A DNA stretch of 64,000 nucleotides from Callorhinchus milii (lineage: Eukaryota), in the NCBI RefSeq assembly GCF_018977255.1, contig NW_024704745.1, positions 39,432,001 through 39,496,000 on the forward strand. The letters are read 5' to 3'. Under the pieces are notes generated by a model. It had not been told where the DNA came from. It did no database searches and saw only the letters and a program-made list of their open reading frames with translations. Every line of letters begins with the position of its first letter. Within the stretch, counting starts at the first letter, position 1. The position numbers were made by a program, and so were the translations under genes. This document shows positions 1 through 64,000 of the stretch, one piece after another.

Positions 1-373
1 TACATTTATCTTCAAATATCCTTGTCCCACAATATCCTAGGCACCTTCTTTGAAAGTACACCGGAGTCCCAAGGTTGTGAGTATGGGTGTTAGTTGGCAA
101 TGTATGTGTTTAGTTGATAGATGAACAGGAGTGAACACTGACGAATTAGAAATTGCAATGTCAGTGCTGTGAAAGCGCTGCAAAATTATGGAGCCCCCAA
201 AAAAAACCCTCGCAGGTGACTGCCTGGAAAGTTAAGTTTACGTGCTTCGATTAAAATACTTTAGGTGCCTGGTGCATTTCAGCCAAGATCAAATCATTCA
301 CTGTGGGATTTGGCCTACGCTCTTGCTCTTGGTGTTCAGGAAAGTCAGTGTGGAGTCACAAGAGAGGGTTTCA

Positions 374-381
374 GTGTGTGT

Positions 382-412
<31 letters not shown>

Positions 413-855
413 TGTGGGGTGATTTTTTTTAACAAAATCTGTGCTCTCCAGTAGAACCATATTGATAGAATTTAAAAAAACCCAAAGCTGAGCAAGAGAT
501 TGGCTTTAAAGAGGTCTGTTTTGTTGCACACATTTTTTTTACTCTTGGCACATGTTGAATATTCTCTCTCTCTCTCTCTCTCTTCCACCACCACCTCCTC
601 CTCTCTCTCTGTGTGTGTGTGTGTTTCACTCACTCACTCACTCACTCACACTGTAATGAATTTGAGACCAGGACCAATGAGCAGAGACCGGATGCAATAT
701 ATCCTCTGGGACAACAAATGCTCTATTCGATCCTATGCAGATGACGCCATTTACCCATCGGCTGCCTCCGGAAAACCTCACGGCAGCTCTCAGGCAAATC
801 TGCTGCTCTCTCTCTCTCTCTCTCTCTCTGACACACACACACACACAACACAACA
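374..855. repeat. Microsatellite cluster: (GT)n+poly-G, (CT)n, (CACT)n, (CT)n(CA)n
   Basis: Directly visible simple repeats at ~374-412, 563-650 and 806-860. Confidence 0.9.
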
Positions 856-1490
856 CACAACATCGATCGCAAAACTTCCCGTCTGCTGGAAAGGATCGAA
901 GGGGGTCCCCGGCGGAGCCACAGCGCTGCACAGAGCCACTGAAGGAGCTTTAGTTTGTGAATGAAATTAAAGCCTCGGTTTCCTTCTGAAAAGTTGCAAC
1001 AATTGACAATTTTCTCCCTCCCCCCCCCAACCCCCCACCCACCCCCCCCCACACCCTCTCCCCACTCCCCACTCCCCTCCCAAGAGTAGAGCGAGAGAGA
1101 GAGCGAGAGAGTGTGTGTGAGAGAGGGAAGGAGAGAGGGAGAGAGACTCCGCTCCTCGTGTCTGTATCCGTCGGTTTCATTCAGAAAAAAAAAGGGGGAT
1201 TTTATTTTTTTTTTGCAAAGAATCGTCGCAGTTGTGAGACTGTCTCGGGGGGTCCGGGGGTCGGGGGTCGGGGTGAGCGGCGATCGGACAGGTCTCTCCC
1301 ACCGGATGGTTTTGCGGAGTGAGTGCCCGGGACTGTACTGAACTGAACTGAACTGAACTGGACTGACCTTCGCTGGAGTTTGGATCGACGTGTTTTACTA
1401 TCCGGAGCGTTGGTCTTTGATCCCCGAGAGAGAGAGAGAGAGAGAGAGGGGGGAGAGGGGTCGGTGGAGCAGCGCGACCCACGGTGAGCA
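660..1490 (+). promoter_or_regulatory. spry2: CpG-rich spry2 promoter / first non-coding exon region
   Basis: High CpG density. CCAAT 674-678, ETS-type ACCGGATG 687-694 and 1301-1308, CCGGAAA 768-774, CRE-like TGACGCCA 742-749, Capicua octamers 958-965 (+) and 1176-1183 (-). Candidate donors GTGAGT 1319 and GTGAGC 1484. Confidence 0.65.
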
Positions 1491-1798
1491 ACACCCCCCA
1501 ACCCCCCCCCAACCCCCCACCAACCCCCCAACCCCCCCCCCAACCCCCCAACCCCCCACCCCCCCCCAACCCCCCACCAACCCCCAACCCCCCACCAACC
1601 CCCAACCCCCCCCCCAACCCCCCACCAACCCCCCAACCCCCACCAACCCCCCACCAACCCCCCCCCAACCCCCCACCAACCCCCAACCCCCCCACCAACC
1701 CCCCACCAACCCCCCACCAACCCCCACCAACCCCCAACCCCCCCCAACCCCCCACCAACCCCCCACCAACCCCCAACCCCCCCCCAACCCCCCACCAA
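1491..1798. repeat. C/A-rich low-complexity satellite (CCCCCCAA / CCCCCACCAA units)
   Basis: About 300 bp composed only of C runs separated by A or AA. Confidence 0.95.
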
Positions 1799-2074
1799 CT
1801 CTGAGAAACTCTCTAACCTGCAAACGGGAGAGGAGAGGAGAGGCGATCAAAAACCAGGCACTGCTGCGGATGCTCGGCACACACCGGCTGAGATCTGCAG
1901 AGGGTTTTCTTCGCCCCGAGAGCCCCGATGCCAATCTCGTCGGAAACTTCAGCGCCTCGTCCTCAACACGGACCCGAGTGTCAGGAACCGTGTGAGTTTG
2001 CAGAGCGGCTCTCTCCAAGACTGTAAAACGTTAACATCCCATCAGCTGGGGATGGGTTTGTGCGGAGTCCAGTC

Positions 2075-3330
2075 CCAGCTCCTGCTCCCCATCCCCACCT
2101 CCTGCTCCCCATCCCCACCCCCAGCTCCTGCTCCCCATCCCCACCCCCAGCTCCTGCTCCCCATCCCCACCCCCAGCTCCTGCTCCCCATCCCCACCCCC
2201 AGCTCCTGCTCCCCATCCCCACCCCCAGCTCCTGCTCCCCATCCCCACCCCCAGCTCCTGCTCCCCATCCCCACCCCAGCTCCTGCTCCCCATCCCCACC
2301 CCCAGCTCCTGCTCCCCATCCCCACCCCCAGCTCCTGCTCCCCATCCCCACCCCCAGCTCCTGCTCCCCATCCCCACCCCCAGCTCCTGCTCCCCATCCC
2401 CACCCCCAGCTCCTGCTCCCCATCCCCACCCCCAGCTCCTGCTCCCCATCCCCACCCCCAGCTCCTGCTCCCCATCCCCACCCCCCAGCTCCTGCTCCCC
2501 ATCCCCACCCCAGCTCCTGCTCCCCATCCCCACCCCCAGCTCCTGCTCCCCATCCCCACCCCCAGCTCCTGCTCCCCATCCCCACCCCCAGCTCCTGCTC
2601 CCCATCCCCACCCCCAGCTCCTGCTCCCCATCCCCACCCCCCCCCCCCCCCCAGCTCCTGCTCCCCATCCCCACCCCCAGCTCCTGCTCCCCATCCCCAC
2701 CCCCAGCTCCTGCTCCCCATCCCCACCCCCAGCTCCTGCTCCCCATCCCCACCCCCAGCTCCTGCTCCCCATCCCCACCCCCAGCTCCTGCTCCCCCCCC
2801 CCCCCCCCCCCCTCCCCACCCCAGCTCCTGCTCCCCATCCCCACCCCCAGCTCCTGCTCCCCATCCCCACCCCAGCTCCTGCTCCCCACCCCCAGCTCCT
2901 GCTCCCCATCCCCACCTCCTGCTCCCCATCCTCAGCTCTTGCTCCCCATCCCCAGCTCCCCATCCCCATCCCCAGCTCCCCATCCCCAGCTCCCCATCCC
3001 CAGCTCCCCATCCCCAGCTCCCCACCCCAGCTCCCCCCCATCCCCAGCTCCCCATCCCCAGCTCCCCACCCCAGCTCCCCACCCCCAGCTCCCCACCCCC
3101 AGCTCCTGCTCCCCACCCCAGCTCCTGCTCCCCATCCCCAGCTCCTGCTCCCCATCCCCATCCCCTGCTCCCCATCCCCAGCTCCTGCTCCCCATCCCCA
3201 GCTCCAGCTCCCCACCCCCAGCTCCTGCTCCCCACCCCCAGCTCCTGCTCCCCATCCCCAGCCCCAGCCCCCCATCCCCAGCCCCCCATCCCCTGCTCCC
3301 CACCCCCAGCTCCTGCTCCCCATCCCCAGT
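2075..3330. repeat. Minisatellite, 26-bp unit AGCTCCTGCTCCCCATCCCCACCCCC, decaying into 14- and 20-bp variants
   Basis: Near-perfect 26-bp periodicity over ~2100-2880, then AGCTCCCCATCCCC and AGCTCCTGCTCCCCATCCCC units. Confidence 0.97.
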
Positions 3331-3477
3331 TCCGCGTCATTGGGACTGGATGGTCTCAGGGGCAGGAGAGCCGGGGCGGTGGGGTGGGGGGTGGGGGCTG
3401 TGTTGGGAAGTGGTGGTGGTGGTTGAGGGGTTTTGTTAAGTTTCAAAACATTGCAGTGGCGTTTTTTTCTTTACAAG

Positions 3478-3626
3478 GTTATATTTCAGCCGGGGACAGG
3501 AGGCACACTTGCCACCAGAGCAGGTTTTTAAAGACTTGGCAGATTCTGCTGTTGCAACGAGTTAGTTAATCAGTCAGAGAGGGAGAGGGAGATCACAGGG
3601 CAATAAACAGTTTGTGAAATTAACAA
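3478..3626 (+). other. Candidate internal or alternative non-coding 5'UTR exon of spry2
   Basis: Flanked by ttttttctttacaAG (acceptor 3476-3477) and GTGAGT (donor 3627-3632). The sequence is unique and non-repetitive. Confidence 0.35.
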
Positions 3627-6440
3627 GTGAGTTGCACATTAACATCCACCAAAAAGCACTGCATGTTTTTTTTTGTTGAAAAAACAATCGGGAATTCCCG
3701 ACCGGATCCGATTGGTATCCAGACCAGTCTGCATATTTGTATTTATTTATTTGCATTGATTGATTTGTTAATTTATTGCGTTGCACGAATTCGCAATGGC
3801 GTTTTGATTGAGAGATCAAACGCGATCGCTCTCGTGTTTGGAACGGGTTTCACGTTCAGTTCGCGTGAAAAACGAAGGCAGTGCGAAATAAATCTGGTTT
3901 GGGAAGCAGTTGTGTGAAGTGCGGTGCTGTGGGGATTCTCAGGAGGGAGAGAGGGAGAGAGGGAGGGAGGGAGGGAGTGAGGATCACCCTCTCCTCCCCT
4001 CCTGGTTTGCTGGTAAACTTAGAAAGAGAGAAGAACACTTAAAAAGTTTCTCTTAAAAGTTTCCATGGTGGGGTTTGGGGCTGGCAACTCGCACCCCCTC
4101 CTCCCTCCCCTTCACCGGCTGCATGTTTGCCAAAGGAGTGGGTCTGTGTTAACTTTCCACGTGTTTGGGATATTTATTTGGAAGAGGGGAAGGCAGGGCA
4201 GGTCCTCACTCACTCACTCACTCACACACACACACAGTCACTCACTCACAGTGTTTGAGGTTTGCAGAACTTCCTCCCAGATCAGAAGTGAAGTTGGAGA
4301 TGGGTTGGAGACCAGAGGTGGATCCTGATCCCATCCCCAGCCTCTCCCTCTCTCTCTGCTGGTGACATGTGGAAGTTGTCACGATCCTCTTTCACGGTGT
4401 ATTTAAAAACCTCACCGACAATATACACATTGCACTCAGTTTGCCTTTGACGGCAGATTTGATGAAGAAGACGAGAGAGTTGAGTTTGCTGAGGATGTGT
4501 TGGGGAGAGGAGGGGAGGGGAGGGGAGTGGGGGGTTAGTTTTCCAATGGTCCCCAAGTTAAGTATCAAGTCTTTGGTTGTTCTCCTCTTTTAACACAAGG
4601 AATGATTGAGAAAACCAAGGCTCTGGAATATCTTCTCACCAGAGACACTGAAAATTCACCCCAGTGGCATTTCTGGAGTTGTTTGGGTAATTTGTAATAG
4701 GAAATTCTCTGAAGACCAACGTGATCTGTGTGCAAATTTTACACACTGTGTGCAGTAGGTGGCCAGATATTTCAGTCGTTCATCCCCCTTGTATTTGTGA
4801 GACTCTCATTAACATGATCAACAGCATTGTTTAGTCGTGTATTAGTTCTTTAGGTCATTTGACCGTTGTGTTGCTGTTTTTATTTACTTTTTAAATTTAC
4901 TTTTTTTTCACTATTCTCTCCCTAACGTGTTTTAGTCTCCAGCCCTTTTAGGGTTCAAATCTTACTTTGCTTTTATGCATTAAGTTTTTGAGTGGCGAAA
5001 GAACTCAGCCAGAACTTTTTTTTGGACAAAATCGAACAGTGAATTGTGAACCATTTAACGTACAATATTAGTGTATTGTGCATTGAAACCAAGAAAAACA
5101 CTGGATTTATTGCTGCAAAAGAAGCGGCGAGAGGTGCTGCTTTTGAAAACAATAATATTTACCTCGGAAGGCGTAATTTCCTTTGCATTTGGTCTTTGAT
5201 TCACTTAATGATTAACGGTTAAATGAAACGTTTCTTTTCATTTCCCCCTGAATGCTGCCGTGCTTTTGCCATACTGTTGTCCTTCACCTTGCCGTTGCTA
5301 GTGACTAGGTAGGTAGGAAGGTAGGTAGGTCGGTGTGCATACCTGCAGTAGCCAACAACACCCAAAGGGCAGCAGCGCCTTTCTACAGATGCTACATAGA
5401 CCCACTTCCCACAAAATAACGTAGGGGAGAGGCCTGCAGGGGCATTGCTGAAGTCAGTAGTGAGGCAAAGGGTAGTGGCCAGTGAACATTTGTGAGGTCA
5501 GATCTTAGCATTTCAAGCATTCTGGCTGTTCTGCAGAGAAGATAGTGGGAGATTTGGTGATTTGATTAAATTACTACAGTAGTCACAAAAGCTCACCTGA
5601 AGGAACATAGATGTATCCTATCAATATCAGGAAGTAATTGGATATGACCACCTCGACCACTCTCTGCCCCACTGTAAAATGCATTGTCTTTGCATTAAAG
5701 ACGTCTTCCTCATGTTGAAACTTCTCCAAACTGCAGTTTATACTTTGTTGGAACTATCTATCATGATTCATCTTGTGTTTGTGTGATACTGTCAAGTTGC
5801 TGCTGTTCAGTTATGTTTCTAATTAGCTCTGCTAGAGTACCAAACCCTGCACACGGGGTTTATATGAAGCATGACTAATGATATGGTCAAATTAAATGTT
5901 CCTTTCAGAGTTGAAGGCCAAGCTGCTCTCCTATGGCAGACCTTCAGATTGAGAATACTCCCATTAATATGTTTTCTGTCAGCACCTCTATATCCAATTG
6001 TGGGAATGTTGCTTCGGGACAAATGTACAAGACTTGCAAAGTTTATAGTTTTAATTGTGCCAGGTTATATTTGGGCACATAATATATATCTTTATTGAAC
6101 TGACCAATCAAAACTTTTAGCTTGACATTTGTAGACTTACAGATTGAAAGCCTATTCCGTTTGCCTTTTCTCTGCCTTCAGTCTGATTGTCAAAAATGTA
6201 TAAACAGCTTAGTTCCAGGAAATCAACAGTGCTTGTTCAAGGGAGGGGGGCTGGGGGGCGTGAACGAATCATAAACATTGCTGAAGTTGCTGAAGGCAAA
6301 ATATACAAATGTCAGAACACGTCCAGCCTTATGCGTTTACTTGTATTGCACAAAAGGGTGAAAATTCCTAGCTTATTATTTAAAGATAGCTTGTAAATTA
6401 AGAGGAAACTATAGCATGTTTACTATGTACAACTCAAGCT

Positions 6441-6471
6441 GAATTGTTTTCTTTTTTGTTGTGTTTTACAG
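6441..6471 (+). other. spry2: Splice acceptor of the spry2 coding exon (exon starts 6472)
   Basis: Polypyrimidine tract ttttcttttttgttgtgttttacAG followed by gatttcagatgtgttctaagcct, matching the start of the vertebrate SPRY2 coding exon as recalled. Confidence 0.9.
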
Positions 6472-6479
6472 GATTTCAG

Positions 6480-6581
6480 ATGTGTTCTAAGCCTACTGGA
6501 GTGATCACTCTTCAGTGTACAGATGGATACGCGAACTCAAAATGGCAGCGGTTCTCCAGCCCTGCTACAGTTGCTGCGTGA
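6480..6581 (+). CDS. Overlapping upstream ORF (33 aa, [33 protein letters not shown]), out of frame with spry2
   Basis: ATG at 6480 is 43 nt upstream of the main ATG and is open until TGA at 6579-6581 inside the CDS. Translation is not demonstrated. Confidence 0.55.
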
Positions 6582-7500
6582 CAGTGGAAGGCAACACGTG
6601 GAACCTGACCCCAGGGATGTACAGCCACAGCAGGTTCAAGTGTTGTCGCTCGATCAGATCCGAATTATAAGAGCCACTAATGAATACACAGAGGGACCTA
6701 CTGTTGCTCCAAGGCCCGGGAATAAGTCTGTGTACCGACCACTTTCCCAGCACAAAAATGAGAGGATGTCTGGATTAAGTAATGACCAAGAGCACCAGCG
6801 GTTTAACCACCGTAGTCAGCACCACCATCATCATCATCACACGCATTCTTCTTTCAGGCTGCCTTTGACTCGGTCAACTAGCACTGTAAGTGCCGGCTCT
6901 CGGAGTAGCACAAGGACAAGTACAAGCAGTACTGCCTCTGACCAGAGGCTTCTGGGACCTTCATCCTCACCATCCAGCCATCTTTCGGATCGAATAATCA
7001 GGGTACAGCCTAAATCGGAATTTAAATCCGACAAACTGAAACCTCTGGAGAAAGAAGAGTTGGGAAAGCACATCTACCGATGTGAAGACTGTGGAAAGTG
7101 CAAGTGCGAGGAATGCACTTATCCAAGGACTCTACCTTCCTGCTGGCTCTGCGACAAGCGGTGCCTCTGTTCAGCGCAGAATGCAGTGGAATATGGGACC
7201 TGCGTTTGCTTTGTGAAAGGCGTCTTTTACCACTGCTCAAACTATGACGATGAGGACAACTGCACAGATAATCCGTGCTCCTGCAGCCAGTCACACTGCT
7301 GTGCCCGGTGGTCAGCCATGGGCCTCATGTCCCTCATTCTGCCATGCCTGTGGTGTTACCTGCCTGCCAAGGGATGCCTTAAATTGTGCCAGCAGTGCTA
7401 TGATAGGATTAACCGTCCTGGGTGCCAGTGCAAAAATTCAAACACAGTTTGCTGCAAGGTTCCCAGCTTACCTCCTCGGAACCTTGAGAAGCCCTCCTAG
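6523..7500 (+). CDS. spry2: Protein sprouty homolog 2 (RTK/FGF-ERK feedback inhibitor), 325 aa, single coding exon
   Basis: ORF has the N-terminal LSLDQIR..NEYTEGP c-Cbl-binding motif (Tyr55), a serine-rich region ([11 protein letters not shown]), the cysteine-rich SPR domain (CEDCGKCKC...[12 protein letters not shown]...[12 protein letters not shown]) and the Spry2-specific C-terminal PxxPxR (PSLPPR). It is colinear with human SPRY2 as I recall it. Confidence 0.98.
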
Positions 7501-8490
7501 CTGAGGAGAAGGGAATTACTCTTTAAATGCTGTTGCTTGACACTTCTATTCTGTACACTTGTAGTATGAGGAGGAGAAACGCATTTACAATACTAGCACT
7601 GAGTACAATGCAGGATGCCTTTCATCAGACCACCTTAATTGATGTAAATTAATGAATCAACAATCATTAAGATGGTCTTGTGTGTCTTTTTTAAAAAAAA
7701 TCAATTTAAAAAGGTATCTCCCGTTGGGCTTGGTCTTGTCTTCTTGTTGACGAGCATGAGTGCCCCTATCTCTTTTTGTTGTGTATAACATTAGCGCTGC
7801 AGTTATCCAGAGTTGTGGTTTGCAGTGATGTTGCTGTTGATCCTGTTTTCTCCGCCTCTATTAACTGGTATGCAAGAGGATGGAAAACATCTGATCAGGG
7901 AGATCAAAACAGGATACACAATGCCCATTGTTTTTGAAACCGCATAAGCTACAGGTAACTCGTCAACACTCCTGGTCATTCTGTATTGTATGTGAATAGT
8001 TCTTGCAAAGTATGTAAATTAGCAAATTGCTCTTTTTTTGCTGCCAGAGTTAATTTGTTATATTTTTGTATATACAATAATATTAAGACTGTGAAAATGG
8101 TGCCAGATTAATGGCAGATTTACAAAATATCATACTAATATGTTGTACATTCAGACAAATGTGAATCAAGTTGATCAATATGTTTAGGCTATATTTCTCC
8201 TTATAAAATTTACCATTACATGTCTGATACCCCCTGACATCATGTATATTGTACAGTTACCATAAATTCAGTCTTTATTTTCTAATTTTTCAACATATTG
8301 TTTAGTGTAAAGAATATTTATTTGAAGGTTTATTATTTTATAAAATATTTATTTTAAAAGGCATCTTACAAAATTCACCCTTTTTAAAAAAAATTGGAAC
8401 ATCGTAGTTGCTGAAAACAAGGGTGACAAATAGGATGCGTATGTTCACTATAAAATAGAAAATATATTAACGTTTTGAAATCAAACCGTG
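7501..8490 (+). other. spry2: spry2 3'UTR
   Basis: AU-rich and TE-free. Contains miR-21 (7944-7951), miR-27 (8088-8095) and miR-23 (8158-8165) 8mer sites and a Pumilio element (8067-8074). Variant poly(A) signals at 8449-8466 are followed by a GU/U-rich tract at 8488-8516. A canonical AATAAA also occurs at 8563-8568. Confidence 0.75.
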
Positions 8491-8827
8491 TACTACTTTG
8501 TCTTTTCTGTTCTGCTCTTTGCTCCTGTGGTAAAAGAGGAAGATGGTGTCACTTAGTATTTAAATAAATCCTCTGTCCAGGGAGCCATTCGAGCAATGCA
8601 CAGCATAGTCTCTCAGTATCCAAATGTAAGGTCACTTAGGATAACCACATGCAAAAAGGTGTTATAAGTTATTTAATTAATGGATATGTCTTAACACATT
8701 TCCACCTTCATTATATGTTTATTTAGTTACATGTGCAATAATACTACTGGGCCTGAATCATTCATCCAATGTTGGACCACTATGTGTGCATTTAGTTGCC
8801 CTTTAATGACTATCTTGTAGTGAGGAT

Positions 8828-9134
8828 GAGTCCTGTGGCTCAGTGGATAGAGCACTCCCCTTGCAAGCGAGAAACCTGGGTTCGATTCCTTGCAGAGCGA
8901 AACCTTGGGCAAGTTTCCTTACTCTACATGCCTGGTAATAATCCCTCAAGAAAAATAAATAATAATTTGGTCACTTCAATCCATGACTGTTTGTGCGACA
9001 CTGCTGTGCCAATTGGCTGCCGGGTTTTTCCCACCAATATACAGTCAATTCACTTTATGGTACTTTCTGTAAAGCTCTTTGAAACGTCTAGAAGATGTAA
9101 AAAGCGCTATATCAAATGTAAGGATTATTATTAT
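8828..9134 (+). mobile_element. tRNA-Ala-headed SINE (chimaera SINE2-1_CM-like), full length
   Basis: A-box gtggctcagtgg, anticodon-like ttgcaa, B-box ggttcgattcc, L2-type 3' tail ending (TTA)n. Homologous to copies at 13101 and 21891. Confidence 0.9.
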
Positions 9135-9348
9135 GTGAGACTGGGCAATGATACAGTTTAGCATAATACCAGGAATTTGTGGTAATGAAAATTATCTGAC
9201 ACAAACCAAAACGTGAAGCTTAAAATTCACTTTGCACCCACCAGAATAAATAACTTTCCACCTTTCAGATTTAAACTGCTCTCTTGTGAAGGTACAAAGT
9301 GGTGGCAATAGCAGCGAGAAAGCTTACTGAGTGTCAGTAAGACATAAC

Positions 9349-10323
9349 CTGGGCCAACAGAAAAGTGTAGCCGCACTTTCCCATGGAATCTGCTATAAAC
9401 CCCCCTCTGCTACACACCCATTTTAAATGAAGTTTCTGTCCCACGGGCCGCTTGCTGGTTACCTGACGTCACTGCGGGTGGAGCAGTTCCGGACGCGCAT
9501 GTGGGGTGTGGTGCAAGCGGCAAATGAACTTCACTCGGAGGCCCCGCTTTGTGATTGTCTGTGTCTCTATGTGTTTGTGAGTGCATGTGGTGTCTCCGTG
9601 TTTATGAATGTGTGTATGTGTCTCTGTGTCTCCATGTGTTTGTGAGTGTCTGTGTGTGTCTCTCTATGTGTTGGTGAGTGTCTGTGTCTCTATGTCTCTG
9701 TAAGTGCCTCTATGTGAATGTCTGGGTGTGCCTCTGTCTATGTCTTTTGTGAGTATTTGTGAGTATATTTCTCTCGATGTGTGTGTGTGTCTATCTCTAT
9801 GTGTTTGTGAGTGTGTCTCTCCTGTTTGTGTGTCTGTTTATGCGTGTCTCTGTGAATGTGTATGTATGTTTCTCCTCTGTCTCTGTGTGTGTATATCCCT
9901 TGTGTCTATGAGTGTGTGTGTGTCTATCTCTGAGAATGTGTCTCTCTTTCTATCTGTATCTCTCTCTGGGTCTGTGCGGTGCTGGCCCTGAGAGGCAGGA
10001 TGTGGTGAGCTCCTGTAGCCTCACTGGTCTCTCTCCCACTCCCCCCCCCCCCCCCCCACCCCCTCCAAAAAAAAGGGCCACCCAGTTTATGTTAAAGAGG
10101 TTATTAATATTTTTTTGCAACAATCTAATATGTGGTATTTCCTTATGTTTAGTTTTGATCAATAAAGTGAAAAAATGTAGATTGGCAGTAAAATGTACCT
10201 CAATAGCGCTAAACAACTCCCCACAATTTTCTGCAAAACATGCCAAGCCCCCGGAATTCCCCGCAAATTTGTAAATCTTCCCGCAATTCGGGGCAAACAT
10301 TTCCGCACTTTCTATTGGCCCAG
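9349..10323. mobile_element. Non-autonomous hAT-type DNA transposon, 975 bp, with internal (TG/TC)-rich satellite
   Basis: TIRs ctgggccaacagaaaagtg and cactttctattggcccag. Perfect 8-bp TSD GACATAAC at 9341-9348 and 10324-10331. Confidence 0.88.
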
Positions 10324-10394
10324 GACATAACCACCAAATCTAGTTCTGACATCATCTGGCATCCATGCACACACTTCCAGTAGACCCATTGGAT

Positions 10395-10540
10395 AGTGAT
10401 CGGGAGCACAGAGTGCTTAGCGAAGGAACAGAGAGCAGTTGTATCACCTTCCTGCAAATCTGGCTCTGAATCAGGAAACATAGCACAGGCCAGGAGTGAA
10501 ACATGAGACTTTCATGGTATGTAGCTCAGTGCCATGCCAT
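10395..10540 (-). mobile_element. AmnSINE2-like relic (5' part)
   Basis: Reverse complement loosely resembles the ggtactgagccacacagacc...ggtctgtgctgagttagctgatc head as recalled. Highly diverged. Confidence 0.4.
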
Positions 10541-10869
10541 ATCCTAAAAGAATAAAAGGATCCTGATTATTTTTAATGTGTAAGGGGTCTTAACATATCC
10601 ACTAAATTGACTGGACTATCATTAAATAATTTGTTGACACTATTAACAAAATATTTTGCATTAAGTTTCATTAAAAACTGGAAATACTTTGCAGTATTCT
10701 GCTCTTAATATCCAATAATAACATGGAATATAACTTAACCATACAGGATCAACCAGAATATAACCAGTATTATATCAACCAGTGGTGCCGTACAATAAAA
10801 ATCTCCACTCACAATGCTGACATTCTATTTTCTTTATTTCTCTATTTCTCACTTGTGTGTTCTCCAGGC

Positions 10870-10992
10870 AGATTCACTTGTAGATATATGGAGAAAAAGG
10901 CAAATACATGCGACTGAAAAAGATTTTTTTCAAAGAACAACCACAGACAATGGGCAGAATGGTAATCTGTGCTGTAAATTTCTATGATTCTA
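10870..10992 (+). mobile_element. CR1 LINE 3' tail fragment
   Basis: acagacaatgggcagaatgg...ctgtgctgtaaatttctatgattcta, a typical CR1 3' end. Confidence 0.65.
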
Positions 10993-11867
10993 AATTCCTC
11001 GAATCTCTCTGGTGCTCAAGATGCATCCTCTTACATCACCACCAAAATGGAATAACATAATAAGTTTCTTGTTTTCTAGCTAATATGCCGAAGTGATTCA
11101 AATGGAGTCGTTTACATTTGTTTTGATTTGTAGTTTTTACCTTTGTAAAGGGAATTAGTAATATTTCTCGTGTAGTGAACACTAAACACCGCATATCAAA
11201 CAAAAATAGCCCCCAGCCCTCGAAACTAGAGAAAGTTAATTCTGAGCTTCTGAGCTCCATAGGCTAAATTAACAAGATGTCACTGTTTGAATATATCAGG
11301 ACCATCAATGCAACAACAACAACAAATTACATTTGTATAGCACCTTTCCCTATGAGGACGTCCTGAGGCGCTGATCAGGCATAGTCTTGTGTAAAATAAC
11401 CAGCAGTTATTATTACCTGTTATTATTACCCATTTATTACCTGTGAGCATTGCAGCGTTATACTTTTTTTAATTCACAAGCCTTGATTTAACAAAGCTAG
11501 TCTTGACTAAATGTTAGTATAATGCATCTTCAACAATAAATTGAGCAGAGGGGTTTGGCATGGAGGCGAGTGTTGTTCATGGCACATTTTGTTGCATTAT
11601 GAAGCTGCAGAGCCCAACAGTTAATGTTTCACTGAAGTGGAAGAAAATTTGTAAAAAGAGGGTCACTGTTTCAAGCACAGGTGAGCAATGGATGAAGAAT
11701 GAGGACTTTGCACCAATGTGACCTAGAGTCATTGTCAGTGCTTATGCCAACAGTGAGCATGTTACTGGTAGTATGCGTGGGACTGGAACACAAAAGTATC
11801 CTGAATCCGGGAGGAAAGAGCCAAGTGTAAAAATGCAAAGAAAATGTTTTTTTTTCAGTGTTTAAAA

Positions 11868-12020
11868 GTGGATCCCCAGTCAATGCAAATTTAGCTGATC
11901 TGTGATTCGGGGAAGTGGGGGAGGGGTGATGGTAACAGTAAATTACTACAATTGGCCTCAAAGCACCAGGTAAAGAAAGGTGGGAGAACAGTTAAGGTTC
12001 TTGCACCTGATCCACTGCTA
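11868..12020 (+). mobile_element. AmnSINE2-like relic
   Basis: ttagctgatct...ctacaattggcctca...ggttcttgcacctgatc motifs shared with the copies at 24140 and 31670. Confidence 0.5.
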
Positions 12021-13100
12021 AGATTCATATCTGCAGAAATCAAATATAAATGAGAATTCACATGCTTTTAGGAAAAACACTCATAAAAGATGACGGTTAC
12101 CAAGCTCAGTATTCTTATTTTGAAAATTGCAGTTAATTCTCTGGGAAAGGGCGAGCTTCAACCTGTTTAAAATCAAATAGTTATAATGTTTTGTGATGAA
12201 CTAGCTTTTTTTCCTTGTTCATTTCACTTTGGTAGCAGGTTTGGGCTCGAGGGGAATATTTCTGCTTAAAACAGTTCATGCTGATAACCTAATTGGGGAG
12301 AAACTGTCTCAAAGCACTGTATTGTGAAGGAGCTGAATTAACATCGGCTGTGCTACTGTCATTAATATAAAGTATTCCATCTTAGATTGCAGTTCCTCAT
12401 CTTCATACTGGGATCTAATGTGCAACATGCGCAAACCAGATTTGATGTGCTAATTGCAACTTCCCGTTCTACATGTCAAAAGCCACCAAATTGTTTTGTA
12501 TCCAAAATGGCTAATTGTGATTTACAAAGCCGATAAATTGTGAAAAAGTCTGGTGGCATGTTCCCTGACCTTTTCTCATACTCTGTAGGAAATCACAATT
12601 GCCCATTTTGCGAATAAAACAATCTACACCAACTGTTGGGCTCAGTTACTCTTCCAATGTAGGGTTTACACTGAGGTCCACCCATCCCTCTTCAGTCACG
12701 GCCTGCTCTGAAGTGAAAGCTGACAGCCTAGTTAGAGTTAATTCTGCCAGTAGATGGTTCTTCCCTTATCACCAGACACTGACATTGCTTTCAGTTGCTG
12801 AACAACCACGAACAGCTATTTATTCCATGCATGCCTTTTTCCTTTGACATTTTGACAAAAGTTACTATCTAAATAGCAGCAGCATAAGAGGGAAAAGGAC
12901 AGAAGAAAATTTACCTCATGTACCAAGAAATATCTCAGTCTCCTCTACCTTCGGTAGCGTCTGATTTGGAAAAGCAATGGCAGAACATTCCCCTTATGTG
13001 CAAATTGTGTGTGTTATTTGTATGAAATCATGGTCTAAAATGTCATATTCACAAAATGAATTCATTGTGATTCTGGCCCAGTAGTACGGAGGCCAATTGT

Positions 13101-13405
13101 GGAGTCCTGTAGCTCAGTGGTTAGAGCACTCGCTTTGCAAGCGAGAGACCTGAGTTCAATTCCAGGCAGGGCGAAACCTTGGCCAAGTTTCCTTACTCCA
13201 CACGCCTAATAATAATCCCTCCAAGATAAAACAATAATAAATTGGTCATTTTCAATCTACGACTGTTTGTGGGACATTGCTGTGCGCAATTGGCTGCCGC
13301 GTTCGCCAACAAATATACAGTCAATTCACTTTACATTGTGTTCTGTGAAGCGCTTTTGGACGTCCTCCCGATGTGAAATGCAAGGATTATTATTATTATT
13401 ATTAT
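13101..13405 (+). mobile_element. tRNA-Ala-headed SINE, full length, low divergence
   Basis: ggagtcctgtagctcagtggttagagcactcgctttgcaagcgagagacctgagttcaattcc head and tail ending (TTA)n. Confidence 0.93.
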
Positions 13406-13419
13406 AATTGCAGCATTCT

Positions 13420-13532
13420 TTCCTGCCCCACCTGAGATCAACTAACTCAAAACATACCGGAGATCCAACTTAGGACTTTCCAGGTCAACATGAAACAGTT
13501 TACAACGGGCAGTTGCTTTACCAAAATGAACC
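13420..13532 (-). mobile_element. AmnSINE2-like relic (5' part)
   Basis: Reverse complement reads gacctggaaagtcctaagttggatctccggtatgttttgagttagttgatctcagg. Confidence 0.5.
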
Positions 13533-13640
13533 GGTTGCAAAGCCGATTTTGCACTTTTAATGGGTTCACATAGCTCAGACACTGTGCAAACTTTTCATAA
13601 AGGGATTTTAACCACATATTAATTGAAATACATGGTTAGG

Positions 13641-14045
13641 TGTCAGTCTGCCTGAGTTGGTAGCACTTTTGCCTCTGAATCAGGGTCTGTGGGTTCAAGT
13701 CCCACCTCAGGACTATGAACTCACATAGGCTAACAGTGTAGTGCTAATGGTGTGTTGCATTATGTAAGGTGCTGTTATTTGGGTGAAACATTAAACCTAG
13801 GTTCCATTTATCTGTTCAGGTGTACTTTAAAGATCCTATGACACTGTTCTAAAAGAGAAGGGAGTTCTCCTGGGATCCTGGCCAACAAAATCACAAGTAA
13901 AATTGGTCTTTCACTTTAAAGGTGGTTCTGCAACGTTGTGTGCAAAATGATTTTCGTGATTGCGTACAAAATACAGTCACTGCACTTTACCGTACATCAA
14001 GCTTTTGAGATGTGAAAAGCATGAGATCAAATGCAATTTTTGTTT
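13641..14045 (+). mobile_element. Deu-domain SINE (SacSINE1/AmnSINE1 family), diverged
   Basis: tRNA-like head ttggtagcact..gcctctgaatcag..gtgggttcaagtccc and Deu core ctgttcaggtg..taaagatcc..ggagttctcctgggatcctggccaac. Confidence 0.8.
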
Positions 14046-14503
14046 GCAAATATCGGCTTCAGCCCCCCCACACACACACACAGCTGTCAAGCCAATTGCA
14101 ATAATCTCAAATGTCTCCACCCTCACATCTGGTAGTTGTGCATTGCTGAATGATTTTGCAGACTTGCAGGGTTTGAATACAGGGCAACATATATTTCACC
14201 TGAGTCAGTGCCACAATCAAACTCACAATACTATCTATCAGATGTTCACAGTACCCACAGGCAGATCTGACTGGACTGTCATTCAAGAACACTACAAACT
14301 TATTGTATAAGGTAAAAACTAGCACAGATTGCTACTTTTCATAAACTAGAACCAAGAAATAATCTGAACATTTGACAATGACAGTGTGTCAAGCACTGCG
14401 GCTTATCCAGGCAACGTGAGCTGAACCCGATCCGTGTCACTGAAGTCGAAATGTTCTATGGTAACAGTGCCCAGCTGTCATACAAGCTGCCAGTTGTTTT
14501 ATG

Positions 14504-14926
14504 TGTCAGCTTTGCCCAGTTGGTAGCACTGTCGCCTCCAATTCGGAAGGATGCAGGTTCAAGCCTTGCATTGCGACTTGGAACTCATAAAATCTAAGAT
14601 GACACTCCAATTACAGTGCTTGCGGTGTATTGGAGGTGCCGTCCTTCAGATGAGACGTTAAACCAAGGCTCTGTCTGTCTGTTCAGGTGAACTTTAAAGA
14701 TCCCTTGGCACCATTCAAACAGTAAAAGGAAGTTTGTCCGGGGTCCTGGCCAACAATCCCACAAATAAAATTGGCCATTTACTTCATGGCTGTTTGTGCA
14801 ACATTGCCTCTGTCCAAATTGCCTGCTGGGTTCACCCACACACAAAGGGATTGGACTTTACAGTATTTCTTGTGAAGCATTTTGGAACCTGCTCCTGACA
14901 TGAAAGGGTCTATACCAAATGTAAGG

Positions 14927-14970
<44 letters not shown>
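14504..14970 (+). mobile_element. Deu-domain SINE, full length, with (TTA)n tail
   Basis: Deu core ggaggtgccgtccttcagatgagacgttaaacc...taaagatccc...cctggccaac and L2-type tail. Confidence 0.88.
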
Positions 14971-14971
<1 letters not shown>

Positions 14972-17900
14972 CATTGCTTGACTGAGTTGCTGACCCAATT
15001 CCCTTAAGAGTTATTCCAGGGTCAACCACTAGCCCTATCTCCTGTTCAATCATCCTTGATCACTCCTATTTTTCATTTGCAGGACATGTTTTCCTTGGTT
15101 TTCGATTTGAGCAGCACCCACACAACTAATCGAAAGTTAACTACGTGAACTGGGGGTTTATTGAACGTACCCACCTGTTGGTTTTTTTTGCAGTAACAAA
15201 GTCATAATTCTGCTCTCAATTTTTTAAAAAAACACAGAAGTGTGATAAACTTTAAAAAGAATAAAGACGAAATCTACAGTGTACAGGCTACTGCTATTCT
15301 GTGTATGTGGCGATTAACATGTTTGGAATAGATCTTATCTTTAAAGTACAGCAGTAATTCTATGTTGCTTGCACAGGTACGTCATGTTGGTAGCTTGCTT
15401 TTATCAGTACACCTGTAGCTCCTGCACTTAGGATTCAAGAACTCTTTCTTAAAAAGATTTTATTCAGTGTGAAAAACAAATAATAAAAAAAGTGCTTCTG
15501 ATTTTTCTGGAACTCAGTTTCATCTTTTTCAAATAATTGCATTCGAAAGAAACTTATGTATTTGAATAATGGTAACTCTCATCCTATTTGCTTTGAATTT
15601 GTGCTCACGATGTGTGGTTAATGGTAAAGTAGATATTCTCAGATGCCAACCGCACTGTACTGTACATCAGGTATTTGCAGAATGTCTACACGGCCTGAGA
15701 TGAATTTGCAAAATGACCTCCAACAAAAATTGCAATCTTGCAAAGAAAAACATCTTCTACAAATGAGACACGGATTGATTTCTACTTCTGTCACCAAGCA
15801 ACATTATTGCAATTCACAAAAAAACGGAGAATTGAGCTATGTTTAGTTTATGCAAAGTATATAGCTGTAGGACACTTGAGCTCTAACCTCGACTTAATGT
15901 GGTGTTACATTCAGGAAATTAAAATGGCACAACATATCCCACATAAGCCCCGATCGTTTCCATTGCAGCTTTTTTTACAAAAAGAAAACTCATTTTTAAG
16001 ATAGAAGAGAACCAAATGCCATGTACCTTAGTGTGCGTTAAGCGCTTGAAACTGTGACCTGTTAAAATTGAAAACATGATGGCAGTGGAAATACTCCCAA
16101 CTTCTGGAAACTAACAATCTCCTGAACAATTCACACCTCTTTTTTTTCCTTTTGTTTAAAAAAAACTCTTAACTTTATCGCTTCTTTGGGGCTCGTCTTG
16201 TGTTCAGGTTTTGAAGCTGTCCTTGGCTACATGCGTCTAATTAATATTCCTGAGAAGCTGCCTCAGTTTGCACGTTTCGCACTTGTGTGCTAATAGGGGA
16301 TGAGTTGGCTGTTGAAGAGAACAGGAAGCTCTGAATGGGAAGGGAGTCAGTAATGAATTTCAGTAATGAACGCTTTTATGCAGCTTTTCACAAAGCCCTC
16401 CTGATTATATGGGAAAATGACACCCAGTGAATGGCTGCCTGTCTATACACACCTTTGAGCAAACAGAATTAGCAAATCTCTTGAAAGCCTGGGCTGCTGT
16501 AAGCTCATTTTATATTATTATGTCAGTGACTGTGAAAAATGTGAGAGAGTGGGGCTCACAGGAAATAAATAAATCGGTTATCAGCTGGTTAGTTAATATG
16601 CATCCCGATTGCTAAGGTGGAATCATTTTTTTTATTGTGTACCTTGCGATCACCTGAATTGTTAGTTACAGTCATCGTGTTCAGACATATGGTTTCGTTT
16701 CCAACCACACAGCATGAACCCCTGATCCTACATTTGTACTGGTCTTATATCACTGTTTGGAACAAACTACCATGAAAAGCAGAGAGGCATTGGCGTTATT
16801 CAAAGTAAAACGAAATGTCCTTTTGGGGCAACAGCTTTGATGTGTCAAATGACTTTTTCTCATCTTTGATTTTATTGTCTTCAAACACTGGATTGATGGA
16901 TGGCACTCACGATTCTAAAACCTACAAACTGATTTAAAATATAATAATACGGATTTAAAAGAAACTACAAGTGAATGAAATAAAAACTTAGCTGAGTTTC
17001 CTAATGCTTTTCAGCATTATTCCTCTGTCAAGTATTGACCAGCAGTATTTTACTTCCACTGGAAACAATTGAATGCTGGATTTTTTTTTATTGCTCCCAT
17101 TATTTACCGGTTGGAACTTCAATAAGCATTCCGCCTGGTTCACATTCCTTGCTTAAAAGGTTGCTTTCTGAATTGCTTCCGTCACTTTCCTGCACCTGTT
17201 TTTCTTTCCCCATTTAATCTCTGGCAAAGTGCTCAGCATTCGTGTTATTCCCAGTGCCTCCCGAGTTGCACAGCTCACTGGCCTGGGCCGGGGTGCAGTT
17301 GGGATATGCCCTAGAATGGCTTTTTGTTGATGTTAGCTGGAGTGGGAGTCCAGTGTTGCCGTGGAGCAGAAATGGTATTGAATTTGCTCACTGAGGCAGA
17401 ACACTCAACAGGAAGGAAGGAAGGAAGCAGCTATTCTCTCTGTTCCTATTGTCTGACCATCGGGCTTAAGCAATCAAACAACTATGCAGACAGGGCTGCA
17501 GCAGTGGCAGTCATGCTTGTTGTGGTGGGGGATGGGATGCTGTATCCCTCTAATCTCTTTCAGCTTTTTAACTCGGTCAACACGTTTCCACATCCTATCT
17601 GGCTTGTCCAGCTCCTCTTGTGCAAGGAACTGGAGGTGGCAATTCCACCCCCCCCCCCCCCCCCCCCCAAAAAAAAACTATTTTATTTGAAACACTCCTG
17701 CCATTTTTCACTCTTGTTCATTCAGCCTGCTGCTAAGTACTGTTTTGTCCTTTTTTTTTATTTGTTACCTAAGGTAGAAAAAAGTCAAGTCAGTGTGAAT
17801 TAGATTCGACTGCTCTTATGTGGCATTTGGGTGTGTAATTGCCTTGAAAATGACTCCGTGAGTAGACTTTATTGTTGCTTGTACATTCCTGACTTGATTC

Positions 17901-19369
17901 AGTGTGAATATAAACCTAATCCTGTTTCCACTTTTCCTTTTTTATATTTAAAAAAAAGACAATTTATCTTGTTCAACTTTTTTTTCTAAAAAAATCTTAT
18001 CAGGGCCATTCAGGAGCAGTGACTGGAAGAATGAAAGAGAAAATTTCAAGTGTTCCTGTTTCTATCCTGCTTGCTGGTTACAAAAAAAGGATGCTTTCAG
18101 CTGCACTCACCTCCTTAAAGATGCCTCCTGTGATAACCCTCCTTCAGTTGTCTACCTCTTCAGACTAATTAGAGTTTCTATTCTAAGCCATCCGCGGCCT
18201 TGCCATGGTAGACTAACTTTTCTGTATGTCTGGAAGGTAATGAAAAGCCTTGCGATTTCTTGCGCTTAGAGCAATGCCTGCATGGCATACACATGCCGGC
18301 GATGAGAAAATAGGACAGATTGCCTGGCTTCCAACTTGACAGACCAGTAAATGAATGATCAAGCGAGCTGTTGGTGGGGGGCGGGGGGGATTTTTTTCAG
18401 ATCAGGTTGTTTTGGTGTTATCCACACTAAAACTTTCTGATTGCGATTAACTTTAGTTTTTATAACAAATTTGCAATCTTTTATTGAATGATAAGCTATT
18501 AACATGACAAATGGTCCAGGAAGTTAACATATTAAAATATTGAAATGAATTTGAATGTTAATCATATGTGGGCAAAAATTTAAACTGCACTGGCTTTACA
18601 GTTCAATAGTGACATTCTCGCATACCTAGCAGGAGTGGAGGTTGAAATAACTATGCATTACACTGCAGTCTATCTTGGGTCCGTAACACTGTCTGTCCAG
18701 TGCCTTGGGACGTCCTCCAGATGTGAAAGGCGCTATAGAAATGTAATTTTGTTGTGTTATTTCTTCATGAAATATCACAAATCAGACCTGATGCTGAATA
18801 ATTCATAATAAGGGAGAGCTCCCATCCTCCCCTGCCCCTGGTACAACTTCTTCTGGTTGCATTACAGTATGCCCCACAAGCAGGGGCTTGAGGGGCATCG
18901 TGATAACCCTGTCCCAATGTAAAATTACTGACATCAGCTTTTGGGCACTTTGTTTCTTCACTGTGTTGGCCTTGTAGTTCTATGTTTGGGATCTCTTCTG
19001 GTTTCAATATGGGGTTCTTGCCTACAAGTACTCAGTCACTACACTACATTTTACAGAAAACACAGCGGAATGCTTTGAAACATTTTGATGTGACCAGGTT
19101 CTGTATCAATTACAAGCATTATTAGTTCTGTGCAACAGATCACTGGCATATGTTGTGCAGGTGGTGCACACAACATCTATTCATGTATGCTGTCTAAAAA
19201 TATTGCAATATTGAAGTTGGAACATTCATTTAATGGACACACAGCGGTAGCGCTAGCATCCCTAAAGGCTTCCTAATTGGATTTTTGAAAATGCCCCTTA
19301 TGTCAGTACAGTAAACACAGCATTAGACATGCATAGAGCAATGTTCAAAATGGGTTCAGTTGAACTTTC

Positions 19370-19645
19370 ATAGAGTAGGCTGGTATTCCAGTGCATTGCT
19401 GAAGGACCACTGCATTGTTGAAGGTGCTGACCATAAGATGGCGCATCAAACTGATGTCTTGTTTGCCTACTCAGGTAGATATTAAAGATTCTACAACACA
19501 ATTTGAAAAGAACAAGTTTTTTTTCTCACTGTTCTGGCTATAAATCCTCCAGATAAAATTGGTTACTCGCTTCATGGTTGTTTGTGGAACATTGTTGTGC
19601 ATAATTGGCTGAAACGTTTGTGAACAAGTGCACAGTCATTATATC
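19370..19645 (+). mobile_element. Deu-domain SINE fragment, old
   Basis: ctgcattgttgaaggtgctg...ctcaggtagatattaaagat...ttgtttgtggaacattgttgtgcataattggctg. Confidence 0.65.
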
Positions 19646-19699
19646 ACTCTGATCTCCTCAAGGCTCCTGGCCTTTCTCTGAAACTTTCCAAACCAGTGT

Positions 19700-20550
19700 G
19701 AAATCTTGGCATCTAGCTCAATTTCCCAGCTTTCCTTTCTCAGATGCAATACCTCACCAAGACCACCTTCCTTCACCTTGCCACTGAAGCAATCATTCAC
19801 ACCCTTGTTACATCTGGCTTAGAACTTTCCAACTCACTCTGCACTGGTCTTTCCAGCTGCACCACTCACAAGCTGGAATGTATTCAAAACTCTGCTGCCT
19901 GAACGCTCAGTATCACCAAACACCACACGCCTATCACCCCAGTCCTCACTAGTCTCCACTGTCTCCAAAAGCTCACCCACAAATCTATCCACTGCACCTC
20001 CTTATCTTTCAGACCTTCTCCTAACCTACTTTTCCACTCAGCTAAGTTGGGCTTGCTGCTCATCTCCTGTCCTCTCCACACCACTATTGGTGGCCAAGAC
20101 TTTAGTTCTGTACCCCTAACCACTACAACAACAATATTACATTTGTGTAGCACCTTTCACATCAGGAGGATGTCCCAAGGTGCTGGCCAGAGTTTTGGAC
20201 TCAAATTGGGGGCCAGGAATGGGGGAGGGGAGTGGAGGGCAGAGGGGAAATAGGGTGAATGAAAGCACGGTTGAAGAGGAGGGTCTTGAGGTGGGTGTTG
20301 AAGGAGGCAAGGGAGGGGGCAAGGTGGAGGGACTATGGGATGGTGTTCCTGAGGGTGGAATCAGAAACACCCTGTACTTACCAATCTGTTTGGCTCCCTC
20401 TCTTTCTGTCTTTAAATCCCACATTAAATCTTACTTCTTCGAACATGCTTATGACAACCTTCCTGTCCCTTGCCCCTTTGCTCAGCATCCAATGCTATCC
20501 CTGTAAAGCACTCTTGAAACATTGCCTTAAGTGAAGGATGCTATGTAGAC
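19700..20550 (+). mobile_element. Old L2 LINE 3' fragment (+) interrupted by a younger L2 3' end on the - strand (~20120-20370)
   Basis: Degenerate L2 ORF2 C-terminus (EAIIHTLVTS.LE.SNSL-like...IQNSAA) on +. Nested (caa)n-tailed opposite-strand piece. Confidence 0.7.
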
Positions 20551-21352
20551 TATTAATCCTCGCTATCCATGTTCCAAAGTGAAGAATGGTCATTTGGCTG
20601 AGATGCTGTAGTACAAACTGCACCTTTAAGTTATATCCCAATTAAGTCAGCAGCTTTAAGAGAGGAGGAAGCAGTTTCTTTTTTTTAAATCTTAAGAGAG
20701 AAGTCTATTTTAACCTGAAATCTACATTTTGAAAGCTAATACAAGAAAGATAACTATATTCTTCAAGAACAATGTAAAACTTTACAAATGTCTATTAGGT
20801 ACCACCAAAGCCAATGTGATCTGATTCAGACTGAAAGATAAACCAAATTCAGAGAAGCAGACTTTCAGTCCCCAGGGTTGATCTCCAGTTATCAGGAAAC
20901 AGACCTTAGAGAGCAAGAGCATTGCATTTTCCACTGGGTCATCAATTTATGGTACATTTAGGGATCAGAAAAAAAGAAAATGCTCTTGCTTGATATTTAC
21001 TGACCAACAAATCACCCAATCTCCTTCTCACCCATTCCCATTAGTTTTGCAACACAGAATGGGCTGTTTGGGAATTTTCAGTCAGCAACAGAAAGATGAC
21101 CTATATCACTATCAGTAAATCATGCAGCCTTAGGTCAGTATGTCTAATGACTACCTGATTTACAACACCATATTCTGAATGAAAACCAATTACCCTTTTG
21201 TGTGAGGTCTCACCAAGGTTTTCCTTAAGCAAATTAGAACTGTTGGCCCACCATCTATTGTTATTTGAAACCACAATGTCACTGAGTCATTTAAATCAAT
21301 GCCAGACTTTTTTCTAACCCAAATTTTCCAGGCCCTTAGGAAAAATGATAAC

Positions 21353-21815
21353 ACATAGAATCATAGAATATTACAGCACAGAAGGAGGCCATTTGGCCCA
21401 TCGTGCCTGTGCAGGCTCTTTGGAAGAGCTACCCAATCAGTCCCACTCCCCTGCTCTTTCCCCATATCCTTGCAAATTTTTCCTTTTCATGTACCTATCC
21501 AATTTCTCCTTTCTGATCCCTCCTATTTCTGACTACTCTTTATTCTAAAGTTATTTGTCTCTTCCAGTCTTCTATGTTTTCTTGTTTCGCCTCTCTGATG
21601 CTACTTCCTGGTTCCCCATTTGCCAAATTAGTTTAAAATCTCCACCCACAGCACTAGTTAACCTCCCTGCAAGAACATTCATCCTAGCCATGTTCAGGTG
21701 CAGCCCATTCACCTTGCCCAAACTTGGTCCCAATGCCCCAGGAATCTGAAGCCCTTCCTGCTGCACCATTTCTCCAGCTCACATTAAGCTGCTTTCTCTT
21801 GCTGCTCCTATATGC
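21353..21815 (-). mobile_element. Internally deleted CR1 LINE: ORF1 esterase C-terminus joined to the 3'UTR tail
   Basis: Tail catagaatcatagaa...acagcacagaaggaggccatttggccca. The adjacent ORF 21572-21769 contains GLHLN...VLAGRL, typical of the CR1 ORF1 esterase end. Confidence 0.75.
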
Positions 21816-21890
21816 ACTATCAGAGTTTGGGACTGTAATATTGACAACTAATGGTTTCCAAAAGGTAAACCATATGTATCATCATTATGT

Positions 21891-22196
21891 GGAGTCCTGT
21901 AGCTCCTGTATCTCACAAGCGAGAGACCTGGGTTCGATTCCTGGCAGGGTGAAACCTTGGGCAAGTTACCTTACTCCACACTCCTGATAATAATCCCTCA
22001 AGAAAAAAGGACAATAATAAATTGGTCACTTCAATCCATGACTGTTTGTGGGACACTGCTGTGCGCAATTGGCTGCGGTGTTTCGCCCACAAATATACAC
22101 TTTAATTCATTTTGCAGTCTATTCTGTGAAGTGCTTTGAGACGTCTAGAAGACATGAAAAGCACTATATCAAATGCAAGGATTATTATTATTATTA
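21891..22196 (+). mobile_element. tRNA-Ala-headed SINE with a short deletion in the head
   Basis: Same family as 13101, with (TTA)n tail. Confidence 0.9.
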
Positions 22197-22298
22197 CACA
22201 CCCTATCATCACCCCATTATAGCATTAAATTGTTTCTTAGATGAGCTTGTCATGGCCTATTCCATCTTGCCTGGGAACCCATCCCAGTTTTTATTTAG

Positions 22299-22435
22299 GT
22301 GTTAGCCTGCCTTATTTGTTAGCACTGTTGCCTCTGAGTCAGAAGGTTGTGGGTTCATCTCGGGACTTCAAACTCACAGTAGGCTGATAGTAGGCTGGAG
22401 GAACGCTACACAGTCAGAGGTGCCATTCCTTGGGT
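22299..22435 (+). mobile_element. Deu-domain SINE 5' fragment
   Basis: tagcactgttgcctctgagtcagaaggttgtgggttc head. Confidence 0.7.
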
Positions 22436-22479
22436 AGAATGAAAAGAAAGATGGTTGCATAAATTGGATTTTGAAGCCA

Positions 22480-22690
22480 AATCCATGACAACATTAAAAA
22501 GGATTCAGATAACTTCTTGAGAAAAGAAATATAAGTCATCAGTGATAAGGGGAAAGAACAGTGTAATCAGATTAAAGTAGAAGGCTCCAGTGAGCGACCA
22601 AACACCAGCACAGACCCAATTGGCTGCATTGGATTCATTCTGTGCTGTAAACTTTCTATTATTCTATGAAATTGTTATTCTATGATTGTT
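22480..22690 (+). mobile_element. CR1 LINE 3' tail fragment
   Basis: ccagcacagacccaattggctg...ttctgtgctgtaaactttctat..ttctatga. Confidence 0.65.
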
Positions 22691-22829
22691 GCTTATGACC
22701 AATATGTGAACCTGAATTCCAAGTCATGCGCAAAGATATCTACTGTGGGGACACTTGTTGCTGAAGGGATGAGGATGAGCCATCATCGCCATAAGTACTG
22801 CAAGGGTAGACCTGCATCAATGTTAATAC

Positions 22830-23170
22830 ACAAAATATACAGTCAATTCACTTTATAGTATATGTTGTTAAGCGCTTTGAGACATCTCAATGTCATGATA
22901 AGGTGCTATTTCCAAATACAAGGATTATTATTATTATTTTTATTACTCTTAATGTGTCAACTTGACTCAGAATCATTTTTCCGGGGGTATTAATACCTTA
23001 AAAAAAATGTGGCCACTCAATCCAAGACTGTTTGTGGGACACTGCTGTGTGCAATTGGCTGGCACCTTTCACCCACAAAATATACAGTCAATTCATTTTA
23101 CAGTCAGTTCTGTGAAGTGCTTTGACGTGATAAGGCACTATATCAAATGCAAGGATTATTATTATTATTA
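22830..23170 (+). mobile_element. Two adjacent 5'-truncated SINE tails (22830-22945, 23005-23170)
   Basis: Both carry aaatatacagtcaattca...aaggattattatt. Confidence 0.8.
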
Positions 23171-24139
23171 CTGTTTAAGCGCTCGGAAATACTATCCTGC
23201 GTGGGGGGTGCTATATCAGTGCAGGTTGCAGTTGTTGTTGTTGTGCACCCGTATATTAGAACAAAACACTTTTGGTGCATGAGACAAACAGAATTAACTG
23301 CCCTTGTTGTTTGTCACTCAGAGAGAAGGCAGCTTGAAGATATGTATTGATTTTGTTTTTGTTCAGTATTTTAGCCATCCTAACAACATTTTTAGTAGTG
23401 GTGGCTTTTGGATGAAAACGTCCAGAAACAAAAGGAGAGACTTTCACTTCATTCTGCCAAAAGGACTATAATATTCCATGTCACCTTTGTAGAATGTTGT
23501 TAAAACCTATGGCTGAATTTTCTTGAGGACTTCGATCAGGTTTTCCAGCCATTTTAATCATTTATTATGCTCGGTGTAGGTCAGAAGTGGTAAAGGGGGC
23601 AAAGTTCTGAATTAAACCTGAAGTAACTGTAATTGAAGACTGCTTTTTAAGTAGAGATTTCTAAACATGGTAACTTTTCTCACTCATTAACATGGTCTTT
23701 TCACTGAAGAAAACACACTATCATGTCCAATTCTGGCTGTGATTGATTCAGTAACTCTTTGCCTTTCAGACATAGAACACAATGTTATCATCTGAAAAAT
23801 CATCACTTTTGATGACATCCAGATTGTTGCGAAGTTATTTTGATGTGTTTGGTGCAATAAGTACTGCAGATACTAGGCTGCAGTTATTAAGGTCAGTTTG
23901 ATTCCTTTGGGTAAGGACCATTAAAATACTTTTTCTAACCAATTTGCACCAAAACCAGATTTTAGAGTGAAAGATAATCATTAAAAATTGATTTTCACCC
24001 AAATTGCAATTTTAAAAACAAATTTGTCAATATTATTCAGTGACCTTGGGGGTGCTTACGCACATCCCAACACTTACCTTGTCAGGTTCCAGAAATGAAC
24101 TTGTAGATATAAGATACTATGAAAGCAATAGAAATGCAT

Positions 24140-24365
24140 CTAAAGATCTGTCAGTGAGCTCAGACTGAAGAGTAGTCAGGCAATATAACTGGCCTCAGTG
24201 CTTCAAGGCCAGAGGAAGGCTGATTTAGGTGGGGTTGTTACCCTTCATGAACTTTGGTAGAACTTGTTGGTGATGTCAGGTGAGAATAGGATAGTGAAAG
24301 CTCTGATGTCCCTCACAGTTCAATGGCCTGTTGATATTCACTATTTGAACTCAAGGGAAGAAAAT
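24140..24365 (+). mobile_element. AmnSINE2-like relic
   Basis: aactggcctcagtgc...gtcaggtgagaataggat...tgatgtccctcacagttcaatggcctgttgatattcact. Confidence 0.5.
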
Positions 24366-24384
24366 GTGTCGTAATATAATGACA

Positions 24385-24560
24385 TACATCACTGACAACA
24401 TTATCATACAATACAATCGCTGGTAATATATGGTATTGTTACTGTGGTGATATTATCAAACACTATTTATATTACCAATTGTTGGTGATATCAATCAAGT
24501 ATTTGTGATATTATCAATCACTAATGACATTATCATGTGATATAATCAATTACTGGTGGT
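24385..24560. repeat. Degenerate AT-rich minisatellite (tggtgatattatcaa-like units)
   Basis: Repeated gtgatattatca / gacattatca motifs. Confidence 0.6.
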
Positions 24561-24569
24561 ATTAGAGAA

Positions 24570-24830
24570 GAAAGTTTCTCCTGGTGAAGATCAACAATCC
24601 CATAAATAAAATTGATCAATTGACTTCATGGCTATTTGTCAAATTTGTTGCTGTGTTCATCTACAAAATACACAGTTACTACACTTTATGTAGCACCCTT
24701 TACGCAGGGTAGCGTCTTAGAACACTTAACAGTGGCGGAGAGTATTCCAGAATTTCGGGGTGTAGTGGCTGAAAGCGTGACCTCTGATGGTGGGCAGAGG
24801 GAGTGAGGGACGAGCAGGAGGTGCAAATAT
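24570..24830. mobile_element. Deu-SINE 3' fragment (+) abutting an L2 3' fragment (-)
   Basis: gtttctcctggtg...gacttcatggctatttgt, followed by tagcaccctttacgcagggtagcgtc. Confidence 0.55.
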
Positions 24831-25202
24831 GTGATATATTTACGCACCACATATAGCCCCCCCGCTCTGCCCCTGTTGTTAAGACTGATCATGGGTGACT
24901 GACCATTGGCAGAGCTGCTGGAAACCAGGTACTTGTTCCCCAGATGAGTCAGTATCTTCAAATTAGGCAAAGGGAGAATTGGTGGAAGAAAATTTAAATG
25001 ATCGGTAAGGCAGTTTGCTCAAAAGTAAGGGAGGGGAAAGAAAAGCATAGAGTTATTATCAGTTCATTGTCAAGTTAGAAAATGTTTCAATCATTGTTAA
25101 TGTCGTGCAGTTGCTTTAAATAAATTCATGGAATTATGTTTCTGAGCAGTGTTGTGAAACTGTTATTTGTGCTCTTTTCCCTATATTCCATATAGGGAAT
25201 AT

Positions 25203-25348
25203 GTGCTGTGTGCAATTGGCAACCACGTTTCACCCACAAATATATACAGTCAATTCACTTTACAGTCTATTCTGTGAATTGCTTTGAGACGTCGCGAAGA
25301 CGTGAAAAGTGCTGTATCAAATGCAAGCATAATGATTATTATTATTAC
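25203..25348 (+). mobile_element. SINE 3' half
   Basis: gctgtgtgcaattggc...cagtcaattcactttacag...atcaaatgcaag..(tta)n. Confidence 0.85.
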
Positions 25349-26604
25349 ATAGGACATGCCATAGGCACAAAACAGTCAACGTCAAAGTCAACCAACAGAT
25401 TTTTTTAAACAGTCTGCATCCGGACCAGGTTTTCTGAGAATGAGAACTGCAAAAAGAAGCTAAATATTGGAGTCCCTTTTACTGACATGTTGCAAAATAA
25501 TAGTATGCTTTCAGCCTGCTCCTGACTGCAGACAATGGCAATTGCAGTGCAAGACTAATAACAGGATTTAAAATAAATCCACCACAGGAAGTGAACAGTT
25601 GCACTGGCAAATAATTAACCAGTGAACATTTTATGGCGACATTAGGGTGCTTTGTGCTTTATAGCTTCAGGCAATTGTTATCATAAAAGTGATACAGATC
25701 TTCATGGTTCTAAAAAAAGCTAAATAAATAAAAGGCCACTTTTTTTGGGGGGGAGGGCTTCTTGGACGTTCTCTAATCCAGCTGCACCAGGGATTATACA
25801 GCTTGATGTAAAAGACTGCTTAAAGAACTTCCTTCCTTTTTATTTTAAATTGGTCTCCCTTCAAAGCAAGGTGGATTGTGATTATTTAACACAACAACCA
25901 AGTGGTTCAAAGCAACACTTTGATCTTGAACTGCTGCCAAATTCCCAAAGTTTAAAGCCCCCCTGTGCAGTGGAGTAGACTTGTATCCGCAACCCAAGCT
26001 AATTTGCAGTGTAATGTTAAAATTAATGCTAAAGCTCAGGGAAAGGGGGAAGGGAGGGGAAACGATCACAGAACATTTGCTTATGTCCATGAACCAACTG
26101 GAGAGTAAAATATAATGTATAGTGAAATTTGCTTCATCAAAACAAATCTTGTTACCATAGATTTAGTAATCCACATCGTATATTCCTGTATGTGTAATTC
26201 TTTCATGTGTGCTTAGGGTTTGAATGGTGCATTGATATAGTTGGAGATGTTCGTACTCCTCACCCCTAACATTATTTGAGACCATGCTGAGGAAATGCCT
26301 TAAAAATGCTTTTGGTACCAAGCTTCCCCTCAAAACTTAATAATAGGGCAGACATATTGTGATGAAGGAGCTTATGTTTGTTAACAGCATACTACTTGTA
26401 ACTAGGTATCTGTGAATGCTCAAGTTAATTGAGCGCAAAAGTCTTGTTTTTCATGGAGATTTATTTATAATAATATTCCTTCCATTTGATAAAGTGCATT
26501 ATCACTCAAAACATCTCAAAGAGCTTGACAGATCTTTTCTGTATAGTGCAGTGGCAAGGCAAGTCGGCATGTTTCAAAGCATTTCAGCTATTTCATAAAA
26601 CCTA

Positions 26605-26745
26605 TAATAATAATAATAATCTTTGCATTTGATATAGCGCTTTTCACGTCGGGAGGATGTCCCAAAGCGCTTCACAGAACACACTAAAGTGAATTGACTG
26701 TATATTTGTGGGCAAACGCGGCAGCCAATTGCACACAGCAATGTT
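26605..26745 (-). mobile_element. SINE 3' half
   Basis: Reverse complement of the SINE tail, with (taa)n at the left end. Confidence 0.85.
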
Positions 26746-26854
26746 TGTACTCATAGAATTACCCTCACAATTTCAAGGTCTGATGTGTCAACTCAAGATA
26801 ATTATCACATCACACGTAAACGCTGTTGAGGCCAGTCAATAATTGTTCAGTGAA

Positions 26855-27700
26855 TAACAACAATACAATACAAAATTACATTTGTAAAGCGCCTTTCACG
26901 TAAGGCGAACGTCCCACAGCGCTGAACAGTCAGGAATTAGGACCCGAGTGGGGGGGGGGGGGGAGTGGGGGGGAGGAGTTGGGATCAGAGAGGCTGGAGG
27001 GCGAGGAGGATGGGGTTAGGAGACTGGCCGAAGGCACGGTCGAAGAGGAGGGTCTTGAGACGTGCCTTGAAGGAGGTGAGGTGGGAGTGAGGTGAAGGGA
27101 ACATGGTATGGAGTTCCAGAGGGTGGGGACAAAGAGGCTGAAGGCTCAACCGTTGATGGTGGGGCGGGCCAGGTAGGGGACATGGAGCAGCCCAGAGCCT
27201 GCTGAGTGGAGGGAACGGTCAAGTTAATAAGGGGTTAGCAGGTCAGAGAGATAGGAGCAGGCAAGGCCATGGAGGGCCTTGAAGGTGAGTATGAGAATTT
27301 TGAACTCAATCCTCTGAAGGATGAGGAGCCAGTAGAGTCGGGTGAGGGTGGGTGTGATGGGGTTACAGATCCTGGTGCAGGAGAGGACATCAGCTGCAGA
27401 GTTCTGGATGATCTGCAGCTTGTGGAGCGAAGAGTTTGGAAGGCCGACGAGCAGGGCGATGGCATATTCAAGCCTGGTTGTAATGAAGGCATGTATGAGG
27501 GTTTCGGCGGCCTAAGAGTTGAGGTAGTGGTGGAGTCGGGCAATGTTGCGGAGGTTGGGGAAGGCAGAGTGGGTCATGGCATGGATGTGGGGAGAAAGGA
27601 CAGTTGAGGTTCCAACAAGACACCAAGGGTCCTGACTGGCTTGGTGAGGTGGAGTGTGCAACTAGAACTGAATGGGGGTATAACCTTCCCAACCCTCAAC
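26855..27700 (-). mobile_element. L2-clade LINE, 5'-truncated (~850 bp)
   Basis: Degenerate ORF2 C-terminus (AAETLIHAFITTRLEY..LLVG..HKLQIIQNSAA) and a tail ending (TTG)-like. Confidence 0.88.
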
Positions 27701-29109
27701 CCCCAAGATTCCAGCACACCAGTTGAGCCGCAAATGGGCCTGCTGCCAATCATCAAAGCATTTAAAGACTGGTCTGTGGGATACCAGCTTAATTTAGAAA
27801 GATATCTGCGTTAAGCCAATATCCTCACAAACAGGCACTTAAATGCTGTGCTCCATAGCCAAGCAACGCCAATGGCAGCAATGGCCCAGGCACAGATTAT
27901 GAACGTCTGTGTCTGATCCTTTATATCACAGATTGATAAGAGCTGGGTTCTTAATCTAATTGTGGATATTTATTGCTCCATATCTCAACTATGAGAAGCA
28001 GGCAGTAGGAGAACTGTTCTGAAGGGTAAGCATAACAGAGGTTCAGTTTTTATGGAAGTTTTGTAATCACTTATATCTGGAATCATTTGATCAGGCCTTG
28101 TTGTTTTCCAGTAACCTTGAAATGGTAAATTGCTTACTAGCTGCTTGCAGCCCTGTAGCTGGCAAATGCACTGTAAAAATAAGCACTCAATGTCGTTACT
28201 GATTACTGCTGCACTGCTGCTGGCACATGGAGGCTCATGTGAAACCGGTCAGCAGTTATAAAGGACATGTTTTTTTCTTTATCGAAAACACATGTGGGAA
28301 TTCAACTCGGTTATTTGTTCCACTATTTTGATTGGAATTAGAAATCTCAATGAAAGCATACACTCCTCACCCATTTTGCTTTGGGGGTCGATGATCCTTA
28401 GATTGCCAAAATTAACAAGCCTTTTTGCTAAGTCTTTAAAATGGGATTTCCTGTCATAAAGACTCAAATGAGAAAAATCACTATTGTCGTGATTAGCATA
28501 CGTTTGTTTCATTCTCTCATTCCTCCTCCTCCCTTTCCCCTGCCACCCTGACTCTTTCTGGTTAAATTGTTGAGGCAAATATTAAGGTACTTTATGTTTA
28601 ACTTTATGTTGCGGTTCAGCAATATAAAATGAGCACTGTGAAATACCATGAGACATAGTCACTTATTTATTTGAGGACAATTCCATGGGGAAAGGGTGAA
28701 GCAGAGGAGTGAAGCAAGGAAGATCAGTCCTTCAACACAGGAGAAAACTTTTTGTTGATTATGTACCAAATGAACTGATACAGGAATTGTCATAAAGAAA
28801 TCTTCGGATAATTGCTGCAGGAAGTCACAGAAAGGTGTTACAGAAAAAGAAAAGGTACATTTTATATATCTTTGTTGTGTATGTTTATTAAAATAATCTT
28901 AAACATTACATACGTTGGCATCTTATGTGTAATACATTTATACTTTTAAACAGAATTTCATGTGGAACATTGATTGTACCATTACTAATTGTAATAATTG
29001 ATATTGCTATTTGTAGTTGGGTATCAAATAATCCCTGGTATTTGCTTATGTAGCAACTTGCAAATTTGTAGGTTTCATTTTCCAATTGAGGCAAACTCAA
29101 TAAACCTAT

Positions 29110-29490
29110 AATGATCATTGCATTCAATATGGCGTCTTTCACATCAGGAGGACATCTGAACGCACCTCACAGGATACATTGCATTTTGTAGGCAAACATA
29201 GTAATGTCCAACAAACAGCACTTCCAACAATGCAGCACAACCCTACAACAATAACAACTTGCATTTACATAGCGCCCTTCACCAGGGTAGCGTCCTAGTG
29301 CACTTGACAGTGGCGGAGTCTGGCCCCAAGCCAGGGGGAGAGTGAGGGGGGAGTTGACCATAAGCACAATCAAAAAGGAAGGTCTTTAAGTGGGATTTGT
29401 GGGGAAGGAGGGAGCAAGACAGAGGGATTGAGGGAGAGAGTTTCAGAATTTTGGGTCATAGTCACCGACGGCACGGCCACTGATGATGGT
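29110..29490 (-). mobile_element. SINE tail plus L2 3' fragment
   Basis: gcgtctttcacatcaggaggacat and caacttgcatttacatagcgcccttcaccagggtagcg tails. Confidence 0.65.
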
Positions 29491-29509
29491 TCACAAATAA
29501 TGCTACGCA

Positions 29510-30150
29510 GGCTGCAATAGTGCTAAATAAGTTTCTTGCATCAGTCTTTACCAAGGAGGAGATGCGTAACCTATCTGTTCTGGAAAGAGAACTCAAGGAT
29601 GTCGCAGAGAAACGTTGCGACACTATTCATATCACTACCAGCATGGTTGCCAAACAGCTGTGTAAACTTAATGTAAATAAATCTCAGGGCCCGGATAAAT
29701 TGCATCCGAAGATCCTTAAGGAACTAAGGGAGGAAGTTGCAGAAATGCTGGCACAAATCTTTCAAAAATCACTGAATACTGGAGAGGTGTTGGGGAACTG
29801 GAGAAAGGCAGATGTTACTCTTATTTTTAAGAATGTTAACAAAAGTGACCCAGGTAACTAGAGACTAGTGAGTTTGACATCCATTGTGGATAAAATTATG
29901 AAGACTCTTATTAAGGATAAAATTATGGAGCATCTGGACAGAAATAAATTCATAAATGATAGCCAATATGGGTTCATGAAGGGAAGGTCTTGTCAATCTA
30001 ATTTACTGGTTTCCTTTGATGGTGTGACAAAGGAGTTGATAAGGGTAAGGTTATGGATGTTGTATATTTGGATTTCAGTAATGCCTTTGATAACGTTCCT
30101 CTTGAAAGGCTGGTATTGAAAGTAAAGAAAGCAGGAATCAATGGAGGTAT
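29510..30150 (+). mobile_element. CR1 LINE ORF2 (pre-RT/RT N-terminal) fragment, pseudogenised
   Basis: LNKFLASVFTKE...KSQGPDKLHPKILKEL...WRKADVTLIFK..DPGN*, then SLTSIVDKIM...SQYGFMKGRSC. Confidence 0.92.
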
Positions 30151-30159
30151 ATTACAATG

Positions 30160-30325
30160 GATACGCATAGTAATGTATGGTGCAGGTGGGTACCCGGGCG
30201 GCGGAGTTTTGAATTAATTGGATTTTGTGTATGGAGGAGCTGGGGAGACCAGCAAGGAGGGAATTGGAATAGTCCAGCTGGGAAGTGACAAAGGTGTAGA
30301 CAATGGTTTCAGCTGCTGTACTGGT
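30160..30325 (-). mobile_element. L2 ORF2 fragment
   Basis: AAETIVYTFVTSQLDYSNSLLAGLPSSSIHKIQLIQNSAARV. Confidence 0.88.
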
Positions 30326-30342
30326 TGTAATGAATGTTTCCC

Positions 30343-30460
30343 CTAGCACTGTACTGGAGTTTCAGCCTAGATTTCTGAGTTTAAAGTCCCAATTTGGGGT
30401 TTGAAACAATAGCCTTCTGACTCAGTGGCAAGAATTTGACCAACTGAACCAGGCTAACAC
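30343..30460 (-). mobile_element. Deu-domain SINE 5' fragment
   Basis: Reverse complement reads gttagcctggttcagttggtc..gccactgagtcagaagg..ctaggctgaaactccagtacagtgctag. Confidence 0.7.
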
Positions 30461-30904
30461 CCTATTTAATGTAATCTTGGACATTCTTGCTCTACACCAC
30501 AGAGCTTATTTACTTATTGTACTATTAGATGAGTCCCACTTGCCAACCCCCCCACCCCCACCACATAAGAGGAAAAAATCCTTGTAAAGACGATGCCTTT
30601 TGTACAAATATTTGTTTATCCAATTTTGAAATCTGTTACTTAGCAATAAAGTCACTGCAGATAAATATATATTTCTGTTGGCTATCTTTGTCATTTGCAA
30701 GTGTGGAAAACTTGTGTTTGGCATTGGATTCCTCTCTGACTCATTACATGGGAATCCAAGATGCCGACACTCATGACTTGTCAGCCAGGTTTGGATGGAG
30801 GGATGAATTCATTATTCAGGAGTTGATGAGATTATTTTGTGATGATGTTCCTTAAATAAGGAATGAAATAGGTTTAGGAATCAGTATGTGATTTTATACT
30901 AACA

Positions 30905-31035
30905 TAATAATAATCCTTGCATTTGATATAGCACCTTATCAGTTCATTGAGATGTCTCAAAGCACTTCACAGAATATATTGTAAAATGTATTGACTGTGT
31001 ATTTTGTGGGTGAAGCATGGGAGCCAATTGTGCAC
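30905..31035 (-). mobile_element. SINE 3' half
   Basis: taataataatccttgcatttgatatag... reverse tail. Confidence 0.85.
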
Positions 31036-31669
31036 ACAAAATAAGCAAATTTTTTTTGGAGGGTTTATTACCCCCCGAAAAGCAATCCACCAATTGACTA
31101 ACAACCAGGTTCCTACTTATTGCTAGGTAAACATGTGAAGCAAGGACACTTGCCAAACGTTTTACAAGAGACCATGCAAACCAGTTGGTGAAAAGATATA
31201 TCTATGATCAACTACAGACCGGTTCTTAAGATATTTATAAAACCCAAATTAAAAACAGTTAATGTAACATGTGAAATGAGTGACTCTTTAATACCTTCCC
31301 TATTTATATTACATTTAAGGAAAGTGTTCTAACCATAGAGTATTCATCAACTGATTATATACTCTATAATTACATACTTTTCTCAGTAAAATGCATGGCT
31401 CAGTGGTTAGTAACAACATCAGTTGAAAATAAACAGGGGAATGTAGGGCCTGTGTTTCTCAGGGGTGCTAAAATAATGTCAGCTGTATAGAAGGACTGGA
31501 AGTCTGGTGTCAATTCCCCCCTATCCCCAACCATCCCCTCCCAACACGACTCATGAGCTACCCCTGGTTGGCATCAAGCTCTGCTACTGTTAAAGGTCTA
31601 AAGATGCTTGCATGTGTGCTACAGAAATGCAAGTTGTTGTTTGATAAGTACACTAAAAAACTGAACAAC

Positions 31670-32008
31670 ACAGACATCTGTGGTTCCATGTTTGATATAT
31701 GATCTGCATTGAATTAATTAATCGTGTCCAAGACTTTAGTCTGAGGTACCAAATTGGCTTAGCACCCCCAGGCTAGTAAGGAGAAAAATACACATGGTGT
31801 TCCTCTCCTTGCCATTTTCTAGTTACTCTTGCCACAGGTAGATCCATGTTGGGGATAAGGTGTTAGTTATGATGCTTTGGGTGGTCTAATAGGAATCTTG
31901 AGCTAATTCTTCATGGGTGAGCCTGAGACACATTTTCCAGGCTCACACATGAAGAATTCCTCCCGACGTGAAAGACGCTATATAAATGCAATTTGTTGTT
32001 ATTGTTGA
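31670..32008 (+). mobile_element. AmnSINE2-like relic joined to an L2/SINE tail
   Basis: aattggcttagcacccccaggctag...gttcctctcc...ggctcacacatgaagaat, then cctcccgacgtgaaagacgctatataaatgcaatttgttg. Confidence 0.55.
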
Positions 32009-32789
32009 ATTGAGCTGTGGCATGAGATGGCAAGCAGTGCCCGTGTAACCATACCCAAACTTAAATCGCTTAAAAAGCAGAAATGTGAGGCTAGCCATAA
32101 CTGTCTCTTTTTTGTTTATGTATTGGTAAGATATTTTAAACATCTCTTTTGACCTGTTTTCACTCCTGTCAAGATCTCTCTCCTTATGCTATATCCCAGC
32201 AATGAGACTTCAGCCAATAATCCTGATCCTGACAGACAGGAGTTTGGTAAAAGTGGGCTCAGGTGACACTAGACTTTTAAGTTGTATGCATTCATATCCT
32301 CTCCTATGTTAAGATGTGTAGAAAAAAAACTCAAAGTAAAATAAATTAAAACACTAAACAAATCCAAATTTGAATCCCACTCTAAATCGTTTATTATTAT
32401 CCAATTAGAAACTTTTTGTTTGTCTTTATTGCATAATGTTGCTATAGTAAGTCAGGCGACACTTATATTATTGTTAATAGTCTGCAAGGCTTATGTGTAT
32501 AGCGACACCACATAGCTTCCACTGGAGATGTTATTACAAGCTATGGAAGAAATGGAGAGTGAGTCAGCTCGAATGTTTACCACATGTGGCTAATTTTGCT
32601 ATGTAACAATTTGTCTGCCAAAATGTCAATCTCTGTGCCAGAAAATGGCAAATGTTGAGCCATGAACATGGCAGCTCCAGTACAATGGTATCAATGCAGA
32701 GATCAATGTGAGTACTTTGGGGGTTATTCTGCTCCATGTGTTTCAGCTTTAGTGAATTTGTTCATATGAACTAAGAACTTTTCTGCCCT

Positions 32790-32900
32790 GTTTCGCCTAC
32801 AAAATATACAGTCAATTCATTTTACGGTATATTCCGTGAAGTGCTTTGAGATGTCTTGAAGACGTGATAAGGCACTATATCAAATGCAAGGATTATTATT
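32790..32900 (+). mobile_element. SINE 3' tail
   Basis: aaaatatacagtcaattc...caaatgcaaggattattatt. Confidence 0.85.
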
Positions 32901-33246
32901 CAGTAATTTTTCAAATGCTGTCTTTGTTTTGGTTGGGAAAAAAATGAAATAAAATTTAAGATGTATTATTTGATTTTACATTTATAGTTGCATTGCAGTT
33001 ATTTGTACAATTTGCCAAACAGAACAGAAAAGCACTTATCCCGCTTCAACAAATTTCAGGAATAAAGCACACAGTGCAGAACAATCCCCAGTTTATGCCA
33101 TGCAGGGCAAGGTGGTTTTGCCTTTGCCTTAACTTGGCTGCTTTACTAGATCAAAATATAGAAAAGGTTCTTTGTGGTTAAGGTAAAATACATGAAATGT
33201 AGCACACACTGCAAACATTCCCATTCCTAAAACAAAAGTTTCCCAA

Positions 33247-33445
33247 AATAATCCCTCAAAAAAAATAATAAATTGGTCATTTCAATCCATGACTGTTTAT
33301 GGGACACTGCCCGCAATTGGCTGCCGCATTTTGACCATCAACATACAGTCAATTCACTTTACAGTCTATTCTGTGAAGCGCTTTGAGACGTCTAGAAGAC
33401 GTGAAAAGCACTATATCAAATGCAAGGATTATTATTGTTATTAAT
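33247..33445 (+). mobile_element. 5'-truncated tRNA-Ala-family SINE
   Basis: aataatccctcaa...aaattggtcatttcaatccatgactg...aaggattattatt. Confidence 0.88.
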
Positions 33446-33526
33446 AGACAAACAGATTATGACACTACAAAGTGTTTTAGGACTAAGGGTTTATCATGCT
33501 GCATTGCAGTTTCTACTTCCGTATTA

Positions 33527-34205
33527 CAGAGGAGCCTCAATTATCCACCATCAGCTTACCCCTTTCCCGATTAGCCACCATTATTTCTGACAGCAGGAAG
33601 GTGTGGCAGGGAAACGACTGGAAGTTCAGAGCAGAAGTATTGGAACCAAAGTTTGAGTTGGATATGGAGTGAGAGTTTGGGGTATCTTGGTCCCAAGCTG
33701 GAATTAGATATAGAGAAACGTCACTTACTCAGTGTTGCATGCAGTGTGTTGTTTCTGTAAAGAGACATCAGTGAGTGTATTGAAAAGGAGAAATATGTTT
33801 AAGTGAAACCATAATTCCATGAAAAGGGATTTAAAAATGCATCATTTCTGTAAAATATTTTACCAGAGGGAGTTTTAAGTATTTTGATATTCATCTTGTA
33901 TTTCATTTACCTTGAAATACATCAGTTCAGTCATATTTTCCGAATAAAAAGTGACCTAGCTTAATGTATAAGAAATCTACCACTCAAAATAAATGGATGA
34001 AGAAAAGATTAAGAATTAATTTTTGATAAATGATGTTGTGATCGCAAAGAAAATAAATTGCCTATATTTGCAAAGTGAAAGAACATAATTCTGTTTGTAG
34101 TTCATATAAATCGATTTGTTGACTCTCGATTATATTTCCAATTTCAATTATTCATCGGGGGTGGAGGAGATCCTGTCTGTTAAGCAGATAATTGAGGGTC
34201 TACCC
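33527..34205. mobile_element. Tigger/pogo-like non-autonomous DNA transposon, old
   Basis: TA|cagaggagcctcaattatcc ... agataattgagggtctaccc|TA: degenerate TIRs resembling CAGTAGAACCTCGATTATCC with a TA TSD. Confidence 0.5.
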
Positions 34206-34949
34206 TATGCACTGGGGCATGACCTTCTCAAAAACCTTTAATTTCATAAAGAGGCAGAAGGGAGCATGATTTCAACAGGGTAAGTTGGATGTTGCCAGTT
34301 CTGAGATAAAATGCGTCATTTTGTAAATATTGTCAAAAACTCAATTCACACACTCAGACTAGTGAGTTCCAATGGCCTCCAAGGATGTGCTATTCAGTTA
34401 CAGACAATGGTATTTTTTATTACATTAGATAAATATATTGTTTTTCTTATACTGTACCTAAACAAATCCGAACAGTCTGTAGCTAGGATTTGGCTAATTT
34501 CACTCAACAACTGCTTGGTGTGCAGGAGTGCCTTCATTTTGTTTCAAGGAACAGGAAAAGTCCGTTAGATGCAACAAACCTACCGCCTTTGATAGATACA
34601 AAGTCACACCTTCTCACCATATCTTTCAATCCCTTCATAGAAATGCATCTAGTCTTTTAAAACCTATTTATATTGTTGGCCTCAATGACTTTCCTGCTTA
34701 TTCCTAACTTCTTAATTCATAACTTGTGTTCCCTGGAATTTGAACCTATCAGAATAATGCAGTTTAACTGGATTGACTTTGCCAGTGCCTTTCGTAATCA
34801 CAAAATATCAGTGTCTTCACCTTGAAGCCCCTTCAGTTTGGGTTAATTCTGTTTCCAATATATTTTCTTTACAATGTTCGCTCTTTCCACATCTGAGGAA
34901 GCAATTTGCATTCCAATTGCAGTGCACTTCGCTTTCCATCTCCTCCTCC

Positions 34950-36440
34950 AACAACAACAACAACTTGGATTTATATAGCGCCCTCCACGCCAGGTGGCGT
35001 CTCAGAGAGCTTCACAGTAACGGATCCTGGAGTCAAGCCAGGAGGAGGGGGAGGAAGGTGACCAAAGACGCGATCGAAAAGAAAGGTCTTCAGCAGAGAT
35101 CTGAAAATAGGAAGAGAGGGAGCGAGGCAAAGGGAGCGAGGAAGGGAGTTCCAGAGCCTCGGGGCGTAGTGGCTGAAGGCACGGCCGCCAATGGTGGAGC
35201 GGAGGATTCGGGGGACAAGGAGGAGGCCAGACTCAGTGGAGCAAAGGCAACGGGCCCTTGTGAGGAGAGAGGAGATCAGAGAGGTAGGGGGGTGTAGAGG
35301 AGTGGAGGGATTTGAAGACAACAGTGAGGATCTTGAAGTCGATCCTCTCTGGGACAGGTGGCCAATGCAGTCTGGTAAGGATTGGGGCAATCGTGGAGCG
35401 GAGTTTGGTGCAGGTAAGAATCCGGGCAGCAGAGTTTTGGATGACCTGGATTTTGTGAATGGTAATGGAGGGGAAACCGACGAGGAGGGCATTTGAATAG
35501 TCCAGCCGAGAGGTGACAAAGGCATGGACCAGGGTTTCAGCAGCTTTTGGAGTGAGGTATTGGCGATGCGTCGTAAGAGGAAGAAAGCAGTAGTGGTGAG
35601 GGACCGGATGTGGGGGAAGAAAGATAATTGGGGGTCGAACCTGATGCCTAGGTTGCATACAGGTTCGGAGAGTTTTAGGGGGAGGTCGGGTAGGTGGAGG
35701 AGGTGAGAACTATGTGATTTTAGACATTGATGAGAGCCAAAGAGTATAGCTTCCATCTTGTCAACATTCAGCTGAAGGAAATTTGCGCTCATCCAGCCCC
35801 TGAGGTCTAACAGGCAGGCTGACAGAACATCAGGAGACTGGGGGTTGCAATGTGAGGTGAAAAAATAGAGTTGGATGTCGTCCGCATACATGTGGAAATG
35901 TACCCCATGTCTGCAGATGACATCCCCAAGAGGGAGCATGTAGATCAGAAAGAGGAGGGGGCCAAGGATGGATCCTTGGGGTACCCCGCAGGTAACCGGG
36001 TGAGAGCAGGAGGAAAGCCATTTGTACAGATGTACCGGTGGCGGTTTGTGAGGTAGGACTCGAACCAGGCGAGTGCGGTCCCACTGAGGTGGATTACGGA
36101 GGAAAGGCGTTGGAGGAGGATGGCGTGATCGACTGTGTCAAAAGCGGCGGAGAGGTCCAGGAGGACAAGGAGGCAGAGGGAGCTCTGGTCACAGATAGAG
36201 AGGATGTCATTTGAGACTTTCACAAGCGCAGTCTCTGTACTGTGGGCAGGGCGGAAGCTGGACTGGAGGGGTTCGAAGAGGGAGTGGGAGGAGAGGTGTG
36301 CACGAAGTTGATTTGCAACAACATGTTCTAGGACTTTTGCAAGGAAGGGCAGGTTAGAAATGGGGTGGTAGTGGCTAGGATTTGAGGGATCTAGGGAAGG
36401 TTTTTTGAGGAGGAGGCTGATTACTCCAATGATGTCAGGG
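34950..36440 (-). mobile_element. L2-clade LINE, 5'-truncated, ~1.5 kb with RT domain, frameshifted
   Basis: LLKKPSLDP..YHPISNLPFLAKVLE, QSSFRPAHSTETAL, LLDLSAAFDTVDH, HMYADDIQLY, AAETLVHAFVTSRLDYSN. (TTG)n tail. Confidence 0.96.
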
Positions 36441-37693
36441 GAGATCACGCATTCACAATTGTGAGAATTTCAAGCATGAGATGTGTGTATAATCAGACCT
36501 TAGTGCATTTTAGCTTTAAATCCTCAAACTGCATAAATAGGAGTCCACCAGCACTTTTTAATCATTTGTTTTATTCCAGTGCATTTCTTTGTAGTGCTTC
36601 AGCTTTTGTTATTCATTAATTCATTACTATATTAAACCATTCTCAATGTAGAAGAGGTTCATAACTTGCACTCTTATCCTGGAAGTCTGTGGCTGATAAA
36701 ATAAATGTTTGAGATTACAAAAAAGCTTGGCACTGCTTGAAGCAGGCAGTTGCTGGCTTTCGGCAAATTGCCATGCTTATCGAATAAGAGAGGAAGTAGT
36801 TGAGTAACAAATAAAGTGAACTTGTGAAAAATTCATGATTGTCATGAATGAAAGGCATCTGAAATCTCAGTTACAACCCGTACGTACAGTCTCTGTATAA
36901 ATTTCAAACAAGCCTTGATTAATGAACATCCAGAAAGGGAGAGGGTCTTATATCTTTTGTGAAAGCCATTAGCCCTATGTTGGTAGCGAAGCAATAAATT
37001 GCATCTCTGGATTATTGCTAGGAAGTGACTCACCCTATGGGAACATAACAGGATTTGTGCTTTCTGTATGTAGAAGAGATGGTGCTGTACTGGTGACTGC
37101 AGTGGATGTCACTGCTTGGCACTCAGAGTAAAAAAGACAAGTGTGTTCATGTGTGCAAGCAACAGCGCTGCGATGTGGAAGCAGGATCCTGCATTATACG
37201 TTATTTCACTTTCATTCACCAGCAAAGAATCAAGCCACCAATGAAGTTAAAGCACCACGACAGTAAAAATGTAAAACACATGTTAAAATATAATGAAGCA
37301 GCTGTGTATTTTTTCAAAAGCATAAAAACCAAAATATATTTTCAAAGCATTCATCGTAATCTGATTTCTTGTGAGAATTAATTATCGAGTCAACAGCATT
37401 TTTCTGTTAAGGACAAAATATTAATAAATTATTACTAGTTTTAAAATTCTAAAATGTTTAAATTGTTATTTTAAAACTCACTGAGAATGTGGTATTAAAT
37501 GGAAACTTTAAAAGGATCTAATTTGCCTAATTTCTTAATTAATAGTAGAGAAATCCTTGAGTTTGATAAACGCCATCTCACTTCAGTAGAACTTTTCATA
37601 GTGCTTCAGAGAATTTACTTTTAAGTGTAGTGACCTATATTTTGCAGGTGAAGACAGCAGTCAATTTGCACACACAGCCACAAAGTGAAAGAC

Positions 37694-38040
37694 AACAACA
37701 ACAAAATTACATTACATAGAACCTTTCACATGGGGAGGACATCCCAAGGCACTGGACAGAGAGTTTTGGACCCAAGCTGATGGTCGGGATAGGGGAGTGT
37801 GGAGGATGGGGGGGAAGCAGGGTGGTCAAAAGCACAGTCGAAGAGGAGGGTCTTGAGATGGGTCTTGAAGGAGACAAGGGAGAGGGTGAGATGCTGGGCT
37901 TGCAGGATCGAGTACCAGAGGCTGGGGGCAGAGTGGCAGAAGGCCCACCTGCCAATGGTGGGGTGAGCGAGGCAGGGGATGTGAAGTAGGCTGGAGCCCA
38001 CTGAGTGGAGGGAGCAGGCAGGATGGTAGGGGGTTAGAAG
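37694..38040 (-). mobile_element. L2 LINE 3' end
   Basis: TIGRWAFCHSAPSLW...FKTHLKTLLFD and (TTG)n tail. Confidence 0.88.
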
Positions 38041-38059
38041 TTTAGGTTAGGTCATATAA

Positions 38060-38545
38060 AATATGATCAATTTTATCTTGTTGGTCAGGACACTTCAAGA
38101 GGACACAGGTTCACAATGTTAAAGGACAATTTCAGGACAGACATCAGGAAGTATTTCTTTAAATAAAAATTAACAGCTAGAATGGCAGGAAGCTTTGTTT
38201 AGACCAGTGGTGGCCAATCCATGGTCTGCGGGCTGCTAATGGCCCATGGAGCTGTCAAGAAGTGGCCTGCCGAACATTCTCACTAGTCTAGGTGAGTCTG
38301 TTTTAAATCGATAGTGTGTTTCCAGTATTTTCTTGATTGAATGTTTCTTAATTTATGGCATATATCAAAAAATATTCCATTAAGAACGTGTATTTTGTTG
38401 GCCAACCAAAAATGTTAGCCACCACTGGTTTAGTCCAAGATAAAAACACGTTTAAGAAAGAGAAAAAAGGGAAAGGTACTACAGTGGGCATTCAAATGAA
38501 GAACTGAAGAATCTTCCTTATCTAAACCTCTCTTTGTGATCTTAC
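38060..38545 (+). mobile_element. Old CR1 3' fragment interrupted by a MITE
   Basis: agaggacacaggttcac...gacatcaggaagtatttcttt (TRGH..K..RTD.RKYFF-like), apparently continuing after 38435. Confidence 0.55.
38205..38427. mobile_element. hAT-Charlie-type MITE (223 bp)
   Basis: TIRs cagtggtggccaa / ttagccaccactg (12/13). 8-bp TSD gtttagac (38197-38204) / gtttagtc (38428-38435). Confidence 0.85.
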
Positions 38546-38636
38546 AAATCCAAGTTGCACAAAGAGGGACTCATTTCAACTGGAAGTGGAGTTTGTGCAG
38601 ATCAATAGGAATTACAATATGATCCCATACTAAGAA

Positions 38637-38780
38637 ATGATAATAATAATAATCCTTGCATTTGATATTATCACATCTTCGAGACGTCTCAAAGCGCTTC
38701 ACAGAATATACTGTAAGGTGAATTGACTGTATATTTTGTCGGCAAAACATGGCAACCAATTGCGTACAGCAGTGTCCCAT
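38637..38780 (-). mobile_element. SINE 3' half
   Basis: Reverse tail taataataatccttgcatttgatat...caattgcgtacagcagtgtccca. Confidence 0.85.
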
Positions 38781-41700
38781 TAAGAAATATAGGACAACCC
38801 TATTATAAATGAGTGCATTGGAGTCACACAAGTAGACCTTGTGTTATAATGGATCTACAAAGAAAAATGGCAGGCTGTCCTGATTCTGGATCATTGGGTT
38901 GCTGCTGAAATCACTTCCTGAGCGCTGCACTTGCACAAGAGGCACCATTGACATGACTTTGTGCGCAACATGCAGGAAATGACATCAGTGATGCATCCTG
39001 TGCACATAACATGCAGGAAGTAACATCAGCCATGATGATAGGTAGCCTTTTCCAGCACAGAAACTGGGCTAGTCAGTTCCAGTAGCCAGATATACCATAC
39101 GTCTAGTATGCACAGGCACCTAGTAAACCTATACTATAAGTGAACCCTTGATCAACCTTGACAAATTCCAACTTTGTGTCTATCACGTGAAGCATCCTAC
39201 TTTATATTTATGGGACTAGAAGCCTCAGAATCATCAGTTTAATCCAACATTCAGCAAATTGTAAAAAGATTTGTGAACCCTGAACACAGAATAGTCACAT
39301 AAATCAGTCACATGACTCAATCCTTACTGGTAGTGAAATGCTCTTAAACTCATGGGCTCCAAGAACGAAGCACATTTTAAAATAGTTCAGAATAAATGTA
39401 TGAACCAAAATCTGGCAACATGCCCAAAATTACAGATTTTTTTGGCATGAATTTGTGCATTTCAGAAAGGATTTCATTAATAGCAAGAACATTATGAACA
39501 TTCTGTGTTGCCTGGGTTTGTTGTAGTAAAAACTGCACTATTTTGCTTCCATTAATAAAATGATGTCTAAGTCACAAAATGACTTATGTTGGTATTTCAC
39601 AGTCACGGTGTGCTTGCTTATGTACATTGCTGTCACATTTGCCCTGAAATTTCATCTATTCTTATGCTTGTCTTAAACATTTTGGATTGCACTGGATTCT
39701 TAAATTTAGTCTGAATTTGGAAAACGTTTCTTTTTAGAACAGTAGGAAAACTGCATCCAAATTAACATTGAATTTAATATTTTTTGTACATTTCTGCTCA
39801 ATGTTAAATCTTAAGACAAAATGGTCTTTCAGGCTAAGGCAAGGTGAAATTTCAATGTGCGCACGTACGTTTGGCACAGTTAGAACATATTGGGGTTGCA
39901 TATGTAGTATTCATAAACTAGATGCTGCTGCATGAATCATAACCTTAGGTTTGCATTCATAGCTTGGTTGTCCTTTTTGTTGAAAAGTACACAAAAAGTC
40001 AGAAAGAAAAACAATATACACAAAATGGGCTTTATTTGCCTTTGGAGTTATAATTTGCTAGTTTTTTTTAATGTAATTTCCTATTGAATTTGAAGAGAAT
40101 GCTACAGCTAGTGCAGTGATTGGGTTAGGAATAATGCATTTTCAACCCCAATGTTTCTATTGGAATATATTATTTGTATGAAGTAAGTCAGGCTGTCATA
40201 ACATATTTCCATCAGTGTAACACTGCATTGAGCTCTGCTGAAGCTGTGGTCTCTAATTATTATTCAGGCAGAATTTAATCTGGATGCCTGCCTTGTTGCA
40301 TTTTGAAGTGAATTATTTTGGATCTAAGAAAACAGTCTGACCAAAACATGGATACAACTAAATTGAGTTTCTGTAAACCCGTGAGGGTTTGTTGTGCAAA
40401 ATAATAAAACAGTTTTCATCAGGAGCTTATCTCACTTAGGTTTGAACCATTTTACTGAATTATAACAAAGCTCTTTCTGGGACTGGGGTTGATAGTGTGT
40501 CATAACAAGACTTTGTTTTAATAATAGTCTGTAATAACAACTTTATACTATGTAGAACTTTGAATCAAAGTCAGGCAGCATTCAGCATAGGGTGTGGTGG
40601 AGTGAAGCTGGCTACATCTGAAGTGAGAGCAGCACATCTGAATGGGTGTGTCAGCCAGACACACCTCCAAGCTCCAATGCCCTGAGGTACATATAGTCCA
40701 AAGCTTTCATACCACAGCAGCAAAACTCGAAGAAGTCTTTTGTTCAGGTGCCAGTATTCATGGAGACAACTAGCATTTGATATTTAAGTGACAAACCAAG
40801 ATTAAATCAGGCAAATCCACAGTGGTGTGCATGTGATGCTGCAGTGGTTCACGGGAAAGAAAATTAAGTTGAAACATTTTTGCTCCTCTCTTTTCCAAAG
40901 AGTTTCTCAACATATTATTTTATGACTTTACAGTACTTTACAGCAGCCAGTCCAAGTGAATTATCCTACAATTCCTACAAATAGTCAAATCTGAATAGTT
41001 AAGTAGGTTCTTCAACTGAAGTCTAGATTTAATGTAAGAATCAGCAACTGCTACAAGGACTGGCTCCAGGGTATACTGGCAGGTACAAGAAGATCATTTG
41101 TCTCAGTAATATACCACAAATGTGGAATATTTTTGATATCTGGCAATGTTCCATATTACTTTTGCATTCTATCCCCAACAGCTATACAAGTAATTGAAGT
41201 AACAAAATTCATAATGTGTCACATCCGCATGGGTCAAAGGTTTCTGCCTGATCTACTGTCAAACCCATGTGGACACAGTGGATTCCCGTTATTAACTTTC
41301 AATTTTCCAGCTGAAAAAATTGACCAAAGCAGGAATTCACAACCAATGCAGTATTTTTTCTTCAGAATTAACATTCAAAGCAAACTTCTGAAATGAAGTC
41401 TGTTTGGAATAAATCAGCCAAGTCTTGGTGTGGCTTCAACTTAAATTTTTTTGATAAACATTTCAATTGCCCCAATTATTTTTAAGGCATTTCCAAAAGC
41501 TTGCGCGTACTGGTGTGAGAGGCAAAGTATGTATGAACCATAAATATGTCTGAAATATTTGTGTAAAAAAGTGCGAGATGTGCCAATAAACAATTATATC
41601 AGATTTAAAAGAAATTAAACATTTACAGATAACAGTTAGGATATTAGAAACTAGCTAAGGGGCTAAATAATATTTTTACGAATGTTGGCTCCAAAACCAA

Positions 41701-42289
41701 TGTAAACAATGATTTGTACTGCCAATTCCTTCTTCTCAAGATAATATGTGTTGTATGTGCACCCATCCTTAGACTGCTAGGGAAAAAGGATAGATATTCA
41801 CCATTACATTATCAGATAAAATTCAAATAAAAATATATTTTAAAAAAGTTATTGCCATGGCTCTGAGAATACATAGCAGCTGTCTTCTAAGCAGCACAGT
41901 AACAATAAACATGTGATTCAATTAGGAACATTGTGCAGACCAGTAAGATTTCAAAAAATATTTTAAAAATTAAAATGCTGTGTTGCATTTGTTTTAATTT
42001 TACAGTATTCTGAAAAAAAAAGTTCTTGAGTTCAAACCCAGCCCAGAACAATAGTGTCTTTTGACTGACATTGATAGACTTGACATTTTTCACCATTGTA
42101 AGGATATTGTCTTAAAAATTTTGAAAAAATTGCACGTTCCACTTTAATTTTGTTTTTCCACAGCTCTTTTTAAGAACTGCAGAAATTCGCTTTCTGAATT
42201 AAGATTGATATTAAGAAATTTCTAAAATTATGTACAATCTTAAATTTTAAGACAATGTTCATAAGGCTAAAAACAGATCATCTTCAAGT

Positions 42290-42640
42290 TCTTCGCACTT
42301 GTCTTCAAATCCTTTCATACCCTAGCACCTCAATACCTCTCCGACCTGCTTACTACCTACTCCCCACTCCCCACTCCACTTGGCTGGTTCTGGGCTCCTT
42401 GTCCCCTCTACTTCACCATTGGAAGTCGTGCTATCAGCCACTATGATCAAAAACTTTAGCACTCTCCCTCAATTTCTCCACTTAGCCTCCTCACTCCTCA
42501 TTTTCACATTGTCTCTGAATGCCTTCTTCTTCAACTTTGCCTACGGTCACCTTCCCTGGCTTAGCATCAGGCTCTGCCACTGTTAAACTCTCCGAGAAGC
42601 TACTTTGTGTGAAGGGCGCTATGTAAGTGGTAGTTGCTTT
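42290..42640 (+). mobile_element. Old L2 3' end
   Basis: tcttcaaatcc...caccattgg...gtgaagggcgctatgtaag tail. Confidence 0.65.
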
Positions 42641-42869
42641 TGTAAAACCATAATAAATCTTGGGCCTCAAATTGGCTCAAAAAAACCTTGGTGTGGGAAG
42701 GAATTGTTACCATGGAGCAATTGAGGCTACTCTCCCTAAATCATATCGTTGAGGTAGGAGTAAACCAATAAAGAACAGCAGCAGAACTCCAAGGCAGGGA
42801 TGTCTTGGTCCTTCCACCAGAATAGAATGTGCAGAGGCAGCCCCCTCCTCTCCATACCCCACACCCGCC

Positions 42870-43378
42870 CGTGTCCTCTCCCACACCAGGCTCCATGACC
42901 CCTACCCTCGCCTGGGTCCACTAGCTCCCCATCCCTCAGAGGACAGAGTTCAAAATCCTCGTCTTCACATTCAAAGCCCTCCACAGCCTTGGTTCTTCCT
43001 ACCTGATAACCCCATATCAACCTGTCAGCTCCCTCCACTCAGCAAGCTCTGGCCTGCTTCACATCCCATGCCAGGTCCACCCCACTATTGGTGGTTGGGC
43101 CTTCAGCCTCTCTGACTCCAACCTTTGGAACTCCATCCCACAATCCCTTCACCATGCTCCCTCCCTTGCCTCCTTCAAGACACGTCTCAAGACCCACCTC
43201 TTTGACTGCGCCTTCAGCCACCCTCCTACCCATACCCTCCCTGCCAACCATTAGCACCCCCCAACCCCAGCCCCCACCCAATCCCAAGCCCTGCTCAGGT
43301 CCAAATCGCTGACTGTCCAATGCCTTGGAACATTCTCCCTAACTGAAAGGCGCTATACAAATCTAATTTGTTGTTGTA
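42870..43378 (+). mobile_element. L2 3' end
   Basis: ttcaaaatcctc...ttcaaagccctcca...ccttcaagacacgtctcaagacccacctc...gaaaggcgctatacaaatctaatttgttgttg. Confidence 0.85.
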
Positions 43379-44302
43379 GTTGGATCAGAATATTAACGTG
43401 TTGCAGTTTTTCTTCTGTGTCAGGAATTTTTCCAGGTAAATAAATATTCTGGATATCAATAAATACATATTTTGTTTAAAAAAAGGCCACCTTACTTTTC
43501 ATCTGGTTAATATATAATATATAAACTGGGAATACTGGTACAGACACTCCAAACAGGAAAAATATTCCCTTTCTCAGTGCTGGCATCTTCTACCTCATTA
43601 AATACAACATTCACCGAAAAAGTTTTAAAATCCTGTTGTAGTTCACCCATTCTGTTGATGGGCCATGGTGGATTTGTATAGTTGTATATCACCCAATAGG
43701 GTGTTTCTGCTGATATTAATCTTTATTCAGCATCAATAAAGATCAGACTGAGACTCTCAGATAGCATACAGCAACTGGTGAATGTATGAAGAAGAATTGT
43801 GCTCCACATGTCAATGATGCAAATTTAGTAACTTTACTGGAGTCCACTTATAATCAGATTTTCTAATGGGATTGTCAACAATCTTAGTGTCTGAAGGATA
43901 CGTAAAAATAAAATTGCAACACTATCTCCATTCTTACAATTTTATAACACCATTACTAGTGTATCTAAGGAATTATCTGAGGTACACCCTACATTAAGTA
44001 CAAAATATAGGCCACTGTTTACCAGAATCTCCAGCTAAGGGAGTTAATCTTTTCCTGCTAAAAGGCTTAAAACCTTTCCATTCATCTAAACCTCCTCCTT
44101 TGCAATCCTATATGGCATGCTAAGAATTTTAATAATAGAAGGATGAGATATTAGCACTATACCTAAGCTCTGACTGATGTATGGTGTTTGTTTTCTCTTA
44201 CTGTCTGCCTTGAACACTGTTTGGGTAGCTGAACAGTGGAACCCCTACGAGTACTGAGTTGCAATTTGTTTCACACACAGTCTGTGTGTGAAACAAATCT
44301 GT

Positions 44303-44770
44303 GTGTCAGGCTGGCTCAGTTGATAGCATTCTTGCCTCTAAGTCAGAAGCTTGTGGATTCAAGCACCAAATCAGGACTTGGAGCTCGTGCAATCTAAGCT
44401 GACACTCCAGTGCAATCCTGGCATGTATTGCATGTTGGAGGTACTTCGTACAAAATGTTAAACTGAGGCTATATCTGCCTATTCAGGTAAAATATCAGGT
44501 TAAAGATCCCATGGTACTATTGGAAAAGAGAAGGGAGTTTCTCCTGGTGTCCTGGCCAATAATTCCCCTGAATAAAATTGGTCATTTACTTCATGGTTGT
44601 TTGTGGGATATTGCTGTGTGGAAATTGGTGCCACATTTGCCACAAGTTGGTCCCACAAAAACACACCGAGTCACTTCACTTTAGACAATATCCTGTGAAA
44701 CGCTTTGGGACATCCTCCCGACATGAAAGGTGGTATATGAAATGTAAGAGGTATTATTAATATTATTATC
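44303..44770 (+). mobile_element. Deu-domain SINE, full length
   Basis: gtcaggctggctcagttgatagc head, Deu core (taaagatcccatgg..ggagtttctcctggtgtcctggccaat) and tail. Confidence 0.88.
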
Positions 44771-47700
44771 TGTATCCCAATTTACACCAAATTATCTCTG
44801 ATATCTAAAATTATAAAATGAATCTAGTTTAACAGAATTGTTTTCTCCAGGTGAAATGACACTTCTTTATTATAGAATAACAAAATGCTGCAAAGTTCTC
44901 AAAGAGTTAATTTCCCAAGATTTGGACACGTTTAAAAGGCCAGTAGTTCAGTTATAGGTTATAGTGAGATATTTGTGCTTGCCCCTAGTTTGCTTAAAGA
45001 AAGGCACATGACTAGACTGACTGGCTGCATGCTTCCCAAACCAAAGACATTAATTACCATTTGTTGTTTATTGTGACTAGGAGACTGATGTCACATTAGC
45101 CCATTTGGTGTTGCTAAACAAATATGGTTATGTTAGGATTGATCATTCCCTGTTGCTAAGCTTTTAATGTCACATTGGGGTCAATTAAGCAATGCAGTTG
45201 ATATTTCTCACATGGAAAGTGTCAGGATGCGGAGGCAGACTTTCGTGATGCACAGGCAATAGTCATCTGACTCATGGATCTTGGCATTTGACAGCTGGCC
45301 ACCTACTTTTTACTGAATGAAAAATTAATAGCTCAATTCTGGGATCCAGGAGCTGAGGGTCCAATGCCAAAGGTCTGGCTTCACAGATATTGCCATTGTG
45401 AATGGCATCATAGGTCCACAGCCAATGTATTCCAGGTACATTCATTATGCTAGATATTTGTTAAATTGTAGATATATTTGGGATTGCCAGTTGTAAACAC
45501 CCTACATTTTGGTCAGAATCACTGCATTAGCTTTTCAGGTCTCACTGCAAAATATGGATTTAACTTAATCTTATATTAAAAAATTATTGTAGTAAACTGG
45601 CAGAAAAAGGTTTAGACTTTGGTGAGAAAACTGAAGTATATAAACTTCCACCTGCAAATGCCAACTCTTAAGTTTTGGTAACACAGAGGCAATCTAATTG
45701 GAAGAAGCATGATCCAACAAACAAAATCATTTGTTGGATCCTGGGCTTCCATCTCACCTGTGGTTCTTAGAAGAAATGCTGTTCCATATATCTGTGAACT
45801 TCAACAAAGTTCTCCAACGCTGAGATGTTGCTGAAAAGTTATAAGCGAGCATTCAGACGTTTTGTCCCCACTCTCATAACACTGGTTTTAATTTTGCTAG
45901 CACTGTCTTATTTTTCATTTGTATTTTTCACTGTGTATTTGTTTACTTTATTGCTCCCATCTGGCCAGCCAGCCAGCTCACGGACATCTCCATTGCCATA
46001 TTAATTGTAGCTGTTTGATGCTATGAATTGGTTGGGCAGATTTTGTCACCAGTAATTCTCCCACTCTGAGTTATGATCTCAACCACAGGATTAGGAGGTA
46101 GCAAGCAGAGTTCAAGAATTTCCCCACAGAGGATGACGACTGCTTAATATCATTTTGATATTACCTAACTAATTAATCTTGGCTTATCTTGTTCATCTTA
46201 TCTTTCAACCTTCTAGTTTTCTGTGTTATTAATCATTATTCTTCACCCAACCTCTCAAAATGAAGAAAGCATTCAGCAGTCTGAACAGAAACTTTTGCTC
46301 ATCAGTGTCCAGTTTAACAGTTGAACAATGGTTTTGAATATGGGAAGGGAAATCCAATAGAAAGTCATCATCTTCAGAAGTCGATGTTCCATCGATGACT
46401 ATGATGTACCATTACTTTCAATCTTGTAGAAGGTTCACAGCCAGCTTGTTCCGCCCTATTGGTGGAGGAGGCTCAGGATGACCTAAGCGTGAGGAAAATA
46501 TAAATAATTACAAATCAAGAGATGGTCTTCAATAAATACCAATGTCAAAATATTTACATGGAACATTTTTGGGGCGAACTCTCAGAGTATAATACGCACA
46601 CTGAGACTTTCTCTTTTTGTCAGTTTACAAAAAGTAAGTAGGTGCTAAATAGTTAAAGATTGTTTTATACCTGATTAAAATCACTGACCATAAAGGCTAA
46701 AAGCAGGCATAAAATCAATTTTTTCCCATTGCTCTGCAAATTCTATTTCCTACTTCTCCTCTTTCAGTGTCTGGCTCTAAAAGACTGATGGTTTATCAGG
46801 AAATCACCAGCCATCAAAGTCAGAGGCCTCAAGATGTGATAACAATTGCCATCAGCACGCATGGGCTCTCCGCCAATGTCTGGTGTTCTGGCGCTGTCAC
46901 CGGAGGAGGTCTCAGCTAAGTGCAGTTATAAATACATCAGGCCCTGTTAAAAAATAAACTGACACAGGAATAAACTACGGCAGTTCACAAAGTAAGGAAA
47001 TGGAGAGGTAATTTGGCTTTGTAATTGTACCCTATTCAGACAGAATCTCTTCAAAACTTGAAGGAAAGAGATCATAATGGCTTTAGTCTGCTGCTGGGGC
47101 CATTTACCAGAGCTGAGCTGCTGGCAGTGTGAATTGTTTAAATAGTGTTAGGAAACCCCTGCAAAGAGTTGCCATGTAAGGTTCTTTGTCAGAATCTTTT
47201 TTAACTATGACTGTAAGAAGTTCCTTTATTACATTTATATTTCAGTATATGATTTTCCCAATAAAATAATCAAGACAATCATGGGAAGTGGAAGGTTGGG
47301 TGTATGTATATGTTTGTGTGTGGTGTAGGGATTTCTGTTTTTTTCATGAAAACAATTGGGTACCACCAAGCTGCTCCCCCCTACTGACACAAAAGACTGC
47401 AAAGGTCCTAACTAATTGAAATTGGTCAAAATGTGAGTTCAGTCAGATTCATGGGCTTCTCACTGGGAATTCAAACCAGCTGTTATCGTACCTTTCAACA
47501 AACAAAACATTCTTGTCATTTCCAATTCACGTCACATCAATTAAGCAGCAAGTTCTGTCTTCTGCAAGCTTCCAAATTACAAACCAGCCCAGGTGCCCAA
47601 AAGTCTCTGGCAGTCATGCTGAATGTGCATCAGTGATAAAGTATATTGTTTTGAAAAAAATGTTTGCAGCCATTAACACTGAAGGGAATTGCCGTGAACT

Positions 47701-48509
47701 CTCTAGTGCACTAAAGCTTTATTCCAGGGAAGTCTCTAAAATATAAAACATTTAGACATCAAGACTAACAACTGTTTTAAGACACTTTCCTAATCTCTCT
47801 AACTTTCAATCTACACAACTCTTTCTGACAAGATGTTGCAGCATTTCTAAAGAGGTGCTTCTAAAATCAATGCCATTTGATGTAGGAAAAACAAAGGCTC
47901 TTTATGCTTGAGGTCAGAGAACATGCAACCAATACAAGGTATATCTGACACATAAAAAAAGGGTTAAGAGGAAAAAATGACTAATTTGTTCTTACTCTAC
48001 AGGGGACTTTGCATAAAGCAAAAGTCCATTAATATACGGTTTATACAAGGCCTATGTTTGACTCTATGCATCAAAGTGCAAAGAGAGAAACATGATGTTT
48101 GGTTACTTAATATCTTGTTATCAACCAGGCTCCTGCTGGAGATTAATCTTGTAAGTAGTTTCTATTAGTTTCTACTTGTTTTATCATTAATCATACACCC
48201 ACGAGCATCTGTTTCTCTTTATCCCTCTTCCTCTATTCAATTTCATTTGTTTCTGACTAGGCTGGACAGCTTAATACTGGTCCTGTGAAAATACATGAGA
48301 ATATGACTCACAAATTTGAAAAAGAATTCAGTGTCAACATGATAATCCACAGTCTGAAGGAGACTTTCACTTACAATTACCACTAAAGTTATAAAATATT
48401 CCAAATATCGTTGTCCTTAATAAGAATTTTTTGAAAGTGTTTGCCACATAATGCATGAGCTGAAAGCTGAAATCCGAGAGTCCACTCTAATCCACTAAAA
48501 AGCAATAGT

Positions 48510-48650
48510 ACAACAACAACTAACATTTATAGAGTGTTCTTCAGGTAGCATAAAGTCTCAGAGCACTTCACAAAGACAGGGTCAGATTCTGAACAAGGGA
48601 GAAGGATGAGAGGAGGTGACCATTGACACTATCAAAGAGGTAGGTCTTTA
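48510..48650 (-). mobile_element. L2 3' tail fragment
   Basis: caacaacaac..atttatagag...tctcagagcacttcaca...ggaggtgacc, similar to the tail at 34950. Confidence 0.6.
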
Positions 48651-49979
48651 AAAAACAATTCCAGCTTCTCGGAAACAATACTTACTCCCTATTAACACTA
48701 GGCTATTTTACACTTTTTTGTGATCTTTGCAAATAAATAAATGAAAGTGTTCTAAATGAAGCTGACAAGTAGTCATACTGCAGCAGTTACTCACAGACAA
48801 AAGTAGCCGCTTGCATTGTGTCAGTCCTGATTTCTGACAAGTGTTGGCAACGGTACATGCTGGTGCTGGTATGGCTCAGAATGTGCCTATTCCCCTATAG
48901 TGACCACTGCACTACTCACAGAGACTGACATAAAGCCTTCACCAATACACACAAATGAGAAGCAGAACCTTTCAAATATACGGAAACATTAGAATCATAA
49001 ATTCAGAGAATTACAGTAAAATTCTAATTACATCTCCAGCAGGCATCTTGGGGTTCTGTTTCCCACTGAAAGTCTTTCTTTTATTGGGATAGAACACCAG
49101 CCCTTGCTCCCATTTGTGGGAGAGGATGGAGTGTGGCAATGGATGGAGGGGGGCTTGGGTAAAAAACTAAGAAAAACATAAATTAGATGAAGAGAGAGAA
49201 GAAAGTGTGTAAAGAAATAACCTCCGTGCTTTCTCTTGTATTATACAGACCCACTTTGTAGGCGCTCAGATCTGTCAGACTGAGAGCAATGGGCTTACAC
49301 CAGACAAGGTAGTGCTCTTTGGGATCAACATTAGGATCAGCTACTTACTGTTCCTCGGTCCTGTCTTGCTGTTGTACCCCAACAATGGTTATCAGCACAT
49401 CACCATTTGCCCTGGTAGGCTCTGGCCTGGTTTCTGTTTGATGTGGTTGATGTGTCCTGACCACAGCTCACTTGATAAATATAAATTTTAAAATGTTCTG
49501 AATTTAGAGGGCAGAATTGTGGTATTCCTCATAATATTGCTAGCATGTATTGAGGAATGTACTTTTTACCCCTATATTGGAAACTAAATTCCACATTTAT
49601 CCTATTGCTCATCCCTAATTATTTTGTATAATTGATATTTAAAGAAAACCAAACAGGTGTGTAGGCAGTAGTCAGACATCGTGCCTAAATAGCAGTGGAA
49701 ATGCATGGAAATGTGTGCTTACTGCATGCTGAGCTCAGTGGTAGGTGGGAGACAATGGGACTTCAGTGTATTGAACACTGAACAAACTGCACCAGCTTCA
49801 GGCTAAGCGACTGTGGGGATCATCGCAAAAGGAAAATCAATATGTGAGTAACTTTCAGAAGCAAACTGTAAGTTATTCACATCAATATGAATAACTTACA
49901 GAAGCGATGCACACACATTTCAAATAATTATATTCTTTCCCCAGTTAATAAGTTCATGGCTCAAGTCTCATTCTGGTTA

Positions 49980-50365
49980 CAACAACACAATTACATTTGT
50001 ATTGCGCCTTTCATGTCGGGAGGACATCCCAAGGTGCTGGACAGAGTTTCGGACCCGAGTTGGGAGTCGGGGTCGGGGAGGATGGAGGGCAGGGGGGGAA
50101 GCAGGGAGATCAAAAGCACGTTCGAAAGGGAGGGTCTTGAGATGGGTCTTGAAGGTGGCAAAGGAGGGGACGAGGCAGGGGGACTATGGGATGGAGTTCC
50201 AGAGGGTGGGGCAGAGTGGCAGAAGGCCCGCTCACCAACAATGGGGCGAGTGAGGCGGGGAACATGAAGCAGGCCGGAGCCCACTGAGCAAAGGTTGTGA
50301 GCAGGACGGTAGGGGTTAGAAGGTCGCAGAGGTAGGGAGGAGCAAGACCATGGAGGGCTTTACAG
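49980..50365 (-). mobile_element. L2 LINE 3' end
   Basis: KALHGLAPPYLCDLL...SGLLHVPR...IVGERAFCHSAP and tail. Confidence 0.9.
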
Positions 50366-50459
50366 GTGCTTCTATTTGATTTTATTGCCAATTTTCTCCC
50401 ACTTTTCCTGAAGTTGTTGGCTCATCCTGGGTATAATTCTATAAAATCAATGATGATTG

Positions 50460-50580
50460 AACTCTGATACCTTATCCATATGGTCATTCTTCATGGGTGA
50501 ACATAGACTGTGGGTGCCAGTAGGTTATTTAGCCATGAAGAGTGTCATCACATCAAAAAACAATGCTGTTCTCACTGTTC
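50460..50580 (-). mobile_element. AmnSINE2-like 3' fragment
   Basis: Reverse complement contains ggctaaataacctactggcacccacagtctatgttcacccatgaagaatgacca. Confidence 0.5.
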
Positions 50581-50659
50581 TTTGCAATTCTTTTAATCGT
50601 CATGCCTGCTTTTCGGCAGAAGCCACTTAGATAGCAATCTGAAGTGGTGCTGAAGCCAA

Positions 50660-50828
50660 TGATGTTGATAGTATTCCTTGCATTTTATACAGTCCCTTTC
50701 ACGTCGGGAGGACATCTCAAAGAACTTCACAGGTTTCGGCTGCAAAGTCCAGTGGCTGTGTATTTTGTAAGTGAATCCAACAACCGATTTGCTCACAGCA
50801 ATGTCCCACAACCAGCCATAAAATGAAT
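50660..50828 (-). mobile_element. Deu-SINE 3' part
   Basis: Reverse tail ccttgcattttatac..tttcacgtcgggaggacat...cagcaatgtcccacaaccagccat. Confidence 0.8.
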
Positions 50829-52089
50829 GTTGAATTGTAGTGTCAAACTACTCAGTTCTATATATTTTAGTACAATACTGTTTTGTGAGGCTACAGTCCG
50901 TTGTTTTCCGCTCTTCCTTTCTTTCATGTATGGAAAGCGTTCTACTATTTTGATTTTCATCAATATATCATCTTCTGACATGTTATTGCAAGTCCAGGAC
51001 ATGTACTTCCCTGAAACGTGTCTTTTTAAAATTGTAAGAGAGGGTGGAGTTGTTCATTGCAAACTGTGAAAAGAAACCTAATCAAAGCACTCAAACTACT
51101 GACACACACTTTGGTTGAAAACAAAAAAATTAATTAATGTCCGATGCCCAAAGGATTAGGCTACAGGAAACTTGATCTTCTTGTTTTCTTGCCTTTTCTT
51201 TAGAAATGTTATTTTTGTCAAACTTTAGCCTTACGTTCATGTTGTCTGATAGAACTCAGCCAATTCTAAAATAAGAGAGGATATTTAAAGCTAGCATGGT
51301 ATATGGAGGCTACTGTAAAGCCTTTAACTGCTTGGAATCTGATTGTGAGAATATAAGTGGTTTGTGGAGACTTTCAAGAGGGGCAAGTCTGCCTATTTGA
51401 CAATTTGGGTCTCTATTTAAATGTGAAATTCTCAAATCTTTTATGCAGAATTGGACATAATAAATACCATACTGTCTCATTATGAATTTAATTCAGGATA
51501 AATAAAAAATCTTCAGTTGAAATACTAGTAATCTATAACATGTTTATAATATTGTTTGATATTAATGACAAGATCGATACTGAACTGAAAATCAAACTTG
51601 ACCCACATTTTCCAATGTCAGAGTCACATTAACTGGTATTGAGAGTGTATTAATTACCCTCAGTCAGAACTTTGGGTTTTCTGTTTGAGAAAAACAATAT
51701 GGGGGAAAATAAGCGGACGACAAACAGTGTAGTTACATGGAGATTAAACAGTGTCCTTGTTAGCAGTGTTATATGAGTCCTCAGCACTCCCCTGCTCCAG
51801 GCTATTTTGGGTGGATATTAAAGAAATATCCTGATATAATTTTCAATCACAAAAATAAATCAAGATCATGAGTTAGAGAGAAAAAAAATAAAGATTTAGT
51901 TTTGAGAAAATTTGTTATGCATTAAGTTCTGGGTGAATGTTGGAGATGACTAAGACAAATTGACCAGCTGCCGGGAAGCCTTTGCAATTCTTTTAATCTT
52001 CATACTCTGCTAGAAACCAGAAGAGAATAATTGAAATTAAGGTGATGTCCATCTATCTGTCAGCAGTACTTTGTCATCTCAATAACTTG

Positions 52090-52650
52090 TGCATCAGCCT
52101 GGCTCAGTTTGTAGCACTCTCGCCTCTGCCTCTGAAGGTTGTGGATTCTGGTGGGATTTTGAACTCATATTGTCTAAGCCTGACACTCTTGTGCACTGCT
52201 GATAGTGTGCTGCATTATTGATGTGCTGTCCTTCGAGTGAAATTATGTTAATCTTCATACTGCTAGAAACAAGAAGGGGATAATTGAAGTTAAGCTAATG
52301 TCCATCTATCGGTCAGCAGTATTTTGTCATCTCAAAAACTTGTGCATCAGCCTGGATCAGTTTGTAGCAGGGATCACTCTTGCATGAACGTTGGTAAGCT
52401 GAACGTCAAGGATCCCGTGGTACTATTCAAAAGGAGAGGGGAATTTCTCCCTTGTCCTGGCCAACAATTCTCCGAATGAATTCATAGACTTCATGGCTGT
52501 TAGTGGGACATTTTTGTTAGTAAATTAGTAGCTGTTTTTGCCTACAAAATACACAATCACTACACTTTACAGTAAATCCTGTGAAGCACTTTGAGATGTC
52601 CTTCTGATGTGAAAGGCACAATGAAAGGATTATTCTTTATTATCATTATA
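52090..52650 (+). mobile_element. Deu-domain SINE disrupted by a ~120-bp local duplication
   Basis: Head at 52090, body interrupted at 52248-52369, Deu core and tail resume at ~52400. Confidence 0.8.
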
Positions 52651-54084
52651 TAACTTCAAGACCACATATTGATTTTCAACAAACCCGATATATATTTACT
52701 TCAGTCCTTTTAATTATTAAACAAGCTCCACTGTTTATTTTGAGGAATTACCAAACAATAACTTTTTGGTTTGGTTTGAACTAGACTCACCAATGGCTTG
52801 GTCATAAGTTAACACAGGGTTTGTTTTTAAAAATATGAAGTTGGAAATTTTCCCTCTGTGTGAGATTATCAAGTTTTTCAAGACGTTTAACCATCTAAAT
52901 TTTGACTGAAATCTTTGGTTTATAGAGTTCACTCCTTACTGCATAACTCGTAATTATTACAGGGTCTTATTTGGGCTTTACTCTGGCTTTATCTGAAGCT
53001 TTGTAATTGTAGGATAATTGAAATTCATGTTGAAGCAGGTTCTTCTAACTATAGAAAAAGCAATGTAATAGACAGTGACAAGAAGCTGCAAGCAGAAAAT
53101 CACAAGAATTGGTGAGCGGGGAAAGAAGTCTGGATTGATTTCGAGCAGTAGCAATAAAAGTTCTTCAACAGGGCCCCCCAAATACCACAGGGATTCCTAT
53201 GTGCACAGGAAAGCCTTGCATAATAGTAGCTCTGCACAGGGAACCCCTGCCCCTCCCCCAGCCACTGCCAGGCCCTGTCAGTCCTCTCTTGGCAGATTTG
53301 AGAACTCCAATGTGGGGCCAATGGGCCGTGCATGATCCGGAAGGGTGGTGTTTTTTCAATTAAATTAAAAATGCGTTTCTAAATCAACTGCAAACTTAAC
53401 TCAAAATGAAATGGACCGTATTTACTGTTTGGCAAAATAGTACCATAATTGCACTCTTTTCATGCTTTTAAAGCAAAAGAAAAGCACAGAGTTTAAAGAT
53501 ACTATTTTGCCAGGACTTTTTTCAAATAGTAAATCCTTTATTGATTTCCCAGCTATGCTCCACTATTCTTATTTCATTTTTGTCCCATCAAATCTGTCAT
53601 TGCCCTTGACTGAATAGACAGTTGACAGATTAGGACATGACAATGTGATAATTATTACCTGTTACAATTATCAAATATCTGAGCAGGCTCAAAGGTAATG
53701 TGCCTGACAATGGAATATCGGAATACTCCTCTGTGGCAGTCTTGGTAATTCCAGCCCATCCAGTTTGTCACCAGGACTTGGAAGGAGACCAGACATTGAG
53801 GGGAGGGATTCTTCCCATTGGGCTCCCATTAACCTTGCAAGCCAAAGCCCCAGCAGGTAGGGTGTTCCAAACTGGACACGTAGCAGGAAGTTAGAGAGAC
53901 AGTGTTCGTAATGGCAAACTAACGGTTTTAGCTGCTTAATCTCCAGCAGTACCTCAATACACAATATGCCTTTTGCTAACCTGGAACCAAATATTTTCTC
54001 CCCTCTGGGGATAGACTATAAATTCCATTTTCAGTGAAACAGAAATTTAAATGGATATCAGGAGCTCTCAGTTTTTTGGCTTGG

Positions 54085-54292
54085 ATGGGAGTTTCTCCTG
54101 GTGCCCTGTCCAACAATCCCTTGGATAAAATCAGCTATTTACAGCTGTTTCTGGGTCATTGTGCGCAGATTGGCTGCAGCATTCACCTACAACATTGATA
54201 GTCACTACACTTTATCGTATGGTAAATGCTGTGAAACGCTTAGAGACGTCCTTCCAAAATGAAAGGTGCTATATCAAATACAAGGATTATAA
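54085..54292 (+). mobile_element. Deu-SINE 3' half
   Basis: gggagtttctcctggtgccctgtccaacaatccc...gaaaggtgctatatcaaatacaaggattat. Confidence 0.8.
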
Positions 54293-55269
54293 TTAGTTTA
54301 GAATTAGAATTAGTTTCCTATCACTGCTCTGCCAGTTCACTGTCCAAATGTTAAACAAGCAAATGTTAAGTATGAGCGGCTTCCTGTACTGCTGGTTTAT
54401 TAAACTGGCAATTTTTAAAAGGATTTGTAGTCTATACTTAATGTAGATTTCAAAAAAATCCAAAATTGTTGCCTTGAAAAAACAGAGATCACTGTGAACA
54501 CTCAGGCAGTATCTATGGAGAAAGGAAAGTGAGACAACGTTTCGGGTCCATGGCCCATGATATTATAGATGTTCACCTTTACTTTATGATTGCAATTTAT
54601 ATTGGACGTATGAAGATATTTCATACCTTCTGTATTTTAACGTTTGATATTGATACAGTGGCTGACCGTTATTAAATCCTAGTGATTGACCAATCCACAT
54701 AAATGGAATTAAACATTTTGTTTTCCTTTATTCAGAGTATAACCTGCTGATATTACTCAATTTCATCACAGGACACATTTATTCCGCTGGGTTGAGCTTG
54801 TGATCAGAATGACTTCCAGTTTGTGTTCCCCTCTTCCAATTGTCTCCCGTTAGGCCATCTTACTTGAAGACTGCAGAACACTACAGTTCCATGCTGCCAA
54901 TCTCTTCTGACATCTTGACCATGCGGCTGTACCTTATCTGTGAGTTTGAATCAGGGTATGAGAATATGGGAGCCATCATTCCGGAGTATCCTTTAATAAA
55001 GCCACACATTACATGCTTTCAGCTGGGTTCATTGGATAATAATTAGATGGGGGAAGAATGAGGCAAATAGTAGCTTGAAACTTGCCTATCAGTTTGAAAC
55101 CTGCTGATTCAGCACAGAACTGGAATTGAAGCAAGGATATACATGAGCTCCATGGCTCATTAACATTGCTCACAGTGAATTTGCCATGCAAGGGAGGGTG
55201 GACGGGGGATAGGGTGAAACTCAGTTAGACTTTTTTTAAAAAACTTCAGCCCGTAGAGTACCATAATCA

Positions 55270-57565
55270 ACAACAACAACAACAAATTAGACTTTCACGT
55301 CAGAAAGATGTCCCAGGATAATATGGGTATTGGACCCGAGCTAGGAATTGGCGTTAGGAGAGGTGGAGGACTGCAGGGGTTGGGGTGGGAGGGTGGCCGA
55401 AGGCACGATCGAAGAGGAAAGTCTTCAGATGGGACTTGAGGGAGGCACGAGAGGGGGTGAGGTGGAGGGATTGCGGGAGGGATAGAGTTCCAGAGTGTGG
55501 GACTGAGGTGGAATGTCTGACTGCCAATGGTGGGGCAGGAAGTGTGGAGGATCTGAAGCAGGCTGGTGTCTGCCGAGGGGACAGAGCGGACAAGCTGATA
55601 TGGGGCTATGAGGTCAGAGAGTTAGGGGGAGCAAGACCGTGGAGGGCCTTGAAGGTAAGGACAAGGATTTTGTACTCGATTCTCTGAGGAATGGGGAGTT
55701 AGTGAAGCCAGGCAAGAACGGGAGTCACAGGTTCCCAGAGCCTGGTGCAGGAGAGGATATGAGCTGCAGAGTTCTGAATAATCTGCAGCTTGTGGAGGGA
55801 AGAATTGGGAAGTTCAGTGAGCAGGAAGATGGCGTAGTCAAGCCAGGACGTAATGAAAGCATGGATCAGGGTCTCGGCAGCCTGCGATGAGAAGCAGTGG
55901 TGGAGGCGGGCAATGTTGTGGAGGTGTGGAAAGGCGGAACAGGTCATGGCACGAATTGGGATTGAAGAATAGCTGAGGATCGAAAAGGACATTGAGGTTT
56001 TGGGTTGGCCCGGTGAGATGAAGAGTGCAGCCATGAATGGTGATAGTGTTAGCAGCTGAGGTGAGGAGGCAATGCTGGAAGCCAAGCAGGAGGGCCTTTG
56101 TCTTGCCAACATTGAGCCGGAGGAAGTTGGCTCTCGAACAGGACTTGATGTCAGACAGACAATTAGCCAGGACATCAACAGTCCTGGAGTCGAGAGTGGA
56201 GGCTGCAAGATAAAGCTGGGTGTCATCCTCAATGTGGATGATATCACTGAATGGGAGCATGTATAGATTGAAGAGGAAGGGATCTAGGAAAGAGATCTGA
56301 GGGACGCCACCCATGACAATGTGGGGATTAGAGGAGAAGCCGTTGATGGCCGCGAAGTGCAGACAGTGGGACACATAGGATTAGAACCAGGCAAGAACAG
56401 AACCATTGAGGTGGAGGTGAGAGGAGAGGTGGTGAAGAAAAAGAGTGAAAGCAACTGAGAGGTCGAGAAGGACAAGGAGACAGAGAGAGCCCTGGTCGCA
56501 GGTGGACAGAATGTCATTTGTCACTTTGACCAGGGCTGTCTCTGCGCTGTGAGCAGCACAAAACCTAGATTCGAGGGGTTCATGGAGGAAAGAGAAAAGC
56601 TGGAAAATGACAACTCGTTCCATGACCTTTGATAGAATAGGAAGGTATGAAATTGGGTGGTAGTTGGAGAGCAGAGATGGGTCAACAGAAGGTTTTTTGA
56701 GGGTATGGGTGATGACGCTGTCTTTAGGGGGATGGGTATGGTGCCAGTGGACAGGAAGAGGTTAACAAGCTCTTTTATAGGGGGAGGGCAAAGAGGTGAG
56801 GAGAGGAGTAAGGATTGGGTCAAGGTAGCAGGTGGTTGGTTTCATATGGGAAATGGAGGTGAGCGACGAGAGGGAGACAGGGTCAAATGTGTGGAGGGAG
56901 GAATGGGGGGTTTGGAAGGGAAGCGGGAAGTGGGGCAGCAGGATGCCGGTAGAAGGGCTATAGTCGGCAGAACGGATCCCCTCGACTTTGAACTCGAGGA
57001 AATCCATCATCTCGCATTTGGTGTTGGAGGAGATGGCAGAGGCATGGGAGGGTGGACAGAGGAGTTGGTTTATGGAAGAAAAGACAAGTCTGGGGTTGTC
57101 CTTAGCTTCCAAAATGATTTTGGAATAAAAGGATGACTTAGTTGAGGTGAGGGCAGAGTGGTACGTCTCAGTGCGGTCCTGCCAGATCTGACGGAGAACC
57201 ATTGATTTGGATTTGCACCAGGTGCATTCGGCAGAGCGCACCTGAGATTTGAGGGAGCGGAGGTGGCTAGTGTACCAAGGGGATTTGTGTTAGTAGTAGG
57301 CGGTGTGGGAGATGACAGAGGCAAGTGTGTCGAGGTTGGCCGAATGGGAGTTCTTTAGAAAGGTGACCAAGGAGGGTAGGTCATTGCAGGTAGAGGGCCA
57401 GTGGGCTAGGAATTCAGATGCCTCCAGGGCAGTAGAGGGGGACTTTTCTCCAGGGGTGATAAGAGATGCATGTGGGGTGGGTGTTAGGGAGGGTCGTGGA
57501 GGAGTTAAGGGAGATGAAATTGTGATCTGAAATGTCTCTGTCAGTGCTGGTGACTTCAGAGACAA
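55270..57565 (-). mobile_element. L2-clade LINE, ~2.3 kb, heavily mutated (end of endonuclease through RT and 3'UTR)
   Basis: ISDHNFIS (APE SDH motif), KDNPRLVFSSIN, HSAETALVKVTNDI, LVLLDLS, GVPQ-like, DDTQLY, AAETLIHAFITSWLDY. (TTG)n tail. Confidence 0.95.
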
Positions 57566-60415
57566 TAATTATAGAAACAGATTGCTTGTCATGTAACTTC
57601 CTTGCCTGAAAATACAGATTACTATTGATTGAGGCTGTCAGCATTGTGCAGCGCACCAATATTCTAGTTACATTCTCATCTCACGTCACATCAGCAGAGT
57701 TTCAGCCACATTGAGGGTGCAAATGAGTGGACTGTTGTGTGCTACAATGAAATCCCTGTGTGTTCCTGTGATTATTATCTAACATGACTGAACTATTCTA
57801 TGTAAATGCTGCATCACTTTCCTGAAACTTGTCCAACTATGGTAACATAAGCTGCATTTTTCCAAATGCAATGAAGATTTCTTTTGCATGTGTGCAAACT
57901 TATTTTTTTTCTTCCAGACACAGATATTAGTCAAATATTATCATGGGTTTGCTCTGCCTTCCAGAGAGTAGAATTCCCTCCTCAATTACCCAAAGTCAAA
58001 GTTATTACCCAAACCCAAACCTATTTTCCTTTATATTAATTATGGGTGTAACCAACCATTTTTGCTCACCTTGGGCAAATTTTTCCTAAGTCAGAGACAT
58101 TTCTGATGGTGTTTTTCATTTGTTGTCAAGTGTAGCCTACTTGGCAGAATCTTCCATCAAAAAGTACAAAATCAATAAAAGTATCTTCAGTTTGATGAAA
58201 TGTCTTACCCCAGGGGGGTGGTTGAGGTCTAAGCAGTAATGTTGGACCCTATGCTTTGGAGGGTGTATGGCAGAGTCTTATTTTACTTTGATAAGATGAT
58301 TTATAAAAATAATAAAAAGCAAGTAAATCAGCTTTTCATATGCTTATGTCTTGATTCATTTTTATAGATCATTTTTATATGTATATTGTTATTGAAACAA
58401 CCTCATATTTTCCGTAAACTTTATGTTCTTTTTACATTACTAAGTCACTGAATGTATGATTGAATTACTTCCTCTTTGAGGAAGCTGCTGGACACGTGTC
58501 ACTTGATCAATATACGTATGGATTATATGGAAATTAATGAATACTTTTGAGGGATTTCATATAATGTTATAAAGGTGGATACTGTAATACACAGTTTACA
58601 ACTATTACCTGCTTGCATATAGTGTACTTTGAAGTTCATGGGGATAACTTTACTTAGTGCTGAGTCCGTTTAGTCGCTGGCATTAGCAGAGTATGCTTCA
58701 TGTCCTTGTTGTATGCTAATCTCTACACTGAAAGTGTAAAGATTGTGACACAAGCTTTTCATTATTCAGTTAGCTAATTCCAATTAGAACTGCTTATCAA
58801 ACCTCAGTATATATTGTGCTTGTGAAGAAACAATATGTGCTTAATACATCTCTTGTTTAATCATATGGTTCCAACAGAGAAGTCATTTGACTGCTCTTTG
58901 AAAGCAACACTCTGAGAAAAATAAATAGAAGACAGTAAGAAATGATTAAGTCTGTTTATAAAGTATTGCAAAAAATAACAATGTGCTGTATGTTCCAAGC
59001 CAATAATTCATCTCAGGCCTGAAATTATGTTGATAGATCGCTCGAGCTTTGCTCTCATAGTTTATGATACCATTCCAACCTATGATGGGTTTCTTCACTC
59101 AAGCACGCTGCAGATTGTGTGTTGTCTATATTTATAAGATAATAACGGAAATGGATACACACTTCTTTAAATTCCATATATAGACAATATTATATTTGAA
59201 AGTTGACTTTGCCTTTTACGTGTTTGGCTAACTCACTTTGACAAGGACCTACGTTAATTGCCAAATGTACATGAATGTGCACATCTATGCTCCCTATTGC
59301 CTTTGACAGTGTTTGGAAAAAATAGTTAAAGAAGAAGTTGAACCTAGCAGGAATACTTTTTGTTCAGAGTGCAGAAAAAATATTCTGTTATAATTCAGTA
59401 ATTTCCCTATTACAAGGAATTATCAATATAATGCTGAACCCACCTCTTTGACTGCCCTTTTAGCTACCCTTTGGTTACCTTTTTCCTCTCCACCTCCTCC
59501 AGTTCTCACCAGTATCTCGGGTGTCCAAACAGTATGACAATACTTTATATGACAAATATGCTGTCTTCTGAGTCATTCTGGTTTCAATATAACATATTTA
59601 TTTCAAATGTAAACAAGTGCTGGAAGCTTGTGCATGGGACAGTAAAAGCAAAAAATAGTCAGATTGCCAACAGGATAACATTATGTTTTGGGTTCTTTTG
59701 TACACTGTAAAATAATTTTTAATTTTGAGCCAGTCGGGGCCGCATGGTTGAGACTTTGGAAATTCCTGACTCTTTATTGGTATCTTCAAGTGAATACCTC
59801 TGCATTCCTTTAAGGAAGGGGTCAGTTGGTGGGTTTAAAATTGTGTGTACTAGTGGATTTAGTTGAAACTAGCAAAGCATACTGGTAATAATTACCAGCC
59901 ATCAATGTGTAATATCCTTCTCTTCTTTCATTGGACTAGGTCTTCAAAGGTCAATAGTTGGAGCTACTGTCTTAAGCCCTGTTAAGTGTTTAAGCTTCAA
60001 CTCTTCCCCAATCAAGTTCCTACAGTGGATGGTTTCAAGTTACAGTTCTAGCATGATGCATGTCCTGTGTTTTTTTCAAAAGCCAGAAAATGACTGGATT
60101 TGCAGCAAACTGTTCACACCAATCTCCTGATTTGTGTCACATTAATTTGACTGAACTCACTAGTCAACCTTTGAGTGTTTCATCCTTCCAAGTTTAATAC
60201 ACTTAATTAACGTGGCATCTGGATAACATTTTTATTTTTTATTCAAAGCTCTGTCTTTGCTTATACTGTGTGTGACTTACCAGAAGACGTAGAATTGCAA
60301 TCATGTACATATGATTATGAGACTGGAATGTTGGTGCATCAACACAAAATATAGAGTGGGTACTGATTCAATCCCCCGACTCTACAAGTCAGTTCATAGC
60401 TGTAACACTTTGCCA

Positions 60416-60505
60416 AAGTTGTATAAATTATGTATGGCAAATCTAGGGTCGAAGGATTTGGTGATCCTTCGACCCTAGTATTGCCCTGCTTAATTTATAC
60501 AACTT
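60416..60505. repeat. Long inverted repeat (42-bp arms, 6-nt loop)
   Basis: aagttgtataaatta...ctagggtcgaaggat-ttggtg-atccttcgaccctag...taatttatacaactt, with 37/42 Watson-Crick matches. Confidence 0.92.
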
Positions 60506-61371
60506 GGGGGGTGGGGGGATGTTGAGGTCAGGATTTGGCCGACTTGGCTCCACCCCTCTGCCAACTGCCAGTCAGTCAGCGGGCGGGCTGTGGGCTATTG
60601 AAAACAGCAACCGATCAGGAAAAGGTACAGCTGAGTGACTTTAAAGTGAATGGAAGGCAGGGACGAGTGGGGGGGTCGGTCATGAGCTCCTCTGATCCCC
60701 CACTGGCTCCACCACTGAAATTAGGGTAAGATACTCTCTTACAATCTGTTACACTGTCTATCCTCCCTGAGGTGGGAGGGAGGAGTAGAAAGGTAAGCGA
60801 GGTCTCATTGGAGCTCAACTGATTCCAAAGTGACAAGCTTGGCAAAGGAATGTTGGAATTGATCCAGCCCTCTGTGGCGGTCTCCGAGGGCCTGTTCTTG
60901 AACCAATACTCCAGGGCACTGCACAGAAGCCATGGCTCATCAGCAGGACCTGGAAGGGCAGACCAGTCACTGGGGCAGGCACTCTTACCACCTAGCTCCT
61001 ATTAACCCTGCAAGCCAAAATCCAAAACATTTGAGTGCTGGAACTTGCAAAACTCACTGAACCATTAATTACTCTCAATGCAAAACAGATCACATGTATC
61101 TGCTTGCTATATTACCTTGAATGACAAATGCAAATTTACAGTTATACAGGGAGCAAATTAGATGTGAGAGATTCTAATTAACACAAGACATACAGTAATG
61201 TCTTGTGTTCAAGTTTTATTATTTAACTGAGTTTACTTCTTCTATTTTCAAACTTCTCATCTTTCAGAACGAACACAATTGAAAATGTTTTTAAATTGGT
61301 GAAGCACTTGGCAATTCAATCAGTCGTCTTCTTTAAGAAATGTATTTGAAAAAGAATCTCTCCATCTCCTC

Positions 61372-61780
61372 TGAGCCTCACCTCTGCATCAGAAGGTTGT
61401 GGCTTCAAGCCCCACGTCAGATTTGAACTCACATAATCTAAGAGACATTCCAATACAATGCTGGGAGTGTGTTGCATTGTCAGAAGTGCCGAACTTCAGT
61501 GTTAAAACCAAGGTCTCACCTTCCTGTTCAGGTGAACATTAAAGGTCTCATGGCACTATTCGAAAAGAGAAGGGAGTTTCTCCCAATGACATGGCCAACA
61601 ATCCCCAAAATATAATTGATCAATCATTTCATAGCTGTTTGTGGGACATTTTTGTCCCTAAATTGGCTGCCCCATTCACCCACAAATACTTTAGGCATCC
61701 ACTTCACAGTAAATTTTGTGAAGCGCTTTGGGATGTGCTACCAATGTGAAAGGCGCAGTACTAACTGCAAAGATTATTAT
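61372..61780 (+). mobile_element. Deu-domain SINE, near full length
   Basis: cctctgcatcagaaggttgtggcttcaagcccc head, Deu core and tail. Confidence 0.85.
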
Positions 61781-61859
61781 TGTTTGGTATTGATAGGATT
61801 TCACTTAAAGTTCTGCTATCTCAACATCCATTTGTAAAGTTTTGATTATATCTTATGTG

Positions 61860-62190
61860 TGTAGATATTCATGTATCTTCCGCGACCTTTCTCCTCCAGT
61901 CACTCTGTTCTCCAGTCTCTGGCCTGTTTCATGCCACCCCCCTTTCCCCCACAGTTGCCCACAGATCTGCTCTGCTCCCTGCCCTCTGGATCTCTCTTGC
62001 CAAATCCCTCCACTTCCAACCTCACCTCTCCCTCAGCTTTCAATACACATCTAATATCTACTTATTTGACTGCACTTTTGACCACTTGCCCCTCCTATCT
62101 CCCTCCTAGCTCAGGCTCCTGCTCCAACTTCATAAAGCTTTGAGATCATTTACTATGGGAATGTTGAAATATAAGTGGATATTGTTGTTA
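61860..62190 (+). mobile_element. Old L2 3' end
   Basis: ctctgttctccagtctctggcctg...cacatctaatatctacttatttgactgcacttttgacc. Confidence 0.6.
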
Positions 62191-63204
62191 TATGATAAAT
62201 TGCCCAAAAGGGTTTAGTGGGTCAAAAAGCATTCTTATATTGGTTTGTATAAAGTTATTACTGTATTGCCTTGTATGTGCTTCTGTCCTGTCTGAAACCA
62301 GTAAATGTGCTATATGTTGGAAGTTGGGATAGAGACTGATTAAAGTGCAGCTGACTGCCATCATCGACTCTCTACCCCACATGGAATATGTTGGAATGTT
62401 CATCATAACCATATGAAGTTGTATCAGGCAGTCAGACATTGAATGTTTACAGGAAGAAATTCACAAATATCTGGACTATGTTTTAAATTACTGTTGCTTA
62501 TTATAATCAGAGCAAGGCTTAATTGCTACATGTTTTGTTCATTTTGTATCTGGTGACAGCACAGGGCAGTGGAAAGTCAACCTCCAGGCTAGCAGTTTAA
62601 AACTTACCATTCATCTGAGAAAGTTGACATTTGAAAACCCTTTGATGATATTAGCAATTATGTGTCAAAGACACTGTTTGATATTTAGAACACAAATGTA
62701 TACAGAGCCTTGAATGGACAGACTGTCTGGCAACTACAGTAGCAAGAAGAGCAAAACTTTGATGTGTTACGGGCTACTGACCTAATTAGATTCAAAATCA
62801 GAGTATAAAGTTTTTTTTAAAAAATTCCCCAAACCCATAAATCTGAAACAAATCCACCTTTTTTTTGAAATCAACTAGATATAATCTATTTGCTAAATAT
62901 AAAGAAAGTAAAGAAAGCAATTGTTTTATTCTGGCAAGTAAGAAAGTCAGAACATCTCTAAGGGCTTTGCTACAATTATTGTTAAGTGTCACTTTTTCTA
63001 TGCAAACAAGGTTCTCAGTTATTAACATACAATAAATGTTGATCATTAATATTATAGTAAATGTATTGGCAACTGGATTATTTTTGGTTCCAGGATTCAT
63101 TGACAAATCTCAGAAAATTAGCTAATTCTGGACCTTTTTTTAATCTTAGCTGTAATTCAACAAATGTACTGACCTCAATTGCTGAGCACGTCGGATTCTC
63201 AGAA

Positions 63205-64000
63205 AACAACAACAGCAAGATTACATTTGTATAGCGCTTTTCATGTCAGGAGGACGTCCCAAGGCGCTGGACAGTGTACAGTATTTCAGACCCGAGCTGG
63301 GGTCAGGGGGGCAGAAGGGAGGGGAGGAGAAGGGGGGTGACCGATGGCATGGTCAAAGAGGAGGGTTTTGACATGGGACTTGAAGGAGCTAAGGAGGGGG
63401 CGAGACGGAGTGACTGGCGGATGGAATTCCAGAGGTTGGAGGCAGAGTGGCTGGGTGGGGTGGGGTGGGTGGGGTGGGTGGGTCGGGGGACGTGGAACAG
63501 GCCAGAGCTGGCTGAGCGGAGGGAACGGGCAGGTTGGTAGGGAGCTAGGAGGTCGCAGAGGTAGGGTGGGTGAGGCCATGGAGGGCTTTATAGGTGAGAA
63601 CCAGGATCTTGAACTGGATCCTCTGAAGGATTTCTGGATTATCTGCAGCCTGTGGAGGGAGGAGTTGGGAAGGCCGACAAGCAGGGCGTTTGCGTAGTCG
63701 AGCCTGGAGGTGACGAAGGCATGAACAAGAGTTTCAGCGGCCTGAGGGGTGAGGTAGTGGCGGAGTCGGGCGATGTTACGGAAGTGAGGGAAGGCAGAAC
63801 GGGCCATGGCTTGGATGTGGGGAAGAAAAGACAGTTGAGGGTCGAACAAGACCCCTAGGTTCCTGACTGGCTGGTGAGTTGTAATGTGCAACCATGGAGG
63901 TTGATGTTGCCAGAGCCTGAGGTGCTGAGGCGCTGGCACGAGCCAATCAGGAGGGCCTCAGTCTTGTTCACATTCAACTGTACGAAATTTGCTCTCATCC
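63205..64000 (-). mobile_element. L2-clade LINE 3' portion, continuing beyond the window, with a small internal deletion near 63630
   Basis: VRNLGVLFDPQLSF..IARLRHYLTPQAAETLVHAFVTSRLDYANALLVGLP and (TTG)n tail. Confidence 0.93.

Follow-up and report, generated by a model that had tools for sequence, protein, structure and literature searches.

The 64,000-nucleotide stretch of Callorhinchus milii DNA analysed here (the window) carries spry2, the product of which shares 87% identity with Spry2 of rays and sharks. Over the Spry2 start codon runs a second, 33-codon frame, which opens at the ATG at 6480-6482 and closes at the TGA at 6579-6581; our translation agrees with that given in an earlier note on this DNA. 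The upstream ATG (uATG) lies 43 nt before the main ATG, out of frame with it, and the overlapping upstream ORF (uoORF) shares 59 nt with the coding sequence, its stop ending 59 nt past the A of the main ATG. The segment that precedes the Spry2 start also contains a TGA in the main frame (6502-6504). The features are collected in Table 1. Apart from these, a frame of 42 codons (6542-6670) begins at an ATG in a strong context, 19 nt past the main start, and could catch ribosomes that leak past the main ATG, and the Spry2 protein has a histidine run (encoded at 6820-6843). Elsewhere in the window, tRNA-Ala-like sequences at 8829-8900 and 13104-13173 are probably the heads of tRNA-derived SINEs, not tRNA genes.

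Table 1. Features of the spry2 leader and start region (positions in the window).
Feature	Positions	Strand	Remarks
11-codon uORF in exon 1	1306..1341	+	ends 193 nt before main ATG in donor-1 leader; presumably transcribed
Upstream exon 3' end, donor 1 (GT at 1484)	1453..1483	+	contig loose ends X3, X4, X7, matched by eye
Second upstream exon 3' end, donor 2 (GT at 1992)	1832..1991	+	160-letter loose end in X3; exon at least this long
Spliced 46-codon uORF, donor-2 leader	1870..6490 (1870-1991 + 6472-6490)	+	covers ATG 6480; stops 32 nt before main ATG
Acceptor AG of the joints in transcript contigs	6470..6471	+	
Untranslated 51-nt start of coding exon	6472..6522	+	homologous to 55-nt (spry1) and 47-nt (spry3) segments
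33-codon uoORF, not in frame with Spry2	6480..6581	+	weak start context (-3 C, +4 U); human counterpart catalogued
Predicted 8-bp hairpin	6494..6517	+	starts 14 nt past A of uATG
GATCRC motif, common to spry1, spry2 and spry3 segments	6503..6508	+	also in L002, L003, L005
Sprouty2 CDS, 325 aa, single coding exon	6523..7500	+	start context -3 C, +4 G

Transcript contigs from four runs of three studies were aligned to positions 3400-7700. The uATG had been placed 8 nt into the coding exon, and a deep contig beginning at 6471/6472 in all four runs confirms this position. In three of the runs, loose ends of the contigs match, by eye, an upstream exon that ends at 1483 (X3, X4 and X7) or at 1991 (X3). 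Although none of the runs is recorded as RNA, the spliced joints indicate that RNA is what they come from, and since the contigs of three of the four runs splice exon 1 to 6472, the uATG is part of the mRNA. The frame is thus opened by an AUG in the leader of the mature mRNA, is out of frame with the main ORF and has its stop downstream of the main start. A further AG at 6514-6516, 7 nt upstream of the main ATG, is a possible alternative acceptor that would drop the uATG. No joint at the other AG sites (6480 or 6516) was present in the contigs of the four runs, and contigs drop rare forms.

The use of two exon-1 donors (1483 and 1991) with the same acceptor generates leaders with different sets of uORFs. 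Exon 1 contains upstream ATGs at 961 (42 aa) and 1306 (11 aa), which are absent from the earlier note; the leader spliced from 1991 adds ATGs at 1870 (46 aa) and 1928 (21 aa, with a stop created by the junction), and more upstream ATGs would be included at 718-741 if that part is transcribed. C-rich tandem arrays lie between and after the exon-1 donors, at 1493-1799 (period about 11-29) and 2074-3333 (period 26). No Rfam family was found in the leader. Four runs from 'organism B', at 80% likeness, yielded pieces of the cysteine-rich domain only, with nothing at the uATG.

Both ATGs had been described as sharing the same suboptimal context. The CAG at -3 to -1 is indeed common to the two, but position +4 differs (U versus G), so that the contexts are unequal: cagATGT, at the uATG, is weak and cagATGG, at the main ATG, is intermediate. 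An overlapping out-of-frame ATG arose in 32% of 5000 shuffles of the 51-nt spry2 segment and in 26-32% when each Sprouty gene was treated in the same way (5000 shuffles each), values that cannot be multiplied across paralogues because the copies are homologous. For a single gene, an ATG fell at exon positions 7-11 in 6-9% of the shuffles. With a chance of ∼30%, an overlapping ATG in one gene is unremarkable, and the case therefore rests on conservation. The stop of the uoORF is created by an Arg(CGT)-Asp pair of the main frame. Upon synonymous shuffling, the first stop fell at the observed place with a probability of 0.05-0.13 for spry2 and 0.05-0.33 for spry1; that chimaera and human have this position in common for both genes is suggestive, to the extent that synonymous sites are saturated, which they need not be.

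Upstream AUGs enhanced by a downstream hairpin, located about 14 nt after the uAUG, form a Kozak-type class. The hairpin predicted at 6494..6517 fits this distance, but its stability is no better than that of shuffled sequences (z of 0.5, -0.5 and -0.1) and it is absent from the paralogues, and we discarded it as an enhancer of the uATG. Apparent covariation around the GATC (T..A versus C..G) was also rejected as a signal of structure, since CpG decay would give the same pattern.

The earlier note had proposed a human counterpart of this frame, and the published record bears it out. SPRY2 c13riboseqorf40 is entered by Sandmann et al. (2023, PMC10032668; Table S1), from the GENCODE Ribo-seq ORF set, as a uoORF of 102 nt and 33 aa that starts with MCSKP; the ORF is of the same gene and has the length, the first five residues and the overlap geometry of the chimaera frame. 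It is flagged 'conserved', with 0 MS studies and a PhyloCSF (mammals) of -447, a value that includes the CDS-overlapping part (PMC10032668). The catalogue row describes conservation of the peptide across mammals, whereas cartilaginous fish, a link between paralogues and function are not among its contents. The same table lists SPRY1 c4riboseqorf89, a uoORF of 28 aa labelled 'primatomorpha - young' with 1 MS study; the label derives from a peptide-similarity score, and ORF structure was assessed within primatomorpha only (PMC10032668). The Ribo-seq ORF catalogue contains 432 replicated uoORFs (preprint 10.1101/2021.06.10.447896), and, going by the naming of their ids, c13riboseqorf40 and c4riboseqorf89 would both be among the replicated ORFs (two or more studies). 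By eye, 17 of the 33 residues of the SPRY2 uoORF peptide are identical between chimaera and human, 9 of them within the first 14, and the spry1 uoORF of chimaera, also of 28 aa, is identical to its human counterpart at 14 of 28 residues. Ribosomes translate the human orthologue, according to the published Ribo-seq call, and the chimaera uoORF may be translated too. Some human Ribo-seq starts are not kept in chimaera: a second, internal SPRY2 ORF, which by its coordinates begins 115 nt past the main start, has AAG here (6638-6640). A search of the literature, made up mostly of open-access texts and exclusive of newer catalogue supplements, retrieved no report on a Sprouty uORF and no functional test of one (reporter or knock-in); the main text of Takahashi 2020 (PMC7530721) does not mention Sprouty.

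Four Sprouty loci are present in this genome. The product of spry1 equals protein P0076 of C. milii, and the spry3 protein P0071 is matched exactly over 52 residues; the acceptors of spry1, spry3 and spry4 were predicted from sequence, not from reads. In spry1, a 28-aa frame opens with an ATG at position 9 of the exon (offset 47), and a second ATG lies at offset 25; in spry3, an ATG at exon position 10 (offset 38) opens a frame of 53 aa. No overlapping ATG was found in the 104 nt upstream segment of spry4. An overlapping ATG, out of frame and at exon position 9-10, is thus present in three of the four paralogues, with offsets of 43, 47 and 38 in spry2, spry1 and spry3, respectively. Despite the changes in length, the offset modulo 3 is 1 or 2, and in the DNA examined it is never in frame. 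In a bird-like SPRY1 contig (L005), ATGs occur at offsets 47, 43 and 25, and the first 11 letters of its exon equal those of the spry2 exon in the window, whereas a bird-like SPRY4 contig (L006) has no such ATG. One of the L005 ATGs is lost from spry1 of this genome, and the uoORF stop lies one codon later in L005. The spry1 ATG 25 nt before the main start (L003 and L005) opens an overlapping frame of 74-82 codons and is incompatible with mammal-type models. The human SPRY1 ORF agrees with the chimaera spry1 uoORF in exon-start position as well as in length; since the same structure is found in the chimaera and bird-like genes, its 'young' label understates the age of the ORF, which appears far older.

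In a tree of 30 proteins, the root of which is not fixed, spry1 and spry4 were joined (97/92), and spry2 and spry3 were weakly joined (82/59), with a long invertebrate branch inside. Since the ATG is present in spry1, spry2 and spry3, one ancient origin seems likely, and the element is probably older than the earlier note held. The simplest history, and a likely one judging from these sequences, is that the uATG arose in a Sprouty gene prior to the duplications of the vertebrate lineage and later disappeared from spry4. What is new here is the counterpart ATG of spry1 and spry3 in this genome and its absence from spry4; the human SPRY2 element had already been catalogued. The uoORF peptides of the paralogues differ in frame, in length (28, 33 and 53 aa) and in sequence, which indicates that the start codon was kept and the peptide was not. 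This pattern fits the finding that, in general, uORF start codons are more conserved than uORF peptides (PMC7889888).

Identity between paralogues amounts to 30-37 of 51-54 aligned letters, flanks included. The uATG is invariant in four of four aligned spry1-3 segments, and this small set of sequences shows the same for the GATCRC block and for the CAG that precedes the main start. GATCRC lies 10-20 nt upstream of the main ATG, and in spry2 it falls inside a 12-nt palindrome (6499-6510). Since the whole segment is conserved and the GATCRC block, which holds no ATG, is just as invariant, the alignment does not isolate selection specific to the ATG. The segment could have been kept for another reason, as a splicing enhancer, an RNA-binding site, a structure or a DNA element, so that the ATG hitch-hikes and its translation is tolerated noise. 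The equal invariance of GATCRC and CAG favours this explanation, as does the position of the segment directly after a splice acceptor. Moreover, an overlapping ORF is found in about a quarter of human transcripts (PMC6089452), and the preprint 10.1101/2021.06.10.447896 cautions against hitch-hiking of this kind. However, the possible tandem acceptor formed by the CAG in front of the uATG reads CCG in this genome's copies of spry1 and spry3, which retain the ATG, and the corresponding joint at 6480 is missing from the contigs. Folding on a par with shuffled sequences and a leader without an Rfam family offer little to a structural element, and the substitutions that the main frame shows next to the ATG (Q/R before C, A/E after D) are of a type able to preserve it. 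We consider this explanation unlikely.

The extent of conservation was assessed in other animals. In two pangolin gene models (P0039 and P0144) the uORF frame, at an unchanged offset, is part of the translation; residue 4 is M there, where chimaera and human have K. The start codon is therefore found over long distances, in chimaera, human, the two pangolins, the paralogues spry1 and spry3 and the bird-like SPRY1. The uoORF had been proposed to be gnathostome-wide; at the DNA or uORF-peptide level this holds for chimaera, human and the two pangolins, and the teleost models are compatible with it. Among the proteins recognised (144 spry2, 94 spry1 and 33 spry3), 9, 20 and 13, respectively, carry an N-terminal extension of at least 16 residues. 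A kept ATG is compatible with 8 of the 9 extended spry2 models (all eight from teleosts), 20 of 20 for spry1 and 13 of 13 for spry3, in a sample that is biased to open main frames, includes isoforms of the same species and leaves codons unfixed. The only spry2 miss is a zebra-shark model (P0163), which fits a different acceptor, located 7 nt upstream of the main ATG. In the spry1 set, the second ATG is compatible in 19 of 20 models and the third in 10 of 20. The spry3 models of sharks and rays would place the ATG at offset 40, in a frame other than that of the 38 found here. An N-terminal extension in the main frame was rejected as a general feature, because spry1 and spry2 of this genome have a main-frame TGA in the segment. 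In the teleost spry2 models P0029, P0033, P0096, P0100 and P0118 the last residue of the segment before the start is N or K. This implies A at position -3 and, with it, a main start stronger than that of the chimaera.

A metagenome scan yielded 34 loci, of which four are vertebrate-like and none is spry2; two of them, L005 and L006, cover the start region. Of four invertebrate sprouty loci, one (L011, 319-402) shows an overlapping frame opened by an out-of-frame ATG 44 nt ahead of its presumed start, which is within chance. Viral contigs contained 0 matches to a degenerate motif. A search with the 33-aa peptide returned 5 matches, all to multi-stretch proteins, the best being an unrelated repeat protein, and a 40-aa window used as query returned 1 candidate, which was no match.

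These data bear on the proposal that the product is a micropeptide. The by-eye identity with the human peptide, the common length and stop, the 'conserved' flag and the single MS study of the SPRY1 uoORF are in its favour. Set against them are the strongly negative PhyloCSF and the lack of an MS match for the human SPRY2 uoORF, the divergence in frame, length and sequence between paralogous peptides, the change at residue 4 in pangolin, and searches that led to unrelated repeat proteins or to nothing. A conserved peptide is thus disfavoured, and a functional micropeptide is very improbable.

We consider it probable that the uoORF is a constant leaky-scanning damper of Spry2 output. In the spliced spry2 mRNA a share of the scanning ribosomes would initiate at ATG 6480 and enter the overlapping frame. 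With their stop 59 nt past the Spry2 start codon, these ribosomes would not be expected to make Spry2; going back to the main start is inefficient after termination inside the coding sequence. The weak context of the uATG would let most ribosomes pass, so that Spry2 output would be lowered partly and not fully. Selection would then act on the uATG and its out-of-frame overlap, not on the peptide. The leaky-scanning rheostat put forward earlier is thus in keeping with the conservation seen in the sequences, but the breadth then assigned to it, across gnathostomes, is only partly covered. In humans, overlapping ORFs are selected against, being observed in 24.5% of transcripts versus 49% expected (PMC6089452). 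The overlapping ORFs of STN1 in yeast and human lower the output of the gene, 10-fold in yeast, with the participation of nonsense-mediated decay (NMD) (Torrance and Lydall 2018, PMC6089452). As in STN1, an out-of-frame upstream ORF overlaps the start of a dose-sensitive gene. Repression was measured for STN1, whereas the Sprouty case is known from sequence and human Ribo-seq, and its ATG is positionally homologous across paralogues.

A constant damper has to be weighed against a regulated switch, which could respond to stress (by delayed reinitiation after the exon-1 uORF, as in ATF4), to start-codon stringency, or to the choice of first exon or acceptor. In the two-uORF switch of ATF4 a short upstream uORF is followed by an overlapping, out-of-frame one. 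The donor-1 leader of spry2 has the same order, with the short uORF at 1306 first and the overlapping one after it, and in the donor-2 leader a spliced uORF covers ATG 6480. The zebra-shark model also fits an acceptor that would drop the uATG. A weak start context should, in addition, be sensitive to the levels of eIF1 and eIF5. Unlike in ATF4, the context of the spry2 uATG is weak and the two ATGs lie just 43 nt apart, which leaves little room for delayed reinitiation; the joint at 6516 was not seen in the contigs. Spry2 is among 127 genes that are up in Upf3b-null olfactory neurons, which hints at an NMD link, yet it is absent from Table 1 of direct NMD targets in the same article, the criteria of which exclude overlapping ORFs (PMC7452722). 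Neither SPRY1 nor SPRY2 is named in the main texts of the literature searched for induction of the main ORF by eIF2-alpha phosphorylation. Taken together, a regulated switch is quite unlikely. A broader proposal joins the history to both modes of action: a uAUG already carried by the single Sprouty gene ahead of the vertebrate genome duplications, and retained out of frame since then by spry1, spry2 and spry3, would set the gain of FGF/ERK feedback and be switchable, with alternative first exons or the acceptor 7 nt before the main start removing or shielding the brake and start-codon stringency tuning it. As a whole, this is possible but doubtful.

FGF/RTK-ERK signalling is subject to feedback inhibition by Sprouty proteins, which act in a dose-sensitive way. 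Both gain and loss of Sprouty disturb the development of palate, tooth, ear and enteric nerves, and SPRY2 is lowered in several cancers. If the damping of Spry2 by leaky scanning is true, human variants at the uATG would be candidates for dosage effects, and if the brake is common to the three paralogues, one base edit or an antisense oligonucleotide directed at the uAUG should raise endogenous Sprouty. For the family, a uORF's start codon apparently predates the vertebrate gene duplications while the peptide that it opens has drifted.
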